IMG/VR virus record: IMGVR_UViG_3300002098_000034
Span: 3,186 to 67,185 of that record
DNA length: 64,000 nucleotides
Source of the DNA: a virus
Taxonomy: Duplodnaviria; Caudoviricetes
Strand: one strand, 5' to 3'
Translations under genes and position numbers: made by a program
The notes under the pieces: generated by a model
What the model was told of the DNA's origin: nothing
What the model saw: only the letters and a program-made list of their open reading frames with translations
Database searches by the model: none
Shown: positions 1 through 64,000 of the stretch, piece after piece
Layout of the letters: the number at the start of each line of letters is the position of its first letter
How positions within the stretch are numbered: position 1 is the first letter of the stretch

Positions 1-1
1 C

Positions 2-1969
2 ATCAATCACCGAAAATGTAGAACAATCTAGTCCTTTTCCTTCTGCTACGTCAACCACAATTGCGTACAGGTGATCTTTTACATTATCATCATCACCTTT
101 AATTGGAGGTTTATAAATCTTCACCTTATCGTGTTCCGTGACCGGTTCTTGATATATTAATTGTTGAAGTTTTAGACCAGAAATGAGTGTATTGGAACTT
201 CCCAAAAATTGTGTGTTAAATTCTTGATCAAATTGCCGCTGACTGGTATTCTTAATCGTTTCTTCCATCCATGCTTCATCACGACCAGGAACCTGAGACC
301 AATGAATTTCAAAGGGAACATAATTGTTTCGTTTATTAACGGCATCCATCCAAATCTTATAAAACAGATTCATACCATTAGGAGTAGAAACAATAATAAT
401 TTTTGTTTTAGTACCAGCAGTAATCACAGGATAGACTGAGGTAATAAATTCAGAAGCAATATTGGAAGGTACGAAAGCAAACTCATCAAGGAACACAATA
501 TTAAACGAACCGGAACGAGAAGCTGCTGAAGATGTAGAGTCAGCAATAATAACTGATCCGTTTTCTAATTCAACACGACCTTTGTTCCATTCAACAACAC
601 CTTGTTGCATCCACATTGGCAGATTTTCATAAGCCAATTGAAGTTTACCAAGAATTGACCGAGCAGTATTACCTCGGTTAGCAAGCACAGCAATTGATTG
701 TGAATCTTGAAACAGAATTGTCCAGAGAAGATAGGCTACTGCTGTGGTAGTATTGTGTGTAGGAATTAATGTGTTTCCTGCTAAAAATAAGTGATCTTCA
801 TTATCCACTTGCAAACATCTCACAGGAACACTATCAATACTTTCTATTGAATCAAAATATAACCTTTTATTTTTTGGATGATTTTTACATTTTTGTAATA
901 TCTTTTTCCTTGGTAAATTAAATACTGAAATTTCGGTAGTAAAATTAACAGAATAATATATTCTTCCATCTACTATTTTATTTAATTTGGTTGATTTTAT
1001 TCCTAAGGACGATAATAAATATCTAAAATCGTCTATTAGTTTTTCATTTTTTTGATAAAATTCACAACCACCATTTTGTTTTCTGACGGAACCATCCGTG
1101 TCCATTAAACCTCTTATTAATTCAATCCTCTGTTCTTTTGAGGAAAATAAGTATTCTTTAGGTATGTGTTTATTTTTTAATATCCCTAATAATCTTAATT
1201 TACAAAATAGTCCTTCTATATTATTCAAAGAAACATTTTGATTTCTTTTATCAATATAGGTACTTTTTATATTAAATTTATTTTTATAAAAATTCAAATC
1301 ATCAACATGGCAAGTAAATCTTCCATCGGATGCACTACCATCACCTAACCAAACACCTAAAGTATATGGGTCAATTTCTAAAAATTTTTCATCAAAATTA
1401 ATTGATTCTGTAAAATCTATATACGGTCTATTAGAATGTTCAAGAAAAGGTATTATTTCTTTTGTTGTTAATGTTTTATTTTTGGTATTCCAATTTTGTG
1501 AATTAACTGTCCACAAGTGTTCTTCATCCGCAATAATTGTATCGCCATTGGAAAAAGTAACCAAATAACATGGTCTATTTTCCATAATTTCTGTTATAAA
1601 AGTTACTTTAGTTGGTTTTCCATCAGGTCCATATATGATATCGCCGACAGTAATTTCTTTTAATTTAATAAAACCATTATTTGTTAGTATAGGAGTTTCA
1701 ATGTCTAAGGCCTTACCAACCTGACGAGGACACTTAGTAATAACAAAACGATTATTGTGGAAAGTACGAATCATGTCCTGTTGAAAATCATACATTTCAA
1801 AAGGAACTAAACCTTCATCAAGGGTAATAATTTTAATATATTTGGAAAAATAGATTGGATCACGAGCACACTTGACGTATTCATCAAACTGTTCTTGTGT
1901 GTAATTGACTTTAACGCCTACCCGTTTGAGTAGGGGATTATCACGATAACTTGATTTATTTGTGGCCAT
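2..1969 (-). CDS. gp17: Terminase large subunit (T4 gp17-like), intein-containing; 3' end runs off the window
   Basis: Manual translation from ATG 1969: MATNKSSYRDNPLLKRVGV...ITKCPRQVGK|intein|TTTAVAYLLW...IAVLANRGNTARSILGKLQLAYENLPMWMQQG...VFLDEFAFVP...IVSTPNGMN; Walker A split by intein, Walker B intact; follows gp16. Absent from ORF track because it has no stop in the window. Confidence 0.97.
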   Translation of the reverse strand, partial: MATNKSSYRDNPLLKRVGVKVNYTQEQFDEYVKCARDPIYFSKYIKIITLDEGLVPFEMYDFQQDMIRTFHNNRFVITKCPRQVGKALDIETPILTNNGFIKLKEITVGDIIYGPDGKPTKVTFITEIMENRPCYLVTFSNGDTIIADEEHLWTVNSQNWNTKNKTLTTKEIIPFLEHSNRPYIDFTESINFDEKFLEIDPYTLGVWLGDGSASDGRFTCHVDDLNFYKNKFNIKSTYIDKRNQNVSLNNIEGLFCKLRLLGILKNKHIPKEYLFSSKEQRIELIRGLMDTDGSVRKQNGGCEFYQKNEKLIDDFRYLLSSLGIKSTKLNKIVDGRIYYSVNFTTEISVFNLPRKKILQKCKNHPKNKRLYFDSIESIDSVPVRCLQVDNEDHLFLAGNTLIPTHNTTTAVAYLLWTILFQDSQSIAVLANRGNTARSILGKLQLAYENLPMWMQQGVVEWNKGRVELENGSVIIADSTSSAASRSGSFNIVFLDEFAFVPSNIASEFITSVYPVITAGTKTKIIIVSTPNGMNLFYKIWMDAVNKRNNYVPFEIHWSQVPGRDEAWMEETIKNTSQRQFDQEFNTQFLGSSNTLISGLKLQQLIYQEPVTEHDKVKIYKPPIKGDDDNVKDHLYAIVVDVAEGKGLDCSTFSVID
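752..1711 (-). mobile_element. Intein (320 aa) with LAGLIDADG homing endonuclease, Ala1/WCT (class 3-type)
   Basis: Starts ALDIETPIL after Walker A GK; block B IIADEEHLW; blocks C/E PYTLGVWLGDG and LIRGLMDTDGSV; block F VPVRCLQVD; ends IPTHN|T. Confidence 0.93.
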
Positions 1970-2375
1970 TATCTTTTAGTAATTTACCTAAGTCAGCAGT
2001 AGAACCCACAAAGATTGCTTTATCTATTGTGGTATTTGTTACTTCTTTTTTACCGTTCATATCACGCATTTGTTTTTGCATTGCAATCAATTCTTTATTG
2101 GCATCCACCACATTTTTAAGTAGTGTGCCATATACTTCAAAAGCTCTTGGATGTTGTCCTGCTTTTGCTATATTCAAAATTTCTTCCATGGCTTCTTTGC
2201 CTTGGTCGATAATACCTTGAAGATTTTCACGGGATTGTTGGTAAGCATCACCTAAATCTTGTTCTAAATCTGGTGCATTATATAGTGGTGTAGATTTAAC
2301 CACAACAGGTAACTCCTCTTTAATAGTTGGTGTTACATCAAAAATTTCTGCCATATTTTTATCAAAATTATTCAT
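1956..2375 (-). CDS. gp16: Terminase small subunit
   Basis: DLEQDLGDAYQQSRENL...HPRAFEV...FVGSTADL typical of T4-like gp16; position between gp15 and gp17. Confidence 0.9.
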   Translation of the reverse strand: MNNFDKNMAEIFDVTPTIKEELPVVVKSTPLYNAPDLEQDLGDAYQQSRENLQGIIDQGKEAMEEILNIAKAGQHPRAFEVYGTLLKNVVDANKELIAMQKQMRDMNGKKEVTNTTIDKAIFVGSTADLGKLLKDNGHK

Positions 2376-2376
2376 A

Positions 2377-3381
2377 TTAAGTACTTGGATAAGTGTTTGC
2401 TATTTTAGGTGTTTCTGTTATGTTGGTGGTATATGTATACAAAGTGTTGGCATTAGCATTGGAAGGATTAGGAGTAATCACAATTTGTGCATAATTCATT
2501 GGTTGTAATTGATATGATGTAAACAAATAGTTTGCACTTGTACTCACACCAATAACAGGTTGCGAAGAAACAAAATTACCATTAATGTTGGTAAGTGTTA
2601 ATAGATTGTTTGACCAAAGAACTACCTTGGCCGTAGCCGTTGCTGATTTAACAGAATACCCTTGATAAACAACTTCACCGTCTTGATATGTTCCAACTCC
2701 TGTATTACCCATAGTAAACACAACAGAATCAGCAGCAGTAATATCATTGAGAATATTTGTAATTGATGTTTTAATTAAACCTGCCGTAGAGATTTGGCCA
2801 AACACATATCCTTTGACCGTGAAATTTAATGTCCATACAATCATTCTAGGATCAGTATCTCTAGGACCTTCATAAGAAACTTCAGAAGTAACTGAATTTA
2901 ATACGACAGGTATTTCTTTAACTACACCCATTTCAGGAACTAAATTTAATTTGATTGTGTAGTCTGGTGTAAAATAAGGAAGTATGTGTTCAATTATTTG
3001 AGTACCATCTTCAATGTTACGAACATAGATACACAAATCAAAATCAAAGTTATATGGTACTGGATTGTATTGAGAAACAACACCATTGGTTGTTTGAGCA
3101 AATGATTTGAAATTAGTATTCTGTTTTCTTGATGCATCGTATGTAAGACCATTCATTTCAAACGACATACGGGGTAAAGTCATTTGAGTTTTTTTATCTA
3201 AATTATAATCACCTTGTAAACGCTGAACATACAACTCTTTAGCTGCATAAGCAATTGGAACAATAAATCGTTGTGCTTCTGATTCATCCGGATTATATCG
3301 AACTAGTGTGATATCATTGAATAAGTTTCCAAATCCAACAACGAGTTTACGAACAATTCGATTATAGGTGGTATTAGCCAT
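2377..3381 (-). CDS. gp15: Tail sheath stabilizer/terminator
   Basis: RKLVVGFGNLFNDI...VPIAYA..KE, TLPRMSFE, QIIEHILPYFTP motifs; synteny. Confidence 0.92.
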   Translation of the reverse strand: MANTTYNRIVRKLVVGFGNLFNDITLVRYNPDESEAQRFIVPIAYAAKELYVQRLQGDYNLDKKTQMTLPRMSFEMNGLTYDASRKQNTNFKSFAQTTNGVVSQYNPVPYNFDFDLCIYVRNIEDGTQIIEHILPYFTPDYTIKLNLVPEMGVVKEIPVVLNSVTSEVSYEGPRDTDPRMIVWTLNFTVKGYVFGQISTAGLIKTSITNILNDITAADSVVFTMGNTGVGTYQDGEVVYQGYSVKSATATAKVVLWSNNLLTLTNINGNFVSSQPVIGVSTSANYLFTSYQLQPMNYAQIVITPNPSNANANTLYTYTTNITETPKIANTYPST

Positions 3382-4262
3382 TAGATTGTTCCAAATGGAT
3401 TAATTTCTGAAAAATCCGTAATTGTGTAAGCAGAGTTAGCAATATATTCATTGTCGTATACCTCTTTATTAGCAGGAGTATTCAGCGGATCAAATGAAGC
3501 TAAGGAGTAAGTTGCTCCGGATCGTTGGCCAATAATTGATTGGGAGTCAATAAACTCACCGGCAATATTGGACACAGAAAGTGTGTTAGAAGAAGGAATC
3601 CAGGATTGTACGATAGCAACAGTAGAAGCATTTGCGTATGTTGAATCTGCTGATTGGTATACGATTTCATTGATGTTGTATGTTCCTGTTCCTGCACCAA
3701 CATTAAGGTGCAATGTGTAAGCAGAATCGGTAACAACAGAATCAATATCTGCAACACCTGTAGTAATAATCTCTTGTGAGTATTTGAATTTCTCCATTTC
3801 CAATTCATAGAAATAAGGAACTTTTCTACCCAACATGAAGAAATCTTTTGTTTGATTAGTAAACTTGATTTCATATAACTCACCGGTGCCATTGAGGAAA
3901 GGGATATAAACTAAATCACCTTCTCTTGGTCTTGTAAAAGTATTTTGTGGAACTCTTTCGGTGAATGACCTTTTGGAAAGAACCACTTGAACTGTATTTT
4001 TAATCTCAAGTCCAAATTTAGAAAAGAATTCTTTCTCACCACCGTACTCTAATGAGTTACTAAGGTACATTTCAATAGGAAATGCCGATTCAAATCGTTT
4101 GACTGGATCTTCACCAAAGAGAAGGTCTCGAGCTGCATCGTTATCGTTGGGTAAGTAATACGCTTCAAATCCTTGAACCTTGATGGATTCTACAATAAGA
4201 TCCTCAATGACTCTTTGTTCAGGCAAACTTCCGTAATTGTTAAAATAGTGATTTGTTCCCAT
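3381..4262 (-). CDS. gp14: Neck protein
   Basis: EQRVIEDLIVESIK..G...YYLP, FSKFGLEI, PREGDLVY motifs; synteny. Confidence 0.92.
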   Translation of the reverse strand: MGTNHYFNNYGSLPEQRVIEDLIVESIKVQGFEAYYLPNDNDAARDLLFGEDPVKRFESAFPIEMYLSNSLEYGGEKEFFSKFGLEIKNTVQVVLSKRSFTERVPQNTFTRPREGDLVYIPFLNGTGELYEIKFTNQTKDFFMLGRKVPYFYELEMEKFKYSQEIITTGVADIDSVVTDSAYTLHLNVGAGTGTYNINEIVYQSADSTYANASTVAIVQSWIPSSNTLSVSNIAGEFIDSQSIIGQRSGATYSLASFDPLNTPANKEVYDNEYIANSAYTITDFSEINPFGTI

Positions 4263-4265
4263 ATA

Positions 4266-5039
4266 CTAATTTAGGAAAAATTCCATTACGCCGCCGTAAG
4301 AATTTTCCATTTCTTTTTCTAATCGTTCAATTTCTACAGCTGCTTCAGCTTGAATTGTTTTACCATCCAAAGTAACTCCACCTGGTAATTGTAGTCCGGC
4401 AAATTTTGATAGGTTATTGCCCCAATCTCGTTTAATCAATTGAGTGGCATATTCTTTCAAAAATCTATCGTCCCAAATATAGGTATAAACATCTGGATTG
4501 ATTGTTGCATAACATTGAACAATTACCGCTTGTCCGACAGGAGCATTATAATCTCCCCAATTCCAGTCAATGAATAACTTTTTCATATGACGGTTGTATC
4601 GAATAGGAACTTCACCTGTAAACATTTGTTCCAATGAACGTAAATGTTGTTGAGTTAATGTATAGTTGATATAGGAAGCAGAGGTAAAGTCATATAATTC
4701 ATTTAACCTCAATTGATACCTAAGGTCAAACATATTAACATTGGATTGTGAATCGGAGATAGGAAATACTTTGGTAGCCCCAACAATCTCCAATGCATTT
4801 CCTTTGGCATCTTTAGTATCACTAAAATCAAGGTACTTATTATCAACATCGGTTTGTGTTAATAAATGTATATAATAGACCTGTTGTGTACCATCAAAAT
4901 GGTAATCCGTAAAGTATTGAAGCGCATCATTAATACGATCCTCGACCTGGTCATCGTCCACGTTAATTTCGATAACGGGGAAACCTAGTCGGCGCAGGCA
5001 ATAAGTTTTAAAATCTGCTCGGTTTGTGATTGATGCCAT
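4266..5039 (-). CDS. gp13: Neck protein
   Basis: YCLRRLGFPVIEINVDDDQVEDRI, WGNNLSKF..LQLPGGVTLDG motifs. Confidence 0.93.
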   Translation of the reverse strand: MASITNRADFKTYCLRRLGFPVIEINVDDDQVEDRINDALQYFTDYHFDGTQQVYYIHLLTQTDVDNKYLDFSDTKDAKGNALEIVGATKVFPISDSQSNVNMFDLRYQLRLNELYDFTSASYINYTLTQQHLRSLEQMFTGEVPIRYNRHMKKLFIDWNWGDYNAPVGQAVIVQCYATINPDVYTYIWDDRFLKEYATQLIKRDWGNNLSKFAGLQLPGGVTLDGKTIQAEAAVEIERLEKEMENSYGGVMEFFLN

Positions 5040-5060
5040 CGAATATCTCCTATATTGGAG

Positions 5061-5068
5061 TATTTATA
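5061..5068 (-). promoter_or_regulatory. T4-type late promoter TATAAATA for gp13-gp17
   Basis: Exact TATAAATA on minus strand 22 nt upstream of gp13 ATG, followed by GGAG SD. Confidence 0.85.
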
Positions 5069-5091
5069 CCTTGTCCTGTCCGAGTTAACCA

Positions 5092-5118
5092 TAAAAAATA
5101 CCACCTGAGGTGGTATCC
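5092..5118 (-). terminator. Rho-independent terminator
   Basis: ATACCACC-TCA-GGTGGTAT stem followed by T-run on minus strand, just after ORF 5139. Confidence 0.8.
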
Positions 5119-5138
5119 TTAATAACTTGGCAATTCTA

Positions 5139-5351
5139 TTACATGGCTGGTGGAATAGTACCGGCTTGTTGTAGTGCTTGTACTTGTGGTTCAGCTTGAG
5201 CACGTACCTTGGCAATCATCGGTGCAATTTGATCGTATGGTAAACGACCTAGTGCCTGTAAAACTACATTAACTTCATCTAAATGGAGTTCAAATGTCAA
5301 CAATGGTTGTGGCTGTTGTGCTGGTACTACTGGTTGTGTTGTATCTGCCAT
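5139..5351 (-). CDS. Small hypothetical protein, paralog of 5391-5582
   Basis: LHLDEVNVVLQALGRLPYDQIAPMIAK core shared with neighbour. Confidence 0.75.
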   Translation of the reverse strand: MADTTQPVVPAQQPQPLLTFELHLDEVNVVLQALGRLPYDQIAPMIAKVRAQAEPQVQALQQAGTIPPAM

Positions 5352-5390
5352 GATTGTTTCCTTATAGTGTATTCACGGTTGTTAAAAATA

Positions 5391-5582
5391 TTATTTAACT
5401 TTTTTGGATTTAGGTAGAGCTCTACGTTCAGCACGATTCAATGGTACTGGTTTAGGTTGTAATTGTGCTTCACCCAATTTTCTCATTTTGTCCAATAAAG
5501 GAGCAATTTGGTCATATGGTAATTGTCCCAATGCTTGTAATACCACATTGGTTTCTTCTAGTGTTAGGTTTAATGTAATCAT
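5391..5582 (-). CDS. Small hypothetical protein, paralog of 5139-5351
   Basis: LTLEETNVVLQALGQLPYDQIAPLLDK; preceded by GGAG SD and a sigma70 promoter. Confidence 0.75.
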   Translation of the reverse strand: MITLNLTLEETNVVLQALGQLPYDQIAPLLDKMRKLGEAQLQPKPVPLNRAERRALPKSKKVK

Positions 5583-5613
5583 TTTTTCTCCATGTTTAGA
5601 TAGTTACTTTATC

Positions 5614-5642
5614 AGTATATTATATATATCAGCATTTGTCAA
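5614..5642 (-). promoter_or_regulatory. Sigma70-type promoter
   Basis: TTGACA-17 nt-TATACT. Confidence 0.8.
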
Positions 5643-5668
5643 GCGGTTTTAAAACAAGTTTGGTATAT

Positions 5669-5935
5669 TTAAACCGTTGTATTTACTGATGGTACTTCTG
5701 GTACTTCTGGTACTTCTGGTACTACCGGTGTTTCAACAGGGGCTGGTACTGAAGCATTATACGCTTCTCTAGCCGCAGTGATACCGTTATCCGATGTTTT
5801 GGTATCATACTGTTTTTTATATGATTCGGCAGCTTTGTTCATTACAAAATCGATATATTCTTCATTGCTATCAATGGTACCTGTAGGTACTACATAATCG
5901 TCCGAGATTTCAATTTCATATGTTACTGTTGTCAT
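5669..5935 (-). CDS. Hypothetical protein with PEV-repeat tail
   Basis: ORF; 9-nt tandem repeat ~5690-5725 encodes PEVPEVPEV; TATAAATA at 5961-5968 upstream. Confidence 0.65.
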   Translation of the reverse strand: MTTVTYEIEISDDYVVPTGTIDSNEEYIDFVMNKAAESYKKQYDTKTSDNGITAAREAYNASVPAPVETPVVPEVPEVPEVPSVNTTV

Positions 5936-5960
5936 TTTTATTTCTTTTTGTTTATTAATG

Positions 5961-5968
5961 TATTTATA
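5961..5968 (-). promoter_or_regulatory. Late promoter TATAAATA
   Basis: Exact motif upstream of ORF 5935. Confidence 0.75.
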
Positions 5969-5984
5969 AGGATGTTGGTGCTAT

Positions 5985-6428
5985 TTACGGTACTGGAACA
6001 TAGTCCTCTGGCATTGGCTCTGGTGCTGGCTGATATACAGTTCCAATAACATCAATGTTCTGATAGTTAGGAGTAGGGTCAGTAGTAGGGTCAGGTTCAG
6101 GATCGCTCCAAGGCAACGGAGGGTTTATTACTGCTGGGGTATATTGCGCTGTAATCCAAGCTGTAATCTTATCGGTGTATTCCTCAAACATCCATGCTGG
6201 TGTATATTCTTGTACCCATCCCATGACTTGCTCTAGAGTGAGTTGGGCATAAGGTGTAGCAGACTGTGGGTCGCTTGTAGGAACATCGGTAGAGCCTTGC
6301 ATCGCTGTTGAGAACTTCTCGTCTGCGCCTAAATAGTTCCAATAAACCCTAAAAACATACAAGGGTACGCTGTCCTTAATGGGGTAGGCTTCCATGCCTG
6401 TGATTGTGGTGGTGAATTCGATTGTCAT
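5985..6428 (-). CDS. Hypothetical, fibre-associated small protein
   Basis: ORF downstream of fibre genes; TPYAQLTLEQVMGWV and PPLPW motifs resemble small proteins that follow phage fibre genes. Confidence 0.6.
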   Translation of the reverse strand: MTIEFTTTITGMEAYPIKDSVPLYVFRVYWNYLGADEKFSTAMQGSTDVPTSDPQSATPYAQLTLEQVMGWVQEYTPAWMFEEYTDKITAWITAQYTPAVINPPLPWSDPEPDPTTDPTPNYQNIDVIGTVYQPAPEPMPEDYVPVP

Positions 6429-6757
6429 TATTTATCCTTTATTCTCATAAATTGCAATGGGTCATCCATAATTGATTTGTTTAATGCTTTCAATGCTTCT
6501 ATTTCAGTCGCTTGATGGCGTAGCATATCGGCAACGGTTTCCATATCGAGTGTGCAACAATCTTCTGTTTCTAACTTATCGGCTAGTTCATTTGCTTTTG
6601 TAGAACTACACTTTTGGTTTACTTTTTCAGTTGTTTTTAAACTTTCATGTGCATATGTGTACCCTAAAGCTATGGCATCTGCTTCAGTCATTGCAACTTT
6701 ATTCCCGTATTTGTCGTGTAGTATCATAATTTTATTATCCCTTAAATTAACCCACAT
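6428..6757 (-). CDS. Hypothetical containing the ANELAD / MLRxQxxEIEALK repeat-family module
   Basis: KANELADKL...VADMLRHQATEIEALKA matches ORFs at 58730, 63560, 63817. Confidence 0.65.
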   Translation of the reverse strand: MWVNLRDNKIMILHDKYGNKVAMTEADAIALGYTYAHESLKTTEKVNQKCSSTKANELADKLETEDCCTLDMETVADMLRHQATEIEALKALNKSIMDDPLQFMRIKDK

Positions 6758-9665
6758 ACCATGTATTGCTTGCGCCTACATAGACTGGTACTGGTACAGC
6801 ACCACCGCCTGTAACTGCTACCCCAAAAGAAGGTGCTAAAGCATCTGTTACAAAAGCCCTTGCGCCTACTCCGCTTGTTGATGCAGAAGGTAGTGTAGCT
6901 ACTGTGTAGTTGGTAGATTTAGTAACGCCATAAGTCTGAGTTAACGTTGTAGAGCTATTACCAATAACAGTAGTGTTTGAGCCTAGTCCGACTGCTTGAT
7001 AGCCAATCACCATCTCGTTGGTGTTGTTGTTGGCAGAGCCTACAGTTTGATAGCCTAAGTAGGTGTTGTTTGAGCCTGTGGTGTTTGCGTTAGCTGATGA
7101 GTTGCCTGTTCCAGCTTGAACTCCAAATGCAAGGTTTCTAGCCCCAGTAGAGTTATTGTATAAAGCTGTTGCACCATAAGCCGAATTATTTGCGCCAGTA
7201 TTTAATTGTAAAGACTGTGAACCAAACGCAGAATTTCCGCTTGAAGTAGAGTTTGTAAATAAAGACAGGTATCCAGAAGATGTGTTGTTTAATCCAGTAG
7301 TTGTACCGTATCCAGACTGCATCCCATAAAAGGTATTGTATGTTCCTGTGCTATTGCTATATCCAGATTGATACCCAGCGAAAGTTAAACTATTGCCTGT
7401 GCTATTACTATACCCAGCTTGATAGCCCACCGCCACATTCAAAGTTCCTGAAGCTAGTGTCGCTACTGGGACTGTAAATCCTGAACCTGTACCACCAATA
7501 GATGCGGCTGGGGCTGTCAATACTGTCGTAGTGTCTTTAAATCCTACACCATTAGAGGTTAGTGTGACTGAGGTTACTGCACCGCCACTTACTACGATTG
7601 TTGCAGTTGGATAAGTAACAGCAGTAGAACCACTACTGAGTGTCATTACAACACCAGTATAAGTGCCGTTAGTGTAGCCAGTACCACCTGTGATTGTGCC
7701 AAGTGTTGCTACATTGGTGGTGTTGGATTGGAGTGCGTTTGTTCCGATTGCGGTAAGGCTTGGAGATGTTGTATTTACAGAAAGTGCATTAGCCCCAACT
7801 GCTAAAGAGCCACTATTTTGATTCCATTGAAGCGCACTATTTCCAATAGCAACAGTATTGCTTATTGCAGCTCCATACTGGGAAGCCCCTTGCCCCATTG
7901 CTATATTAGCTGTTCCACTTATATTATTTGATAAAGTAGCATAGCCAATGGATACATTAAATTTTCCAGAGGTGCTTAATTGCTGAGAAGCAGAACCAAT
8001 AGCAGTATTGTAACCTTGTGTATTTGTAGAAACTAAAGCATTTTGACCCACAGCCGTATTACTACCTACAGCACCACCACCTAGACCTACTGTTACTCCG
8101 TTAATAGAAGCATCGGAGTTAGTTGTTACTACTCCTGAGAAGTAGGCGTTTTTGATTCTTTGTGATGTTGCGCCTAAATCAGATACTGCATCATTATCAG
8201 GATTTAAAGTGCCATTGGTTCCTAAATCCCATCTTCCTGCAGCATTTCCTACTCCATTGGGCCAAAAGTTTACAGAAGAACCACCAATATCTATTGCCCT
8301 TAATGTACCCGTTCCTGCCTTAATTGCATTGATAGCAAGTCTGTTTGAATATGTTCCTGCCCATGTGATACTTAACGCTTCGTAATTTGAGCTGTCGGTA
8401 TAGGTGTTGTAAAGTCTAAATGTCTGTGCGTTAGTAGAGTTGCGTTGGGCTAGTGTGTTGGCGGCATCTCTTGAAAGCAATAAATCTGGAGTTGAACCAG
8501 CGGAAGCAGAAGAAGAAAAAGCATAGGACATACCACTTGCTATTTCTAATTTATCCGTAAAATATCCAAAACTAGCAACACCACCTAAAACGCCATAATA
8601 AGCATTAGCGCCAGCAAAAGTAAATCCTGTATTAGCATTACCTAAAAAACTGTACGCTGGTAAAGATAAGCTACCACTATAGTTAGCCAACACCTGACCA
8701 CTAGGCACACTAATATTATTAGTAGTGGTTACTGCTGTTGTGGTGGTTGGTGTGTAGTTGGATGCTACAGAGCCTAGTTCGAGTTGTGCGCCCCAAACAT
8801 ATATTGTTTCAGTTCCAGCAGCAGACCAAGAAGCATTTACAGTCATTGATGCAGAATTAGCAATATTTATTTCAGGATTTCTATTTGCTGTAGGTGTAAC
8901 CGCCCCAACAATACATCTATACCAACCATTACCTACTGATTGGATTGATGGAGTACAAGATGCGTATGTTCCTGATACTCCTGTAGATAAATTAAAGTTT
9001 GCAAAAGCAACATCGCCACCAAAATTTAATTGTAAAAAGTTATTTGTACCAGCTTTAGCATAAACAGAATAAGTATAAGTTATTCCAGAAGTTAAAATAA
9101 CCGTACTATAAATAAAATGACCTGCACTTGTATTTGACGCTAGTAACAAATTAGAAGTTGTTGTATTATCAGGTGCTGTTGTAGCATTTTGGGTAACCGA
9201 AGTTACCCCAGTCCCTCCACTACTAAATGTCCAAGGACTTGTAGCTAAAGTCTGTGATTGGGTTAATAAATTATTCCCACCCTGTAAGTTCAAGCTCTTA
9301 TCAGTTACTACACCATTAAAAGTAGATTGTCCTGTTACTTGTAGGACACCTGTGCCTTGGTCGTAGGATTGACCTATTATTCCACTTGGAGTCCATAAAG
9401 TTTTACTTACATTCACATTACCTGTTACATCTAAATCATATAGTGGTAATGCTGTATTAATACCTACACGATTATTTGATGAATTAATGAAAAATGTATT
9501 AGCACCAATATTTAAATTATTGGGTATACTAACATTTGTACCATTAATTGTTAATGTATCAACCGATGCATCTCCAAAAACAGTATTACCTGTATCAGTA
9601 AAATCAACTGCTGTTAATGTATTACTGGAATTTATTAGCGATGCTAATAGTGCAGCTCTGGTCAT
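6747..9665 (-). CDS. Tail fibre / receptor-binding protein (972 aa)
   Basis: Gly/Asn/Thr-rich NTAVGxxAL adhesin-like repeats, lectin/CBM-like segment (NLLTQSQTL..SPW...IYVWGAQLELG); paralogous to 9975-13808. Confidence 0.75.
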   Translation of the reverse strand: MTRAALLASLINSSNTLTAVDFTDTGNTVFGDASVDTLTINGTNVSIPNNLNIGANTFFINSSNNRVGINTALPLYDLDVTGNVNVSKTLWTPSGIIGQSYDQGTGVLQVTGQSTFNGVVTDKSLNLQGGNNLLTQSQTLATSPWTFSSGGTGVTSVTQNATTAPDNTTTSNLLLASNTSAGHFIYSTVILTSGITYTYSVYAKAGTNNFLQLNFGGDVAFANFNLSTGVSGTYASCTPSIQSVGNGWYRCIVGAVTPTANRNPEINIANSASMTVNASWSAAGTETIYVWGAQLELGSVASNYTPTTTTAVTTTNNISVPSGQVLANYSGSLSLPAYSFLGNANTGFTFAGANAYYGVLGGVASFGYFTDKLEIASGMSYAFSSSASAGSTPDLLLSRDAANTLAQRNSTNAQTFRLYNTYTDSSNYEALSITWAGTYSNRLAINAIKAGTGTLRAIDIGGSSVNFWPNGVGNAAGRWDLGTNGTLNPDNDAVSDLGATSQRIKNAYFSGVVTTNSDASINGVTVGLGGGAVGSNTAVGQNALVSTNTQGYNTAIGSASQQLSTSGKFNVSIGYATLSNNISGTANIAMGQGASQYGAAISNTVAIGNSALQWNQNSGSLAVGANALSVNTTSPSLTAIGTNALQSNTTNVATLGTITGGTGYTNGTYTGVVMTLSSGSTAVTYPTATIVVSGGAVTSVTLTSNGVGFKDTTTVLTAPAASIGGTGSGFTVPVATLASGTLNVAVGYQAGYSNSTGNSLTFAGYQSGYSNSTGTYNTFYGMQSGYGTTTGLNNTSSGYLSLFTNSTSSGNSAFGSQSLQLNTGANNSAYGATALYNNSTGARNLAFGVQAGTGNSSANANTTGSNNTYLGYQTVGSANNNTNEMVIGYQAVGLGSNTTVIGNSSTTLTQTYGVTKSTNYTVATLPSASTSGVGARAFVTDALAPSFGVAVTGGGAVPVPVYVGASNTWYVG

Positions 9666-9679
9666 TTCTTATCCGTTTA

Positions 9680-9946
9680 TTATTTTACTGCTAATTTTAC
9701 TGAGGATAAATCTTCGTTTGTCCAATACGGCTTTGCTAACATCAAATTACAATGTTCAATATTTCTTTTAATTGCATCAGCAACTTCTTCTTCACTCATA
9801 CTCGTAGGTGCAGTTACACGATATTCATTGATTAAAGTGACGCTATCTAATAAAGCACTATAATGCTGAGCAATTTGCTCTGGTGTGGGTGTTTCTACAA
9901 GTAATTCTGGTACTTCTGCTTGAATTGGTTGAATTGAATCTGTCAT
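9680..9946 (-). CDS. Hypothetical, possible fibre assembly protein
   Basis: Small acidic ORF between two fibre genes; RNIEHCNLMLAKPYWTNEDL. Confidence 0.55.
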   Translation of the reverse strand: MTDSIQPIQAEVPELLVETPTPEQIAQHYSALLDSVTLINEYRVTAPTSMSEEEVADAIKRNIEHCNLMLAKPYWTNEDLSSVKLAVK

Positions 9947-9974
9947 TGATATCTCCTTAATAATAATAAGTTAT

Positions 9975-12900
9975 TTAGTATGACGGGTACCACTTGGTTG
10001 TAGTTGCGTCATAGAATAAAATTAATGCTTTACCGACTACAGCAGTAGTTGCTAGAGCAATGTTACCTGATGTTCCTGTAGACCACAATCCTGTAGGTAT
10101 CAAAGTAATTTGACCGCCAGCTGCTGATAATGGTGAAGGTGCTGTGATTGTATTTATTGTAGTTGTTCCAGATATAAAAGTAATTGCTGCAGTTGGAGCA
10201 ATCGTAGCAGAACTTGCAATTGTTGGCGCAGCTGCTGATGTTGCTATTGGAGCATTCTGAACAATAGAACCATATAAGTAAGTTGCTGTAGTAGAGCTAT
10301 TACCAATAACAGTAGTGTTGCTTCCTAGACCGACTGCTTGGTAGCCAATTACCATTTCGTTGGTGTTGTTGTTGGCAGAGCCTACAGTTTGATAGCCGAT
10401 GTAGGTGTTGTTAGAGCCTGTGGTGTTGGCGTTAGTTCCTGTTCCATATCCAGCTTGAAATCCGATTGCGGTAAGTCTAGAACCGCTAGTACTTGAATAA
10501 AGAGCAGCTTGACCTAAAACAGCGTTTTGACTTCCTACACATAAATATAATGCTTGATTTCCACAAGCTGTATTAAATTGAGAAGTGCTATTTGTATAAA
10601 GTGCTTGATAACCAAAAGCAGAATTATAAGTACTCGTAGTATTTGAGTATCCAGCTTGATAGCCTACAAATGTTGCTTGTGAGCCAACACTATTACTATA
10701 CCCAGCCTGATAGCCCACCGCCGTATTGCTTGTACCACTTTGTAATGTAGCTACTGGAACTGTAAATCCTGAGCCTGTACCACCAATAGATGCGGCAGGG
10801 GCTGTTAGAACTGTCGTAGTGTCTTTAAAGCCTACACCGTTAGAGGTTAGTGTGACTGAGGTTACTGCACCACCACTTACTACGATTGTTGCCGTTGGAT
10901 AAGTAATTGCAGATGAACCCGACGATAGCGTCATTACGACACCAGTATATGTTCCGTTAGTGTAGCCAGAGCCACCTGTGATTGAGCCAAGTGTTGCTAC
11001 ATTGGTGGTGTTGTTTTGGAGTGCTTGTGTGCCGATTGCGGTAAGGTTTGAAGCTGTGGTGTTGTTGACTAATGCGGAATAACCTATTGCAGTTAAATTA
11101 TCGCCAATTTGATTGTTATATAAAGCAATTCCACCTAAACCAGTATTATTATTACCTGTTGCTGTTGTTCCTACTCCATGCCCTACAAATACATTGTAGT
11201 TGGTTGTTGTTAATGTTTGACCTGCGCTATTCCCCAAGCATACATTTCTAACACCAGAAGTAACTCCTGATAATGCTAAATAGCCAATTCCTATATTATT
11301 TGTGCCTGTTGCAGTTGCATTTAATGCAGCAGCGCCTATGGCAATGTTAGTGATAACACTTCCACCACCTAGACCTACTTTTACTGTGTTAATAGAAGCA
11401 TCGGAGTTAGTTGTTACTACTCCTGAGAAGTAGGCGTTTTTGAATCTGTTTGTAGAGGCAACTCCTAAATCTATTGCGTTGTCCGTATTTGGATATATAG
11501 CCGTGTTACTTAAACTAAAGCGAGTTGTTCCGCTTGTTTGAAAACCTAAGTTTGCACCGTTAATATATAAGTTTCTTAATGAGCCTGTTCCCGCATTTTC
11601 AGATTGAATAACTGCGTTTGTTCCAGACCATCCAACGCTTAATCTCTCGTAATTTGATGCGTCTGTGTAAGTCCCGTAAAGTCTAAAAGTCTGAGTATTA
11701 GTGCCGTTTCTTTGAGCTAGTATATTAGCTGCGTCACGGGCTAAAACTAAATCACCAGACCCAAACTGAATTGTTCCAGATGAGTTTAAAAGACCTAGAT
11801 TTCCATCAGCCCAAAATGTTCCATTACCCCAATAACCTTGCCTAGAACCATTAGCTGTAATTGCTACTTGAATACCATTTTGCAAGAAAAAACCATAATT
11901 TGACACACCTACAGAAAGACTTGGTAGTGTTACGCTTCCATTACTAGCCAACACCTGCCCAACAGGTACATAGACATTGTTTGATGTTACGATTGCACCA
12001 TTTGATGCAACACTTAGTAATGCTACATTACCAACACCACCATTATATAATGTTAATCCATCAGCTGGACCAACCGAGATTCTACCATTACCTGGCATGT
12101 AATCAGTTACAATACCATCGATGTAAGGTCCTGTGTAATTGTTACCCGAATAGAATCCGTTATTAACAACAATCGCACCATTTGTAAACACATTACCAGA
12201 AATACCTACACCACCAGAAACGACTAGAGCACCAGAGCTTGTCGATATACTTGTATTGGTTGATTTGATAGCAACAACACCATTAGCACCAACACGCATT
12301 ACTTCATTTGGTGAGTTTTGTCCATTAGTAGCAAGAACAATATCATTCTGAGTCATTGTTGCTAAAATTAACTGTCCGCCACCAGTCGATGTATTTCCAT
12401 AAACATACAAGTAACCATCATTTGGACCAGTTAATGCAAATCCATTGGGTTGATTATAATGACTTGAGTTGATACCCATATCAATAAAGGTATCATTTGT
12501 TGAACCATTATCCGATGTAACAACAAAATCACCTGATGCATTATTTCCAGAATTAATATTCTGGTGATTAACTTGTGCATATCCATTATAATTTGTTGAA
12601 ACTTGAAATGCTGTCTGTGGTTCAATTGTATAACCAGTAGGAACACCAGCATATAATGCACCAAATCCAGTTAATGTATTACCAAAGAATTGTCCGGTGT
12701 TACCTGAAATAGTAGTATTGATTACATTACCAACAAACGAAATATTACCTACAACATTTAGATTACCATTAATAGTTGTATTACCGGTAACTGTACCACC
12801 AGAAGTAACAAAAGTATAACCTGTATTAGCAGTATTGTATGCACCTTGAATGGATGTATTTTGAGTTACATCAACACCTTGAGTATAGATTGTATTGGCT

Positions 12901-13808
12901 ATAACTGAAGCAATATTGGAGTTCTGTGTAGCATTAACAGCCTGCAGAATAGCAATATTAGTATTTTGAGTTACATCAACACCTTGAGTAACAATGGTAT
13001 TAGCATTTGCAGTTGCTAAAGCACCGGTTAAGAATACTGTATTGGCTCCAGCAGAATTGGCTAAAGCAAAAGCCGCTTGAGAATAAACCGAATTGGAACT
13101 AATCCAAGTATTCTGTGTATTTTCAATCCCTTGGAAATAAGATACATTACTTGCTAAATTATTAGTAACGGAAGTAATATTGGTGTTCTGAGTTACATCT
13201 ACACCTTGAGTATATACCGTATTAGCATTAGCAGTGTTAAGACCGGTTTGAAGTAAAGTAATATTAGCATTTTGTGCTGAATCTACTCCTTGTATTGTGG
13301 TGATACTAGTATTTTGAGTAATATCAATAGCAAATAAGGAAAGAATATTAGCATTTGCTGAAGCCATAGCTCCTTGTAATAAGCTAATATTGGTATTCTG
13401 TGTAACATCAACACCTTGAGTATAGATGGTATTGGATGTAGCTGAGTTTGCTACATTAAATGATGCTTGAATACTGGTGTTTTGAGTTGTATCAACACCT
13501 TGAGTTACTACAGTATTTGCTTGAGCTGAATTAGCAGTATTATAAGCAGCTTGTGTGAATACTTGACTGGATTCGGTATTGGCTAAATTATAAGCAGCTT
13601 GTGCTAATGAGGTACCAGCATTGGCTTGATTATATCCTGCTTGTGCAAGAATTCTGACCGAAGGATCAGTAATTATTTTTACACCAGTATTAGAACCAAT
13701 GAATAGTGTATTTGATACGAATGAATATGCTAATTGACCATCAAGTAAGTGTGTAGGTGATGTATTTGCATATGATCGTAATATATGAATATTGGCAGTA
13801 TTGGCCAT
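9975..13808 (-). CDS. Long tail fibre protein (1277 aa)
   Basis: N-terminal LxDGQLAYS motif, ~9 QGVDxTQNTxI repeats, C-terminal NTAxG repeats shared with 6747-9665. Confidence 0.8.
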   Translation of the reverse strand: MANTANIHILRSYANTSPTHLLDGQLAYSFVSNTLFIGSNTGVKIITDPSVRILAQAGYNQANAGTSLAQAAYNLANTESSQVFTQAAYNTANSAQANTVVTQGVDTTQNTSIQASFNVANSATSNTIYTQGVDVTQNTNISLLQGAMASANANILSLFAIDITQNTSITTIQGVDSAQNANITLLQTGLNTANANTVYTQGVDVTQNTNITSVTNNLASNVSYFQGIENTQNTWISSNSVYSQAAFALANSAGANTVFLTGALATANANTIVTQGVDVTQNTNIAILQAVNATQNSNIASVIANTIYTQGVDVTQNTSIQGAYNTANTGYTFVTSGGTVTGNTTINGNLNVVGNISFVGNVINTTISGNTGQFFGNTLTGFGALYAGVPTGYTIEPQTAFQVSTNYNGYAQVNHQNINSGNNASGDFVVTSDNGSTNDTFIDMGINSSHYNQPNGFALTGPNDGYLYVYGNTSTGGGQLILATMTQNDIVLATNGQNSPNEVMRVGANGVVAIKSTNTSISTSSGALVVSGGVGISGNVFTNGAIVVNNGFYSGNNYTGPYIDGIVTDYMPGNGRISVGPADGLTLYNGGVGNVALLSVASNGAIVTSNNVYVPVGQVLASNGSVTLPSLSVGVSNYGFFLQNGIQVAITANGSRQGYWGNGTFWADGNLGLLNSSGTIQFGSGDLVLARDAANILAQRNGTNTQTFRLYGTYTDASNYERLSVGWSGTNAVIQSENAGTGSLRNLYINGANLGFQTSGTTRFSLSNTAIYPNTDNAIDLGVASTNRFKNAYFSGVVTTNSDASINTVKVGLGGGSVITNIAIGAAALNATATGTNNIGIGYLALSGVTSGVRNVCLGNSAGQTLTTTNYNVFVGHGVGTTATGNNNTGLGGIALYNNQIGDNLTAIGYSALVNNTTASNLTAIGTQALQNNTTNVATLGSITGGSGYTNGTYTGVVMTLSSGSSAITYPTATIVVSGGAVTSVTLTSNGVGFKDTTTVLTAPAASIGGTGSGFTVPVATLQSGTSNTAVGYQAGYSNSVGSQATFVGYQAGYSNTTSTYNSAFGYQALYTNSTSQFNTACGNQALYLCVGSQNAVLGQAALYSSTSGSRLTAIGFQAGYGTGTNANTTGSNNTYIGYQTVGSANNNTNEMVIGYQAVGLGSNTTVIGNSSTTATYLYGSIVQNAPIATSAAAPTIASSATIAPTAAITFISGTTTINTITAPSPLSAAGGQITLIPTGLWSTGTSGNIALATTAVVGKALILFYDATTTKWYPSY

Positions 13809-14032
13809 TAAAAGAATCCGTTATCTATGCTAATGTTAATATCGCCTATAGGTTCAACTATGAAACTATTTGAAGCGGATTTATATACGATCACATCACC
13901 ATCAACAGCACCCAACATATTTATATCAGTCGCTTTTGATATTACCGTTTGGCCACCATATTGAATTACTGCGGCTCTAGGGTTGGTAGATCCTACTTGA
14001 ACATTGACTGTTCCTATTACTTGTCCTGTCAT
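13808..14032 (-). CDS. Hypothetical virion-associated protein
   Basis: ORF in late cluster; DGDVIVYKSASNSF and DNGFF end resemble fibre-associated proteins. Confidence 0.6.
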   Translation of the reverse strand: MTGQVIGTVNVQVGSTNPRAAVIQYGGQTVISKATDINMLGAVDGDVIVYKSASNSFIVEPIGDINISIDNGFF

Positions 14033-14035
14033 TTT

Positions 14036-14371
14036 TTACCTCGAAACCGAAGGAGAAACATCAACGGTGCCTTCCAAAACTCTGGTCACATTATTATTTT
14101 GGTCAATAATAATAGCATCATAAACATAACGACCTGGAGAAAGATTGGCTGTTGTTGGTGCATCTAAAGATATTGTGATTATTCCTTGTGTTGGATTAAT
14201 CGATGTTACGAATAGTGCTGATGCGTTCGCAGAATAATAAGATTTACGCATCTGACTGGATGCTGTATAACCTGCTAGATTATAGGCATTTAGGTAGATA
14301 TCATCAAGTGTTATTGTGGTAGACCAAGTGGTTCCTTGTTCTATGTAGATGTTCTGGTACCCAGCGGCCAT
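14036..14371 (-). CDS. Conserved virion structural protein (cyanophage-type)
   Basis: NIYIEQGTTW...YNLAGYTASSQMRKSYYS, GRYVYD, TRVLEGTVDVSP motifs; CATAAATA at 14401-14408. Confidence 0.7.
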   Translation of the reverse strand: MAAGYQNIYIEQGTTWSTTITLDDIYLNAYNLAGYTASSQMRKSYYSANASALFVTSINPTQGIITISLDAPTTANLSPGRYVYDAIIIDQNNNVTRVLEGTVDVSPSVSR

Positions 14372-14420
14372 TTTGAATCCTTATTGTTATTCTTATTGGA
14401 TATTTATGTCCACGACCACC

Positions 14421-15776
14421 TTACTTTTTCTTTAATTCTTCTATTTCTCTAGAAAGTTCTTTAATTGCTTCAATCAGCAACGGAACTAATCTTTCATAAT
14501 GAACTGTTAAATATTGATTATCAATAGGTGCTGGAGCCACAATCTCTGGTAATATTGCTTGAACTTCTTGAGCTGACACACCAACCTCACGAACTGGTTT
14601 GTAACCTAGGTCTTGAGCAGTTTGGTTGGCTTCATAGTAGAAACCACTTAAAGCATTAACTTTAGCTAAAGCATTTTCAATATTACCTAGTTTGTTCTTT
14701 AATCGTTCATCAGAGTAGTAAGCCGTGATGTTACCCGTTGATGTGATTGATCCAGCAAATGCTGATGTGGTTGCATTTACATTAAATGCGGTTAAATTTA
14801 CACCAGTAGCTCCAGCAGAAGCCAAACCTCTAATATTATATGAATAATTTCCACCATTGTTACCACTAACATCACTAATATTAGTGAACATGTTTGTGGT
14901 TGCACTTTGCCAAGAAATTTCATTTGTACCTATATTGACTCCTCTAACAACACCAGCACCATATAATGATGTTGTTCCTGAAGTAGTTAATCCAGAAAAA
15001 CTTGGACTTGCAGTTGTTCTTAAATCCTGTGGTGTGGAAATTGTTAGAGTGTTGCTAGATCCCGTAACAGTTACCCCATTAGCACTTGCATAGGTAATTA
15101 CACCATTATTCGATATTGCTTGGCCGGTAGTTCCGTTGAATGTTCCGGATCCTGTATTTGCTTTGTTAAATGCAGCTTGTATACTAGTATTCTGTGCAGC
15201 ATCAACTCCTTGAATAATAGTAATTGCAGATAATGATGAAGTTGCTGCTGAATAAGCAGTATTAACCGCTGTAGCTGAAGCTGCAAAGGCAGAACTTACA
15301 GTTGAAACGGAATCTGTTAAATTATTTGATGTTAAAACTTTATAATAATTGGCACTAGTAATATCATACATATCCCAATATTTGTTTGTTTCATTCCAAC
15401 GAATTGAAGCGTTTGCACCAGAACTGCCACGGTTTACATTAATATAAGATAATTGAGCAGAAGGAGCAGCCGCAGATAATGTTAACGTATTTTGTGAATA
15501 AACTACGGATCCGTTTAAGGCTGTATTTCCACCAACAGTTAAATCATATTGAATAGTTGCAGAAGAACCGCCACCAATTACTGAAAGTTTTGAATTGTAA
15601 ATATTAACTGGACCATTAGCTCGTAAGGCTTCAGCACCATTTAAAATTAGTGTTCCAGAATCTTTTGTGTATGTGCCTTTTCCTAATGAATTCAACTCAA
15701 TAGTTGTTAAATTGGTTACATTAACCCAATCGGAGAAGGTGTTAGCGTAATTTAACGAATTGACTGTATTTGCCAT
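14421..15776 (-). CDS. Fibre protein with C-terminal intramolecular chaperone (peptidase S74-type)
   Basis: C-terminus SDERLK..I.NAL.KV..LSG..Y...VGVSAQEVQAILPEIV...V.YERLVPLLIEAIKEL. Confidence 0.85.
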   Translation of the reverse strand: MANTVNSLNYANTFSDWVNVTNLTTIELNSLGKGTYTKDSGTLILNGAEALRANGPVNIYNSKLSVIGGGSSATIQYDLTVGGNTALNGSVVYSQNTLTLSAAAPSAQLSYINVNRGSSGANASIRWNETNKYWDMYDITSANYYKVLTSNNLTDSVSTVSSAFAASATAVNTAYSAATSSLSAITIIQGVDAAQNTSIQAAFNKANTGSGTFNGTTGQAISNNGVITYASANGVTVTGSSNTLTISTPQDLRTTASPSFSGLTTSGTTSLYGAGVVRGVNIGTNEISWQSATTNMFTNISDVSGNNGGNYSYNIRGLASAGATGVNLTAFNVNATTSAFAGSITSTGNITAYYSDERLKNKLGNIENALAKVNALSGFYYEANQTAQDLGYKPVREVGVSAQEVQAILPEIVAPAPIDNQYLTVHYERLVPLLIEAIKELSREIEELKKK

Positions 15777-15778
15777 TT

Positions 15779-15997
15779 TTAATTTTTATCCATTAGTTTT
15801 AACAGCAAGTTTTTAATTTCTTGTGTATCATCTTTTAAAGTTTTTAATTCTTCTTTCATTGTATTTATTTCTTCTGCCCGGTGCTGTAGAAGATTTCTTT
15901 TACGATAATATTCTTGAAGTCCATTACGATCCTTATTTACAATCGCCATGGACTCCGTATCACGAAAAAGAGTAGTTCCTGGTATTTGTACTAACAT
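15779..15997 (-). CDS. Conserved small coiled-coil protein
   Basis: LFRDTESMAIVN...EINTMKEELKTLKDD..EIKNLL, commonly follows the giant structural gene in T4-like phages. Confidence 0.65.
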   Translation of the reverse strand: MLVQIPGTTLFRDTESMAIVNKDRNGLQEYYRKRNLLQHRAEEINTMKEELKTLKDDTQEIKNLLLKLMDKN

Positions 15998-15999
15998 AA

Positions 16000-18900
16000 T
16001 TAGTATGGATTACCTGAAGTTGATGGAAGGGCAATTGTTCTCATATCTGTTAAGAATGGAACAGCAGTCTTGTCCGTTGTTGTTAATACAATCTTTAATG
16101 CAAATTGACTAAATGATGTATATACTTGACCATTTGTACTTGTGTATGAAACAAATCCTTGATCAATACCTGAAGTATATGGACCCGGAGCAAATGAATA
16201 TTCCAATAAATCTGTTCTGTATTGTGAATATACTGCACCAGAAGAATTTGTCTTGGTCATTAACTGCCATTGTCCATCATTAAAGTTTTGTGTATCATTA
16301 CGACTTAGTATCTTATAATACACATTAATATCTGTATTAATTGGCCTATATGCCGTTATGTACACATTCAAGTCACCAGAATCGTTACCAGCAGCAAGAA
16401 CAACTTTCTTAGTTACATATTTTGCAATTGCTGGTCCACCTGATTTAGATGTTTCGCCTGTAACAGTTACATTAGCATTTATTCCAGCTGGATCAGCAAT
16501 AGTAATTGTTGGTGTTGTTAAGTAACCAGAACCGCCATTTACAAAGTAAACAGAAGTTACTTTACCAGAAACAACGTTAGCGTAAGCAATTGCCGTTGTA
16601 CCATTTCCTGTAGGAGCAGACACCGTTACATTACTTGTACCACTATTTGTGATTGTTCCTGAACCACTTGATAAGTAACCTGAACCAGTATTTGCAACAG
16701 TAATTAAACTATTTGATATCTGGCAGTTATTAATATTCCAGTTAATTGCATATGCAGTTAAACCAGCATCAGAAATAATTGGACTTACCGATGGATCAGT
16801 AGAGGAAATTGTTGCATACAAAGATAGTGAACTATTTGTATTTGCTAAAAGAACTCTTTCTCCATTACCATCATTCAAATAAACTGAATCGGATGATGAT
16901 GTTCCGTATTTACCAGGATTGATACTGGTTGTAGCCGTTGTAGTACCGCCAGGTAATGTAGCAGAATAACTGTAATTAATTTGTGTTGTTGTTGGTGTAA
17001 AATCGGTTGTAGTAAAATTAAACGCATCAACTAACACATCGTTATTTGCAAATGAATCTATTGTATTAGATAAGGTATTTGCGTTATTAAAGTATGTGAT
17101 AGATTGGTTAATCAATGTTCTTTGTGGTAACTTTTTAGGTAACACAAATTGAAGTGTTGGTGTTGCGGTGGTATTAAACACACATTGATCCATTACGAAC
17201 ATTAAATCTTGATTTTGATCAGCGGTCCATGTTTGTGAATTTTGTGATAAGAATAAAGCGCCAACATAAGGAGCCGAACCAATCTTAGTATTTGGAAAGT
17301 TTATAGCAACATCACCATTAGAAGCGGACCACATTGTATATTCATTACTGCTTGAATGTAATATGAAAGCGTACATTACACCTGGTTGAATATAAACTGG
17401 AGCTTCAAAATTAAATACTGTTTGTGAATTGCCATCACCAACTTGTGGATTAATTGTATTAACTACAATTTGACTTGCTGGTAAAGATACTAATGAATGA
17501 TCTAGTGTTTGACCATTTGGATAACCATTTTGTGTACCAACAATAGACAATGTAATTGGTGAATTATCATTTGCTGGTTTTGTAGCAAAGAAAATACTAA
17601 TGGAGTTTAAGAAAATACCATTTGGATAATTATTCTTATCAATAATGAATGTCTGTGCAACAGGATCCCATGGAGAATATGTTGTAACAATATTATTTGT
17701 GCTTTGTTGATTGGTTTGAGTAAATGTATTTTTAGCGCCAGCAGGTGAAGCACCAAAGTCAATACTTTGACTTGTTACAGATAATCCTTCAGCATAGTAA
17801 GTACCTTCTGCATAAGTTGTTGCGGTATTTTGATTACCAGCAATACTATTATCTAAACGCAATACTCTTTGACCTGTATGAAATTGGTTTGCCGGTAAAT
17901 TAAATATTCCAGCAAAGGCACCATTCTCATTAGATTTCATTGTTCCAATTGAATACGCATCACCATTAGCCGTTGTTATTGAACTAGCCAAGTAAGCAAC
18001 TTGATTAGCGGCCGAGTAGGAAGAAATCATTGCAGATTGTCCAGCGCCTGTTCCAGCTACAATATACAATGTATTTCCAGCATATACATTTGATGTGGAT
18101 GATGCCATTGGAGATAATTTAATCTGTGTTGTAGAGATTGCAGTATTTACTGAACCTGCTCTATGATATACAATGTTAATTGTTCCACTTGCAGTTGATA
18201 CTGGATTTAAACCATTTATATCAAAATAAGCATTTTGTAAAGTATTCGATGGAGCATAATTTGTTGTACCTTGATCCGCTGCAACATACAATCTTACATT
18301 GGATGTATTTGTATAATTATATACAGAAATAACTCTACCTGTTGGGTAGAATTGGCCACCAGAAGTATAACCAATAACATCATCATTGTTAAATGTTCCA
18401 GTAACGCTAGTTAATTCAATTACGTTACCTCTTCTAATATAATTGTTAACTGGTGTGTTATCAAAGTAAGCATTTAATGTGCTATAGAATAATAAACTTT
18501 GTGCTCTTACAACAACCTGTTGTGATCTAATAAATGGCAATACAGAAATATCAGTAATATAACCATTATTCAATGAATAAGTATTACCAATCTTATCATA
18601 CGCACCAATAATATTAGATTGTACTTGATTGGTTGTTGTAACAGTTGTTGTTGAATTATAACCAACATTACCAAATGGACTTGGATTAATTCCGTGTCCA
18701 ATTGTATTTCCATTATTTGTTGAAACGGATGTTCCTGAAACGGTTTGCCAATCACCAGCCGATAACACATTTAATGCAGCTGAGTTTGCTTGAAATACTT
18801 GTAAATTAGGATCAGTAATTAATAATGATGGTGCATATTTTGTATCAACCCAATTATCAACGTTTGGTGATAGAGTCATCAATCCTTGTTGAATAGCATA

Positions 18901-21900
18901 CGAGAATGGATTAACATTAACTGTTCTAGAAGCAATCTTTTGTGATACTACATTGGCAGTTGTAAATGGTAATGAGAAATAATTTACATAACCAGTTGGA
19001 TTTACAGCATAACCTAATGCAGTTTCAGATGCTTGACTTAACAATCCCATATTACTAACTTGAGCCAATGATTTGAATGGGAAGTTATTAACCGTTTGTG
19101 TAGCAGTTAATTGACGAGTTCTACGATTAATTGTTGCAGCATAATCTCCATTTGAAGTATCTGCTGTAGCATAGCTTGAGAAATCATCAACCAAAATACC
19201 ATTCTTGAAACGATTTAGTCCTAATGGATCTGAAATTTGCAATGATTGTGCATTTTGTTCCAATAGACTTAATGATGTATAGTATTCAACATTATTGATT
19301 CTTGTTTCGAGGCCAGCAATATCTTCCATTGTATAACGTTTGTGTTTTACTTTTTGGATTGATAAGTTTGAAACAAATCCATTTGGTGCTTCAGTTGGAA
19401 TATAACCGGTGTAAGGGTCATGAGTTAATTTCGCAATCACCAAAGAACCATCTGGCTCACTTGGGTATATTGGATTAATTGATGGCGCACCTTGAATAAT
19501 ATTGAAACTCTTATCTTTACTTAATACAAGTTTATCGTTTCTACCAAGATAGTAGTTATAACTTCCTGAGAATATTGCAAGATCATTTGGAAGTAAAATA
19601 CCACCAGTACCCGAACTATAGTAAGGCCATGATCCACCCGGAGCATTAGTGTAACCTAAAATAAATGCTGGAACACTAGTTGAATAACTACCAGTCAAAG
19701 AAGATGCTGGTGCTCTAGATGGTCTAAAGTCTAAACAATCTCTTAATGAATAGGCTGTACCTGAAGTACTTACATATTTTGGAATTTGTATATACGACTC
19801 ACCGGAAGCTAGGTAAGATTGAATACTGAAATAACCATCACCGCCAGTTTGTAAATAGTAATTCAATAATACAAGAATGTTACCAACTGGTTGTGTAGCA
19901 CCCGGTTTTAATGTAATACTTGCATAATCATAATATCCATCCCTTTGGCCATTATCTAGTATGTAATTATTTGTTACATCAACATATGAAAATAAATTGG
20001 CAACAGTTGGAGCAACACCGGAAGAACCAGTATCTACAATCTTAACAATATTCTTAACATCAACTAAATATAAACTTTGTTTATTTCCTGGAGATACTAA
20101 ACCAGCATTTTGGATATAAACTTGACCGTATTTTAATGATGATGTGTCAACCCAAGTATAATTATTAATTTGAGCACCAGCAGTGTTTAATACACTAGTA
20201 TTACTTGCTGTAATCAATTGTTTTGTTTTTAATATTGTTCCATTATCTGCTGTAGATACATAAACGTTTTCCACAACACTCAATTGTATACTATTAAATG
20301 CTGATTGATCAGGTAAAGTAATGGTTGCTTTTTGGCCAGTCGAATCTATGGCAATGGATCTTGTTCCAAATGTTAATGGAAGAACATCACCAACATTTAT
20401 TGTGCTGGAGTTTCCTTTACTTGTAACAACAATAGTAAAGTTTTGTCTAGCAACAACAGAAGATAATGTTGAACTTGCAGCGCCTAAATGTTTAACAATT
20501 CCACCATTAAATACGGTGGCGGTTAAATCTAATGTTGTAACACCAGCAGCTACCGATACACCTCTCCAAAGAATTTCTGAAGTATATTGTGTGCTTGTTA
20601 AATTGGCAACATAAGGATTGTTTAATGCAAATATTAATTCTGGTGCAGAAGGATTTTGTATTTGTGTAATACCTGTAGCAATACCACCGGATCTACTAGA
20701 ATTATCGATGTTGGCAAGGCCATATGTTGTTGCTGGATATGAACTCTTATTAGCAAGTACCAGTGAATTAATATTACCAGTATTGAAATTTATTGTAAAT
20801 TGTGAGGTTGTATCTGGTGATATTGTCCATGCTTGTGATACTGTTGCAACTTTAGATGCTCCGTTATAAGCTGTAATTGTTCTAATATCTCCAGCATCAG
20901 TACCCGAATTGATCGTGATAGTTGCATTAACATAAGCATTGTTTGCAACCGAGAATGTACTTGGTAAAGTTACTGAAGTTGATGAAGGAGTAGTTACAAC
21001 ATTACCAGTCAAAGTAGCATTTTGTAAATTGGTAACATATGTCCTATAAACATATGAGTTTGCTGTTGCATCTGCTGTATTTGATGTGTGGTCAAATACC
21101 AAACCACGAATATAACCCGTAGCTGCTACAGTAGAACTATAGGCACTAGCAGAAGCAGTATTAATACTACCATAAGGAACTGAATGTAAATCAATTGATT
21201 CGTATGTTGTTGTATCAAAGAATATAGCATTATTTCCACGAACATTGGTTGTATAAAAGAAATTACCATAACTTAAATATACTGGACTATTCAAAGAACT
21301 TGCAGTGGTTCTGGCTCTTGGGGAAACTAAATCAACACTTGCTTGGTTTTCAATACGATAACCATGAACATATGCAACACCTTTACCAATACTCATAGTG
21401 TATGTGTTGGCTAAAGGATCATTTGCTGTTGTTTTTGGAGTTAATTTAAAATCATTAACTACATAGTCACCATTTGTTTCATAATCACGCTTTGCAAAAT
21501 AATCATCAATTACATTATAAACAGAACCATCAACTAATTTCTGTACGGAACCATTGTTAATTGTTAATAGTGGAATAAAAGTTGAATCATCGCCAAAGGT
21601 GACTGGTTTTGTTACAAGGTTTAAAGTAATTTGATATCGATCTGCACCTGGGGCTTGATAATTGGAAGCAGAAATTGCAGGATCTAATAAAGACGGATCT
21701 GATCCAGAAGATACTATACTTTCGGAAATATTCAAACCAACACGCATTGTTGGTGTATTATCATATTTGTCTAAAACAACAATTTGTGGATTAACTTGTA
21801 CAAAGTTTCCAGTAGTTACTGTTACGCCTGAAGAATTTTGATAACTTCCAGTAATATAGAAAACGCCTTGAGCAATGGAAGCAACAGAACTTGAACCTGT

Positions 21901-22359
21901 TGAACCTGAAACAATGGATTGTGCAATACCTACACCTAAATTGTAAATTATAGTATTATCAGAAAATTGAGTTCCTGATTGGTAGGATACAATTAAAGTG
22001 GGAGGATCACCACCAGAAACACCAGGAGATACTGCAATTACTTTAGCTGAAATTGTGCCTGATGCATCTGTAATTAATAATCCAACAAAATTAGTTACAT
22101 TTACTGCTGAACCATTAATTGTAGTATTTAATTTGATATAATTACAAGTAAAATTGGTTGTAATTTGACCACCAGTAACAGGAGAATTTTGCTTGAAAAT
22201 ATTATCAGCAAAACTACTGATTTGATTCTGTAGTATGGTTTGAGTTTGTGTTAATTCTCTTGCTTGAACAGCATATCCAGGCTTAAACAAAATTCTATGA
22301 TAATTTTTGGTAGGATCAAAATCATCATAATAGGGATCAACATTTAGATTCAAAGACAT
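16000..22359 (-). CDS. Giant virion structural protein (DUF4815/VrlC-like, 2119 aa)
   Basis: N-terminus NLNVDPYYDDFD...RILFKPGYAVQARELTQ.Q.ILQNQI; RFKNGILVDDF; WDPVAQTF motifs. Confidence 0.85.
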   Translation of the reverse strand: MSLNLNVDPYYDDFDPTKNYHRILFKPGYAVQARELTQTQTILQNQISSFADNIFKQNSPVTGGQITTNFTCNYIKLNTTINGSAVNVTNFVGLLITDASGTISAKVIAVSPGVSGGDPPTLIVSYQSGTQFSDNTIIYNLGVGIAQSIVSGSTGSSSVASIAQGVFYITGSYQNSSGVTVTTGNFVQVNPQIVVLDKYDNTPTMRVGLNISESIVSSGSDPSLLDPAISASNYQAPGADRYQITLNLVTKPVTFGDDSTFIPLLTINNGSVQKLVDGSVYNVIDDYFAKRDYETNGDYVVNDFKLTPKTTANDPLANTYTMSIGKGVAYVHGYRIENQASVDLVSPRARTTASSLNSPVYLSYGNFFYTTNVRGNNAIFFDTTTYESIDLHSVPYGSINTASASAYSSTVAATGYIRGLVFDHTSNTADATANSYVYRTYVTNLQNATLTGNVVTTPSSTSVTLPSTFSVANNAYVNATITINSGTDAGDIRTITAYNGASKVATVSQAWTISPDTTSQFTINFNTGNINSLVLANKSSYPATTYGLANIDNSSRSGGIATGITQIQNPSAPELIFALNNPYVANLTSTQYTSEILWRGVSVAAGVTTLDLTATVFNGGIVKHLGAASSTLSSVVARQNFTIVVTSKGNSSTINVGDVLPLTFGTRSIAIDSTGQKATITLPDQSAFNSIQLSVVENVYVSTADNGTILKTKQLITASNTSVLNTAGAQINNYTWVDTSSLKYGQVYIQNAGLVSPGNKQSLYLVDVKNIVKIVDTGSSGVAPTVANLFSYVDVTNNYILDNGQRDGYYDYASITLKPGATQPVGNILVLLNYYLQTGGDGYFSIQSYLASGESYIQIPKYVSTSGTAYSLRDCLDFRPSRAPASSLTGSYSTSVPAFILGYTNAPGGSWPYYSSGTGGILLPNDLAIFSGSYNYYLGRNDKLVLSKDKSFNIIQGAPSINPIYPSEPDGSLVIAKLTHDPYTGYIPTEAPNGFVSNLSIQKVKHKRYTMEDIAGLETRINNVEYYTSLSLLEQNAQSLQISDPLGLNRFKNGILVDDFSSYATADTSNGDYAATINRRTRQLTATQTVNNFPFKSLAQVSNMGLLSQASETALGYAVNPTGYVNYFSLPFTTANVVSQKIASRTVNVNPFSYAIQQGLMTLSPNVDNWVDTKYAPSLLITDPNLQVFQANSAALNVLSAGDWQTVSGTSVSTNNGNTIGHGINPSPFGNVGYNSTTTVTTTNQVQSNIIGAYDKIGNTYSLNNGYITDISVLPFIRSQQVVVRAQSLLFYSTLNAYFDNTPVNNYIRRGNVIELTSVTGTFNNDDVIGYTSGGQFYPTGRVISVYNYTNTSNVRLYVAADQGTTNYAPSNTLQNAYFDINGLNPVSTASGTINIVYHRAGSVNTAISTTQIKLSPMASSTSNVYAGNTLYIVAGTGAGQSAMISSYSAANQVAYLASSITTANGDAYSIGTMKSNENGAFAGIFNLPANQFHTGQRVLRLDNSIAGNQNTATTYAEGTYYAEGLSVTSQSIDFGASPAGAKNTFTQTNQQSTNNIVTTYSPWDPVAQTFIIDKNNYPNGIFLNSISIFFATKPANDNSPITLSIVGTQNGYPNGQTLDHSLVSLPASQIVVNTINPQVGDGNSQTVFNFEAPVYIQPGVMYAFILHSSSNEYTMWSASNGDVAINFPNTKIGSAPYVGALFLSQNSQTWTADQNQDLMFVMDQCVFNTTATPTLQFVLPKKLPQRTLINQSITYFNNANTLSNTIDSFANNDVLVDAFNFTTTDFTPTTTQINYSYSATLPGGTTTATTSINPGKYGTSSSDSVYLNDGNGERVLLANTNSSLSLYATISSTDPSVSPIISDAGLTAYAINWNINNCQISNSLITVANTGSGYLSSGSGTITNSGTSNVTVSAPTGNGTTAIAYANVVSGKVTSVYFVNGGSGYLTTPTITIADPAGINANVTVTGETSKSGGPAIAKYVTKKVVLAAGNDSGDLNVYITAYRPINTDINVYYKILSRNDTQNFNDGQWQLMTKTNSSGAVYSQYRTDLLEYSFAPGPYTSGIDQGFVSYTSTNGQVYTSFSQFALKIVLTTTDKTAVPFLTDMRTIALPSTSGNPY

Positions 22360-22530
22360 TTTTATTTTACCTTAGTTAGCATTTGTATTCCATCCATACT
22401 TTTATATTTCCAAGAATAAACAGTTTTGTAATTTAACTTATTTATCTGACAATAATTCATTAAATCTTCAATTAATTCTGTTTGTTTCGTTTTTTGTTTG
22501 GTTTCATCTGAATATATCCAAAAAGGTCTT

Positions 22531-23904
22531 TTAATATCCTAACACAAACTTGAACTGCTCAATGCCATCTGGACTTCTTTGAACCCCAGCTCTATTTTCG
22601 ATGTATGCCAAATATCCTGAATATCTCACAAAACCACCGGTTGGCGAACTGGAACCCAATACTGTTCTTGCAGTTCCCAAAGAATCAAAAATTGGATTGT
22701 TAATATTTATAGCACCTGTTGTATTTATTAGCTTAATTAGGTTGTTTCCGCTATCAAAATTTAAAACAGTACCTATAAAGGTTGGTGAAGTGGAAGAACC
22801 TTGATATACAAAATCGTCATTAGTAAACGTTCCAGCACCAGAAGATACAATTACTTGCTCATATACTGGATATATTGATTGGCTTGCTGGTATTCCGGTT
22901 GTTAATGTTTGGTTATCAAAAGGATTAATCAATAAACCCACTTGGCGATAATCGATATCGGTTGGCATAATACCACCTTCAGAACCATTAAACTCTACGG
23001 TATACATTACATGATTACATCCCAATTCTGATACAGGATCAAACCCGTGGCCACCAATTGGACTTACTGGAGCAATAGCTGTTGCGCCAGAACCTTGAGT
23101 TGATAATATAGACACATTTGCATAAGTATAATTTGATCCTTGACTGTCCACAACAATATCGGTAATTGCTCCACTAATATTGTTTGCTACAACATGCGCA
23201 GCTGCACCGGTACCGTCACCTGTTATGGATACAGTAATAGCAGCATTGGAAGTATTATAACCAACTCCACCGTAAGTCACATTGATTGCTTCGACACCGC
23301 CAAAACCTTCTGCTGTCGAGAATGGATTGGGAGTATTAACTCCGACAGGAACAGGAATCCAATTATTATCTAAAAATTTAACAGCCGAACCGACATCAAT
23401 AGAATAAATGTATTTCCATTTGTATCCATCGGTGCTTTGATATATTCCGTTAGATCCAAATGTTCCTGGTTGAAAAACAGGTTCATTTGTTGAAACTGCA
23501 CCATTAGCATTCCAAAGGCATTTGAAAACTTGATTATATCTATTTTTTACATAAAACTGTTGTATTATAGTATCATTGAGGTCAACATTAAACATATCAA
23601 TATTATCTTGGTAGTATTGATAAACTGTACCTGATGTCCAATCAATTCTTGGAATAACTGGAGAGATATTATTGGAGTTAATTTTTTTGGCTACAAAGAT
23701 ATTATTGTATATTTGTTTAATATATTGTTGACTTTGTAATGGTTGGTCTGGATTGTTTTCATCAATCCAAGGATCAACACGACATAACACACAATACATA
23801 GTTGATATTGGTTGACCATTAGATAATTGTGCAACGGGTGAATAAAACGCTTGTTCAACAAGAGCAGTTTTTGCACCGTAAGTTAGTAGATTTTTATTTG
23901 CCAT
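22531..23904 (-). CDS. gp8: Baseplate wedge subunit
   Basis: IPRIDWTSGTVY, FYVKNRYNQVFKCLWN, DGYKWKYIY, AYIENR....RSPDGIEQFK; AATAAATA at 23911-23918. Confidence 0.9.
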   Translation of the reverse strand: MANKNLLTYGAKTALVEQAFYSPVAQLSNGQPISTMYCVLCRVDPWIDENNPDQPLQSQQYIKQIYNNIFVAKKINSNNISPVIPRIDWTSGTVYQYYQDNIDMFNVDLNDTIIQQFYVKNRYNQVFKCLWNANGAVSTNEPVFQPGTFGSNGIYQSTDGYKWKYIYSIDVGSAVKFLDNNWIPVPVGVNTPNPFSTAEGFGGVEAINVTYGGVGYNTSNAAITVSITGDGTGAAAHVVANNISGAITDIVVDSQGSNYTYANVSILSTQGSGATAIAPVSPIGGHGFDPVSELGCNHVMYTVEFNGSEGGIMPTDIDYRQVGLLINPFDNQTLTTGIPASQSIYPVYEQVIVSSGAGTFTNDDFVYQGSSTSPTFIGTVLNFDSGNNLIKLINTTGAININNPIFDSLGTARTVLGSSSPTGGFVRYSGYLAYIENRAGVQRSPDGIEQFKFVLGY

Positions 23905-23916
23905 AGTATGTATTTA

Positions 23917-25539
23917 TTAAGCGTGGATAACGGAAACTAGAGTATTCGCTAAAGTACCATCGACACAGAAATACCTTGCACAAACAGTCGATGTGGCTGG
24001 TATGGCATATGTGGTTGCATTTAATGTTGAGTTAATAGCAGAAACACCAGTTGTATAGGTTTGACTAAAACCAGAAAGATTTGTAATCCACACTTCAACA
24101 ATTTTACCCACGGTATAATTACTCATCGACACAACTATTCCTGTTGAAGTTTGTGCTCGTACCATTGAGTTATTTGCAAAGTCAAGGGTAATTGCTGTCT
24201 GTGCTGCTGGATACACTAATGGTGTATAAATGAATCCTTTTTGTGGATTAACTACACCCGAAAATGTTGCACTATTTGCATTAAATGTGGCAATTTTATT
24301 TAATGTATTTGAACCTGATGAAGTGTTCCAAAAATCAATTTTTGTACCTTTTGTTGTATCTGTAAAATTTTCATCAGCAACAAAATCAATTCTTGATTGG
24401 CCAAATTGACTAAAGTTATTTGCCCAACCATTACCAGATAATCTTAATAATATATCACCATTAGCCGTTGCTGCCGGAGAAATAGCAGAACCTCGAGCAG
24501 CTCGACCAATAAATGCTGAATATGAATTAGCACCAAAAGCATCATTTACAATTCGTGAAGATGTATTTGCAAATCCTGTGATCTGGATCATATACCCTTG
24601 GTTCAAAGGTGTTTGTGAGTAACCCGTATTTGCTGATCCTGTAATTTTAAACGCCGGAGTATTAGCTGCATAAGGCACAGCATTAATTGTAAATAATCCA
24701 GCAGCACCAACACCAAGTACCTGTATATTACCGGTAACAGTTATATCTCCAGCAGTAATCACACCATTGGTATTTGCTAAAGCATTATTAGCTTTTAAGA
24801 AAGCTGCTTGTGTGAAGGCTGAATTGGAACTAATCCAAGTATTTTGAGTTGCATCAACACCAGATGATATAACAGTATTAGCTCCAGCAGTATTAGCTTG
24901 AGCAAAAGCTGCTGTTGAGTAATTTGCTGGATTGGAGGCAGTAAGTTGTTTTGTACCATCACCGAAGGTAATTGAAGATTGTGTGTTCATTACTAAACCA
25001 ACAGAGGTCATCTTAGCTACAACATTTGATGCGGTACCGCCACCAGCAATAAAGCGAAGTTCAGTATTTGATGTTGTTGTACCAATGATTAGATTACCGC
25101 CAAGTGACCCTGTAGTACCTTGAACATAGAGATATCCATCAAGTGGACTAATTGCAGTACCAATATTGTTGAATTCTGATCCTGGTTGATACAGTTTATT
25201 TGCATATCCCATATCAATAAAATTGGTCGAATCAGAACCACCAGAATTTACGTTTGCAGTAACAACAACGTCAGCAGAACCACCATCGTTTGTATTGACT
25301 AAGTTGGTTTGAATGTAAGATTGGCCACCTAAAGCAAACTGAGCAATTGTATTAGGTAAATTCTGTTGATTTGTACCAACGTTTAGAATATTATTGGCAT
25401 ATAACCCTTGTGCCAGAGTTGTTCCGGTGATTTGTACATCTCTAACATTTGCGGTATCCACCATTAAAAACAGGTTATTAGAAGTATTAGTGCTTATTGC
25501 TCCTAATATAGGTAGTTGTGAGATTTTTATTGTAGACAT
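23917..25539 (-). CDS. Baseplate-associated fibre-like protein
   Basis: MSTIKISQLP N-terminus; FIDMG and GYLYV segments shared with 9975-13808; GVDATQNTWI repeat. Confidence 0.65.
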   Translation of the reverse strand: MSTIKISQLPILGAISTNTSNNLFLMVDTANVRDVQITGTTLAQGLYANNILNVGTNQQNLPNTIAQFALGGQSYIQTNLVNTNDGGSADVVVTANVNSGGSDSTNFIDMGYANKLYQPGSEFNNIGTAISPLDGYLYVQGTTGSLGGNLIIGTTTSNTELRFIAGGGTASNVVAKMTSVGLVMNTQSSITFGDGTKQLTASNPANYSTAAFAQANTAGANTVISSGVDATQNTWISSNSAFTQAAFLKANNALANTNGVITAGDITVTGNIQVLGVGAAGLFTINAVPYAANTPAFKITGSANTGYSQTPLNQGYMIQITGFANTSSRIVNDAFGANSYSAFIGRAARGSAISPAATANGDILLRLSGNGWANNFSQFGQSRIDFVADENFTDTTKGTKIDFWNTSSGSNTLNKIATFNANSATFSGVVNPQKGFIYTPLVYPAAQTAITLDFANNSMVRAQTSTGIVVSMSNYTVGKIVEVWITNLSGFSQTYTTGVSAINSTLNATTYAIPATSTVCARYFCVDGTLANTLVSVIHA

Positions 25540-25542
25540 AGT

Positions 25543-28443
25543 TTACCCTAGTAAAATTATATTTCCATCTTCTGTTATGATGTTGTTAAGTGTTGTTTCA
25601 TCTACCAATTCTGGAATATATGTTGTACCTAATGGTCCAAATATTTGTACATAAATGGCTGAATTTGTTGTATAAGTTCTATTAACCGACATATAACCAT
25701 TAGCATTATAAGTATATCCGGTACCAGTTAACATTATAACATTATTTACATAATCAACCGATGAAACTACGTTTGCTTGATTATTTACAAATACAGAATC
25801 TCCAGATTTAACAACATCTATCAATGGAACATTTGAATTGGTATATGAACCGCCATTTATAATATCATAAGAACCGGTTAACGATATTATATTTATGAGG
25901 TTACTACCAGAATTTACCGATACAGTAGCTACATTCGCAAAGGTTGTCCAAACATTCTCTTTTGCAATAACCGAATTGGCTGAATAATTAATACTATTAA
26001 TTTTAGAAAGAAATATTTGGCCAGTTGGGGTAGAGAAACGAATAAAACTATTAGCAAATATAAAGGTGCCAATATTTACACCATTACCAATCGAGGACAG
26101 TTGAATAATATTATTACTTGGATTAACAAATGTTGGATCTGGATATATTGTGACTATGGCCTGCGATCCAACATAATTTGCTAAAGTATGTCCTTGATAT
26201 AATGCTTCTTGAATATTAGTATTTACATTATTAGCAGAATTCAATCTATATCGACCTAACATCTTCATGCCTGCTGGATGTAACAAATCCAATAAGGTTT
26301 TTCTATAAACCGCAATTTCTTTTTCTGCTGTTAATTCATAGGTAAAGTTATTATAATCTATACTTTGCAAAACATCAAAAGAACTGGGTTGTCCTGTTGT
26401 ATCGAGATATTGTCCTTGTGCAGAAACCAGACCATTGGTAAAGGATACATCAGCCAATGCAGTGCCATCACCATAGGTCAATACACCACTTGAAGAATAT
26501 CTAGAACTTGGTAAGTTATTTGTTACAATATTCATATGAATATTTTTACCAATGATATTAAGTGGTAATGCTGGTGAAGGAGATGAGAAATAATTATAAA
26601 CTCTAAGTATATAATTTCCACCATATGAAGTTATCGAATCGACATATGCGGTATATGTATTTCCACTTTGTTGTACAAAATCCCCTTTAACTGGTACTAA
26701 TCCGGAAGTTACATTAGAAACATAAATGTCTTGAATTGCCAATGAAGCATTTGGCACACCAATATAATCTTGTCCATAATCTGTAACAATGATTGATTGA
26801 ACTTGGCCAATTGAAGATGTTGTCGATGAAAATTTTGCACCATCTCCTAATACTCCAGGAATAACTAAACTTGAACCTGATCCAGTTGAAGTTTGTACTG
26901 TAGCAACCGGTAAACTGGCAGAGGTGTAACCCATACCACCCAAAGGATAACGATGTAGTGTGTTCGTATCTAATGGATTATAGGTGTACCTTGTGGTAAT
27001 AATTGTTCCATTGGCATTAACAGAAACATTTCCATAAGCACCAAAACCAGTTCCACCCACGATTACAATGATATCATTATTTGAATAATTTAAACCACCA
27101 GAAACAATTTGAATAGGAGCTAATATACCAACATTTTTTAGATCAGAAGAAGAAACATTTGCTGATAAATTATTTGATGTTTGATATAAACTTGTTGCAA
27201 CAATCGATTGTACCGCATTTAATCCAGATCCTTGACCCGTTAATACTACGGTTGAAATTGGATATGTAGTAAATGAAATAAAACTAAAAGCATTTGCCAA
27301 AGAGGTATTTCCATTGGCCAAAGAATTATTGGCAAAATAGTATATGCTATTTCCCTTTGGTTTTGCACCTTGTGAAAATGCTGTATTTCCAATATAAATG
27401 TTTCCATTACCAGCTATACTACCAATCGTATCAGCTGGAAGAAATGCCACATTGGCTGGAAAATTGGTGTTTACTCCATAAACAGGAACAATTGCTGAAG
27501 GAGAAACTGGAGTTGGCCCACTAACCGAAAAACTAATTGACGAATTTGGAGTTGATCTATAACCATACCCTCCTCCATTACTCACAGTTAAACTTTGTAA
27601 TGAACCTGTTGTAACTGAACCAACATAGGCTGAAGCTCCATGGCCATTATCTGATGATAGTCCATTATAAAAAGAAATAGGATCATTAACTTGATAGTAT
27701 GAACCTAAATGTTTAGGATTAATCAACACTTGATTTACTTGGCCAACAACTTTTGACCTTAATATATTTGCACCTGGAGTATTTGCTGAAACCTGTTGAC
27801 CATTTAAAAAATAAACATCTTGGTTATTTTGGTCAATAATACGAACAAACTCACCTGATTGAAAACCTCTTTGCAAATTATTAATATAAATTTGACTTTT
27901 TGATAATCCCACCACAGAATTTTCAATATTTGCAATGGACTGTGAGGTTTCACCAAATATTTTAAAATTGGTTATATTCGAAAAATTGGTATCTGTCGTC
28001 AATACATTTAAGTATTTTGCAATATACCATGTACCCGTAGATGCTCTTAATACAGCATCTTTAGTGAAGAAAAATTCTACATCCGTATTAAAAAGAAGTC
28101 TAAACAAAAATTTATAAGAAGCGGTTGTTCCTTTGGACTGGTATAACTCTCTAGCAATCTTAATAAGTGTTGCTTTATTTGTAGTTAAATCGTCCAATAA
28201 GCTTTGGGGAAAATAGGACAAAAACTCATTATAGAAATACTGTAAAAATTCAGAAGATGTATTATCGATATCTTTATAATTTAAGATATTTTTTGAACGA
28301 TCCGTTACGTTACCTTGTTGTTCTAACCATTCATAGTATGCCTGGAGAAACAATACAAAATTACCATAATCAGGATTATCCCGAACAAATGCAGGAAGCT
28401 GGGAAGGAATTAATAGAGAAGTTTTTTGGTTGCTCTGTATCAT
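25543..28443 (-). CDS. gp7: Baseplate wedge initiator
   Basis: IPSQLPAFVR..FVLFLQAYYEWLE, YQSKGT..SYKFLFR.LFN, YYNNFTYEL..E...YRK.L.DLLHPAGM-like motifs. Confidence 0.85.
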   Translation of the reverse strand: MIQSNQKTSLLIPSQLPAFVRDNPDYGNFVLFLQAYYEWLEQQGNVTDRSKNILNYKDIDNTSSEFLQYFYNEFLSYFPQSLLDDLTTNKATLIKIARELYQSKGTTASYKFLFRLLFNTDVEFFFTKDAVLRASTGTWYIAKYLNVLTTDTNFSNITNFKIFGETSQSIANIENSVVGLSKSQIYINNLQRGFQSGEFVRIIDQNNQDVYFLNGQQVSANTPGANILRSKVVGQVNQVLINPKHLGSYYQVNDPISFYNGLSSDNGHGASAYVGSVTTGSLQSLTVSNGGGYGYRSTPNSSISFSVSGPTPVSPSAIVPVYGVNTNFPANVAFLPADTIGSIAGNGNIYIGNTAFSQGAKPKGNSIYYFANNSLANGNTSLANAFSFISFTTYPISTVVLTGQGSGLNAVQSIVATSLYQTSNNLSANVSSSDLKNVGILAPIQIVSGGLNYSNNDIIVIVGGTGFGAYGNVSVNANGTIITTRYTYNPLDTNTLHRYPLGGMGYTSASLPVATVQTSTGSGSSLVIPGVLGDGAKFSSTTSSIGQVQSIIVTDYGQDYIGVPNASLAIQDIYVSNVTSGLVPVKGDFVQQSGNTYTAYVDSITSYGGNYILRVYNYFSSPSPALPLNIIGKNIHMNIVTNNLPSSRYSSSGVLTYGDGTALADVSFTNGLVSAQGQYLDTTGQPSSFDVLQSIDYNNFTYELTAEKEIAVYRKTLLDLLHPAGMKMLGRYRLNSANNVNTNIQEALYQGHTLANYVGSQAIVTIYPDPTFVNPSNNIIQLSSIGNGVNIGTFIFANSFIRFSTPTGQIFLSKINSINYSANSVIAKENVWTTFANVATVSVNSGSNLINIISLTGSYDIINGGSYTNSNVPLIDVVKSGDSVFVNNQANVVSSVDYVNNVIMLTGTGYTYNANGYMSVNRTYTTNSAIYVQIFGPLGTTYIPELVDETTLNNIITEDGNIILLG

Positions 28444-30521
28444 TAACTTGTTTTAGCAGTAATATTAACGGCAACGGCCATTGGATCATATTGGTCTAAT
28501 GTAAGAATATTATTAAATGTTGACGATATTATTTCTCCTGTAGGATTAACTGATACTGTAAGTTGTCCTAAAATATTATTAATAGAAACTGGATTAAAAT
28601 TATTTAATGCAATAATACCATTAACATAATCGATTGTGCCTGCATTTGCATTTAAAATGGTTTTAACATTATTAGAATTATTATAATATGTTCTTAATGT
28701 TCCAAATTGACCCAATAGATTTACTGTAACAGCACCATTCTGACCAGTATCTCCTGCAGCCGGAGTAATAGTAGCAATAGCAGCAGTATATCCGTCACCC
28801 GCATTATCCACAACAATACTTTGTATAGAACCATTAGTTATAATGGCATGTGCTGTAGCTCCAGTGCCATCACCTATGATAGTTACTGTAGGTGTATATT
28901 GATAATTGTAACCTGGATTTATAATTGATAAAGATTCGACACCAAATAATGCAGTGGGAACTTCTTCAATATAAACTTCACTAATCGTATTAGTTAAATT
29001 TGTAGGATCATTAAAAGTCATACCGGGATAACTGGTTACACCACTTAATAATGAACCTCTGGCTAAAGTCGTATTAAAAGGTAATATGTAGCTTTTAGCT
29101 AAAGTTAAATCGGGAAAAAACTTTTTCTGTAACACAATATCGTCACAATTAAAATTTATTATTGAATTATCTATACTTTGAATTGCTGTTGCTAAACTAT
29201 AATAATTCAATGTTGAATTAAATGTGTTTAAATTTTTTGTTGCCCAATTTTGAACTGTAGAAACAATTGCAGTTTGTAATACTGATGAAGTTAAGGTTGT
29301 TTTGGTTGGATCGTAATATACATCAATATCAAAAACAACGTAAGTATAATCAGGATCAATCAATGTTGGAGTTACTGTTAGTACTGAAATAGGATTAATA
29401 ACTTGTGATATAATTTGTTGTTTTTGTGTATTGGTTAATGTATATGAACCCGTTGGTTTAATGGATACAAAAACTTGGCCGTAAATTGGTGGAACATTAT
29501 CTTCTCCACCCCAAACATTAACAGCGTCAAAAGAATATCCTAGATTATTTTGTTGAATTGCTGTGATGTAATCATTCTTGGTTACCGCACGACCTTGAGC
29601 TGCATATGCTTTTGGTGCTTGAAATTTAATAGAATCAATGGATTCTTTATTACCACCTTGACTTGCTGGAGTAATTGGTGTAACTGTTGAAATAGAGTAA
29701 CCAGAAATTGTATCCATCAAAACAAAATTATTTGCACCGGCTGCAGCAGTTCCTTGTGTAACAACATAAGAAACATTAACAATATTACCATCAGACAATA
29801 AGGTACCTAAAACACCATCACCAAAATAAATTTGATACGTTCCGGTTAAACTCTCTTGTAAGAAGTAAACCTGTGAAAAACTATCCAAAGTTAGAAAATT
29901 GGAGGCTAGACTGTAAATTTGCGTTAAACTATTTGAACTTGATTGTTGAACCGTCACAATGAGTGAAGATGTATCAACATTGGTGTCCGGTATTTCAAAA
30001 GTATATGAAGGATTAGCAGTAGTATCTACTGTAAACGCCATTGTTGTTGGAGTACCTTGTTTTAGAATAACATTATTGAATTGCGCAACACCACCAACAG
30101 TATTGACTGTTTTAGAATCTTCCGTTACAAAAGTATAGTTTACGCCATCAATCGCTTCCGACATAAAACGAGTAAATTGTGGTAAAGTCAAAGAAGTTGC
30201 TGATACACTAGGCATTGTTAAATTAATTGTGGCTGCTGGGGCAACTGATGATTTGGGTACATAGTTTAATAATTTTGCCTGAGAAACCACCGATGATCTC
30301 AATAAGGCAGAGTCCAAGAACATCTCATTGGCCACCATATTCAAATAATAAGCATTATATTGAGTGTTATATGCCAAAATGTCTAAAAGAGTTGAAAGTG
30401 CAGAACCTTCATAATTGTAATCTTTTAGTGTATCTTGTCCTTGTAAGTATTTTTTCAGATTGGATTTAATATTATTAAAATCCAAGTCTGTTACTTGAAT
30501 GTTGGAATTAGCTGCTGCCAT
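28443..30521 (-). CDS. gp6: Baseplate wedge subunit
   Basis: LDFNNIKSNLK.YL, DYNYEGS.LS.LLD.LAYNT, ESIDSIKFQAP..YAAQGRAVT..DY. Confidence 0.95.
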   Translation of the reverse strand: MAAANSNIQVTDLDFNNIKSNLKKYLQGQDTLKDYNYEGSALSTLLDILAYNTQYNAYYLNMVANEMFLDSALLRSSVVSQAKLLNYVPKSSVAPAATINLTMPSVSATSLTLPQFTRFMSEAIDGVNYTFVTEDSKTVNTVGGVAQFNNVILKQGTPTTMAFTVDTTANPSYTFEIPDTNVDTSSLIVTVQQSSSNSLTQIYSLASNFLTLDSFSQVYFLQESLTGTYQIYFGDGVLGTLLSDGNIVNVSYVVTQGTAAAGANNFVLMDTISGYSISTVTPITPASQGGNKESIDSIKFQAPKAYAAQGRAVTKNDYITAIQQNNLGYSFDAVNVWGGEDNVPPIYGQVFVSIKPTGSYTLTNTQKQQIISQVINPISVLTVTPTLIDPDYTYVVFDIDVYYDPTKTTLTSSVLQTAIVSTVQNWATKNLNTFNSTLNYYSLATAIQSIDNSIINFNCDDIVLQKKFFPDLTLAKSYILPFNTTLARGSLLSGVTSYPGMTFNDPTNLTNTISEVYIEEVPTALFGVESLSIINPGYNYQYTPTVTIIGDGTGATAHAIITNGSIQSIVVDNAGDGYTAAIATITPAAGDTGQNGAVTVNLLGQFGTLRTYYNNSNNVKTILNANAGTIDYVNGIIALNNFNPVSINNILGQLTVSVNPTGEIISSTFNNILTLDQYDPMAVAVNITAKTS

Positions 30522-30522
30522 T

Positions 30523-30915
30523 TTATCTATTTCTCTCTAGAAGAAGGGTTACCGTTGTCGGTAATGTTGAATTTTCTATGTAAAAACTTATTGTAGCATT
30601 ATAAGCATTTTGATCTGGCATCATTGTTACAGTCACTTGCTGTAAGGTTGCTCTTGGTTCAAAATTCTTAATAGTTGTGGTTATTGCGTTTTCTAATAGG
30701 TTTGCTGTGATTGGACCAACATTTTCAAACAATAACGCATCCAAATCGGATCCAAGGCCCGGATTAAAAGGTCGTTCAAAATTCTTTGTTGATAGTAAAT
30801 TTCGAATTGACCTAATAACCGCCTGGTTATCATAACTCAAAGCAACATCACCCACTACAGGTCGTTTGGTAAATGTGAAATCGATGTCGGAGTATAAGTG
30901 TTGATTGATTGCCAT
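30523..30915 (-). CDS. gp25: Baseplate wedge subunit, gp25-like
   Basis: AVIRSIRNLLST..FERPFNP.LGS..ALLFE, I..FEPR; CATAAATA at 30920-30927. Confidence 0.93.
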   Translation of the reverse strand: MAINQHLYSDIDFTFTKRPVVGDVALSYDNQAVIRSIRNLLSTKNFERPFNPGLGSDLDALLFENVGPITANLLENAITTTIKNFEPRATLQQVTVTMMPDQNAYNATISFYIENSTLPTTVTLLLERNR

Positions 30916-30922
30916 GTATTAT

Positions 30923-31231
30923 TTATGTTGGTTTTGGATACTTTTCTTTAATTGTCCGACAAGCATCTCTATATTTTTGAATCTGTGTTTGATCACCTTT
31001 AACCATTCCATCAAGGTAATCTTTAAAATCTGGATATTCCAATGCTCGTTTTCTTTGATAATCTTTAGAATCATAATCTGTTTGTAAAATTTCAATTTGA
31101 GCAGAAACTACATTGGAATCAATATTAATGATATTTCCATCAGCATCATAAGCTTCATATGTACCGTCTGAATTACTAACAATTGAAAATACATTGGAAT
31201 AAGTATCACGAATTGCTTGGTGTAAAATCAT
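30923..31231 (-). CDS. Small fibre-assembly-like protein
   Basis: YQRKRALEYPD..DYLD...K..TIKEKYPKP motif typical of small fibre-partner proteins. Confidence 0.6.
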   Translation of the reverse strand: MILHQAIRDTYSNVFSIVSNSDGTYEAYDADGNIINIDSNVVSAQIEILQTDYDSKDYQRKRALEYPDFKDYLDGMVKGDQTQIQKYRDACRTIKEKYPKPT

Positions 31232-31971
31232 TGTGAAATCTCCATTAATGTAATATCACTACTGGTTGTTTGGTCGTTATAATTGTTTAATCCTCTTGCA
31301 TTAATGTACATATTTCCGCCGGCTCCATATAATTGAATCTGATAAGTAACCGTTGAAGAAGATGCTGGATTATCCAAAAAACATATACTAGCACCAGTAG
31401 CAGAGAAGTTAGCTTGTCCGGCCGAGTGTCCGAAATTTCCATCTCTTCCATAATCAACATTGGTACCATTTCTCAATAATCTAACATAACAATCACCAGC
31501 AACAGACATACCAAATTGAAGATTAACAATTACCAATACTTTATTATTTGATAAAGTTGGTTTGATTGTTGCTGAAAATCCTGTAACATCAACCCAAGCT
31601 CCAGCTCCGGTTGAAAAAACTGAAAGAAATGGTGCACTAATTAACTGTATAACCGAATTTGCTGGAAGATTTGCACCAGTTAATATTCTTCCTGTTGCCA
31701 ATTGCGCAGAACCAACAGAATTATTAGCCAATTGCGCAGAACCAACAGAATTATTAGCCAATTGCGCAGAACCAATATTGTTATTAGCAATTTGATTACT
31801 AATCATTGTTCCGGTAATATTCGTATTGGCTACGGATACAAAAGTATTCACTCCAACCGGAGCATAAGTGTATAATGTTCCGGATACAGTAGAACCATTT
31901 AGTGTTCCCGAATTTTGAGCTAAAACGGTTGATAGTACCGTTGGGTCTAAAGGTAAATTAAAATTGGCCAT
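31228..31971 (-). CDS. Short fibre-like protein with tandem repeat
   Basis: ANNSVGSAQL repeats then VIQ...VDVTGFSATIKPT..NKVLV...TYQIQ...ITLMEI beta-sandwich-like C-terminus. Confidence 0.65.
   Translation of the reverse strand: MANFNLPLDPTVLSTVLAQNSGTLNGSTVSGTLYTYAPVGVNTFVSVANTNITGTMISNQIANNNIGSAQLANNSVGSAQLANNSVGSAQLATGRILTGANLPANSVIQLISAPFLSVFSTGAGAWVDVTGFSATIKPTLSNNKVLVIVNLQFGMSVAGDCYVRLLRNGTNVDYGRDGNFGHSAGQANFSATGASICFLDNPASSSTVTYQIQLYGAGGNMYINARGLNNYNDQTTSSDITLMEISQ
31697..31786. repeat. 3 x 30-nt coding tandem repeat
   Basis: GCCAATTGCGCAGAACCAACAGAATTATTA twice exactly, third copy diverged. Confidence 0.9.
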
Positions 31972-32777
31972 TAGTAACCTATCGCATTATGTAATTTGTT
32001 GGTACCAATTAAACTTATAAGAGAATTTTGTGTAGCTCCCATATTTGAAAATGGTAAAAGTGTTTGGTAATCATGAAGAACCGCCAATGAATTTGTATAA
32101 AAAGTAATATCACCATTCCGTCTTGTATCGACCAATGTTTTTAAAGTTTGAACATCGGTTATAATAACATTCATCGCAGAATTCGTTATATTACTGGTAT
32201 TATTTCCACCAACAATTGAAATTGAATTGTTTAAAGTAACATAATCATTTTTAATAGTTATACTCAAAGAGGTTAATGTGTTACCGACATATAAACTTGT
32301 AAAGGTACCTAAAATGGGAGTATTATCTTGAACTTTATCAGTTTGATTTGTAATATTCAACATCTGACGACCAACGGATAAACCAGAACTTAAATCCGGA
32401 TAAGACATTGAATTTGCTGATTGTGTTACTCCTGCAAGATTGTTTGTGTGTGATGTGAAATTAATTAATGATGGACTAAGTGCAAGTAAATTGGTAGATA
32501 ATGTATTTGCTGCATCTGTAGCATTAGTGTAGGTTACAAATTGTGTATTTGCTAAAGTAGATATGGCATCCAAATATAAAGAAAGTGATGCTAAAGTGTA
32601 TTGGTGTGGGTTTTGATAATAACCGCCAACACTATTATTTGACAAATCACTAATTTGCCATGGAGCTAAATTGATGTTAGTATTGTTTAATAAGTTTATA
32701 ACACCAGGCGTAAGTACATCAGCACCATTGAATTGTGTACTATCAAAATTATAACCTAATCTATTATATACACTCAT
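31971..32777 (-). CDS. Hypothetical virion protein
   Basis: 268-aa ORF tightly packed between gp5-C and the short fibre. Confidence 0.7.
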   Translation of the reverse strand: MSVYNRLGYNFDSTQFNGADVLTPGVINLLNNTNINLAPWQISDLSNNSVGGYYQNPHQYTLASLSLYLDAISTLANTQFVTYTNATDAANTLSTNLLALSPSLINFTSHTNNLAGVTQSANSMSYPDLSSGLSVGRQMLNITNQTDKVQDNTPILGTFTSLYVGNTLTSLSITIKNDYVTLNNSISIVGGNNTSNITNSAMNVIITDVQTLKTLVDTRRNGDITFYTNSLAVLHDYQTLLPFSNMGATQNSLISLIGTNKLHNAIGY

Positions 32778-33518
32778 TTAAACTTCCATTGTTCTTGTTG
32801 GTGGAGATGTGGGTCTTCCTAGATTTCCAATATGTACATGAGTATCAACATTTAACCTGAACATTTCCATGGAACCTATAATATCAGAAACCATTGGTGC
32901 ATATACTGAGGTGCCAGCAACAATTGTTGTTGCTGCAATCATATAACCTGTAGTTTCAACACTCTTGACTGCTGATACCGACATTCCGGCAGAGATATTA
33001 CCAACAACACCCACACTCTGTGTTCCTGTAATATTACCACGAACTGCCAAGTCAGCATTGATATTTACACTACTGGCCGAAATATTCATATTACCCGAAG
33101 CATTAATATCATAATCACCTTGAATTGTTTGTTCACAATTTCCTTTAATCAATTGTTTTACATTTCCGTTGGTTTGTTGGTAAACATTACCATCAACTTG
33201 ATTGTAGGAATCTCCTTGAACATGTAGTACCGAATCACCTTGGATGGTAATATTACAAACACCTTTGATTAAAACATTTTTATCTTGCAATATAATTTCA
33301 TAACCATCACCATAAATTTTACATACTTGGTCACCATTGGGGTGCATTTCTATAAAAGTATTAGAACTATGTTGTAGGCGCACACGTTCACGACCTGGAG
33401 TATCATCTAATTCTAATGAATGACCAGATTCGGTTTGTGTTACATTGTTATAAGGATAAACAGGTTGATAATCGGTATTAGCTGCCGATTCTGGTTCTGT
33501 CCATGATAAGTCAGTCAT
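32778..33518 (-). CDS. gp5: Baseplate hub spike, gp5 C-terminal part
   Basis: YPYNNVTQTESGH..ELDDTPG.ER..L.H...TF.E.HPNG; VxGxxxxx beta-helix repeats; C-terminal HVH. Confidence 0.88.
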   Translation of the reverse strand: MTDLSWTEPESAANTDYQPVYPYNNVTQTESGHSLELDDTPGRERVRLQHSSNTFIEMHPNGDQVCKIYGDGYEIILQDKNVLIKGVCNITIQGDSVLHVQGDSYNQVDGNVYQQTNGNVKQLIKGNCEQTIQGDYDINASGNMNISASSVNINADLAVRGNITGTQSVGVVGNISAGMSVSAVKSVETTGYMIAATTIVAGTSVYAPMVSDIIGSMEMFRLNVDTHVHIGNLGRPTSPPTRTMEV

Positions 33519-33525
33519 TTATTTC

Positions 33526-34176
33526 CTAAGACTTTTGTACCGGCAAGCCACTAGAAGAACCGGCCTGAGTATTTTGAGCAATGGTTAAATTAGTTGTTGC
33601 GGTTGCTGAAGTGGTAGTTGCGGTTGCCAATGCACCACTTGATTGTGAATCTACAATTGTTTGTGCATTAGAAATAGCATTACTAATAGATGCCGTTGCT
33701 TCACTTATACAATCTTTTAAAACTGTTGCAATTCTAGCCGGTATTGTAGCAATATAGGCCAGCAATTGTTGTAACTGCGTAATATACCCCTGTACTGCTG
33801 ATTGTGCTTCTTTTGCTTTTTGTATTAATTGTTGAATTTGATTAACCATATTTTTAATCGCAGTAACAATTAAACTTACACCTTCACCAAAGGGAGAGCT
33901 GGAACTTCCTTGCCATAAAGTTTGAATTGCTTGTCTAATAGATTCAACCAATTCTTTTACCTGTAATGAAATCCAAGCAATACTATATTTCATACTGCCT
34001 GTAATATCACATACATGAGCTAAATTACTGTTTGATACTGAAATAGCTGTGTTGGCTATTAATCCACCAGATAAAGAGGGGAATGTAGTTCCTCCATCAC
34101 CCACATTATTATCAATGGGAGCATTAGTTTCTTTTCCAGTAGAATCTACGGAAGCGGTATTAGGTAAATTTGACAT
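33526..34176 (-). CDS. Hypothetical helical protein between the two gp5 halves
   Basis: ORF with 3-7 nt gaps to both gp5 pieces. Confidence 0.7.
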   Translation of the reverse strand: MSNLPNTASVDSTGKETNAPIDNNVGDGGTTFPSLSGGLIANTAISVSNSNLAHVCDITGSMKYSIAWISLQVKELVESIRQAIQTLWQGSSSSPFGEGVSLIVTAIKNMVNQIQQLIQKAKEAQSAVQGYITQLQQLLAYIATIPARIATVLKDCISEATASISNAISNAQTIVDSQSSGALATATTTSATATTNLTIAQNTQAGSSSGLPVQKS

Positions 34177-34179
34177 TTT

Positions 34180-34470
34180 TTATTTTATACTAGGTAAAAC
34201 ACCCATCATTACTGGAAATTGGCCAGATTGGCCATCCATGAAAAATCCTACAATCCAATCACCAACTTTAGGTGTTTGAAATGATTTCGAATTATTTATC
34301 GGCAGCATCGGATGAGCCCAAGGTAAATCAATAGTGGGTAATTCAACGGTGTTATCAGTATGCCAACCAAATATACGAATTTGGCAACGACCAACACCTA
34401 AAGGATCCACACGATTTTCAATCACACCAACCCACCAAATAAAACTATCTTTTCCTATAAAATTTTCCAT
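34180..34470 (-). CDS. gp5: gp5 N-terminal OB-fold domain as a separate ORF
   Basis: FIWWVGVIENR.DP..VGRCQIRIFGWH, LPWAHP, PKVGDWIVGFF.DG..GQ.P..MG. Confidence 0.9.
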   Translation of the reverse strand: MENFIGKDSFIWWVGVIENRVDPLGVGRCQIRIFGWHTDNTVELPTIDLPWAHPMLPINNSKSFQTPKVGDWIVGFFMDGQSGQFPVMMGVLPSIK

Positions 34471-35855
34471 TAGTCGGCTTTCAATGCTGCTTGTATATTT
34501 GGAGAACTAGTATTAACACTTGAATATGATGATTTACTACTATCTTTAGCTATCTCTAATACAGTTATATATGAGCCTCCGTCACCAAGTACATGCCTTA
34601 CTGCCGTTACCAAATATTTACCGGAATAGAGTGCGTCTAAACCTTTAGTTGAACTTGTAGGTTTCAGCGTCATTAAATTGAAATTGATAATTACTCCCGA
34701 TGTAATACCAGGATCACCAGGAATCATTAGTTTTAAAACAGTATAGTTTGCTAATGCCAGCTGGGCAGTTCTATTTGTAACTGATGTTTCTATATACACA
34801 TCACTGCCTACAGAACCAGGAGCTTGTGCTATGTATGGTTGCTGAGCTTGTCCGGCATTTGACATGGCCACTTTTGTTACAGCACCAGAGGCTTGATTCT
34901 GTTTTATACCTAAACGATTAGGTGATGGATTTGTGACTGCTTTGCCATTTAATGATTGGTTGGCCTTTTGATAAGCCAAGTAATCAAACTTGGTAGTTGT
35001 TGATTTTCTTGTTAACGGATCCAATGATATTAACTGGTTTGCATATACTCCTGATGCAGTATCACCTAGCGCATCATATGTTTTAACAAATTCATAATCT
35101 AAAACAGAAGAAGCTGCATCTTGTGGTGATTGTAAATCATCTGATAGATTTTTTTGTTGATATTTGTATGTTGTATAAACCGGATCTTTGTAAATAGATT
35201 GTAATGATCTAAAATTAAACCCATTTCTATTTTCATAGAATAACATATCTGAACCGTTTCCAGTTGTTGGTCTAGCGTATGTTGATAACCAACTAATTGC
35301 TTCTAGGGGTTTAAATCGAGGTATTACAAAACTATACACACCAGTAGTAGGTTCAATGGTACCAATTTTTGTTGTACTAACTTGTAGAACATCAGTTAAA
35401 ATGTTAGTAATAATATCTGATATTTTTTGACCTTTAAATGATTTGCTTATTTTTAATTGTTCAGACAAATATAATTCTTCGGAACAAAAATATAATGTAT
35501 AATATTCACTATTTTGATTTCCTGCTGCAATTCTTTTACCTACTTTATATACATGAAATGTTTGTTCGTCATCATTGGCTGCACCTTTAATTTTACCAAA
35601 ATTGATATTGATGTATTCGGAACCGGTCAATTGAAAGAGTTCAATAAAACCTTGAGCATCTCTCAATGTTATAGAACCAGAAACGCAGAAACTATAGATG
35701 TCCTCATAATAAGACATTTCAACCATTAACTTCTTCATTTGAAATTTCTGGCCAGAAGCAGTTATAAATTCTAACTTTTGTAAAGAGAAATCTTGTGGAT
35801 AGAAAATACCAGCTGGCGCTGAAATATCATTAAAATCATTTGGTAATGTTGCCAT
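34470..35855 (-). CDS. Baseplate hub protein (gp27/gp44-like)
   Basis: MSYYEDIY...SG.ITL.D, P...I.WL, FYENRNGFNFRSL, IPGD..I..G..I.F, SGKYLVTAVRH; sits between gp53 and gp5. Confidence 0.75.
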   Translation of the reverse strand: MATLPNDFNDISAPAGIFYPQDFSLQKLEFITASGQKFQMKKLMVEMSYYEDIYSFCVSGSITLRDAQGFIELFQLTGSEYININFGKIKGAANDDEQTFHVYKVGKRIAAGNQNSEYYTLYFCSEELYLSEQLKISKSFKGQKISDIITNILTDVLQVSTTKIGTIEPTTGVYSFVIPRFKPLEAISWLSTYARPTTGNGSDMLFYENRNGFNFRSLQSIYKDPVYTTYKYQQKNLSDDLQSPQDAASSVLDYEFVKTYDALGDTASGVYANQLISLDPLTRKSTTTKFDYLAYQKANQSLNGKAVTNPSPNRLGIKQNQASGAVTKVAMSNAGQAQQPYIAQAPGSVGSDVYIETSVTNRTAQLALANYTVLKLMIPGDPGITSGVIINFNLMTLKPTSSTKGLDALYSGKYLVTAVRHVLGDGGSYITVLEIAKDSSKSSYSSVNTSSPNIQAALKAD

Positions 35856-35858
35856 AGT

Positions 35859-36461
35859 TTAGGATTTCATTAAAGATTCAAATTCATTTTCTATTTCTTC
35901 AACATATCTTTTATTAAAGAGGTTTATTTTTCTATTTGATTCATTTGCGTTTAATTCATATTCGTAAATACTCAAAGCTTTAGTGGATGTTGTTACTGTA
36001 ACTGAAGAACCATTGGGAAAAGTAAATGAGTTTGTACTTGGCATGAAACTGGTATATGTGGATTGATCAATAGTAATTGTTTCTATTGTAACGGCATCGG
36101 TTATGGAATCAATGGTTGTGGTTATTTGTTGATATTCATATACTGTTCCATATATATCAGTTAAAGGATATTTGTCGTTTAAATAAGTTTGAAATACCAA
36201 GTAATTCATCGGCCATTGCCATTGCGGGTCAATAATCTGATTTGCAAACAATACGATCCAATAACGATAAGATTCACCATAATATTTGTATGCAATTGAT
36301 TCTGGTGTATCACCTTCTTGAATGTCGTACTTATAATACAAAGCAGAATTCTGTAACAATGATGGAATAATACTGGATCTTGCCAGTAAATTAGTCAATA
36401 GAACAGATGTACCAGATGCATCTGTTTTAATTATCTTTGGTAGTGTGTTAAAATATTGCAT
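35859..36461 (-). CDS. gp53: Baseplate wedge subunit
   Basis: MQYFNTLPK, YDIQEGDTPESIAYKYYG..YWIVLFAN.I.DP..QWP, YEYE...NE..R.I. Confidence 0.92.
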   Translation of the reverse strand: MQYFNTLPKIIKTDASGTSVLLTNLLARSSIIPSLLQNSALYYKYDIQEGDTPESIAYKYYGESYRYWIVLFANQIIDPQWQWPMNYLVFQTYLNDKYPLTDIYGTVYEYQQITTTIDSITDAVTIETITIDQSTYTSFMPSTNSFTFPNGSSVTVTTSTKALSIYEYELNANESNRKINLFNKRYVEEIENEFESLMKS

Positions 36462-37444
36462 TAATAATTACCGTCCATCAAAGTTTTTCTATCAAGAAGT
36501 TGTGTTTCTTGGAATTGCATTGTTAATGTAGTTTGTGTTGGTGTACCATCATTAAAAGTAGACCATCCATTCTGACCATAATTAACATCAATACTTGTAA
36601 GAACACTTTCAGTTACCTGATTAACATTAGGATTAAGTTGTCCATTAAAATAGAATTTTGGTTGAAACACAGCAGGTGGAATAAAAAGCATACCACCTGC
36701 ACCATTAACTATTCTTGGTGCGGCATATTCTTTAAAAGCTTTTATGATATTGGTTACCGCTTGTGCTTCTTGCTGTGAATAAGGAGTAAAAGTAAAGGCT
36801 AATTGATATTCTCTAAAATTAAGACCTTCATATAATAATTGTAATTGTGGATTAACAGCTACACCCAATCCTTTTTGTAATCCTATGTTGGCTGCACTAC
36901 CGGCTGCTTCAATACCTGAACCTATGGCTTTACCTATAATTCCTTTGGCTCCTGGAATTTTTGATGTAATACTGCCCAATATTGCACCTACTGCTTTTCC
37001 CTCAATTTCTGTAAGACTAACGCTGTTGTATTGATTATTATATTGAAAATTCATTGTTTCTGGAATATATAAAGAAATAGAAGCTCTATCTACATAGGTT
37101 TTTTTGGTGAGGGTTAAATCTACAGAAGTTTGTGAATTTGTTTCATTTGCTGGAGAATATCCTTCAGCATCTGCGGCAGCTGAACCTACCGCAGCAAAAA
37201 AGTTTTTAGCTAAAGTACCAAGGCCTCCAATACTCGTTAATGGCTGACCTTCATATCCTACAGGAACAATATCTTTAACTAGAAAAGTAACATAATGACC
37301 ACGAGCGGTGGACTGCAAATCTCTAGGATATTGCAAATTGAGTGTTGCAAAGGGGTTGTTGAATAGAATTCCTAGTGGACCGTTGGTCGCAAGACCAGGA
37401 ACAGTTACTCCGCCTATCGAACTCGGGATGGATATAATGGCCAT
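36461..37444 (-). CDS. gp48: Baseplate tail-tube cap
   Basis: VNP...LYEG..FR.YQ.AFTFTP.S..EA..V..II..FK, PT...LT.QFQE; likely start ATG 37444 after CATAAATA at 37473-37480. Confidence 0.85.
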   Translation of the reverse strand: MAIISIPSSIGGVTVPGLATNGPLGILFNNPFATLNLQYPRDLQSTARGHYVTFLVKDIVPVGYEGQPLTSIGGLGTLAKNFFAAVGSAAADAEGYSPANETNSQTSVDLTLTKKTYVDRASISLYIPETMNFQYNNQYNSVSLTEIEGKAVGAILGSITSKIPGAKGIIGKAIGSGIEAAGSAANIGLQKGLGVAVNPQLQLLYEGLNFREYQLAFTFTPYSQQEAQAVTNIIKAFKEYAAPRIVNGAGGMLFIPPAVFQPKFYFNGQLNPNVNQVTESVLTSIDVNYGQNGWSTFNDGTPTQTTLTMQFQETQLLDRKTLMDGNY

Positions 37445-37477
37445 TAATATCTCTTTTGATGTTGAATATATATATTT

Positions 37478-37915
37478 ATGGCATATTCTGGACGATTTAC
37501 ACCTAAGAACCCTCAAAAATATGTTGGGGATCCAAAAAACATCATCTACCGGTCAAGCTGGGAGGCGAAAGTTATGGATTATCTCGACCGAAATCCAGAC
37601 ATAGTATCTTGGAATTCAGAAGAAACGGTAATTCCCTATAAATCTCCTGTGGATGGCAAGTGGCATCGTTATTTCCCTGATTTTTTAGTTAAATCAAAAA
37701 CTAAAGATGGTAAATTTAAAACTTTAATGATTGAAGTTAAACCTAAGAAACAAACTCTGCCACCTGAACCAAGAAAACGAATTACTAAGCAATACATTAC
37801 AGAAGTATCTACCTATGGCGTCAACCAGGCCAAATGGAAAGCAGCTGTTGAGTATTGTGCTGATCGTAATTGGGAGTTCATGTTAATGACGGAAGATCAC
37901 CTTGGACTCAACTAA
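37478..37915 (+). CDS. gp4: Head completion protein
   Basis: AYSGRFTPKNPQKYVGDP..IIYRSSWE, HRYFPDF, EVKPKKQT, VNQAKWKAA. Confidence 0.95.
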   Translation: MAYSGRFTPKNPQKYVGDPKNIIYRSSWEAKVMDYLDRNPDIVSWNSEETVIPYKSPVDGKWHRYFPDFLVKSKTKDGKFKTLMIEVKPKKQTLPPEPRKRITKQYITEVSTYGVNQAKWKAAVEYCADRNWEFMLMTEDHLGLN

Positions 37916-37923
37916 ATAATCAC

Positions 37924-38550
37924 ATGGCATACGAATCTAAACTTACACAATTAGCACAACAACGATCCGCTATGGATCAAGCGATCCTTTCCAGAGAATC
38001 AATGAAATGGTTAAAAGATAAAATTGATGAGATTCGGAACCCATCATCCATTCCTAGAGGTATCTCACAAGAAGCCTTTCGGAAAGATAAGAAATTTCTT
38101 TTAGGTCGTTTATATTGTTTTTATTATGATCCATTGGGTAAGGCAGAAATGCCATATTATGACCGTTTTCCTATGGTTCTGGCACTGGAGAAGTATAATG
38201 ATGGTTTCCTAGGTCTAAACCTTCATTATTTACCATATAAGTACAGACTGGCATTCCTGAGCAAACTCATGTCCTATGCGGTCCTAAACGATGATAATGA
38301 TGTGATGAAAGTCCGTATCACTTATGATATTCTGAACGCCTCCAAGCGTTTTAAAGAGTTCAGGCCATGTATTAAGCGCTACTTGACTAGCCAGATTAAG
38401 TCAAAAGTACTTGCCATTCAGCCATCTGAGTGGGAAATTGCTTCATTCTTGCCAATCCAGCAGTTTAAAGGTGCCAAACCTAAAGAAGTCTGGGAAGAAT
38501 CAGTCAACACGATTAAAGATGCCAATAAAACTTTTGGTTCAATATCTTAA
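37924..38550 (+). CDS. gp2: DNA end protector
   Basis: GRLY.FYYDP....MPYYDRFPMV, GLNLHYLP...R, PC.KRYL..; likely start ATG 37924. Confidence 0.93.
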   Translation: MAYESKLTQLAQQRSAMDQAILSRESMKWLKDKIDEIRNPSSIPRGISQEAFRKDKKFLLGRLYCFYYDPLGKAEMPYYDRFPMVLALEKYNDGFLGLNLHYLPYKYRLAFLSKLMSYAVLNDDNDVMKVRITYDILNASKRFKEFRPCIKRYLTSQIKSKVLAIQPSEWEIASFLPIQQFKGAKPKEVWEESVNTIKDANKTFGSIS

Positions 38551-38562
38551 AGGAAGAATTAA

Positions 38563-39168
38563 ATGTCCGGTAGTATAAGCGATTTCAAATCGTCATTTTC
38601 AAAAGATGTAGCTCGAACAAGTCGGTTCGATGTAAATATTGCCACACCTTTGGTATTGATACCTTATGTTTCGACTGCAAAAAACTTAACTTATCGGTGT
38701 GACTCTGCTCAGTTACCGGGAAGAACTTTTGCTACGGCTGAACAAAAAATTGGATCTAATCCAGTTGAAAAATATCCCTATCTTACAACCTACAATGATA
38801 TAGATTTAACTTTTATTCTTACTGATGATATGAATGAAAAGGTCTTTTTTGATAATTGGATGGAATTGATTAATCCTTCATATAGTTTTAATTATCAATA
38901 TAAGAGTGAATACGCAACCGTTATTACAATCAACCAATATGATGTAACTAATACTTTAACATATCAAGTAGATTTATTTGATGCTTATCCTATTTCTATA
39001 AATCAATTGGACTTAGATTGGTCATCGGAAGGGTTCCATAAATTATCAGTAACATTTGCATATACTCGTTGGCAGAACAATTCTTTACAGAATTTGGGTC
39101 AGCGTTTGGGTCAGCAACTTATCACCTCAGTTGTCGGTGGAATTTTTGGTGGTGCACCAGGTTTTTAA
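38563..39168 (+). CDS. gp54: Tail-tube initiator / gp19-fold protein (gp54-like)
   Basis: ARTSRFDV, CDSAQLPGR, F.NWM.LI, L.DAYP.SI..L.LDW, VTFAY..W. Confidence 0.75.
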   Translation: MSGSISDFKSSFSKDVARTSRFDVNIATPLVLIPYVSTAKNLTYRCDSAQLPGRTFATAEQKIGSNPVEKYPYLTTYNDIDLTFILTDDMNEKVFFDNWMELINPSYSFNYQYKSEYATVITINQYDVTNTLTYQVDLFDAYPISINQLDLDWSSEGFHKLSVTFAYTRWQNNSLQNLGQRLGQQLITSVVGGIFGGAPGF

Positions 39169-39195
39169 TTAATGATTTTATTATAGGAGTTAATC

Positions 39196-39921
39196 ATGGC
39201 TTTACCAAAGTTAGATGTACCAACATATGAAATTGAATTGCCAGTTTCAAAAAAGAAGATTAAATATAGACCATTTTTGGTCAAGGAACAAAGAAATTTG
39301 CTGATGGCCATGGAATCGAGTGATGCATCTTCGATCCAACAAGCAGTAAGAGATATTCTTCACAATTGTACCTTAACAGAAGGTATTGATGTAGAGAAAT
39401 TGCCTATTATTGATATAGAGTTTTACTTTATTAATCTCCGTGCCAAATCGGTGGGTGAGGTTATAGAATCACGATACAAGTGCAACAATGAAGTAGAAGG
39501 CAAAGAGTGTGGTAATGTTATGACCTCAGAAATTGATTTGACTGAGATTAAAGTCACACAAGAAAAAGAAGTTTCTTCAGAGATTCAATTGGATGATAAA
39601 ATTGCCATCAAATTGAAATATCCTGAGTTTCACATCATTGGAGATTCTTTAAATTACGATAACATCAATGAAGTTACTTTTAATATGATTGCTGAAAGTA
39701 TTGAATACATTTATGATGGTAGTCAGTTCTACTATGCACATGAGGCACAACCAGGTGAATGGTTGACCTTTGTTGAAGGTATGAACCAAGAACAATTTGC
39801 TAAAGTAGAAGAATTCTTTAATAATCTACCTAAGTTAAAAAAGAATATCGATCTGACTTGCAGTAAGTGCGGTTTTCAACATCACATTGAGGTTGAAGGC
39901 CTTGAAAGTTTTTTCGGCTAA
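39196..39921 (+). CDS. gp26: Baseplate hub assembly protein
   Basis: MALPKLDVPTYE.ELP.S.K.IKYRPFLVKE, L...DIE.YFI.LRAKSVGE, C.KCG, EGLESFF. Confidence 0.93.
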   Translation: MALPKLDVPTYEIELPVSKKKIKYRPFLVKEQRNLLMAMESSDASSIQQAVRDILHNCTLTEGIDVEKLPIIDIEFYFINLRAKSVGEVIESRYKCNNEVEGKECGNVMTSEIDLTEIKVTQEKEVSSEIQLDDKIAIKLKYPEFHIIGDSLNYDNINEVTFNMIAESIEYIYDGSQFYYAHEAQPGEWLTFVEGMNQEQFAKVEEFFNNLPKLKKNIDLTCSKCGFQHHIEVEGLESFFG

Positions 39922-40103
39922 CATTTCGTCATGACAATTTAAAGAATTATTATACAACAAACTTTTCGTTGATGCAACACCATAAGTATAGTTTGTTTGA
40001 ACTTGAGAGTATGATACCTTGGGAAAGGGATATTTACGTTTCCCTACTCATACAGTACATTGAAGAAGAAAACGCTAAGATAAAAGAACGACAGAGGAAG
40101 TAA
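39918..40103 (+). CDS. gp51: Baseplate hub assembly catalyst gp51-like frame, probably reached by -1 frameshift from gp26
   Basis: LTFRHDNLKNYYTTNFSLMQHHKYSLFELESMIPWERDIYVSLLIQYIEEEN; no start codon before the conserved N-terminal part; stop overlaps next ATG (TAATG). Confidence 0.85.
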   Translation, partial: LTFRHDNLKNYYTTNFSLMQHHKYSLFELESMIPWERDIYVSLLIQYIEEENAKIKERQRK

Positions 40104-41500
40104 TGTCCGTATTGGGAGCTATTGCTAAGGCAGTAAAAAACACCGGCAAAGATTTGCTGTTGGCTCTGCTTGGCGGTACAGGTAAGAATAAAGTACCAAA
40201 AGGTCAAGCAAATGAACCTATTGATACTGATGCTTTATCCAAATCCACTCAAGTATTAGGAATGATCTACAAAACGATGCAACGAGCTCGTGAAGATCAA
40301 ATTTCTCAGATGGAAATAGCAAAGAATTTTGATAAAACAAAAGAAAGTGATGAAGAAGATAGAAACAATGAGTTAATCAAGGCACTCACCCTCAAAAGAA
40401 AACCTAAGAAAAAAGAACCACCTAAAAAGGAACCACCCAAAGAAGAAAAGCCTAAGCCTACTACCAAAAAGGATGAAGGTAAAGGAAAACCTACAGAAGC
40501 AAAACCAACCAAAACTACTGAAAAGCCTGCTGAAAAACCTACAGCAGAAAAAGTAACACCCAAAGAAACTCCTAAAGTTCCAGAAAAAAAGGTTACAGAA
40601 GTAAAACCTGAAGCACCAAAGGCACCAGAAAAAGCACCAACACCAACAACACCAAAACCATCAGCAACAAAAGCACCAGGAATTGGAGAAAAAGTTGCTA
40701 TTGGTGTTGCTGGTGGTGCAGCAGCTGCAGGGGCTGGCGTTGTTATTGCAGCTCTAACTGAAGCCGGTCTTTCCAAAAAAGCACAAGCTAATATATTAGC
40801 ACAAGTTAAAGCTGAATCTGATTTTAAACCAAAAAGTGAAAACTTGAATTATACAAAAGCTGAAGGTATTCAAAACACATTTGGCAAAAATCGTATACCT
40901 ACATTAGAATTTGCTCAATCGCTTGTGAGTAAACCAGAAGAATTAGCTAATCATGTTTATGCCAAAACTGACGGCAATTCGGAACCGGGTGATGGGTGGA
41001 AATATCGAGGTAGAGGATTTATACAAATTACTGGAAAAAATGCATATAAAGCTTTGAGTAAATATTTGCAAATGCCTGAATTATTATCAAATCCGGATTT
41101 ATTAAATACTCCAGCAATTGCAGCTAAATCAATTCCATGGTTTTTCTTATCATATAAAGGAAAAAAACCAGAGCAATTGGAAAATATAACAACAGTCAAT
41201 AAAGCGGTTGGTTTTGCAGATAAAAGATTAAAATCTGGTGAAATGGAATCTGAACATAGAGCAAAACTAGCGGAAGAATATTCAAAACAACCTCCAGCAA
41301 GCCAAGCATCTACAGCAGCACCTACAACCGGTACTCAAATAGACCAAGCATCTAAAGAAAACAAAGATATGAAGAAGGCTGCCGATGTGAAGCAGCAGAT
41401 TAATGTAAATAATAATAGTTCGACACAAAACCAGTCCACTACCAGTCAACCGGCAGCTGCTGATGATTATGACGATAGAAACCCACATCAGAAGAAATAA
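40103..41500 (+). CDS. Hub/tape-measure-like protein with GH19 lytic glycosidase domain
   Basis: Lys/Pro/Glu-rich linker then AQVKAES....ENLNY, GN...GDGWKYRGRGFIQITGK.NY-like GH19 motifs. Confidence 0.8.
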   Translation: MSVLGAIAKAVKNTGKDLLLALLGGTGKNKVPKGQANEPIDTDALSKSTQVLGMIYKTMQRAREDQISQMEIAKNFDKTKESDEEDRNNELIKALTLKRKPKKKEPPKKEPPKEEKPKPTTKKDEGKGKPTEAKPTKTTEKPAEKPTAEKVTPKETPKVPEKKVTEVKPEAPKAPEKAPTPTTPKPSATKAPGIGEKVAIGVAGGAAAAGAGVVIAALTEAGLSKKAQANILAQVKAESDFKPKSENLNYTKAEGIQNTFGKNRIPTLEFAQSLVSKPEELANHVYAKTDGNSEPGDGWKYRGRGFIQITGKNAYKALSKYLQMPELLSNPDLLNTPAIAAKSIPWFFLSYKGKKPEQLENITTVNKAVGFADKRLKSGEMESEHRAKLAEEYSKQPPASQASTAAPTTGTQIDQASKENKDMKKAADVKQQINVNNNSSTQNQSTTSQPAAADDYDDRNPHQKK

Positions 41501-41503
41501 CAA

Positions 41504-42661
41504 ATGGCTAAAATATCAGAACAAACAAAAGACGCTGTTGTTGAACTTACAGGCAAATTTTCCAAAGATTTTGTAAAAGTCGCTTCAGGTAAAAAAACTG
41601 CATCTAAACAAAAGGATGTTTCTTTTTCAGGTAAAGCAAAAGAAGTTAAATCTGACAGTAAAACTGCATCTAAAATTAAACCTTTGAAACAAGGTAATGA
41701 ACTTATCGATATGCTCCTGAAGATTTATAACTTCATGGATAAAAACTACAATGACGATAAACTGCGTAGAGAGCAAGAAAACAACTTCAAAGAAGAATCT
41801 CAAATGGAAGCAGGTAAGAGGCATGCTAGACTCTTAAAATCCATTGAGGATTTGAAAAAGAGTTTGAAGGTTGATAAAGGTACTGCAGAAGTTATTCCTG
41901 GTGATGATACTGGTGGCGGAAGTTTATTAGATACTATAGCAAGTGTATTCAATCTTGGCAAAACTGCATTAACCGCATTAGGTTGGCTGGGCGGATTAGT
42001 TGCCTCACCGTTAGGTGTAGGATTAATTGGCGCAGTTGTTGCCGGAACAGTTGGTGCTTGGATGGTTAAACAAATTGCAGCCGATCCACAGGCCGCATTA
42101 AGAGGTGAAGGTGGCATTGGTATGGCTGTTGCCGGCCTAGGATCCGAAGGACAAGGACCTAGTTATGATGAAGAACAAACAAGTAAAGAATTAACAAAGA
42201 AAGCAGAACAGGTAGATAAAAAAGGATTAAAAAAGGCTACACTGGAAGAACTGGAAGCAAAATTACAACAACAGACAGAATTTGGCCACGTTAAAACTCC
42301 TGAATTTGCTGAGTTAACAAAAGAAATAGCATTAAGAAAATCTGAGCAAGCTCCTGATCCGGCTGCACCTTCAGCATCACCATCCGCAGCACCAGCAGCT
42401 GCACCTTCAGCATCACCAGCCGCAGCACCAGCAGCTGCACCTTCCGTACCAGCTTCAGCAAAACTGAATTCTGTTCAAGCAGAAAATAATACTGCTAAGA
42501 TTGATGAGATGGCGGCACCACCAGAAGTTAACATTAATAATTCATCTACCACTTCTTCAACACAAAAACCTACTCCACAACCTAAGAAGAAACTTCCACC
42601 AGTCAGAAATCTGGAAGAAACATTCCAAAAAATGATTGTGTATTCTACAAGAGTCGTTTAA
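41504..42661 (+). CDS. Second hub/tape-measure-like protein
   Basis: Shares L.KIY..M...NF.E helix with 40103 ORF; Ala/Pro/Ser 36-nt repeats at ~42362-42443. Confidence 0.6.
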   Translation: MAKISEQTKDAVVELTGKFSKDFVKVASGKKTASKQKDVSFSGKAKEVKSDSKTASKIKPLKQGNELIDMLLKIYNFMDKNYNDDKLRREQENNFKEESQMEAGKRHARLLKSIEDLKKSLKVDKGTAEVIPGDDTGGGSLLDTIASVFNLGKTALTALGWLGGLVASPLGVGLIGAVVAGTVGAWMVKQIAADPQAALRGEGGIGMAVAGLGSEGQGPSYDEEQTSKELTKKAEQVDKKGLKKATLEELEAKLQQQTEFGHVKTPEFAELTKEIALRKSEQAPDPAAPSASPSAAPAAAPSASPAAAPAAAPSVPASAKLNSVQAENNTAKIDEMAAPPEVNINNSSTTSSTQKPTPQPKKKLPPVRNLEETFQKMIVYSTRVV

Positions 42662-42666
42662 CCAAT

Positions 42667-42690
42667 AAAAAACCCACCTTACGGTGGGTT
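42667..42690 (-). terminator. Rho-independent terminator for gp32 transcription
   Basis: AACCCACC-GTAA-GGTGGGTT then T-run on minus strand. Confidence 0.8.
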
Positions 42691-42716
42691 CTCAAAACTC
42701 ATAACAAAGTTACTAA

Positions 42717-42743
42717 TCAATCTTCTTCAGCAAGTTTACTGAA
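42717..42743 (-). pseudogene. Orphaned original 3' end of gp32 (FSKLAEED*)
   Basis: ttc agt aaa ctt gct gaa gaa gat tga mirrors gp32 terminus FAKLAEED* at 43432-43458. Confidence 0.75.
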
Positions 42744-42745
42744 TG

Positions 42746-42811
42746 TATAAATAAAGATGTAGTTCACGGCTGGCAGGCCCAACTACTCTAACACTTTAAC
42801 GGAGTATCAGC
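42746..42811 (+). promoter_or_regulatory. Late promoter plus structured leader of GIY-YIG gene
   Basis: TATAAATA 42746-42753; stem GTAGTT/AACTAC; TCTAACA; GGAG SD; CAGC-ATG. Confidence 0.75.
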
Positions 42812-43435
42812 ATGAGTATTTATTCTATCTATTGTGCCACCTGTATTGATACAGGAAAATCATATTATGGATTCGATTCTGCTTGGCCCAAGAGAATTGG
42901 TGACCATAAAAGAGAATCAAAGAAAAAAACTAATAATACAAAATTTTACAATGCCATAAGAAAATATGGTTGGGATAATTTTATTTGGAAGTTAGTATAT
43001 CAATCAAAAGAAGATGTTGAAGTAAAGGATTCACACACTTTGAATATTATGGAACCACATTTCATAAAAGAAAATGATACCTTGATAAATGGTTATAACA
43101 TGACGCCCGGTGGTGAAGGTAAAAGAAAAGGTTCGACCGAAAGTCTAGAAACCAAACGAAAAAAGTCCTTATCTCACACAGGTAAAAAACTTAGTGATAA
43201 TCATATAAAGAATATGGTGGAATCTAGAAAAGGTTATAAACATTCAGAAGAAACAAAACACAAATTAAGAGCTGCCAGATTGGGTAAAGAACCTTATAAT
43301 AAAGGTAAATCTGGTTTACAAATTGCTTGGAATAAAAAAACAGCAACTAGAAAATGTTGCTGTTTAGTGTGTAAAACGGAAGTGGATTATATAAATCTAG
43401 GAAGGTATCATAAACACCTTCCCAAGATTGGTTAG
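42812..43435 (+). mobile_element. Free-standing GIY-YIG homing endonuclease with NUMOD3-type repeats
   Basis: SIYSIY..T....GKSYYG, R...H, FYNAIRKYGW.NF, E..FI, NGYN.T.GG, ETKRKKSLSH.GKKLS..H, HSEETK.KLR. Confidence 0.9.
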
Positions 43436-44334
43436 TCCTCCTCCGCCAATTTTGCAAAATAACTGAGATCATCTTCTTCGGATGTATCATCTTTAAAAGG
43501 TGAATCTTCTGCTTGTTTCTTAGTTGAAGTACCCGAAGCAAACTCTTTTGCCTTAACTTGTTCTACGGTTGTGCGTGGTGCTTCACCATTCAAACCGAGT
43601 ACTTTATCAAGACGAGCTTTCAATACATCATATGACTTGAACTCTTTATCACCAACCAACTCTTGTAACGAGAATTCATTCTTCCAAATCTTTTCCAATT
43701 CATCATCATCGGATAACAATGCTGATGGAGAATCGAATTCGGACTTATCATAATTCTGATAACCTTCAACCTTACGAATCTTGAGCTTGAAGTTAGCACC
43801 TTTCCACATATCAAATGGATTGATTGCTTGTTCATCTTCAAACTGAGGATTCATTGCTTCGGTAACCTTATCAAAGATTTTCTTACCGAACTTGAACAAC
43901 TTAATCTTACCTTCGTTTTCTGGATGTTTAGGATCCGAAACGATATACACATTGGCGATATAATTCAATTTACGCTTCTGCTTACGAACTACATCTTTAT
44001 TGGCTTCAATGCCAGAGTTCCATAATGAAGAATTGTGCTCACATACAGGACATTGCTGATTCTTTGTGGTTAAACAGTTGTCGATTAACCAACCACCAGG
44101 TCCTTGGAATCCATGAGAGAAGATTTTAACCCAAGGCAAACCATCTTCGCCATCTTTTTCAGATGCAGGAAGAAAACGGATAGTGGCCATGCCATTACCA
44201 GATTTGTCTACTTCAGGTCGCCAGAAATTATCTGACTTTTCGGATCCACCTTCGGATGTTTTGGAGAGTTCCTCGATTGCTTTGGATAATTTGTCGAGGT
44301 TGCCAGATTGGCGTTTTAGATTTGCGAAACTCAT
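43432..44334 (-). CDS. gp32: Single-stranded DNA-binding protein
   Basis: DKSGNG.A.IRFLP, HGFQGPGGWLIDNCLTT..QCPVCEHN, KFGKKIFDK, NFKLKIRKVEGYQNYDKSEF, acidic tail. Confidence 0.97.
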   Translation of the reverse strand: MSFANLKRQSGNLDKLSKAIEELSKTSEGGSEKSDNFWRPEVDKSGNGMATIRFLPASEKDGEDGLPWVKIFSHGFQGPGGWLIDNCLTTKNQQCPVCEHNSSLWNSGIEANKDVVRKQKRKLNYIANVYIVSDPKHPENEGKIKLFKFGKKIFDKVTEAMNPQFEDEQAINPFDMWKGANFKLKIRKVEGYQNYDKSEFDSPSALLSDDDELEKIWKNEFSLQELVGDKEFKSYDVLKARLDKVLGLNGEAPRTTVEQVKAKEFASGTSTKKQAEDSPFKDDTSEEDDLSYFAKLAEED

Positions 44335-44411
44335 TTGTTACCTTCTTTCGTATTAACGGTGTGTGAACGGAATATAAACTACTATCAAATTACTACTCAT
44401 AATCAACTGCT

Positions 44412-44440
44412 AGTATATCACTTTATTTAGGCTTAGTCAA
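44412..44440 (-). promoter_or_regulatory. Sigma70-type promoter for gp32
   Basis: TTGACT-17 nt-TATACT. Confidence 0.78.
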
Positions 44441-44933
44441 GATATATTTTCAATATTGCCATAGTATCTGGCCAATTTTTATGAAGTATGCCAATACCGC
44501 CTGCTGCGTTCCATTGGTCAATTACCGATGGAGTATCATCAATGATAATCTTATCTGGGGCTGCGTATTGTTGTTTCAATCTCTTACCGGCAACAAAGAT
44601 TGGATTGAATGTAATACCTTTTGTCTGCAACCAAATCATTTTCTGTTTGGAGATATCATCGTATCTTTCCTCAGTAGCCGTAGAAGATAGAATCTGTGTC
44701 GGTACATTGGCTTTACGGAGAAAATTGATTCCATTCATTGCATCGGGCATTAGATCCAATGTTGCAAATTGATTGGTAGCAATAAACTCATTGAAGTAAT
44801 GGTCAAACTTTTTGTTCTTCTCTGCTTCTCTTGGCTCCATACCATAGAGTTCTTTGTATCGTTTTACAAAGTCAGCAATTACCCCATCCATATCGAGGTA
44901 AATACAACTAATTTTTGGCTTTTGCATCTGCAA
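44433..44933 (-). CDS. 5'(3')-deoxyribonucleotidase-like HAD phosphatase
   Basis: IYLDMDGVIADF, ILSS, K..W, IIIDD...IDQW.AAGG.GILH. Confidence 0.88.
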   Translation of the reverse strand: MQMQKPKISCIYLDMDGVIADFVKRYKELYGMEPREAEKNKKFDHYFNEFIATNQFATLDLMPDAMNGINFLRKANVPTQILSSTATEERYDDISKQKMIWLQTKGITFNPIFVAGKRLKQQYAAPDKIIIDDTPSVIDQWNAAGGIGILHKNWPDTMAILKIYLD

Positions 44934-45522
44934 TTCTTTCTCTTAATATATCTTGGAACTTCTGAATCTTGTATTGGTCAAATATAAAGGGTTGGTACTT
45001 TCTCAACTTTAATTCCCATTCTGGCCATACAATATCTTCTTGTATTTGTTTTTTCCAATTAGGTAAGAAACCCATTATCATATTCATATACAGCAATGTT
45101 TCAATATGAATCTTACCTTGCATTAATTCTTTTAATAAATTCGGATAGTTACCCACTATCTTAAACATTTCACCTGGTGCGTATGTGTCGAATAAGTAGG
45201 TTACATCATTCTCAAAGGTGTATGTTAAGGACTCTTGGGTCTTTTTCCATTTGGTGTAATTATCATCACCATTCTGAATCAAATCTCCCACCCAATCTGC
45301 ATTACCTTGAATAAAATTAGCAATATAGAAATTCTTTAATTCTTCCAATTCATACTTGCGTGATAGCTTGTAGAATTGGTACTTGTCCTTGCGAACTGTG
45401 AAGGACTGTTTAGATACATTGGTCTTATATGAATATTTAATTGCATCATAAGAATCGGATGTGAAGTGGAGTTTCAGAGCATTCCATAGAGCATATGCCG
45501 CAAAACCTGTATTTTCGGTCAT
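44908..45522 (-). CDS. gp59: Helicase loader
   Basis: ALKLHFTS.SYD..KY, RKDKY.F.KL, G.I..ETL; between gp33 and gp32. Confidence 0.88.
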   Translation of the reverse strand: MTENTGFAAYALWNALKLHFTSDSYDAIKYSYKTNVSKQSFTVRKDKYQFYKLSRKYELEELKNFYIANFIQGNADWVGDLIQNGDDNYTKWKKTQESLTYTFENDVTYLFDTYAPGEMFKIVGNYPNLLKELMQGKIHIETLLYMNMIMGFLPNWKKQIQEDIVWPEWELKLRKYQPFIFDQYKIQKFQDILRERIADAKAKN

Positions 45523-45740
45523 ATTGGCAATTTAGAACTTTTCTTCAACAAATTCAAACCTTGTGCTTCTTCACGAATCTTTGCTTTAAGTGCAGCAGAA
45601 ATTAGAGTTGATGCTACTTCAATTTCTAATCCAGTTTCTTTACAATGGTGACAGATAGCATCCATCAATCCAAGTTTTTTATCAATAGCTATTTTTTCAA
45701 TCAGGATACTAAATTCCTGAATTTCTGTTTTTGTAGGCAT
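45519..45740 (-). CDS. gp33: Late transcription coactivator
   Basis: F...IE......MDAI.H.C...LE.E..S.LI...LK.KI..EA..LNLL.....LPI. Confidence 0.9.
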   Translation of the reverse strand: MPTKTEIQEFSILIEKIAIDKKLGLMDAICHHCKETGLEIEVASTLISAALKAKIREEAQGLNLLKKSSKLPI

Positions 45741-45903
45741 TCAATACTTCCATTAAGTTATCAATTTCATCGTCTTCCATAATAATACATTGCGATACTG
45801 TAGGACATAAACCCACACTTTTGGGTTTCTCCTGAATTCTTATCAACATAACACCTGCTTTACCATAATCTCTTATATCAAAAAAAGATTTAAATGTTTG
45901 CAT
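45709..45903 (-). CDS. Small hypothetical protein
   Basis: ORF directly after a consensus sigma70 promoter and AGGA SD. Confidence 0.65.
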   Translation of the reverse strand: MQTFKSFFDIRDYGKAGVMLIRIQEKPKSVGLCPTVSQCIIMEDDEIDNLMEVLNAYKNRNSGI

Positions 45904-45911
45904 TTTTTCCT

Positions 45912-45940
45912 ATTATAATTGTTTTAATGTGTTTTGTCAA
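45912..45940 (-). promoter_or_regulatory. Sigma70 consensus promoter
   Basis: TTGACA-17 nt-TATAAT. Confidence 0.88.
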
Positions 45941-45944
45941 GCGT

Positions 45945-46463
45945 TTAAGTTTCTGAATAAAATATATGATGTCCGATTTGTGTCGTTCTTTTTAATTTCC
46001 AACCAGGACTAACTGAAGTATTATGGTAATATAAAGATTTTGTTTTATAAACCACGTCATGCAAATAAGGTTCCATTAAAGCTTTACGAGCAATGATGTT
46101 ACTCTCTTGCCATACATATTTATCCTTATTTGATGTGTTCGAAACCAATCCAACCCAGCTGAATTGATATACCCCATTATTTTTCTGATATACTACTGAA
46201 CAGATATCCTTTGGAAATTTATAATTATTTACTCTATTAAGTACTACTTGGGCTACAGATAATTTTCCCTCATAAGATTCGGATCCTGCTTCATAATATA
46301 TTGTTTCAGCTAAACATTCAACTTGCTGATTGTAACTTTCAGCTACTTGGCGTTTGACAATAATATCCATAACATTACTGGATAATGTAGGCGTCATGAA
46401 TACAACAGTTAATATACTTAATACGGTTGCTGCTATTTTGGATTTGTGTTTTTTAAACATCAT
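45945..46463 (-). CDS. SleB-like cell wall hydrolase (Hydrolase_2)
   Basis: CLAETIYYEAGSE...GK..VAQVVLNRV...FP..IC.VVYQ, QFSW, LYYH...VSP.W, IGHHIFY; N-terminal hydrophobic anchor. Confidence 0.9.
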   Translation of the reverse strand: MMFKKHKSKIAATVLSILTVVFMTPTLSSNVMDIIVKRQVAESYNQQVECLAETIYYEAGSESYEGKLSVAQVVLNRVNNYKFPKDICSVVYQKNNGVYQFSWVGLVSNTSNKDKYVWQESNIIARKALMEPYLHDVVYKTKSLYYHNTSVSPGWKLKRTTQIGHHIFYSET

Positions 46464-46640
46464 ATCTCCTTGTGATTACGACCGATAATTTGGTCTTGGT
46501 CTCCAATTACGAATTTGATTTTATTATTGTGGAGTGTTAAACATTCGGTGAGCGTCACCGGCGAATTGGCAGAATCCTTATTGCATCGGATTCAGAATTG
46601 TAGTTTTATAAGCGAGTCCTCTTTTATCTAATATGTATCT

Positions 46641-46669
46641 ATTATATAGGCTCGGAGGCGATTTGTCAA
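46641..46669 (-). promoter_or_regulatory. Sigma70 consensus promoter
   Basis: TTGACA-17 nt-TATAAT, ~175 nt upstream of hydrolase ATG. Confidence 0.88.
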
Positions 46670-46671
46670 CC

Positions 46672-47319
46672 TTATTGTGGTAATAAATCGTCTAATAATA
46701 CTTGGTGTTTTTCTACCACAGGTGCGTTATCTGCGTTATCCGCATAATAATAGTGTGTCATTCCGTCAACGATAACTATCTTCCAGTAACCAGTCGGTAT
46801 TGGAATACCATTCATTTTATTATTACCAGAATATACAGCAATATTGACCACATACATATCAGATTTGGATTTGGACAATAAGGTTCTGGTGTGTTCTTCC
46901 AACATTCTCCAAGCCATCCTATTCAATAAAGGTTTCTGTGGTGTCATGTTAGTCATTAGGAAGGTTTCATACATCTCCTTGATACTGGACGCATCTCCAG
47001 CAGGCGCCATATGTCCTTTGTCGTAACCGGTATTTGCATATTGAGATGGGTTGGGTTGATGTCCAATTCTTGCATCGGAATGAAATTGGTCGTTTCTTGG
47101 TACCGAATCTTTATTTGGTTTTAAATGTTCAGCAACCAATATCACCCTTTGGTTCTGTTTATCATATAGTGAAACGAAAAAAGTATTACAAAGTTCTACT
47201 GTACCCTTTACTTCAATGGGTTTATCTGCATACAACTGTGGACAATTTGATGCATGGCTAACACTACAGAATCCTACTCCTGCAGTTACTAATAAAAAGG
47301 ATAATAATAGTTTTTTCAT
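46672..47319 (-). CDS. Secreted DNA/RNA non-specific endonuclease (NucA/Serratia type)
   Basis: Signal peptide; GYDKGHMAPAGD, ETFLMTNM.PQ...LNR.AWR.LE, IPTGYWK. Confidence 0.9.
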   Translation of the reverse strand: MKKLLLSFLLVTAGVGFCSVSHASNCPQLYADKPIEVKGTVELCNTFFVSLYDKQNQRVILVAEHLKPNKDSVPRNDQFHSDARIGHQPNPSQYANTGYDKGHMAPAGDASSIKEMYETFLMTNMTPQKPLLNRMAWRMLEEHTRTLLSKSKSDMYVVNIAVYSGNNKMNGIPIPTGYWKIVIVDGMTHYYYADNADNAPVVEKHQVLLDDLLPQ

Positions 47320-47969
47320 TTTTGATCCTTGTAATATTTAATCGCTTTAACTAAACCATTAATATGATCGGATGTTTTTTGTTGAAAGACCAATGGTGCT
47401 TCATTTTCTACTGCCATGATAATCACTAAATCATCAATCGGTTGCCCAATCATTTCTTCATACATTAACGAATAGGCCGCAGTCTGCCAAAAGTAATCCT
47501 CAATGTGTGAAATGTGTTTAATCTTCTTGGAGGTCTTAAAATCAATTACAGATAATACACCATCAAATTCACCAATACAATCTACACGGCCTGCCATACC
47601 CAATTGTTTAGACCATAAGGCACATTCTTGGTAATGAATGTTGTCTATTCTATTTAGCAATGGTTTAAGTGAACGGAACATTTCAACGGCATCAGGCATA
47701 ATATCACCTAATGAATCATTGTTCAAATACCGTTCACAAAGAGTGTGCACATTGGTACCACGACCTGTGGCTTGCTTAGAGATTCGATTAGCTTCTGCTT
47801 CACCAACTCTCTTACGCCATGCCATGATACCCTCTTTCTTTTGGGCACCAAGTACAGTAGTAACAGAAGGCAAACGAGTACCATCTTCTAATGTGTAATA
47901 ACGCTTACCATCAGGAAATGTTTCGGATTTTAAGTCAACGAGGACTTTGGGAGGGCAGAAGTTAAACAT
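47316..47969 (-). CDS. PD-(D/E)xK exonuclease (conserved in T4-like phages)
   Basis: LPSVTTVL, W.KRVG..EA, RGT..H...E.YL, AGRVDCI.EFDG..SVIDFKTS, Q...Y..MYEE. Confidence 0.88.
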   Translation of the reverse strand: MFNFCPPKVLVDLKSETFPDGKRYYTLEDGTRLPSVTTVLGAQKKEGIMAWRKRVGEAEANRISKQATGRGTNVHTLCERYLNNDSLGDIMPDAVEMFRSLKPLLNRIDNIHYQECALWSKQLGMAGRVDCIGEFDGVLSVIDFKTSKKIKHISHIEDYFWQTAAYSLMYEEMIGQPIDDLVIIMAVENEAPLVFQQKTSDHINGLVKAIKYYKDQK

Positions 47970-49479
47970 TCATTAATTTTTCGTAGTATTCTTTAGTTTT
48001 TAAATTTTCCATGTGTGATATTTTCTTCCAATTGTACTTTGAATTTTTGGTACTTGTTAGGTATTCCTTAGTGAATCCAAGGAATAATAAAGGTAATAAA
48101 TTAAATACTTGTACTTTTTTAAAGTCTATGCAACTAATATTAATTTCTTCTGAAAATTTCATAGCTTCAGGTTCGGTCCAAGTTTCATTTATCCAAAATT
48201 TATTCTTTAGTTTACCTCCAATACCATCAACAAATTCAAATCCATATTTTTCTGCATTTTTTCCAAATTCAGAATCTATTGAATAGGAAGTTTTTTCATT
48301 TCCCTTTTCAAATAGTATTAAATTATTAAAGTTAATATTATATAGTTTGTTGGATTTAAACCAATCGACTGTTGATATTATATCATCTTTTGTTTCTTTT
48401 GGCAACCCAACTATGAAATTTAGGTGCTGTGGAACTTCACCTTTCCATATATCGTGGTATAATTTTGGTATATAATCTCTCGCTTTCTTACCACTCCATG
48501 ATTTACCAACCAGATTAGATGCATATGGATGTAATGATTCTATTCCATGGTAAGCACCAAATAGTCCGGATTTTTTCAGTTGGTGTGCTGTATCGGGAAA
48601 TCTATGTAATAAATCTGCTCTAAGATAAGCAACATAGTTAATATCAAATGGTAACTTTTCTGTAATATTATAAAACTCTTTTATCTTCCATTCTGTATCG
48701 TTGAATGTATCATCCAGTATATAATAATTTTTTGTGTTGAAGGTCTCATGATTATATAATATCTCCTCCTGTATAAATTCCATACCCCTAATGTAGTCTA
48801 GTTTCTTTTTACCTAAATGTGGATACTGGCAAAACCTACAAGCGAATATACAACCACGACTTATATCTAAAGGCAAAGGTTCACCTGATAAAATCACATC
48901 TCGTTTAATGAATTTGAAATCGTCAGTTTCAATATTGTATTTTGGATTTCTAGCAGAGTTGAAAAACATTCTTGTTTTGCATTGTTGATTTCCTGATCCA
49001 ATAAATGAAGTTAGTAATGTTCCAAAAGGTAATGGTGTTCCTTTAATCAAATGTTCCAAATACTCCAAAAAAATATCTTCGGAGGCCGAAACATAACTCA
49101 TAATGGTTGCATCAATTAAACCATCCATATAGATTTTATCTGATATGTAACCTCCCAATATAACTTTAATATTAGGATATTGTTGTTTGATTAACCTAAG
49201 AGTATCTACAAGATGTTTTGGAAATCTATGAATGGATCCATCCGGCCAAACATAATTATGACTGCAAAGAAATGTGGTTGATATACCAAGTATCTTTGTT
49301 TTGGGTGTGATGAACTTCTCGGTTGCGTTGTATAATTCGGAGGTTGATAAATTTTGTATAAAATCTATGACTTGGCAATCATAACCACTTTTTCTGATCC
49401 AATGAGCAATTTTATAAGGACCAATGTATCTTGTAAATGGAAATTTAGCCGGTGTTGAATTCCAAAAAACAACATCCAT
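47962..49479 (-). CDS. Radical SAM protein with N-terminal cobalamin-binding-like domain
   Basis: SRGCIFACRFCQY CxxxCxxC; DDTFND, LRADL, GIESL, FIVGLP.ET; N-terminal GPYKIAH..R..GY..QVIDF. Confidence 0.85.
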   Translation of the reverse strand: MDVVFWNSTPAKFPFTRYIGPYKIAHWIRKSGYDCQVIDFIQNLSTSELYNATEKFITPKTKILGISTTFLCSHNYVWPDGSIHRFPKHLVDTLRLIKQQYPNIKVILGGYISDKIYMDGLIDATIMSYVSASEDIFLEYLEHLIKGTPLPFGTLLTSFIGSGNQQCKTRMFFNSARNPKYNIETDDFKFIKRDVILSGEPLPLDISRGCIFACRFCQYPHLGKKKLDYIRGMEFIQEEILYNHETFNTKNYYILDDTFNDTEWKIKEFYNITEKLPFDINYVAYLRADLLHRFPDTAHQLKKSGLFGAYHGIESLHPYASNLVGKSWSGKKARDYIPKLYHDIWKGEVPQHLNFIVGLPKETKDDIISTVDWFKSNKLYNINFNNLILFEKGNEKTSYSIDSEFGKNAEKYGFEFVDGIGGKLKNKFWINETWTEPEAMKFSEEINISCIDFKKVQVFNLLPLLFLGFTKEYLTSTKNSKYNWKKISHMENLKTKEYYEKLMNV

Positions 49480-50384
49480 TATTTACTCCATTTTTTCTTT
49501 TCATTCTCAACATAATTACTAAATTCATTTCTAGTCATTATCTTAACATCATAACCATGTTCCTTTAACCATTTTTTGGTTTCGGGTTCTTTTAATAAAT
49601 CATTGATCTTTTTATTCCATGCATCCAATATTGCTGGTGGTGTACCTTTTGGTGCAAATATTCCCCACCACAAGGGAGCAGTAAATCCAATTTCACCAGA
49701 TTCAATCATCGTGGGTACATTAGGTAATGCCACCGATCTTGTGTCGGAGGTTTGTGCCAAAGCTTTAACTTTACCCGATTGTATCATACTCAATGAAACA
49801 GGCAATGGCGAAAATAAAAATTGAGTTTCTTCTGTTAGTAACGACATAAGTGCTGGCGCACCACCTTTATAAGGAGAGTGTATTACACTATGACCATTGA
49901 GAAACCAATTCATTTGAAGGTGTGCAAGAGAACCAACACCATCTGAAGCATAGGCCGCATCATGAGTGACTAACCATTTTTTCAATTCTACAACAGAATT
50001 GACTGGTAACTTTTGTGATACTATCAATACACTCGGTGCCACGGCAAGCATTGATACTGCTTCTAGATTGTAATTAGTTTTTACATCGGAATCTGTATAC
50101 TTTCCAGGATCAATTGCATTGGGTGTAATATGACCCAATAACATAGTATAACCATCCGGTGCGGCATTTGCAACATAGTTCGTACCAATAATACCAGAAG
50201 CCCCAGGTTTATTATCAACATAAACAGGCCATTTCAATCTTGCTTCGAGGTATCTAGCTAATATATCTGTACCACCACCCACAGGATAAGCAACAACTAA
50301 TTGAATGGGCTTATCCGGATATTCTGCTTTGATAACTCCACTAAAAGCAATCAATAATACTAATAACAATTTAACTATTTTCAT
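49479..50384 (-). CDS. Bug/TctC-family periplasmic solute-binding protein
   Basis: Signal peptide; YPDKPI.LVV.YP.GGGTD.LAR, VDNKPGASGIIG, AAPDGYT.L, PYKGGAPA. Confidence 0.92.
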   Translation of the reverse strand: MKIVKLLLVLLIAFSGVIKAEYPDKPIQLVVAYPVGGGTDILARYLEARLKWPVYVDNKPGASGIIGTNYVANAAPDGYTMLLGHITPNAIDPGKYTDSDVKTNYNLEAVSMLAVAPSVLIVSQKLPVNSVVELKKWLVTHDAAYASDGVGSLAHLQMNWFLNGHSVIHSPYKGGAPALMSLLTEETQFLFSPLPVSLSMIQSGKVKALAQTSDTRSVALPNVPTMIESGEIGFTAPLWWGIFAPKGTPPAILDAWNKKINDLLKEPETKKWLKEHGYDVKIMTRNEFSNYVENEKKKWSK

Positions 50385-51495
50385 TCATCATTTCCTCAAA
50401 ATCATTTCCATAATTATACATATCTTCCGTAGGATATTCCTTACCAAATTTCATATCACTATTCATAGTATACACGAATTCTTTGCGTTTGACAAGATGT
50501 GCCAAACTACCAAACTTAGGTTTATTCAAATATTCTTCATCTCCGTTAACATCAACGATATATTGTTTTGGTATCTTTTTACCAGCAGAATCAATTTCGG
50601 AAAATTTATCGGTATTATTCATTGACCACAACTGAAAATCTTCCGAACAATAAAATGTGGTATAGTTTTCTTCCAGTTTCAAAGTATCTTTATTCATGGA
50701 ATAGGGTAAAATTCTAACATACACCGATTGCCATTTGGTAGCAAAATTAATCCACCAAAAGAACTTATACACATTATTCAATTCTATCGGAGCTGCATCA
50801 ACCATTTTCTTGAAAATCGCCATCATTGGTTCTGCATATTTTTTATGAGTTGTATCCAACTTAATATTAAAGTAGTCCATGATCTGTCCTTCTGCCTGAT
50901 CCATTGTTTTGAATAAATCACTATATGGATTTTCTTTGGTGAAAGAATCATTTACTTGTGAACCAAATAATTGGTCAGCGTTTTCACCCGACACAAACAG
51001 ATAATTATCATCACCTAGAAAATAAGGAAAACGATAACTGGAAACACATTCAAAATTTTTGATAATATAATTGTAATAGAAATTTGGATTCTCACCAATA
51101 CTTTCATTTGATAATAGTACAACTACTCGTTTAAGTTCCTGCTTCGTTGCCATTTTGAGTAAAGAACATAATATCAAAGTAGAATCTACACCACCAGAAT
51201 ACATAACAGCAAGTTTCTTGTTACCCATTCTATTGAGTAATTCTCTGGCTTTATCATCACAAATCTCATCAAAGCTTTTATCATATTTCCTAAACTCAGG
51301 CAGTTTTAGAAAATCAAGTACCTCAGTTTTTAGTGGAATACTAACAGAACCAGTCCTATCAATCGCACTAATGTTCTTACTGAATAGTTGAAAATAGGAA
51401 GAAAAGGCCTCGCCACCAGGAACAGACTTTAATTTATATTTATTCCTTGGGTCATTAAATATGTTATAACTATTATAAAATATTAAAGCACTCAT
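50371..51495 (-). CDS. PP-loop adenylating ATPase (asparagine synthetase/QueC-like fold)
   Basis: VMYSGGVDSTLIL PP-loop; VSGENADQLFGS resembling AsnB SGEGADE motif; no N-terminal glutaminase domain. Confidence 0.75.
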   Translation of the reverse strand: MSALIFYNSYNIFNDPRNKYKLKSVPGGEAFSSYFQLFSKNISAIDRTGSVSIPLKTEVLDFLKLPEFRKYDKSFDEICDDKARELLNRMGNKKLAVMYSGGVDSTLILCSLLKMATKQELKRVVVLLSNESIGENPNFYYNYIIKNFECVSSYRFPYFLGDDNYLFVSGENADQLFGSQVNDSFTKENPYSDLFKTMDQAEGQIMDYFNIKLDTTHKKYAEPMMAIFKKMVDAAPIELNNVYKFFWWINFATKWQSVYVRILPYSMNKDTLKLEENYTTFYCSEDFQLWSMNNTDKFSEIDSAGKKIPKQYIVDVNGDEEYLNKPKFGSLAHLVKRKEFVYTMNSDMKFGKEYPTEDMYNYGNDFEEMMNENS

Positions 51496-52217
51496 AGATT
51501 TCCATATCTCTCATTTTCAGTAACGAAATTCTGATAAATTGATTTTAGTTTTGACACATCAGTAACTTCAAGAATAATTTTTTTATATTTTAATCTCATG
51601 TTTTCACTCTCAGCAAGGTATCCAGAAATCATTTCATGCTGTAGAGATATTGTTTTTGCAGATTCTTGCAATGTTATATCCATTACGTTTGCATATCCTG
51701 TTGTGTAAGGATATTTTAAATTGTTATCTTCCGTAATATTGTTTTGTAATATTTCTTTTGCTTCTAGGTATTTCGAAACATAAACATAATCTTGTCCTAT
51801 TAAAGATTTAGTAAATTGTGACCTAGAAAAATCAATACGCATATGAATATCATCCAATATGGAGGCCTTTTCATTGGTTAACACCAAATCATATAATTCT
51901 TCTTTGGAATAAATTAATAAATTTTGTTCCCATTTTGTACGACCTGTGTTCAACTTAAATTTCCAACACTCATCCGTTAAAATATTATAATCAAACCTTT
52001 CAGCAGATTCAGAAGTGAATAGATAAGTGATGAATTCTTTATTGAATGTTGCAAGAGATTTACAAGTTATTGGATGGGTTCCAATGGCTCGCAATCTATG
52101 ATTGGAATCGATCAGATAAGTTAAATTCCTATCTGAAGTATTGATAACTTGATTTTTTTTACTTAGATGTTTTTGTAATTTATAATACTCAGACTCTATT
52201 TCAATTCTACTTAACAT
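51492..52217 (-). CDS. Hypothetical; C-terminus resembles phage tail-fibre-associated helical domain
   Basis: GQDYVY..KY.EA...YPY...YA....ITL.E.A..I.......E..RLK.K..I. Confidence 0.55.
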   Translation of the reverse strand: MLSRIEIESEYYKLQKHLSKKNQVINTSDRNLTYLIDSNHRLRAIGTHPITCKSLATFNKEFITYLFTSESAERFDYNILTDECWKFKLNTGRTKWEQNLLIYSKEELYDLVLTNEKASILDDIHMRIDFSRSQFTKSLIGQDYVYVSKYLEAKEILQNNITEDNNLKYPYTTGYANVMDITLQESAKTISLQHEMISGYLAESENMRLKYKKIILEVTDVSKLKSIYQNFVTENERYGNL

Positions 52218-52237
52218 GATATAACTTTCAAAAATAT

Positions 52238-52612
52238 TTATTGATATATTGGAATTGCTAGAACCTTACCTTCGTCCAGATAAATTGCCATGCCGCTGTG
52301 AATTATTTCCGTATTGGAGGAAACGGTTTCATAATAAACATTCATTCTGTCAAACATGCTATCAGTAATTACCATATTGTAGTTCGTATTATTATATATT
52401 TCTTCTGTCGCTAGGGTATAAAAATTATTAAAGGCACTCATACCCAAAAGATTTGGTTGTGGGAAAAAACAAGCAAACACCATAGAATTTTCTCCAAATT
52501 TTTCTATTAATGTGCCTTTAATAGGATTGTGTGACCTAACTTGTGTAACGTTAGGTAACATTTCAAGTGAATTTACTATCATACTTACATTGTTATTGGT
52601 TGATATAGACAT
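52238..52612 (-). CDS. Hypothetical protein in radical SAM operon
   Basis: ORF 1 nt after the rSAM stop; no recognised motif. Confidence 0.65.
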   Translation of the reverse strand: MSISTNNNVSMIVNSLEMLPNVTQVRSHNPIKGTLIEKFGENSMVFACFFPQPNLLGMSAFNNFYTLATEEIYNNTNYNMVITDSMFDRMNVYYETVSSNTEIIHSGMAIYLDEGKVLAIPIYQ

Positions 52613-52613
52613 T

Positions 52614-54059
52614 TTATTCCTCTATTTTTGCTTTTTCATAAACTTCAATACCATCAACAACAGTTTTTTTGTCCGTTATGATTTTGATCGGTATCACTTT
52701 TCTTTGTTTTTCTTCTTGATGTTCGTATATTGTACCCCAAATATCTTGGCGATCCAATGGTAACTCTTTATTATTTATTAATGTAGGAATATAACCGCCC
52801 GTGATTCTTTCAATAGCTAACGCAAACAACGGAATCGCATCCGAGAAAGCATTATTACAAGAGGTATCCCAATACTTACCGTCTAAGAACATACAAGCAC
52901 CTTGGCAAATATGTAATACTGGACATCCGGAACAATTCTCTCTATTTGCCCAATGCGTTGATGATTTAAGTTCTATATTATCAAAGTCTTTTAAAGAACC
53001 ACCGAGGTGTGGTTCTCCATTTTTAGAGATTTCTACACCACTAACATTCTGGCAAGTGAGTACATTACCCCTCAAATCAAAAGAAATAATATCTTCCTGA
53101 TCCATACCACATTTTTGGCCAAGATATTTTGATTCTTTATGTGTAGTAACATCGGTCATAAAATTATCAATTTTTTGTAAAATACCAGCAAAACCGATAT
53201 TTCCATTATTAGAGTAAATATCATTAAATGATAGTTTTCTAAATGCAAATCGTTCAGATTTTAAATTCAATGAATTTTCTAATCCATCTTCATCATAAGC
53301 ATCAACAAAAGTACCTTCACCTAATCTAACCTGAGTGTCACCGGTAAAATCTACAAACCAATCAAAAATAGCTTTTCGGCTTAGATTTTTTGAATTCAAC
53401 ATAGAATTGAAACTCATACGATTTTTTGGTTTCAATGCATTGTACAAATCGAGAACAATATTTTTACTTTCTTCATTTTCAAATGGATCCGGACCACGAA
53501 CATATTGACCGGGACCATCATGACTAACTGCAACAGAAAAACCCATCGCATACAACCATGCGCATATATCTTCGGTTAATATTGATCCATTAGTAATGAC
53601 AGAAAACTGTGGTGCTTTTTTCCAAAGTGAAAACTTTTCTTTGATTGCCTCGGCCAAAGGCTTCATGGTTTTCCAATATACAAATGGTTCGCCACCCCAA
53701 AATTCAACAGCTAAACCGGTTTCTTCGGAGTATTCCAATACATCAAGCATTTCCATGAAATTATCGATATCTTTTTTTGAAGTTTCTGGTGCTCGTTCAA
53801 CAAATTTTTGTGAACAATAATCACAGGAATAGTTACAACTTAAACCCATTTGGATTTTAATTTTTTTAACTTTTCTGGACTTTTTTAGTGGAGATTCTTT
53901 GGAGAAAGGTATAGATTCTTTTCCAAAATTGATAGTTTTCTTACGTTCGGTATCAGTAAAGACAAAACCAGTTTCATCTTTTAAAATATTCTTCTCATTA
54001 TCGTAATAAAATATTTTTTTGTCTGTAGGAGTTTTTTCTGCTAGTATTTCAAAAATCAT
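52614..54059 (-). CDS. Radical SAM-SPASM peptide/protein-modifying enzyme
   Basis: CNYSCDYC; FWGGEPF; ITNGS; SHDG; full SPASM pattern C-x13-G-x4-C...C-x2-C-x5-C-x3-C-x11-C. Confidence 0.92.
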   Translation of the reverse strand: MIFEILAEKTPTDKKIFYYDNEKNILKDETGFVFTDTERKKTINFGKESIPFSKESPLKKSRKVKKIKIQMGLSCNYSCDYCSQKFVERAPETSKKDIDNFMEMLDVLEYSEETGLAVEFWGGEPFVYWKTMKPLAEAIKEKFSLWKKAPQFSVITNGSILTEDICAWLYAMGFSVAVSHDGPGQYVRGPDPFENEESKNIVLDLYNALKPKNRMSFNSMLNSKNLSRKAIFDWFVDFTGDTQVRLGEGTFVDAYDEDGLENSLNLKSERFAFRKLSFNDIYSNNGNIGFAGILQKIDNFMTDVTTHKESKYLGQKCGMDQEDIISFDLRGNVLTCQNVSGVEISKNGEPHLGGSLKDFDNIELKSSTHWANRENCSGCPVLHICQGACMFLDGKYWDTSCNNAFSDAIPLFALAIERITGGYIPTLINNKELPLDRQDIWGTIYEHQEEKQRKVIPIKIITDKKTVVDGIEVYEKAKIEE

Positions 54060-54086
54060 TTCAAATCCATTATATTTTAATATCGT

Positions 54087-54467
54087 TTAACCACCACAAG
54101 CACTACAATCACAAGCACAAGCCGCACAATTATAACCTACATCCGCAACAGGCGTACAATTATATGTACAATTACAATTACAATCCGCTTGCAGCCAAGC
54201 CTGTGCATCACAATTGGCACAATTTACAGCATAGCAATTATGACAGTTGTAACAGTTGTAATCACAGGCACAATTACAATCGGCCTGAGCACAATTCCCA
54301 TTATTACAGTTACCATTTTGATTGCTAGCATAGTAATTTCGAGCATGAATAGAATTCATATCATGTACAGCATCTTTGGTATTAGCTTGAACCCACGACA
54401 AAGCACTCTGGCCAGTTAAGGTTTTGAGGTCATTTAGTGATATTTCTCCGGATGCTGGTAGTGCCAT
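54087..54467 (-). CDS. Cys-rich protein, putative rSAM substrate (126 aa, 19 Cys)
   Basis: Cys-free residues 1-53, then 19 Cys with 12 NC dipeptides; directly upstream of rSAM-SPASM. Confidence 0.85.
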   Translation of the reverse strand: MALPASGEISLNDLKTLTGQSALSWVQANTKDAVHDMNSIHARNYYASNQNGNCNNGNCAQADCNCACDYNCYNCHNCYAVNCANCDAQAWLQADCNCNCTYNCTPVADVGYNCAACACDCSACGG

Positions 54468-54494
54468 TTTAGTTACCTATTCGTTGTATTGCTC

Positions 54495-54502
54495 TATTTA
54501 TT
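54495..54502 (-). promoter_or_regulatory. Late-promoter-like AATAAATA upstream of Cys-rich gene
   Basis: One mismatch to TATAAATA, overlaps phoH stop; 27 nt before ATG; same variant precedes gp8. Confidence 0.6.
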
Positions 54503-55268
54503 CGTTGTCCTCAAACTTCAATTTGGCCAAGATATACTCTTTAACCAAACTACTTCTAACAATGTCCTCTGCCGTAAACTCAATCCGAGTAAAAGCACTC
54601 ATGTGCATGGCAATATCAAAGAACTTCAATATACCACTCATGTCATGCTTTTTCTTATTTAGGTCGGTTTGTCTATAATCACCACACCAAATAATCTTTG
54701 ACCTGTAACCAACACGGGTCATTACCGTATCAATTTCTTCAAAGGTCAAATTCTGCATCTCATCAACAATAATAATGGCATCATCAAAACTCATACCACG
54801 AATAAAACTGGTAGAGATAAACTCAATGTGTCCTTGTTCAGCCAATCTTTGATAGGCATCCTTACGACCAAATAATGTATCACAAATCTGCTGGTAAGGT
54901 TGCTGAAAGATTTCCATCTTCTCATTTACATCACCAGGTAAGTGGCCAATTTCTCTTGATTGTACGGCAGAACGGACAATAATAATCTTGTGAAAAGGAT
55001 TGGACTTATCCAATACTTCTTCTAGTGCTTTATACAGAGCACAGAATGTTTTACCTGTACCTGCTACACCATGTAATGCAACAAAGTAATCACCTTGTTT
55101 ATAAGCATCAAAGAATAACTTTTGGTTATCTGTTAATGGTTGAAATGTTTTTAAATCATCAATTCTTACTTTTAAGGCATTTGTGTGTTGTAACTGCCTT
55201 GGATCTTTTGTTTCTTTCTCATGTGGATTATATTGAACTTCTGGTACAATCTTCTTTCTAGCTACCAT
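54498..55268 (-). CDS. phoH: PhoH-family ATPase
   Basis: GVAGTGKTF, RSAV..REIGHLPG...EK, FIRG.SFD..IIIVDE.QNL, CGD..Q.DL, DIVRS.LVK. Confidence 0.95.
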   Translation of the reverse strand: MVARKKIVPEVQYNPHEKETKDPRQLQHTNALKVRIDDLKTFQPLTDNQKLFFDAYKQGDYFVALHGVAGTGKTFCALYKALEEVLDKSNPFHKIIIVRSAVQSREIGHLPGDVNEKMEIFQQPYQQICDTLFGRKDAYQRLAEQGHIEFISTSFIRGMSFDDAIIIVDEMQNLTFEEIDTVMTRVGYRSKIIWCGDYRQTDLNKKKHDMSGILKFFDIAMHMSAFTRIEFTAEDIVRSSLVKEYILAKLKFEDNE

Positions 55269-55298
55269 GTGGATCCTTGAGTTGTTATTGTTATTGTA

Positions 55299-55580
55299 TC
55301 ACCATTCTCTTGGGGCTTTATGCTTATGCCCTGCTTTGATTGTATTCTGTGCAACACCTTCTTTCATACGGCCAATTACATATTTCTCAAACGTACTATC
55401 TGCCTTACCCATTCCAGGAACGGATAAACGAGAACCATCAGAGTATACTGGAAAGTTCTCTGCAAAAATGTGCATTTCTAAATGGGGATTGTCTGCTTTG
55501 AATTGGTCAAGAACGGTGTAGGACATTCTATGTTCCTCACGTTCACCTGTTTCTTTATTTACAAAATCATACGATGGCAT
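55299..55580 (-). CDS. Conserved small protein (FmdB-like N-terminus)
   Basis: MPSYDF.N..TGE..E..MSY...D.F...NPH. Confidence 0.65.
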   Translation of the reverse strand: MPSYDFVNKETGEREEHRMSYTVLDQFKADNPHLEMHIFAENFPVYSDGSRLSVPGMGKADSTFEKYVIGRMKEGVAQNTIKAGHKHKAPREW

Positions 55581-56130
55581 GGTACCACTCCGGTTGTTTA
55601 CGAGAATTCACTTTACCTTGCCAACTAGCAAGATGCTTCTTATTATTTATATAGTAATTATGGTATGAGGTAATGGAATCACCGGGGATTATTAATTCCG
55701 GTGGCATGGCAGGAGTAGGTTCAGTAAAAGGACCTTCTGGAATGTTTTTTGGAAAAATATTCTTGAGTGTCTGCATCAAATCAGAAGCTTCAACTTTGTG
55801 AATTTTACCATACCGATAGGTATATTCGATACATAATTCTTCTAGCAGTTCAGCCAGCCACATATAATTGGATGATGTTCTTCGTACCCAAACTGCTGAA
55901 GGATGATTGATATGAGTAGCAGAATAAAGAGTAGAATCACGGCCATCAGGAAGAGCATATCGAGTTTGCTTTCGACCAGTTTTACTGAGGCCAATAATGG
56001 GAGTACCATCGAGAACACGATGAGCAGTAGAAAGTAGTTGAGCCAGCTCTAATATCATTTTCACAACATGTTTATCAACATGCATCTGAGCACATTGAAT
56101 GGGGTTTTTAGAAAGGTAAAATATATTCAT
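55567..56130 (-). CDS. Pyrimidine-dimer DNA glycosylase (DenV)-family protein
   Basis: MNIF.L...P..CA..H.DKHVVKM.LE.AQLLSTAH, TH.NHP...W.R, EY..RYGK.H. Confidence 0.75.
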   Translation of the reverse strand: MNIFYLSKNPIQCAQMHVDKHVVKMILELAQLLSTAHRVLDGTPIIGLSKTGRKQTRYALPDGRDSTLYSATHINHPSAVWVRRTSSNYMWLAELLEELCIEYTYRYGKIHKVEASDLMQTLKNIFPKNIPEGPFTEPTPAMPPELIIPGDSITSYHNYYINNKKHLASWQGKVNSRKQPEWYHAIV

Positions 56131-56161
56131 AATGTATCATAAAATAGTCATTAAGTGGGTT

Positions 56162-56190
56162 ATTGTATCATATACGATACATTTTGTCAA
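56162..56190 (-). promoter_or_regulatory. Sigma70-type promoter
   Basis: TTGACA-17 nt-TACAAT. Confidence 0.8.
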
Positions 56191-57500
56191 TACTTCCAGT
56201 CGGTACAGTAACCAAATTTCTTTAACTTTGCCAAACCCTTTTCACATTTCTCACCAATATCTGTACGATACTGTGGATCATTACCAAGTTTAACTTTCTT
56301 AACATTCTCATATGCTTCATCTTTGGCTTCGGAGATTGAATCTCCACATCCAGTTAATACGATGATGTATGAACCAGCAGTACCGAGTTCGGGAATGTTC
56401 TCACAGAGTTCACCATCGATCATCTTGACGGTCTTAGAAAGTTTCATTTCACATGGATGTAAATGTTTGTGTGGAACTCCTTCAGTTAATACAGGGAAGT
56501 CCAAATATTCATCTTCATCTTTCTTATTGAATGGGAAGTCTGAGTTAGCCATAACAACACCAACACAGGTTTTATATTCAACTTCAAGTGTGTTTTTACC
56601 TTTGATGCAGTCCAACATCCATTCAGCAGGATCCTCATTCTTCATGAGTGGTTGCATAATATTCCACATAGGATATCCAGGTCGTGCGGTCCACTCCATC
56701 GGCCAAGGCGTACCATCTTTTTCATCGATGATACAATTCATGTCGAGCATGCCAACATAACCAATCTTGTGTAATTCTTCGGCCATTGGCGTCATGAGAA
56801 TATCAGCAATCTTGGATTGTTTAGTGTAACGAGTAACAGTACCCATTTCACCTGTGTTCACACCAAGGTCACCATTCATCTGCTTCTTGAATTCCCAACC
56901 TTCACACCAAAAGTCCATCCAACCGGCAGGACCGAATATACCAGTTACAGCAATTTCTGTACCAGCTTTAAATTCTTGGAGAATAAAGTAAGGAGAACCC
57001 TTACCTTTTTCTTTGCGCTTAGTTAAGAAACCAATGAGGTCGGCTTCATCTTTGGCAACATACGAAAGAGATTTATCTTCTTCTTCACCACAAGGTTTAC
57101 AGACATAACGCTTTGGGTTCTCTTTAACAAACGAGATAGCTTGGTCGTAATTTTTGAATTCGTGGGAAGGAATAATGGGGCCACCAAATGCTTTAATAAC
57201 ATCTTGGCCATACATGCGGTCTAATTCTAACTTAGCTGCCTTTTTACCTGGTCCAAATACTGGATAACCTTTTTTGATTAGGTCATCAATATCATCCATG
57301 AACTCTAGGTTATCAGCACTAAAAATTAGGTCAGCAACCTTAACATACTGTTTCCAGTTGGTGACTTTATCTACTAAACCTTGGCCAATATGAGAGGATC
57401 TAGATCCTTTTGTATAGAGTTTAACAGTATGTCCAGCTGCAACACAGCGTAAACACCAATCTAATGTGAGACCTGATGGGTCGATGACTAAAATAAACAT
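56187..57500 (-). CDS. PurD-like ATP-grasp ligase
   Basis: PVFGP..KAA.LELDR..G, VCKP.G, ILQEF..G.E, KK.MNGDLG.NTGEMG, EWTAR.G.P, YRTDIG; AATAAATA at 57534-57541. Confidence 0.85.
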   Translation of the reverse strand: MFILVIDPSGLTLDWCLRCVAAGHTVKLYTKGSRSSHIGQGLVDKVTNWKQYVKVADLIFSADNLEFMDDIDDLIKKGYPVFGPGKKAAKLELDRMYGQDVIKAFGGPIIPSHEFKNYDQAISFVKENPKRYVCKPCGEEEDKSLSYVAKDEADLIGFLTKRKEKGKGSPYFILQEFKAGTEIAVTGIFGPAGWMDFWCEGWEFKKQMNGDLGVNTGEMGTVTRYTKQSKIADILMTPMAEELHKIGYVGMLDMNCIIDEKDGTPWPMEWTARPGYPMWNIMQPLMKNEDPAEWMLDCIKGKNTLEVEYKTCVGVVMANSDFPFNKKDEDEYLDFPVLTEGVPHKHLHPCEMKLSKTVKMIDGELCENIPELGTAGSYIIVLTGCGDSISEAKDEAYENVKKVKLGNDPQYRTDIGEKCEKGLAKLKKFGYCTDWKY

Positions 57501-57536
57501 GGGATTCCTATGAAAGATTGAAGATTATCCCTTTAT

Positions 57537-57779
57537 TTATTCTTTTGGGATCGGCGTTCCTGTAAATAATTTCTCTGTGAATTCATCCAAATCATCAAAA
57601 ACCACATCCCTTTCGAGTGTTAGGTGTTTGTTATCATCTAGATAACCCGATTTCTGTAAGAAATTGGTCACATTAGCAAGAATATGGAACAGTTCTTCTG
57701 TTTCAAACTCATGTACAAACTTTGAGGATCCCCCGAAAGGGATGGCATCATCTTCACAGATTAGTTTGAATCGACTCAT
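57537..57779 (-). CDS. Hypothetical protein
   Basis: ORF with ATGA overlap to upstream gene. Confidence 0.65.
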   Translation of the reverse strand: MSRFKLICEDDAIPFGGSSKFVHEFETEELFHILANVTNFLQKSGYLDDNKHLTLERDVVFDDLDEFTEKLFTGTPIPKE

Positions 57780-58081
57780 AAAGTTGGGATTTTGATTGGC
57801 TCTTTTGTAACACCAGCAGAGATGCGGCCGTTGACCTTAGCAACATCGGTAGCAGATACAGTTTGCATAGCAAATTGCTTAAACATTGCATATGAATCAC
57901 GAACCTTCATTGCACGCTTACCACCAACAGCAGCGCCATCAGCAAAGAAGATATCACAACCATCATCAACAAGACGACCATTAACCAACTTTTGCTTAGG
58001 TGCAACTTCTAATACTGATTCTAGGTTAATAATAATATTACAATTCTTCTCTAGATCAAAAATTTCCACAAATAAACTCAT
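57776..58081 (-). CDS. Hypothetical protein
   Basis: ORF in tightly overlapping run. Confidence 0.65.
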   Translation of the reverse strand: MSLFVEIFDLEKNCNIIINLESVLEVAPKQKLVNGRLVDDGCDIFFADGAAVGGKRAMKVRDSYAMFKQFAMQTVSATDVAKVNGRISAGVTKEPIKIPTL

Positions 58082-58245
58082 TTCACTTCTCCTTTAGGTT
58101 CACGAATTTTAGCCAATTTGGCATTTTTCTCAGCAACTTCTGCTTGTATTAACATACCTTTCCAATGGCTACGTTTTTCAGTAGACATCATCGCAAGTGC
58201 ACGTTTACTGCTTTTACTTAGGTTAAAATCCTTATTGGTTTTCAT
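58078..58245 (-). CDS. Small basic hypothetical protein (55 aa, below ORF-track cutoff)
   Basis: MKTNKDFNLSKSSKRALAMMS...KGEVK*; ATGA overlaps at both ends. Confidence 0.6.
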   Translation of the reverse strand: MKTNKDFNLSKSSKRALAMMSTEKRSHWKGMLIQAEVAEKNAKLAKIREPKGEVK

Positions 58246-58484
58246 TTCTTATCGCAATCTTCCACTTTAATTAAATATACGGTACTACCACTATATGGTC
58301 GTACAAAAAAACATTCACCTTTGTTAGACCACACCAAATGGTTCTGAATCGAACCTTTAAACTCTCTCAAATCTGGAGGGTTTACAAAACTAGTATATGT
58401 ATTATAGGCAAAGAACCCAAGCAATAACCCACCAACAATGATGTAGATATTCTTTTTAACATAATCAATTGCTTTAGAAAACAT
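58242..58484 (-). CDS. Small membrane-anchored protein
   Basis: N-terminal hydrophobic helix, CFFVRP...DC. Confidence 0.65.
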   Translation of the reverse strand: MFSKAIDYVKKNIYIIVGGLLLGFFAYNTYTSFVNPPDLREFKGSIQNHLVWSNKGECFFVRPYSGSTVYLIKVEDCDKK

Positions 58485-58779
58485 TTATAATTCCTTTTAA
58501 ATATAGATACCATAGTGTAACACAAAACACGGCAACAGTCAATAGACCAATGGTAAACTTAACAGAAGTTTCTCGGTAATATTCCACTTCCAACTGTCGC
58601 ATATCTCTTTGTGCCTCTAGCATATAATTGTCGGGGTCATTCATCATGCGAATAGTTTCCTCAGCCATAGCCAAAGATTTCTTCGCATTGTAATAGTCAA
58701 TATAAGGTATCATTTCTCTTGTGCCTTTCTTAGCTTGTCCCATGAGTGCTGGTATTATTTCCAACAACTTGTCTACCAA
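58474..58779 (-). CDS. Small protein with C-terminal transmembrane helix
   Basis: ORF; true start uncertain. Confidence 0.55.
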   Translation of the reverse strand: MVDKLLEIIPALMGQAKKGTREMIPYIDYYNAKKSLAMAEETIRMMNDPDNYMLEAQRDMRQLEVEYYRETSVKFTIGLLTVAVFCVTLWYLYLKGIINVF

Positions 58780-58990
58780 ATTCTTCCCATAAACTTAACT
58801 TAGCTTTCAACGATTCTATTTCAGCTTGTGCTTCTTTAAGTTTTCTTTCAAGAATGTATGAGTAGTCATCGGCTATTTTTAAATCTACTTGTTGCTGGCG
58901 TAGCTTGGTGGCGACTTCATCAATCCAGCCGTCTGTATAACCATACTTTTTCATGGATTCCGCTTTATCAGCTAGTTCATTTGCGTTCAT
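58730..58990 (-). CDS. MNANELAD repeat-family protein
   Basis: MNANELAD...ATKLRQQQ...QAEIESLKAK. Confidence 0.7.
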   Translation of the reverse strand: MNANELADKAESMKKYGYTDGWIDEVATKLRQQQVDLKIADDYSYILERKLKEAQAEIESLKAKLSLWEEFGRQVVGNNTSTHGTS

Positions 58991-58993
58991 AAT

Positions 58994-59656
58994 TTAATCC
59001 CAAAGGTGGCTGTAATAGCGTCCAAATAATCTAAATCCATTTGCTTTACGCTTTTGGTGTTCTTTCAAACCTTTCCGATTTACTTTGAGTTTGGATTGAG
59101 ATTTAGTCATATCATCAAACCATTCTTTGTGGTTAGTTTTACTTCCATCAGGTTTATCATATGCAGAATGGTCAAAGAAAGCCGACTCATCATCATCTTT
59201 GAGTTCTTGTTCAAATGCCCAAATCATTTCATCGAGAATATAATCCCATCTTTGAAAATGAAACTCATCAGTATCCCATTCATTCTCTTTGGGTGGCGCA
59301 GAGGTACTCTTTAATTCTTTTGGTACATCCTTATCATCGGTAAATGGAGCGCCATGCTTGGTTTCTTTTAATTGCTTGAGCATTGGTAAAATGATATGAG
59401 CCAAGGTATGATCCATTGACCAAGTATCCCAACGGTCAAGTTTCACATAATTAAAACGAGGATGTACAAAATCAAGAACCTTTTGTATTACTTGGCAAAT
59501 CGGATCTAAAAAGTTAACCCATTTCTCATATGGATTATTAACTTCTTCTTTGAGGTTGTAAATGCGATCCTCATCTTTCTCCCAAAAGCAAACCTTTTTA
59601 AGGATTACATATGGAGAAATCCAATGGTTTCTGTAATTGCTAAGCCACACTTTCAT
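58994..59656 (-). CDS. Conserved T4-like phage hypothetical protein
   Basis: D.WDTWSMD.TLA.IILP.LKQLK....G.P, WD..LDEMIWAFE, NGFRLFG.YY..LWD. Confidence 0.75.
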   Translation of the reverse strand: MKVWLSNYRNHWISPYVILKKVCFWEKDEDRIYNLKEEVNNPYEKWVNFLDPICQVIQKVLDFVHPRFNYVKLDRWDTWSMDHTLAHIILPMLKQLKETKHGAPFTDDKDVPKELKSTSAPPKENEWDTDEFHFQRWDYILDEMIWAFEQELKDDDESAFFDHSAYDKPDGSKTNHKEWFDDMTKSQSKLKVNRKGLKEHQKRKANGFRLFGRYYSHLWD

Positions 59657-59908
59657 TTAAAACTCCCAGGTTTTCTTTATTGTTACTTCAACATCGGTTG
59701 GTTTAGGTGAATCATTAGTCAAGTGGTCATCTTCAACTCGCTTAATATCAATACTCACACCATTACAAGAACACCAACTAGGTAATTTACCACAAGTATC
59801 ACAATGTTTTGATTTTGATTCACCAAATATAGCATCAAAGCTTTTATTAAAATCTTCTTTTGATACTGCATACGGTCTTGCGTTACTACCTTTGCCGCCA
59901 TCACTCAT
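59657..59908 (-). CDS. Small hypothetical with Cys cluster
   Basis: GGKGS..RP, F...FDAIFG, CDTCGKLPSWCSC. Confidence 0.65.
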   Translation of the reverse strand: MSDGGKGSNARPYAVSKEDFNKSFDAIFGESKSKHCDTCGKLPSWCSCNGVSIDIKRVEDDHLTNDSPKPTDVEVTIKKTWEF

Positions 59909-60078
59909 TGTTTATTTCTTTCAGAATGCCACTTACACAAACCTTTATAATAGTCTACATCTTTTTCCAATTGTTCTACTTGGTTTTGTAAGATATCGAC
60001 AATGGGTGGTTGTTGTTCTTTTTTTAGTAAATATCCAAACACCATACCAAGAGCAAGCGCACATAGTAATTCAATCAT
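59905..60078 (-). CDS. Small membrane protein (57 aa, below cutoff)
   Basis: MIELLCALALGMVFGYLLKK...coiled coil; ATGA overlaps. Confidence 0.55.
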   Translation of the reverse strand: MIELLCALALGMVFGYLLKKEQQPPIVDILQNQVEQLEKDVDYYKGLCKWHSERNKQ

Positions 60079-60677
60079 AGTTCTTTCACCTGTTCTATCA
60101 TAGTCTGAATCTTTTCTTGCCTTTCTAAAATACAGAAAAACAATCTCAAAGTATTCAAAGCATCCACATCAGCACGATGGGCTTCACCTTGAAACTTCAT
60201 TTTAAAGGTATTCATCGCAGAACTCAAGCCACCGGCCGGTCTTTTACCATTTGCCAGTAATCTTAAAACATACCAAGTCTTTACATCAATCCAACGATGT
60301 CCAAAGAATGGGAAAGGAATGTTTCTATCTACCATTTCCTTTTTTAACTCGGATGAATCTCCACCACCCCATGTAACGGGATTAACAAATGGTTTATATA
60401 GTTTCATCATATCACCAAATTCTTCGGCAAACTGTTGGTGAGTCACCGACTTGGTAACCACATCTTCATCAGTAATGCCAGTTAATCTGGTAATAAAAGG
60501 AAAGATTGGCGCATGTGGATCAAAATACCACTTGCGAGTAATGAAATTGTTGTTGATGTAGTTTGCATAGTTACCAACAGCCACACCCACCTGAATAATC
60601 GGTGGGTTGGGTGTAGAACCATCTTCGGCATTATTGAGTTCTAAGTCAAGTGCCAAGTATACATCATTTCTGTTCAT
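60075..60677 (-). CDS. DEDDh (DnaQ-like) 3'-5' exonuclease
   Basis: ALDLE, IIQVG, I..LTGIT, TWGGGD, W.DVKT, HRADVDA. Confidence 0.85.
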   Translation of the reverse strand: MNRNDVYLALDLELNNAEDGSTPNPPIIQVGVAVGNYANYINNNFITRKWYFDPHAPIFPFITRLTGITDEDVVTKSVTHQQFAEEFGDMMKLYKPFVNPVTWGGGDSSELKKEMVDRNIPFPFFGHRWIDVKTWYVLRLLANGKRPAGGLSSAMNTFKMKFQGEAHRADVDALNTLRLFFCILERQEKIQTMIEQVKEL

Positions 60678-60793
60678 TTCTTTTTCCTTTTCCTTCTATG
60701 TTCCATATCTTTTTGAATAATGATACCACCAAAGTAAATTAAGACTGTTAAATAAAGAACAATTAAACATCCATAAATAATTAAGTCCATCAT
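60674..60793 (-). CDS. Tiny membrane protein
   Basis: MMDLIIYGCLIVLYLTVLIYFGGIIIQKDMEHRRKRKKK*; ATGA overlaps. Confidence 0.5.
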   Translation of the reverse strand: MMDLIIYGCLIVLYLTVLIYFGGIIIQKDMEHRRKRKKK

Positions 60794-60978
60794 TTCTCTT
60801 GTGCCTTTTTTAGTATTGCTTGAATACATTGCAAGTGAAGCCAATCAAAGTTTTCAACATCAAAATATTCGCCATAAACCGATTTTATTTCCTCATCTGT
60901 TAGCTCTTTGAGCTTTTCTTCTTTGGCTTTTTGGAGTAAATTATAATCTTCTTGACTAACATGCCTTGTTACCATCAT
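60790..60978 (-). CDS. Small hypothetical (LTDEEI...AILKKAQEK)
   Basis: C-terminal ILKKAQEK resembles IIRKSQEQ of ORF 63817. Confidence 0.6.
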   Translation of the reverse strand: MMVTRHVSQEDYNLLQKAKEEKLKELTDEEIKSVYGEYFDVENFDWLHLQCIQAILKKAQEK

Positions 60979-61907
60979 ACCTCCAAATATTTCAATTGAA
61001 AGAAGTTTGCACCACTTTCATAACCAATGTAACCACGGGGATTGCAAACGACTTGAGTATCACCTACCCAATAATTGCTCATATTGTGCATATGACCATG
61101 AGTCCACAATTTAATTTGTGGCCTCTCTATAATTAGGTCAGATAAATCAGAAGCAAAGGCACCATTCATTAGTGTATCATGTTTATACCATTCAGCAACA
61201 CTTTCAAATGTTGGTGCATGGTGTGTACAAACCACAAACTTTTTCGACTTATCAGCAACAGCAATCTTGATATAATCTACCGCCTTATCATGGTCTTGAA
61301 TAGAATCTTCAACCGAAAACCTAGAATCTTTCTCATAATGGTCAACTCTATCAATAACCAATTCACCATTTGCATCTTTTAATAGTGTACCAGAGTTATC
61401 CGGATTCTTCACATAGATTACATTCTTGTGATGTGTCTTACGATTACTATTCTTGATTAACTGGAAATCGTTCATCTTCTGTCCACAATGCCATCTTGTC
61501 AATGAATCATCTTTGTTCATATCAGTCCACAATGTGGCACCAACAAAGGTAACATCATCAAGTGTCCATGTTTCTTTTTCCAAAATGTGGATATTGGGCC
61601 AAACAGTTAATTGGTCTTTTAATGTTCTATATGTCTTAGCAATATCGTAGTCATAGGATTCATGATTTCCGAGAACATAAACGACATGTGGGAATTGAAA
61701 AGAAACTCTCTTAAAGAAATCGATTACTCTCTTTCTTTGTTCACCACCTTTTTTGAATACTTTAGCTGTGCAGATATCGCCGCTGAGTATTAATACTTCG
61801 GCATTTTCTTGATTCTGTAAGTTGATATCACCAAATTCTAAATGTAGCTAAAGGTCGGAAGCAATTGCAATACGCAAGCTTCCGACACCTTTTCCTTTCA
61901 CAATCAT
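60975..61907 (-). CDS. Calcineurin-like metallophosphoesterase interrupted by in-frame TAG (61848-61850)
   Basis: Single frame: RIAIASDL*LHLE, LSGDI, LGNHE, VCTHH, THGHMH, VCNPRGY; ORF track only shows the part from TTG 61583. Confidence 0.85.
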
Positions 61908-61967
61908 AATATCTTCCAATCTTTATATGTTATACCGTGGTTAATCATTTCTGATACACCACCCCTA

Positions 61968-62402
61968 TTAATCTACTGTTTCCTTTTCTTTACAAAACTC
62001 CGTAAACTCTTTTACATTACCCTTGAAGATACTTTCGTGTGTATCACCACTCATGCCAAAGAAATTACAACCACAATTATATACTTCAATTGTTAATTCA
62101 TTACCATTTACATAAATTTCATATTCGTAATCCTGACCACAATCCTTGGCAGTTACGGGATACATATAAAATCCTCCAGCAGATTGTTTGAAATGAGCAA
62201 CTAATTGAGCAGCCAAACATCCGGCACCATTGAAGAAAGTTCCTTCTTCACCCAATCTTAAACCGTTTACAATTTTACCATTAGATAAAAACTCAGCCAA
62301 CTCTTGGCCATGACCAGTAGGATATCCATCAAACTGGCGGTAAAAATTAAGGATTTGTTCACCGTGTTCATCGAATACTTTGGTTAAACTGCGTGTACCC
62401 AT
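61968..62402 (-). CDS. Conserved phage hypothetical protein
   Basis: MGTRSLT...YRQFDGYP.GHG..L..FL, NG.GCLAAQLV..FK, DYEY; start at ATG 62402 after AAGGAG. Confidence 0.8.
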   Translation of the reverse strand: MGTRSLTKVFDEHGEQILNFYRQFDGYPTGHGQELAEFLSNGKIVNGLRLGEEGTFFNGAGCLAAQLVAHFKQSAGGFYMYPVTAKDCGQDYEYEIYVNGNELTIEVYNCGCNFFGMSGDTHESIFKGNVKEFTEFCKEKETVD

Positions 62403-62433
62403 AATATAATGCTCCTTGTCAATTAGAACTACC

Positions 62434-62461
62434 ATTATAACACAACTGGAGATAAGGTCAA
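62434..62461 (-). promoter_or_regulatory. Sigma70-type promoter
   Basis: TTGACC-16 nt-TATAAT upstream of SD and ATG 62402. Confidence 0.7.
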
Positions 62462-62495
62462 GAACTATTTTTGGTTTGTTGCTAAAAAACAACGT

Positions 62496-63002
62496 TTACC
62501 CGTGGTTGGCGTACTCACCATGCTGAGTTTCACGAAATTCTTTAACTACTTTTTCTGCTTCTTCTTTTGTTTTAAAAGGTCCAAAATTATACCATTTTCC
62601 AAATTTGCTACATCCGGCAGTCCATCGTTTTCTGGTTTTATGCCAATATACACCTTTTATACCGGATGTATTATTACTATTGATTTTTCTATTATGTTGG
62701 TTTTGTGATTGAGTTACATCTCTTAGATTTTGAATTGTATTATTACTGGTATTTCCATCAATATGATCAACTATTTTTGGTATATAACCATGGTGATACA
62801 TAAAAATTATTCTATGTGTTCTATAACTTTTATAGTTAATTTTCATCACACTATAACCCCGACTATTGATTGTTCCTACAATAGAATTCTTTTTAATTTT
62901 CTCTGAAGGTGAAACTTTCCAATATAGTTGTCCATCACAGTACTCAAAAAGTTCCTGTAATAGTTCTTGGCTTATCGTGAATAGGTTTGAATATATAATC
63001 AT
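62496..63002 (-). mobile_element. Free-standing HNH-AP2 homing endonuclease
   Basis: HRII..YHHG, VDHIDG...NN...NLR.VT..QN..N, NTSG.KGV.W, W.A, G.F.T.EEA. Confidence 0.92.
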
Positions 63003-63068
63003 GCTGGCATCGTCCTATGATGTTAGAGTAGGCAGGGATGGCAATCCCGTGGCCTACACCTATTTATG
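63003..63068 (-). promoter_or_regulatory. Late promoter plus structured leader of HNH gene
   Basis: CATAAATA; stem GTAGG/CCTAC enclosing GGGAT/ATCCC; TCTAACA; AGGA; CAGC-ATG. Confidence 0.75.
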
Positions 63069-63282
63069 CCACGATAATCAATTTACCAATACCTGTGTAT
63101 TCTTCTATCGCATGTTTTAATTGTTTTGATGAAGCTTTGGGAGCTATAAAAACATAGTCCAGTTCAGGATTTACATCATTACTGGAGAGAGTTTGATTCA
63201 AGTATAAGACCGCCTCTTTGGCGTCTAGAAATTCTTTCATACCAGTATTATTAAACAATCTTGGTTTAGCGATATACTTCAT
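63064..63282 (-). CDS. Hypothetical protein
   Basis: ORF; its TAA lies inside the HNH late promoter. Confidence 0.65.
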   Translation of the reverse strand: MKYIAKPRLFNNTGMKEFLDAKEAVLYLNQTLSSNDVNPELDYVFIAPKASSKQLKHAIEEYTGIGKLIIVA

Positions 63283-63563
63283 TATTTTGACTTTCTAATT
63301 TGATTAAGGTTCCAACCTACAACACCGATATACACAAACACCAATAAGAGTAGCGCAACGGGTAAAATTTCTGCTAATATAATACCAAAGGTAATCATTA
63401 AAAGAACTTTACTAACCAAAATCTTATGCATACCAAATCGGTGAAACAAAGAATTCATAACAGGATTTAATTCTTTACCACCTTGATTTAAAATCTTTTC
63501 TGTCGTTAATAAATCACCAATTTGTAAGGCTCCAAATAAAACAATCAGTATTAGTTCCATCAT
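63282..63563 (-). CDS. Small membrane protein (DUF5658-like)
   Basis: LQ..D..TT...L..GG.ELNPVM..L, three hydrophobic segments. Confidence 0.65.
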   Translation of the reverse strand: MMELILIVLFGALQIGDLLTTEKILNQGGKELNPVMNSLFHRFGMHKILVSKVLLMITFGIILAEILPVALLLLVFVYIGVVGWNLNQIRKSK

Positions 63564-63820
63564 TTCTTACTCCATCCGTGTAATGATTCTTTCCATTCTT
63601 TACATTGTTTCACTTCAGCTTTCAACGCTTCTATTTCAGCTTGTAATTTATAAATCTCTGCTACATCTTCCTTTTTAGATTCTCGACAAGCATCTAATTG
63701 TGATTGTAACTGGCGTAGCATGGTGGCGGCTGATTGTTTAATAAAGGCGTTAATCTTTCCTGTTGTCTGTGCTTTGGATTGAAGTAAGCCAATCAAAACA
63801 GTTATTTCATTTGCGTTCAT
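63560..63820 (-). CDS. MNANE repeat-family protein
   Basis: MNANE...AATMLRQLQ...LQAEIEALKAE. Confidence 0.7.
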   Translation of the reverse strand: MNANEITVLIGLLQSKAQTTGKINAFIKQSAATMLRQLQSQLDACRESKKEDVAEIYKLQAEIEALKAEVKQCKEWKESLHGWSKK

Positions 63821-64000
63821 TGCTCTTGTGACTTTCTTATTATTAATCTAGTTGCCTTGAGCAATGCTTTACACATTTGCTCGTTATCAGCTTTCAAACC
63901 TTCTATTTCAGCTTGTTGCTGGCGTAGCATGGGTTCTGTATTCAAATCTATTCCAGCTTTTAAACCAGCGTTGTATCCTTGGTTATAAGCCAATAGTTCA
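63817..64000 (-). CDS. MNANE repeat-family protein, 5' end outside window
   Basis: ELLAYNQGYNAGLKAGIDLNTEPMLRQQQAEIEGLKADNEQMCKALLKATRLIIRKSQEQ*; ATGA overlap. Confidence 0.65.
   Translation of the reverse strand, partial: ELLAYNQGYNAGLKAGIDLNTEPMLRQQQAEIEGLKADNEQMCKALLKATRLIIRKSQEQ

Follow-up and report, generated by a model that had tools for sequence, protein, structure and literature searches.

The 64,000-nt stretch of DNA analyzed here (hereafter, the window) covers positions 3,186 to 67,185 of the IMG/VR virus record IMGVR_UViG_3300002098_000034 (Duplodnaviria; Caudoviricetes). [quoted passage not shown] All window features for which coordinates are given lie on the plus strand. The gene at the position equivalent to that of the tube-like gene is annotated as gp54 or tail tube in phages nt-1, phiM7, and Ah1. 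On the other side, the chaperone gene is followed by a gene for a 465-aa protein with a GH19/lysozyme-like domain (40103..41500; PF00182, 1.6e-6; phrog_181, 2.5e-37; and a weak tape measure match, phrog_9570, 0.0022) and by a gene for a 385-aa protein (41504..42661) that yielded no Pfam or PHROG match. The latter protein shows an ESM Atlas feature match of 0.88 to a cluster containing PF25671 T4_Tape_measure, where 0.9 is the level above which such a match counts as more than a lead. Together, these two proteins are candidate leads for the tape measure role. The initial annotation placed the locus just upstream of tape-measure-like genes; the upstream neighbor is a tube-like gene, and the identity of the downstream genes as tape measure, judging by the phrog_9570 and Atlas matches, is a lead.

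The 3' end of the gp26-like ORF reads GAA AGT TTT TTC GGC TAA, and therefore contains the slippery heptamer T TTT TTC (39909..39915) in the X XXY YYZ phase of the gp26 frame, one codon ahead of the zero-frame stop codon TAA (39919..39921). The -1 frame is closed by a TGA codon (39903..39905) located one codon before the heptamer, and then stays open up to the TAA at 40101-40103, yielding an extension of 62 codons plus the stop (39915..40103) that corresponds to the 'gp51', or TAC-C, part. The conceptual long form consists of 240 + 62 = 302 aa, with the junction ...GLESFF/RLTFR.... The earliest TTG and ATG codons of the -1 frame in the window, at 39969 and 39972, lie 20-21 codons past the heptamer, and no purine-rich Shine-Dalgarno sequence was found upstream of them on inspection of the window sequence. 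The heptamer at the gp26 end, the closure and subsequent opening of the -1 frame, and the first potential starts without an obvious Shine-Dalgarno sequence had all been reported in the initial annotation, and every one of these coordinates is correct. The next gene begins with an ATG that overlaps the TAA of the -1 ORF (TAATG; window positions 40091-40105), with its own Shine-Dalgarno sequence, GAGGAAG, just upstream. The -1 ORF wholly fills the 182 nt that separate this gene from the gp26 stop.

The occurrence of the heptamer alone is not significant: TTTTTTC is found 25 times in the window, compared with 33 expected, in DNA of 35% G+C. The signal lies in its position and conservation. Nine nucleotides upstream of the heptamer, a GAAGG sequence (39895..39899) that is invariant in the clade of the window phage might act as a Shine-Dalgarno-like stimulator, but such a role in the RNA is inseparable from the coding constraint because the same bases encode a conserved Glu-Gly pair.

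The 241-aa protein matches PF12322 with a score of 205 bits (Pfam gathering score cut-off, 24.5) over positions 2-218 of the 219 in the profile, and also matches phrog_150 ('baseplate hub'). The translation of the -1 frame (65 aa) matches phrog_634 ('baseplate hub assembly catalyst', that is, gp51; 1.4e-28), aligns with the final 47 positions (230-276) of the gp26/gp51 profile phrog_150, and is similar to residues 200-244 of T4-type gp51 (BLASTP, E 1e-6), in agreement with the gp51-like character originally assigned to this peptide. Across phage families, the -1 peptide is 36-66% identical, with 994 matches in the library searched. The long member would, by these comparisons, carry a gp51-type C-terminal extension, presumably joined covalently to the gp26-like part in the window phage.

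We built an AlphaFold2 model of the 241-aa protein from a 60-sequence alignment (pLDDT 88.9, pTM 0.81) and compared it exhaustively with 48,161 PDB chains. The top three of these chains, all aligned to model residues 1-96, were 3KLU (YqbN; Z 7.2, rmsd 4.2 over 86 aligned residues), 3FGX (Z 7.1), and 2OB9 (Z 6.6); a Z of ~7 is moderate, and the first clearly unrelated match had a Z of 4.1. All three are solved structures of tail assembly chaperones (PMC9603447, citing Pell et al. 2013). A Foldseek search of the PDB with the same model gave nothing significant, the HK97 chaperone 2OB9 having the highest probability, 0.47, and a PDB sequence search with the family profile detected no match, that is, no solved structure for the PF12322 family, an outcome compatible with these proteins being missing from solved virions. 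By the structural comparison, the modeled N-domain of gp26 has the tail assembly chaperone fold and is the predicted counterpart of the spiral-forming domain of Pell et al. 2013. Immediately after the three solved chaperones, in the fourth place, came PDB 5IR0 (Z 5.6), the ORF19 protein of a PICI-like element of Vibrio cholerae; this phage-satellite protein may have a chaperone-like fold as well.

Comparison with T4-type phages clarifies the relationship between the two parts. As the initial annotation stated for T4 itself, genes 26 and 51 are separate in T4-type genomes, which contain two PF12322 genes and no heptamer; in Mosigvirus moha, the genes for gp26 (208 aa) and gp51 (250 aa) are transcribed in divergent directions. 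T4-type gp51 consists of a PF12322 domain (4.6e-59 over residues 1-201) and an extension homologous to the -1 peptide of the window, and spans the whole phrog_150 profile, whereas T4-type gp26 ends at profile position 235. When the -1 shift is made conceptually in the window phage and in six further lineages, the resulting products (291-338 aa) are colinear with T4-type gp51 from end to end. In the alignment, the junction ...GLESFF RLTF... corresponds to ...ILEVF KLLV... of T4-type gp51, and T4-type gp26 ends at the junction, with ...GLKEFFELL. The Phe-Phe pair of Tevenvirinae gp26 is encoded by GAA TTC TTT or TTC TTC, which is not slippery. A complete Tevenvirinae genome contains two PF12322 genes; a complete 161.8-kb genome of a relative of the window phage, a KVP40-like genome, and an Ackermannviridae genome contain one each, and a single such gene is present in the record of the window, a 40%-complete fragment. 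Thus, the long form is either encoded by a second gene, as in T4, or, in all other sampled phages, could be reached only by a -1 shift.

A megablast search of the phage collection with the region 38500-41600 gave no match, and relatives were found at the protein level. We distinguish the freshwater clade that includes the window phage (hereafter, the window clade) from a marine clade of cyanophage-type relatives that are 35-40% identical to the window protein. Altogether, about 140 distinct relatives, which represent at least seven lineages, all carry the heptamer NNT TTT TTY. All 80 IMG/VR relatives at 71-82% identity contain NNT TTT TTC, with a stop after one further codon, and the same signal is present in 79 of the 80 marine relatives, the exception being locus L150 (see below). 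Among the distinct gp26 sequences of both clades, NNT TTT TTC occurs in 134 of 134, with the Phe codons always TTT TTC; the residue preceding Phe-Phe varies (Ser, AGT or TCT; Ala, GCT; Asn, AAT; Asp, GAT), but the third base of its codon is always T. A second conserved Phe-Phe pair, ~35 residues upstream in gp26, served as an internal control and is encoded by TTC TTT, TTT TTT, TTT TTC, or TTC TTC, with any base before it. The distance from the heptamer to the stop is exactly one sense codon in 49 of the 49 distinct window-clade junctions and in 75 of the 76 from the marine clade.

Outside these clades, T TTT TTY is found in Vibrio phage nt-1, two KVP40-like genomes, Sinorhizobium phage phiM7, Methylophilales phage Melnitz, Pseudomonas phage pf16, S-CRM01, Nitratidesulfovibrio phage SRB7757, Aeromonas phage Ah1, and Stenotrophomonas phage Moby. 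Four of these, phiM7, pf16, SRB7757, and S-CRM01, are richer in G+C and prefer TTC elsewhere (45 TTC vs 19 TTT) but keep the heptamer. The T4-type and KVP40-type clades are thinly sampled because IMG/VR scans with the respective gp26 sequences gave only 5 and 2 loci. In the comparison of junctions that had been proposed as a check, the heptamer is conserved in phase in 134 of 134 sequences plus eight further lineages.

Taken together, these features make it very probable that a programmed -1 ribosomal frameshift on T TTT TTC yields a 302-aa long chaperone alongside the 241-aa short form. Under this scenario, the gene at 39196-39921 would be translated into the short, gp26-type chaperone of 241 aa, whereas a minority of the ribosomes reading AGU UUU UUC would slip back one base at U UUU UUC (39909-39915); the two tRNA-Phe molecules would re-pair with UUU UUU, and the -1 frame would be translated for 62 more codons, up to 40103. 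The product would be the 302-aa long form, and its C-terminal part is what annotations usually list as a small 'gp51' gene of its own. These two chaperone forms would be the counterparts of lambda G and GT, represented in T4 by the paralogous gp26 (short) and gp51 (long). The -1 ORF overlaps the 3' end of the gp26-like ORF and lacks a conserved start of its own, as expected of a G/GT-type pair. All the sequence-level predictions of the frameshift originally proposed for this locus hold, namely, the heptamer, its phase, the lack of a conserved start, and conservation that begins at the slip site; the proposed G/GT equivalence likewise gains support from the chaperone-fold match, the tail-tube-like gene upstream, and the T4-type gp51 architecture of the shifted product. 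We infer the ribosomal nature of the slip, its efficiency, and its role in tail assembly. One point against the ribosomal slip is that re-pairing of the tRNA with UUU rather than UUC replaces a G:C by a G:U pair.

The same 302-aa protein could, in principle, also be produced by transcriptional slippage, whereby RNA polymerase inserts an additional U at the T run such that a minority of the mRNAs encode the long form in a single frame; we consider this possibility improbable. The site is, indeed, a homopolymer run (T6 in most phages, including 134 of 134 sequences of the two clades; T7 in phiM7 and pf16; T8 in Melnitz), and an identical protein product is expected. Efficient slippage by bacterial RNA polymerase requires runs of about 8-9 bases. 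The run in the window is only T6, shorter than at sites of the Thermus dnaX or Shigella mxiE type, and never exceeds T6 in the 134 AT-rich sequences, although the Arg codon CGN in the -1 frame explains that restriction too. Furthermore, the Ackermannviridae retain the arrangement with only ATTTTC, a T4 run. In the 20 loci of this family (L181-L200 and L091), GAR ATT TTC ATT TAA is conserved ~12 nt before the gp26 stop, and a homologous gp51-like peptide is encoded in the -1 frame (phrog_634, 0.0026; phrog_9633, for which no function is annotated). Because only U UUC of the heptamer is retained, the slip site of these phages may be non-canonical or less efficient.

RNA structure also bears on the choice between the ribosome and the polymerase. 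No downstream stimulatory structure was predicted in the window (z +1.85) or its clade (mean z +1.06 over 33 junctions), which is compatible with polymerase slippage; the stimulator in this clade is, therefore, either lacking or of another kind. In the marine clade, 44 of the 69 distinct junctions fold significantly (z below -2), and most of the relatives share an 11-bp hairpin that starts 5 nt after the heptamer (for example, L111:1908-1964). In this hairpin, 79% of the cells are paired vs 24-46% in slid controls, and one pair covaries (U-A in 28, G-C in 14, and A-U in 13 sequences), with a covariation score that was reached by none of 500 shuffles; the covarying pair joins the third (wobble) position of an Ala codon to position 2 of a Val, Glu, or Ala codon. 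The hairpin is absent from the freshwater clade of the window and from a P-SSM4-like subclade; strong hairpins are likewise predicted for S-WAM1, pf16, Ah1, phiM7, and KVP40-like phages. A heptamer followed by a 5-nt spacer and a hairpin is the classic geometry of a ribosomal frameshift stimulator, and the covarying marine hairpin at this spacing favours a predicted ribosomal over polymerase slippage in the hairpin-bearing lineages. For the window clade, this distinction would turn on the shortness of the T6 run alone.

Under a second alternative, which we regard as very unlikely, gp51 would be a free peptide of 44-62 aa translated independently, either from an internal start (39969/39972) or by termination-reinitiation after the gp26 stop. 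The peptide is annotated in this manner in most GenBank records, and in 53 of the 76 marine junctions, an ATG lies 5 codons after the heptamer. The position of the start is, nevertheless, not conserved across lineages. In none of the 49 window-clade junctions is there an ATG within 20 codons, the first one being located at least 20 codons past the heptamer in all 49, and no Shine-Dalgarno sequence precedes 39969. The marine AUG at codon +5, used as the gp51 start in GenBank records, sits within the stem of the conserved hairpin. SRB7757 encompasses a gp51-like -1 ORF of 59 codons (L089:1504-1683) that contains no ATG, GTG, or TTG, and accordingly, cannot be initiated conventionally. The conserved stretch of the peptide (FFRLxFRHDNL...) extends as far as the heptamer and precedes every potential start, in line with the initial annotation, in which the conserved N-terminal part of the peptide was noted to have no ATG or GTG start; conservation begins exactly at the slip site. 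In 544 of 550 phage records, the tblastn match of the -1 peptide starts at its residue 1 or 2, within the part of the locus annotated as the end of gp26. Among the 49 distinct window-clade junctions, 32 have a -1 frame that is open for just a single codon ahead of the heptamer, and in Melnitz and three marine loci, a stop codon of this frame directly abuts the heptamer on the upstream side. Finally, in T4-type gp51, the corresponding segment is covalently joined to a gp26-like body.

Gene callers place the start of the -1 peptide at many different positions, and in hundreds of GenBank and metagenome records, including that of the window, 'gp51, baseplate hub assembly catalyst' is called as a free gene of 45-80 aa with an arbitrary start. 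Given the programmed frameshift favored here, the annotated small 'gp51' probably forms the C-terminus of a long chaperone produced by the frameshift, and the practical value of the finding lies in annotation.

The notion that the -1 ORF is an unexpressed remnant or a chance feature, with the heptamer simply reflecting AT-rich Phe-Phe coding, has a negligible probability: although TTTTTTC is common in the window and even the T4 gp26 protein keeps Phe-Phe, it is contradicted by the conservation of the -1 peptide across phage families, by codons that are fixed at the slip site but free at the internal control motif, and by the non-slippery codons with which T4-type gp26 retains its Phe-Phe.

In the single marine exception, L150 (IMGVR_UViG_3300049043_000112, a complete genome of 236 kb; L150:1201-2091), the sequence lacks two bases precisely where the heptamer would lie (TCT TTT TGG TTA GGA ATG), and the two parts form a single in-frame 297-aa gp26-gp51 fusion; there is no second PF12322 gene in this genome. 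An exact-pattern scan for the fused junction in other contigs retrieved only L150 itself, and because no other contig shares it, the fusion is uncorroborated and may reflect an assembly error. Either this phage produces the long form alone, or its sequence results from such an error; if the sequence is real, the short form is dispensable in this phage. The data show that gene duplication can take the place of the recoding site, as in T4; a hard-wired fusion possibly does so in L150.

The short/long chaperone arrangement of T4-like phages is already known, having been published in 2022, and the present finding is not new, whereas the initial annotation was not aware of a description. The relevant work is that of Vladimirov, Gautam and Davidson (Virology 2022; doi 10.1016/j.virol.2021.11.003), which we cite as it is represented in PMC12846349 and PMC10885494. 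According to the former, poly-T sequences are known -1 signals in the TAC-N genes of T4-like phages; in the summary given by the latter, instead of frameshifting, some T4-like phages have a short gene plus a second, longer gene in which the parts are fused. The phrase 'mechanism other than translational frameshifting' that goes with the 2022 work might weigh against a ribosomal slip, or might refer only to the two genes of T4. Already in a 2010 review of the T4 tail, gp26 and gp51 were listed as hub assembly chaperones. Because the idea was published in 2022, our results confirm that work and extend it slightly. It is rather unlikely, but conceivable, that part of the results goes beyond or against the 2022 paper in the following respects: the marine heptamer with its 5-nt spacer and covarying 11-bp hairpin would oppose any general denial of ribosomal frameshifting in T4-like phages; the freshwater clade, having lost the structure or never had it, could use a different stimulator; and the short form would be dispensable in L150, provided that the sequence is real.

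Compared with T4, the window phage has the same PF12322 family and the same predicted short/long pair, with the T4 long form being the short part fused to the downstream part, a relationship that our comparisons recover independently; T4 encodes the two in divergently transcribed paralogous genes without a heptamer, whereas the window phage has one gene and a putative recoding site. The slippery heptamer of lambda is G GGA AAG, unlike the U UUU UUC of the window phage. The slip site of T7 gene 10 is G GUU UUC; the 10A/10B pair thus resembles the window locus in being a bacterial-phage -1 shift on a poly-U/UUC site, but involves a capsid gene rather than a chaperone gene, and the upstream triplet of the heptamer differs. 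[quoted passage not shown] The differences are that the window gp26 is larger (241 aa), with an extra C-terminal part containing Cys pairs beyond the ~90-residue chaperone domain, that the extension is only 62 aa long, and that there is no detectable sequence similarity. For lambda G/GT and for the frameshift conserved in the tail chaperone genes of long-tailed phages, PMC12859696 cites Levin, Hendrix, Casjens 1993 and Xu, Hendrix, Duda 2004. The T7 10A/10B frameshift is mentioned in PMC12846349, which also describes a tail chaperone frameshift with an invariant GTTTTT motif in the Vandenendeviridae and Andersonviridae. As at the locus analyzed here, the short chaperone gene of these phages has a poly-T slip site at its 3' end, the ORF that follows is regularly mistaken in annotations for a hypothetical gene of its own, and the case is built on uninterrupted -1 frames in many genomes (PMC12846349); the protein family and the phage families are different from those of the window phage. 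Among metagenome gene calls, P0015, P0005, P0071, and P0103 join gp26-like and gp51-like sequences in one frame, some with an out-of-frame middle part, and may represent further hard-wired fusions or sequencing errors.

Follow-up and report, generated by a model that had tools for sequence, protein, structure and literature searches.

To our knowledge, the selfish genes of large phages are chiefly those of homing endonucleases, and the means by which a phage restrains up to a dozen of them are known to us only for a few genes of T4 and Aeh1, each with a hairpin of its own. In the genes for I-TevI, I-TevII, I-TevIII and segB of T-even phages, and in mobE of Aeh1, a late promoter lies within a hairpin that masks the SD sequence in read-through RNA (PMC2988022). 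Dassa et al. (2009) described conserved hairpins in the 5' UTR, together with a TATAAATA box, before GIY-YIG/Vsr-like genes at 'fractured gene' loci of ocean metagenomes; the endonuclease genes are free-standing, two conserved motifs are complementary within the stem, and the authors took the hairpin to act on translation from the sense strand, as in Aeh1 mobE (PMC2677866). Antisense control of a DNA-cutting enzyme is found in IS10/Tn10, in which facing promoters lie across the translation start of the enzyme's gene and a stably folded antisense RNA of ~69 nt, RNA-OUT, covers the ribosome-binding region of RNA-IN and blocks ribosome binding, an effect that grows with copy number (PMC5006887). 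An RNA antisense to a homing endonuclease gene, CfrI, was detected in cyanophage S-PM2 by Millard et al. (2010); it is ~225 nt long, connects the endonuclease gene to psbA and is not known to have a function (as described in PMC2984593). Finally, the PeSL of T4-like phages are short multi-copy modules of promoter plus stem-loop that border swapped genes (PMC4122927).

The locus studied here carries two copies of a cassette of ~85 bp, laid out as a box NNTAAATA, a hairpin P2, UCUA, a hairpin P3 containing the SD sequence, CAGC-AUG and TATTTAT in codons 2-4. Like the T-even and Aeh1 masks, it combines a TATAAATA box right before a homing endonuclease gene, as found at both copies, with RNA structure around the SD sequence, the late-restricted, low expression of the mask genes being a further likeness. 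However, the masks are single sense-strand hairpins of gene-specific sequence, whereas the cassette is a two-hairpin module with a mirrored box, common to ~150 genes among the matches listed, in which pairing is kept on the other strand. The element of Dassa et al. may be the same as the cassette, the two being compared by description only, although no mirrored box, strand asymmetry or family-wide survey is mentioned in the text of that report (PMC2677866). With IS10 the cassette shares a selfish element with a DNA-cutting enzyme and, as predictions, facing promoters across the start and a folded antisense complement of the SD region. It differs in that its boxes are of the T4 late type, the predicted overlap takes in two hairpins and all ~65 nt of the 5' UTR, a homing endonuclease and not a transposase is carried, and it is known from sequence alone; the two have no sequence relationship. 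CfrI resembles what is proposed for the cassette in being antisense to a homing endonuclease gene of a T4-like phage (PMC2984593), and S-PM2 belongs to the clade nearest the DNA studied here, the gp32 of which is 57% identical to cyanomyovirus gp32. The cassette is like PeSL in the predicted combination of promoter and terminator functions in one small unit; PeSL have early promoters, on one strand, between ordinary genes (PMC4122927), whereas the boxes of the cassette are of the late type, occur on either strand and accompany nuclease genes. No sigma-70-like site was found at copy 1, and a single weak one (9/12) at copy 2 is within the range of shuffled sequences.

Two copies of the cassette in one viral contig

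The window, i.e. the whole stretch of 64,000 nucleotides that was analysed, lies within a 67-kb viral contig of 35% G+C; it encodes a T4-type gp32, the nearest cultured relatives of which are in cyanomyoviruses, at ~57% identity. A first-pass annotation had singled out the leaders of two unrelated homing endonuclease genes as a shared structure, and both were located where it had placed them, with the sequence it had described. When the 64 kb were searched with the covariance model R1, the two copies scored 86 and 84 bits, and no other place exceeded 12.9 bits. The whole leader of copy 1 (42746-42823, + strand) precedes an ORF of 207 aa for a GIY-YIG/NUMOD3 homing endonuclease (42812-43435, + strand), while that of copy 2 (62991-63068, - strand) precedes an ORF of 168 aa for an HNH_3 + AP2 homing endonuclease beginning M-I-I-Y (62496-63002, - strand), the domains being assigned by Pfam. 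In order, both leaders consist of (T/C)ATAAATA, 2 or 4 purine-rich bases, U, GUAG-NN, CAC, a 4-bp stem with its loop, a bulged pyrimidine, NN-CUAC, UCUA, the SD-bearing P3, CAGC-AUG, two bases and TAT(T/A)TAT.

Copy 1 opens with the late-promoter-type box TATAAATA (42746-42753, + strand), which faces the GIY-YIG gene and is followed by AAGA and U. The outer stem of P2 (42759-42786), which both folds and covaries, is formed by GUAGUU (42759-42764) and AACUAC (42781-42786); it encloses CAC (42765-42767), the inner 4-bp stem and loop (42768-42779) and a bulged C (42780). UCUA (42787-42790) leads into P3 (42791-42807), also supported by folding and covariation, which contains the SD sequence GGAG (42801-42804), and CAGC (42808-42811) is directly followed by the ATG at 42812. 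On the opposite strand, ATAAATA (42817-42823, - strand) coincides with codons 2-4 (S-I-Y) of the GIY-YIG gene; this mirrored box is proposed as the candidate promoter of an antisense RNA of ~65-70 nt, predicted from the fold to run from about GCUG to a U-rich tail (42746-42811, - strand). That tail, which follows P2', the counterpart of P2 on the - strand, is the complement of TATAAATA, and GCUG...UAGA lengthens the corresponding P3' to 8 bp in the predicted fold, with the anti-SD sequence as its loop.

Copy 2 has the same organisation on the - strand. Its late-promoter-type box CATAAATA (63068-63061) is followed by GG and U, and then by P2 (63028-63057), in which GUAGGC (63057-63052) pairs with GCCUAC (63033-63028) around CAC (63051-63049), the inner stem-loop (63048-63035) and a bulged U (63034). 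UCUA (63027-63024), P3 (63023-63007, folded, with AGGA at 63016-63013) and CAGC (63006-63003) lead up to the ATG at 63002. The mirrored box is degenerate in this copy (62991-62997, + strand), reading TATATAT in the sense direction and hence ATATATA, not ATAAATA, on the antisense strand. Comparison with the wider family adjusts the initial description at two points: of the supposedly fixed TCTAACA, UCUA is indeed invariant but ACA is the covarying 5' strand of P3, and the module, which had been ended too early, continues into codons 2-4 and finishes in the mirror of the promoter box.

To the left of copy 1, a displaced remnant of the gp32 C-terminus (FSKLAEED and a stop, - strand, ~42714-42745) directly adjoins the box, and therefore the promoter box is the left edge of the inserted cassette. 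The old gp32 terminator (42693-42668) lies behind the antisense tail of copy 1 as a backstop. Right after the present gp32 stop, within the 3' end of the convergent GIY-YIG gene, there are two terminator-like hairpins (43338-43425, - strand). It seems that gp32 has gained both a new terminator and a new C-terminal end from the inserted nuclease gene, and because of these hairpins read-through from gp32 into the leader is probably limited. At copy 2, the upstream ORF (63064-63282) stops on the TAA within the box (63064-63066), and the same is seen in 12 other leaders; with the stop of a co-oriented upstream gene inside the TAAATA of the box, the cassette abuts the preceding gene without a spacer. 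In the window as a whole ATAAATA is rare (30 sites, against 41 +/- 5 in shuffled sequences), and 24 of the 30 sites are on the - strand, a distribution in keeping with avoidance of a functional late-promoter signal at other places and with a location of most late genes on the - strand.

Distribution of the cassette

In IMG/VR, 46 loci matched the exact pattern of the P2 core, and two relaxed scans extended this to at least 141 distinct leaders after chance matches had been removed, or at least 151-161 under looser definitions. The chance matches served as internal controls, because they lacked every other feature of the cassette. Among the 141 matches listed, the box NNTAAATA, which the scans did not force, is present in 135, 2 or 4 nt before U-GUAG (4 nt in 83, 2 nt in 46), upholding the suggestion that a late-promoter box belongs to the element; UCUA, likewise not forced, is kept in 138. 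Other features conserved without having been imposed by the scans are the internal loop of P2, which is CAC in 118 of these 141 listed matches and CGC in 23, the ATG, which directly follows CAGC in 123 of 161 among the matches listed, and the TAT(T/A)TA near CAGC (see below). A covariance model such as the first-pass annotation had called for was built (R1), many further copies were found upstream of endonucleases in phage contigs, and the idea of a portable module heading nuclease genes of unrelated families is borne out by at least 141-161 distinct copies. A scan with R1 of five large IMG/VR genomes detected 3-13 copies in each, including 7 in a complete 236-kb genome and 13 in one of 333 kb, and all five encode a T4-type major capsid protein.

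Nine cultured T4-like phages gave no significant match to R1, namely the cyanophages S-H9-2, S-SCSM1, P-SSM2, S-CREM1, S-PM2 and S-CRM01, the pelagiphage HTVC008M, Aeromonas phage Aeh1 and T4 (best E = 0.6 in T4). Homology to the leaders of Aeh1 mobE or of T4 was rejected on this basis, as was homology to the CfrI region of S-PM2, so that CfrI is not homologous to the cassette. There was no Rfam match at the gathering score in the whole window, and none even at E <= 10 on either strand of 42700-42860; known RNA families, including small ribozymes and preQ1-type elements (considered by eye), were discarded as an identification. Comparison of the leader with 50,697 phage records by BLAST, which has little power with an element of this length, returned noise only. 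When bacterial and archaeal genomes were scanned, real copies appeared only on six freshwater MAG contigs (L297, L298, L300, L301, L303 and L306), and in no isolate. These contigs are binned as freshwater Bacteroidota and Verrucomicrobiota, but their copies are probably mis-binned phage DNA, and the binning is at most a weak hint at hosts.

Nuclease genes and exchange of leaders

The ORFs behind the leader are always those of small nucleases, whether GIY-YIG, one of several HNH types, SegE-like or NUMOD3-only. Across 124 distinct complete ORFs, with a median of 193 aa, Pfam matches were to NUMOD3 (32), HNH_3 (18), GIY-YIG (18) and HNH (6), and further to SegE-type GIY-YIG, AP2 and the DNA-binding modules of I-TevI and I-HmuI; no Vsr-type ORF was present among those collected. 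Clustering of whole ORFs was abandoned because the shared NUMOD3 modules fused all of them into one, and N-terminal domains were clustered instead. This gave a GIY-YIG group of 72, with copy 1 among its members, an HNH group of 22, a third cluster of 11 that may represent the SegE-type GIY-YIG proteins seen in Pfam, an HNH_3/AP2 cluster of three that includes copy 2, and several NUMOD3-only or orphan proteins. As several unrelated N-terminal clusters stand behind the leader, the module is common to unrelated nuclease families. At L021, L032, L210, L231 and L077 the ORF behind the cassette consists of NUMOD3-type DNA-binding repeats only, with no recognisable nuclease domain; such ORFs may be decayed endonucleases, or DNA-binding proteins under the same control module. 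Split-intein ends of the 'fractured gene' kind were not found in the cassette loci, in a weak test by motif search.

The leaders themselves resemble one another more within genomes than between them, the identity of the variable part of P2 being 0.70 and 0.61 respectively. In genome G003, which has eight parsed copies, the outer stem carries GUAGUU in seven and the spacer is near-identical, with different nuclease families behind. On each of two contigs a pair of cassettes with identical P2 precedes different ORFs (L029:515-599 and 3945-4029; L161:9671-9762 and 11892-11983), which points to a leader that was copied or gene-converted within the genome in recent times. The general likeness of leaders within a genome fits an exchange of cassettes among nuclease loci, or their co-adaptation to the genome.

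Covariation, and the strand on which pairing is kept

In alignment A2, comprising 140 distinct sequences and 15 pairs, 92.7% of cells are paired, compared with 73.9% in shuffled alignments and 30-54% with slid partners, and 411 cells have changed on both sides, compared with 117 in the shuffles, although many of the sequences are related and these counts are not independent events. Covariation, originally claimed from two copies, is strong in the family. In the outer stem of P2, four pairs (GUAG/CUAC) are frozen and two covary, the inner stem has four covarying pairs, and P3 has five pairs that directly abut UCUA and CAGC. The compensatory change first noticed in the outer stem is real, the 140 distinct members having GC in 78 and UA in 55 (4 broken) at one pair and UA in 103 and CG in 37 (0 broken) at the other. 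A different pairing put forward at the outset, of UACUC with GAGUA over the SD sequence, can form in copy 1, but GAGU occurs in only 23 of 151 leaders, and this was dropped as a general SD mask. A pseudoknot between the A-rich loop of P3 and TATTTAT was also discarded, the complementarity being no better than that of shuffled loops.

The direction of the pairing was studied with a strand-neutral definition, in which Watson-Crick, G.U and A.C combinations all count as pairs. Over 151 leaders and 18 pairs there are 2369 Watson-Crick, 265 A.C, 31 G.U and 53 other combinations, such that pairing is canonical in 96.9% of cases on the antisense strand and in 88.3% on the sense strand. UCUA and CAGC, both invariant, can pair with each other (C-G, U-A), and an invariant A.C between them on the mRNA is G.U on the antisense strand; in the two natural variants A-U is restored. 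With this invariant pair left out, the variable pairs still include 116 A.C against 31 G.U (binomial p = 9e-13). At positions 1-2 of P3 the 5' side is AC and the 3' partners are exclusively AU (48), GC (32) and GU (24), i.e. the partner changes are transitions only, which preserves pairing on the antisense strand. Similarly, in the CRC loop the middle base is combined with the bulged base as A/C in 80 leaders, G/C in 38, A/U in 33 and G/U in none (Fisher p = 2e-5), and on these counts the two are an additional predicted pair, canonical only on the antisense strand. The 31 G.U cells, which are found at two loop-closing pairs and work only on the sense strand, point in the opposite direction.

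Predicted folding agrees with these counts. On the antisense strand P3' is an 8-bp helix with the anti-SD sequence in its loop, separated from P2' by a single A, and ViennaRNA assigns P3 a probability of 0.87 (median 0.98) on this strand compared with 0.45 on the sense strand. The corresponding MFE values are -19.1 and -13.7 kcal/mol, the antisense fold being better in 98.8% of leaders. Antisense stem-loops under selection, such as an IS10-type system should have, are therefore found by the measures of both canonical pairing and P3 probability. The wobble pattern, as a comparative signal, shows pairing to be maintained on the strand opposite the nuclease gene, which is at odds with the first-pass annotation's reading of the leader as a cis-regulatory fold of the mRNA. 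The strand asymmetry is no proof of an RNA, because G.T wobble is also tolerated in single-stranded DNA.

A mirrored promoter-type box in the first codons

Codons 2-4 contain TATTTAT, of which the promoter core, ATAAATA, is the reverse complement. Among the matches listed, 151 of 161 have TAT(T/A)TA no more than 18 nt from CAGC, and 112 of 161 have it at an offset of 5 nt; the mirrored motif of a candidate facing promoter is thus present in these 151. In copy 1 the motif ATAAATA occurs on both strands, at a distance of 64 bp. Codon 2 has T as its wobble base in 92% of cases, compared with 36% elsewhere in the same ORFs, while the amino acid varies. Within the mirrored box isoleucine is encoded by ATT in 83% of cases and tyrosine by TAT in 92%, against 45% and 74% respectively in the rest of the ORFs. 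Furthermore, 22 leaders have the motif in other reading frames (M-I-F-I, M-Y-L) and still keep it 4-5 nt from CAGC. The codon-2 bias, the codon choice and the retention in other frames rule out a protein-level cause of the M-x-I-Y start and, as far as such patterns of usage can tell, TATTTAT is constrained as nucleotides and not as protein. The cassette thereby explains a start shared by unrelated nucleases: they all begin M-x-I-Y because their first codons also spell a promoter-type box. Conservation of the mirrored box is lower than that of the forward box, with TATATAT in 18 of the 141 matches listed, including copy 2. As TATATAT would be a poor late promoter, copy 2 may not produce an antisense RNA itself, and its antisense promoter is probably weak or dead.

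A possible antisense brake, and other explanations

The best-fitting reading, that the cassette is a terminated cis-antisense RNA unit, restraining the nuclease by means of two facing late promoters, is given about an even chance of being correct. According to this model, the forward late-promoter-type box NATAAATA would drive the nuclease mRNA, which would start at the base of P2, and the mirrored box would be a second late promoter that fires backwards, ~65 bp from the first. T4 late transcripts begin a few bases downstream of the late box. Given such a start, the backward transcript would begin at about GCUG, the base of P3'. An RNA of ~65-75 nt starting near GCUG could then fold into P3', with its anti-SD loop, and P2', the latter forming an intrinsic terminator together with the U-rich complement of the forward box. 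Such an RNA would be the exact complement of the 5' UTR of the nuclease mRNA, SD sequence included, and its pairing with the mRNA would block ribosome binding or trigger decay, keeping the nuclease low. The A.C mismatches would weaken the helices of the mRNA and so leave the SD sequence usable when antisense RNA is absent. The cassette would move with nuclease ORFs of unrelated families and be swapped among them. The promoter, start site and terminator of the antisense RNA are those that we infer from motifs only. Following P2' on the antisense strand are A, the pyrimidine-rich complement of the spacer and UAUUUAU; by pattern matching, at least five U occur in the 8-nt window after P2' in 135 of 151 antisense strands but after P2 in only 1 of 151 sense strands, although the likeness of this tail to a terminator is not independent evidence because it is the complement of the forward box by construction.

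The backward promoter could instead point outwards, driving or restoring an upstream phage gene on the opposite strand, with the fold as the 5' leader or stabiliser of that gene's transcript; there would then be no terminated small RNA, and the nuclease would be damped incidentally, if at all. T4 endonuclease genes do contain promoters for neighbouring genes (PMC2988022), and 71 of 111 classified upstream neighbours of the cassette are on the opposite strand, divergent from the nuclease gene. This seems unlikely, however, given that the other 40 are co-oriented and leave such a promoter nothing to serve, that neither window copy has a gene to serve (copy 1 leads to the old gp32 terminator, and copy 2 runs antisense into an ORF), and that the terminator-like tail after P2' recurs in the 135 leaders mentioned above. 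Somewhat harder to accept is a leader that acts on the sense strand only, with P2 stabilising the mRNA at its 5' end or binding a protein and P3 weakly masking the SD sequence, in which TATTTAT would pair with the promoter box in read-through RNA, as in the masks of T4 I-TevI and Aeh1 mobE. Those precedents are experimentally established (PMC2988022), ATAAATA is complementary to TATTTAT, P2 is predicted on the sense strand too (probability 0.85-0.96), and a co-oriented ORF ends at most 90 nt upstream in 53 of 144 cassettes, with its stop codon inside the box in 12. Nevertheless, a mask of the T4 style, to which the first-pass annotation had likened the leader, is not predicted to form. The helix closing box and TATTTAT has a median probability of 0.002, so that no stable hairpin containing the box and covering the SD sequence or AUG is predicted; the three-way junction that this helix would create on the mRNA lies ~7 kcal/mol above the MFE, its flanking positions are without covariation, and it was rejected. 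In modelling, the region from the SD sequence to the start is unpaired with a probability of 0.44 for read-through and 0.53 for late RNA, two values that are close to each other. Of the cassettes with both neighbours classified, 34 are antisense to both (26 are co-oriented with both) and sense read-through is therefore often impossible, while the tolerance of A.C and avoidance of G.U would be left unexplained.

An explanation at the level of DNA would have hairpins of the bottom strand, single-stranded during replication or recombination, promote the movement or exchange of cassettes in the manner of PeSL, a precedent (PMC4122927). It can accommodate the strand asymmetry, as G.T wobble is tolerated in DNA hairpins, and sits well with the 3-13 copies per genome, with the identical-P2 pairs heading different ORFs in L029 and in L161, and with a leader subtype that tracks the genome and not the ORF family in G003. 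It is nonetheless regarded as very doubtful: expression signals, comprising two promoter-type boxes, the SD sequence and AUG, are in fixed register with the helices, homologous exchange requires sequence identity rather than covarying helices, and no hairpin-using enzyme is linked to the cassette.

Returning to the antisense-RNA model, an extension is that the RNAs act in trans across the 3-13 cassettes of a genome, as a copy-number-dependent brake on all of its homing endonucleases. The core of the predicted RNAs, consisting of GCUG, UAGAGUAG and CUACA, is invariant across all 3-13 cassettes of a genome. Action in trans is an improbable addition to the model but, if true, would amount to multicopy inhibition for homing endonucleases, and would explain both why helices able to covary are frozen and why the leader subtype follows the genome rather than the nuclease family.

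Conclusions

No description of the cassette or of its sequence was found in full-text literature searches. It is a real, widespread and apparently undescribed control element of phage homing endonucleases, and it can be used as an annotation marker of nuclease genes in uncultured phages. If it acts through antisense RNA, a single portable cassette serving unrelated nuclease families would represent a general solution to the problem of nuclease restraint, and would be the first transposon-style antisense brake to be reported for homing endonucleases.

Follow-up and report, generated by a model that had tools for sequence, protein, structure and literature searches.

Metallophosphoesterase gene with an in-frame stop codon

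The window, the whole 64,000-nucleotide stretch of phage DNA that was analysed, has a GC content of 35% and belongs to a 67-kb viral record estimated to be ~40% complete. Near one end it carries a metallophosphoesterase (MPP) gene whose frame is interrupted by a stop codon within motif I, the metal-binding DxH motif (Table 1). The frame from the ATG at 61907-61905 translates as MIVKGKGVGSLRIAIASDL*LHLEFGD, and the codons around the stop are GAC (61856-61854), CTT, TAG, CTA and CAT (61844-61842), as the initial annotation had read them. After the TAG the frame is open for 290 codons until the TGA at 60977-60975. The first in-frame start codon past the stop is a TTG at 61583, 265 nt on, as had also been claimed. 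When the gene was read with one leucine for the nine bases CTT-TAG-CTA, a 308-aa protein was obtained that matched Pfam PF00149 (E=5.6e-8) and phrog_1649 (E=7e-47) in profile searches and contained the motifs SDL(*L)H, SGD, GNHE, THHAP and HGHMH. The window gene is a calcineurin-like MPP (PF00149) with the defining features of that family, its DxH motif being whole only with the hop over the stop codon that is proposed below.

Intact MPP homologs are 297-298 aa long, number in the thousands and read MKIALASD[LIV]HLEFGD, and the closest of them is 96% identical to the window MPP. Each of 204 homologs with an intact motif has exactly one residue between the D and the H (L in 94, I in 86, V in 22 and C in 2). 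Decoding CTT-TAG-CTA as a single leucine restores SDLHLE, as the initial annotation had pointed out, and the resulting D-L-H is the commonest form of the motif among these homologs. The closest intact homolog, modelled at pLDDT 94.9, has an MPP fold, and a fold search with the model returned PptH, Dbr1, MPPED2, GpdQ, Rv0805 and Mre11; a sequence search of the MPP against solved structures gave no match. In the model, D8 and H10 lie just after the first strand (residues 2-7). Both positions bind metal in the MPP fold, so two added residues between them should harm the enzyme.

Table 1. Features of the MPP locus in the window; take-off, skipped and landing refer to the proposed hop.
Feature	Position	Strand	Remarks
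Whole MPP gene	60975..61907	-	ORF1, 6-nt gap and ORF2
ORF1, leader	61848..61907	-	MIVKGKGVGSLRIAIASDL, then TAG
N-terminal extension, codons 1-10, MIVKGKGVGS	61878..61907	-	Part of the cassette; missing in intact alleles
Purine-rich, Shine-Dalgarno-like tract AAAGGAAAAGG, conserved	61888..61898	-	
Hairpin 5' arm GTCGGAAGC	61878..61886	-	
Hairpin loop, 15 nt	61863..61877	-	Starts with TTG, at the start-codon position of intact alleles
Hairpin 3' arm GCTTCCGAC	61854..61862	-	Encodes Ala-Ser-Asp; Asp is the first DxH metal ligand
Take-off codon CTT (Leu)	61851..61853	-	
Skipped stop codon TAG	61848..61850	-	
Landing codon CTA (Leu)	61845..61847	-	Next codon, CAT, encodes His, the second DxH ligand
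ORF2, enzyme body, landing codon to TGA	60975..61847	-	Open frame; dN/dS as in intact alleles
GIY-YIG endonuclease gene, 3' remnant	61904..61972	-	14-aa relic ORF MINHGITYKDWKIL; its TGA overlaps the MPP ATG
Cassette as present in the window	61845..61973	-	129 nt

Reality of the element

The stop-bearing element is present in more than 20 independent assemblies. The initial annotation had asked for a check against sequence error, and the independent DNA runs X4 and X5 both contain the window version with no insertion or deletion. Assembly error is excluded as the source of the element. Run X4 contains, besides the 6-nt allele, a contig in which 61844 is joined to 61974 and which represents another arrangement. 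At the RNA level, the metatranscriptome library X19 yielded an 83-nt contig over 61828-61907 with zero differences, which argues against excision of the 6 nt from the transcript, although DNA carry-over is possible in that library. Coverage of the MPP gene by the RNA runs was patchy and contig-derived, and was uninformative on expression level or transcript ends. Given the number of assemblies and the agreement of X4, X5 and X19, an explanation of the stop codon by assembly or sequencing error, or by loss of the 6 nt from the mRNA, has a negligible probability, and nothing was seen that speaks for it.

Variants of the stop codon, flanking codons and leader

The initial annotation had proposed a check of homologs for the same 6-nt insert and hairpin, and 22 distinct variants of the element were found by protein and pattern searches of freshwater metagenome and viral (phage) contigs. 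The stop is TAG in 17 of these and TAA in one (L034); the remaining four (L171, L175, L208 and L218), which came from a variable-gap pattern scan, have the tandem stops TAG TGA and thereby a gap of 9 nt, compared with 6 nt in the others. In none of the 22 variants is the stop replaced by a sense codon. The flanking leucine codons are CTN in 22/22 variants and never TTA or TTG, in the combinations CTT/CTA (14), CTT/CTC (3), CTT/CTT (2), CTG/CTG, CTA/CTA and CTC/CTC (one each), so that five pairs are identical. The take-off codon is CTT in 19 variants and CTG, CTA and CTC in one each; the landing codon is CTA, CTC, CTT or CTG and changed jointly with the take-off codon in L021, L035 and L175. 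The leucine codon that follows, in H-L-E, is TTA or TTG in 16/18 variants, as are 67% of all leucine codons of the window.

An in-frame ATG precedes the stop in 21/22 variants, the exception being L171, whose ATG is out of frame and which has no in-frame extension. Reading of the upstream sequences revealed a Shine-Dalgarno-like sequence before the leader ATG in divergent lineages, and in L017 and L036 an ATG stands where the window loop has TTG. KGKGVGS is common in the leaders, yet L014 and L015 read those bases in another frame. The nascent chain before the stop would comprise 19-21 residues, and no clearly conserved peptide signal like that of T4 gene 60 was seen in it. Identity at third codon positions is 0.64-0.77 within the element versus 0.28-0.44 downstream; conservation of the element over alleles with saturated synonymous sites is not due to chance.

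A conserved hairpin with a stem that ends just before the take-off codon

The hairpin of the initial annotation, with its 9-bp arms at 61886-61878 and 61862-61854, inner stem and bulged extension, is present in the window just as described. The N-terminal extension encodes the purine-rich tract as well as the 5' arm, and the tract ends in AAGG (61891-61888), which is able to pair with CUUU (61853-61850). The minimum-energy fold of the window hairpin has -22.7 kcal/mol (z = -5.3), and 0/200 shuffled sequences were as stable. This fold includes an inner TTGC/GCAA stem, which is poorly conserved among the variants, and the AAGG:CUUU extension across a bulged U, which reaches over the take-off codon and one base into the stop.

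Among the 22 variants, 197/198 cells of the 9-bp stem are paired, with compensatory changes at pairs 4, 7 and 8; at pairs 6 and 9, G-U occurs on the sense strand. Loop length varies from 14 to 24 nt, and the stem always ends on the base preceding the take-off codon. Fold energies of stop-bearing alleles range from -19 to -24 kcal/mol (z -3.1 to -6.4), compared with -0.2 and -6.3 kcal/mol in intact alleles. In the case of L014 and L015, the frame across the 5' arm gives GRK and not VGS with the bases kept, which places the constraint on the RNA nucleotides and not on the peptide; the loop of these two variants is 1 nt shorter (14 nt), which is offset by an extra base before the 5' arm, and the leader stays in frame. 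From the covariation and the retained arm bases we infer that the hairpin functions as RNA, and that it would do so by acting on the ribosome.

Selection on the downstream frame

Among lineages with contigs that span the gene end, all have an ORF2 open for 248-306 codons except L012, which has a downstream frameshift near an A-run. Pairs of stop-bearing alleles have dN/dS values of 0.07-0.25 (e.g., L014/L015, 0.086 at dS 0.6; L009/L019, 0.15; L013/L017, 0.074), and 482 pairs of intact alleles have a median of 0.21 with a 5-95% range of 0.10-0.33. Pairs with a common, clade-specific cassette variant have dN/dS values of 0.09-0.15 at a dS of 0.5-0.6. The initial annotation had called for a check for relaxed selection downstream of the stop; purifying selection was found instead, and judged by these substitution rates ORF2 is as constrained as the intact genes and is not a pseudogene. 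Since alleles exchange the cassette, as described below, some of the purifying selection on ORF2 may predate each acquisition.

A mobile cassette with a homing endonuclease gene

A tree of 222 MPP sequences requires 12 state changes to account for its 16 stop-bearing rows; at least 7 of these changes are forced by well-supported branches, and several stop-bearing alleles have intact nearest relatives that are 90-96% identical. The window differs from the closest intact allele, L006, in a single block with 96-98% identity on either side: 129 nt of the window (61973-61845) replace 223 nt of L006 (L006:1024-1246), comprising a 65-aa gene and the first nine codons of the MPP gene, intact alleles beginning MKIALASD. 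Another stop-bearing allele, L003, has the window's block and a further ~110 nt past the gap, after which identity is 74%, and this common stretch resembles a co-conversion tract.

Of 18 stop-bearing lineages with enough flanking sequence, 12 have a GIY-YIG homing endonuclease gene, in either orientation, immediately upstream, versus 0/72 intact loci with such a gene within 1 kb upstream (Fisher p = 7e-11). The complete endonuclease ORF at L010:7486-8139 matches phrog_314 (E=1e-22), and an alignment to its end revealed that the window block starts with the last 69 nt of this ORF. The endonuclease gene is lost with the element kept in the window, L014, L017, L019 and L034. The adjacent gene, patchy distribution and co-converted flanks point to a free-standing homing-endonuclease cassette with putative cleavage activity.

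Two points at this locus had gone unseen in the initial annotation: the 6 nt form the terminal part of a mobile cassette that replaces the gene's 5' end, and the MIVKGKGVGS extension, which is part of that cassette, provides the 5' arm of the hairpin.

Two other views of the cassette nuclease were considered. The idea that two unrelated endonuclease families occur at the cassette was rejected, all eight tested being mutually homologous. The HNH-AP2 gene at 62496-63002 is unlikely to be the cassette nuclease; it does not track the cassette, because intact L006 matches the window at 98% from 62600, inside that gene, to 61974.

The element was also sought outside the known members. Scans needing near-exact arms found no intact allele with the hairpin or the extension. 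For cultured phages, blastn of the MPP gene gave no match and tblastn gave only relatives of at most 35% identity, with no cultured phage carrying the element; an apparent full-length match in Synechococcus phage B23 proved to be an intact gene of the ordinary kind. A pattern scan for the element in prokaryote genome contigs gave no match, and a hairpin-only pattern in viral contigs retrieved, beyond the known members, only unrelated GC-rich palindromes. L032 and L033 were discarded as chance matches, and most variable-gap matches whose spacer was neither 3 nor 12 nt were unrelated.

Alternative readings of the stop codon

A stop codon read as an amino acid, whether by a suppressor tRNA, reassignment of TAG or leaky termination, would give D-L-X-L-H, a two-residue insertion in a motif in which 204/204 intact homologs have one residue between the metal ligands. 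Gene callers did translate four such alleles with TAG=Q, and with ~40% of the phage genome in the record a suppressor tRNA could be encoded elsewhere; no suppressor tRNA, nor any tRNA gene, was found in the window, where TAG is an ordinary stop that ends 5/52 long ORFs. Readthrough would leave the restriction to CTN and the paired changes of the leucine codons unexplained, and no variant has put a sense codon at the stop position, although full expression would result if the insertion were tolerated. The TAA of one lineage, the tandem TAG TGA of four and the jointly changing CTN codons favour hopping over readthrough, which appears very improbable; set against the features of known readthrough and reassignment, the locus did not fall within that class. 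Even less credible is termination at the TAG followed by reinitiation, or production of the leader and the body as two chains, since no in-frame ATG, GTG or TTG occurs for 265 nt past the stop of the window, the other variants have no conserved start codon past the stop, and a body starting at L-H would be without the Asp ligand. There are endonuclease insertions that did split genes into working products, namely T4 genes 39/60 and phage Aeh1 nrdA (10.1101/2022.08.31.505936). A +1 frameshift of the prfB type was rejected, as it would run into a stop after three codons (AGC TAC ATT TAG).

The cassette might instead be purely selfish and inactivate the gene, in which case only the 19-aa leader would be made and the downstream frames would be intact since the insertions are recent. 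Matched CTN codons and a hairpin placed exactly at the take-off codon would be purposeless in a dead gene, compensating indels hold the leader in frame, and the element outlives the endonuclease gene in five lineages, the window included. The cassette is indeed mobile and its acquisitions look recent, the window being 96% identical to an intact allele; however, the pairs with clade-specific cassettes remain constrained at their considerable dS, and the long open frame is kept in all lineages that span the gene end but L012. That one lineage is frameshifted, that the MPP is an accessory gene and that in run X5 the intact allele has a depth of 174 versus 24 for the stop allele all speak for inactivation. 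On balance, we regard a purely selfish, inactivating cassette as unlikely.

Proposed hop over the stop codon

It is quite likely, as judged from the comparative evidence, that the element is a homing-endonuclease cassette and that ribosomes pass its small gap by a programmed hop of +6 or, with tandem stops, +9 nucleotides. The stop-hop reading put forward in the initial annotation, a natural minimal bypass, gains support from the same comparisons. A full cassette would consist of the GIY-YIG endonuclease gene, a short N-terminal extension, MPP codons 1-9 in re-coded form and a gap beginning with a stop. On repeated occasions such cassettes would have taken the place of the 5' end of phage MPP genes, TAG CTA being the 3' end of the cassette in the window, which would later have lost its endonuclease gene by deletion.

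In the proposed mechanism, a ribosome starting at the ATG at 61907 would melt the hairpin while translating and would stall with CUU and its peptidyl-tRNA-Leu in the P site and the UAG, with C as the next base, in the A site. The tRNA would then release CUU. Behind the ribosome the hairpin would re-form, its 3' arm ending just before CUU and its base able to extend over CUUU, and would pull the mRNA some six bases through the ribosome. The tRNA would re-pair with CUA, the next CTN codon, and decoding would continue at CAU. Nine bases would thus specify one leucine and give the canonical SDLHLE metal-binding motif. The hop junction would read IAIASDLHLEFGD, in place of D-L-X-L-H on readthrough, and the corresponding peptide would be IAIASDLHLEFGDINLQ, compared with IAIASDLXLHLEF if the stop were read through.

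The site has features that are expected of bypassing: CTN codons on both sides that could be read by the same tRNA, a stop codon in the A site at take-off and a conserved mRNA structure at the take-off site. Counting against the hop are the low level of unstimulated stop-hops in E. coli, the imperfect match of CTT to CTA for a tRNA with a GAG anticodon, the short nascent chain, the frameshift in L012 and the out-of-frame ATG in L171. As for the role of the gap, it probably spoils the target of the endonuclease in the conserved DNA that codes for DxH, by analogy with T4 gene 60 and MobA (10.1101/2022.08.31.505936), and would make the cassette immune to its own nuclease. Self-immunity would in this way come without extra active-site residues.

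There is perhaps an even chance that these are the first natural stop-hops, in which a 5' hairpin is enough without a long nascent-peptide signal, and that small gaps are a general device of endonuclease immunity. If so, a re-forming 5' hairpin moves peptidyl-tRNA efficiently over one or two stop codons, and phage endonucleases make their insertion site immune while the host protein stays unaltered. The element would also connect homing endonucleases with bypassing in a second, independent case, in support of bypass gaps as immunity devices for selfish nucleases. Programmed bypassing is known from few systems (T4 gene 60 and its homologs, yeast mitochondrial inserts and unconfirmed Streptomyces phage candidates), and a natural system of ~60 nt suits simple reporter tests of hairpin, stop and codon matching. 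The locus calls for caution in annotation, as gene callers truncated these genes or used TAG=Q, and it offers a search recipe: an in-frame stop between codons of the same box, in a conserved motif, beside an endonuclease gene.

Comparison with known systems

The +1 frameshift site of prfB, the gene for RF2, is CUU UGA C. It resembles the MPP site in having CUU in the P site, then a stop, then C, that is, a shift-prone codon in a weak termination context. Unlike prfB, the MPP site has no Shine-Dalgarno sequence 3 nt upstream, and its productive event would be an in-frame +6 hop.

Synthetic stop-hops in E. coli are the closest precedent in mechanism and are alike in that nine nucleotides give one residue, matched codons flank the stop and re-pairing takes place two codons on. 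The synthetic stop-hops made by Weiss, Dunn, Atkins and Gesteland in 1987 and by O'Connor in 1989 are said to include one construct that reads CUU UAG CUA. The initial annotation had named such a precedent, and it stands in part: synthetic hops in which 9 nt specify one amino acid are on record (Weiss et al. 1987, as summarised in PMC5009743), but the exact 9-mer CUU UAG CUA was not found in the literature searched. In a 2016 review, Atkins and colleagues described in-frame stop-hopping only in synthetic constructs, with no natural cases known (PMC5009743), and our literature search for a later report of a natural stop-hop found none. Unstimulated stop-hops in E. coli are low-level (10.1101/2024.12.09.627546). 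The synthetic constructs also act without stimulatory signals, whereas the MPP site occurs naturally, is conserved and has a hairpin attached to it. The byps of Magnusiomyces capitatus mitochondria are likewise short mobile coding inserts that are skipped between similar take-off and landing codons (PMC5009743). They differ in being mitochondrial, in comprising 81 inserts over many genes, in their reported independence of mRNA context and in having no link to an endonuclease or a conserved 5' hairpin (PMC5009743).

In layout the cassette is like that of T4 gene 60, with its 50-nt bypass and its MobA element (Huang 1988; Bonocora 2011), for which a cassette of endonuclease and bypass has been described (bioRxiv 10.1101/2022.08.31.505936, Manning & Atkins). 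Both have a conserved hairpin at the take-off site, and work on gene 60 has led to the proposal that pairing of the exiting mRNA drives forward bypassing (10.1101/2024.12.09.627546). Both combine an endonuclease gene, a unique N-terminal extension, a copy of the codons that were displaced, and a gap, and in both the insert ends at or just past the landing codon. Insertion within a metal-binding motif and repeated independent insertions at one site are further common traits, and in both the endonuclease gene can vanish while the bypass stays, as it has in the window. The differences lie in the size of the gap (6 or 9 nt in the MPP element versus 50 nt in gene 60), the host gene (MPP versus the large subunit of topoisomerase II) and the endonuclease (GIY-YIG versus the MobA, or HNH, type). 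Unlike in the gene 60 system, the MPP gene is not split into two genes. The MPP hairpin is 5' of the take-off codon, which it includes, whereas the take-off stem-loop of gene 60 holds the stop codon; the MPP nascent chain of 19-21 aa has no clearly conserved counterpart of the KKYK signal of gene 60; and an informal look at the gene 60 cassette revealed no sequence similarity to the MPP cassette. The MPP element, as proposed here, works like the gene 60/MobA family but is not a member of it, as the features that define the family are not shared. We regard it as a small, independent counterpart of T4 gene 60/MobA, and the strong comparative evidence suggests that it is new as a natural, conserved form of programmed bypassing.

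Gene content around the proposed stop-hop cassette

Entry of the stop-hop cassette at the 5’ end of the metallophosphoesterase (MPP) gene took out the 65-aa gene that is seen in L006, the related contig with the closest intact (stop-less) allele, as well as the first nine MPP codons. The free-standing HNH_3 + AP2 gene does not track the cassette, because the intact L006 matches the window (98%) from position 62600, inside that gene, down to 61974. Rather than standing alone as an upstream ORF, the 14-aa ORF MINHGITYKDWKIL is the relic C-terminus of a deleted GIY-YIG endonuclease, the complete version of which is found in a related contig (L010:7486-8139).

Features of the MPP locus
Feature	Location	Strand	Remarks
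65-aa gene	L006:1023-1220		Upstream of intact MPP allele; missing from window
HNH_3 + AP2 homing endonuclease gene, free-standing, 168 aa	62496-63002	-	HNH_3 E=1.6e-16
Near-consensus sigma-70-type promoter	62434-62461	-	TTGACC / 16 nt / TG-TATAAT, 11/12 matches; precedes 155-aa gene
14-aa ORF MINHGITYKDWKIL	61904-61948	-	Own TGA overlaps MPP start codon
Purine-rich, Shine-Dalgarno-like tract AAAGGAAAAGG	61888-61898	-	Conserved; immediately 5’ of hairpin

Promoters and the purine-rich tract

Most full cassettes (L009, L011-L015 and L017-L020) carry their own promoter, of the form TTGAC(A/T/C)-17-TATAAT-like, ahead of the leader and approximately 60-100 nt upstream of its AUG. Where the endonuclease gene is divergently oriented, this promoter lies in the interval that separates it from the MPP gene. 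In the window lineage, the MPP gene is probably also driven by the putative promoter at 62434-62461. The Shine-Dalgarno-like tract occupies the equivalent position in all variants, with GGAGG present in L014 and L034, and may pair either with CUUU (61853-61850), which comprises the take-off codon and the first base of the stop, or with the ribosomal anti-Shine-Dalgarno sequence.

Unusual alleles and database annotation

The stop-bearing allele of L012 contains a downstream frameshift (L012:1955-2005) near GCAAAAATC, after which the +1 frame carries on the GNHEH motif; this allele is either a pseudogene or an assembly error. In one double-stop (TAG TGA) variant, L171:3006-3060 (-), the upstream AUG is out of frame and terminates at a UAG within the hairpin loop, and the sole in-frame start is an AUG in that same loop (MRIAVASDL). 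The hairpin bases of L171 are nevertheless retained despite the out-of-frame upstream AUG. Stop-hop genes are mis-annotated in protein databases, since public gene calls of stop-bearing alleles (P0066, P0122-P0124 and P0005) are either translated with TAG=Q or cut to an internal start (251 aa).
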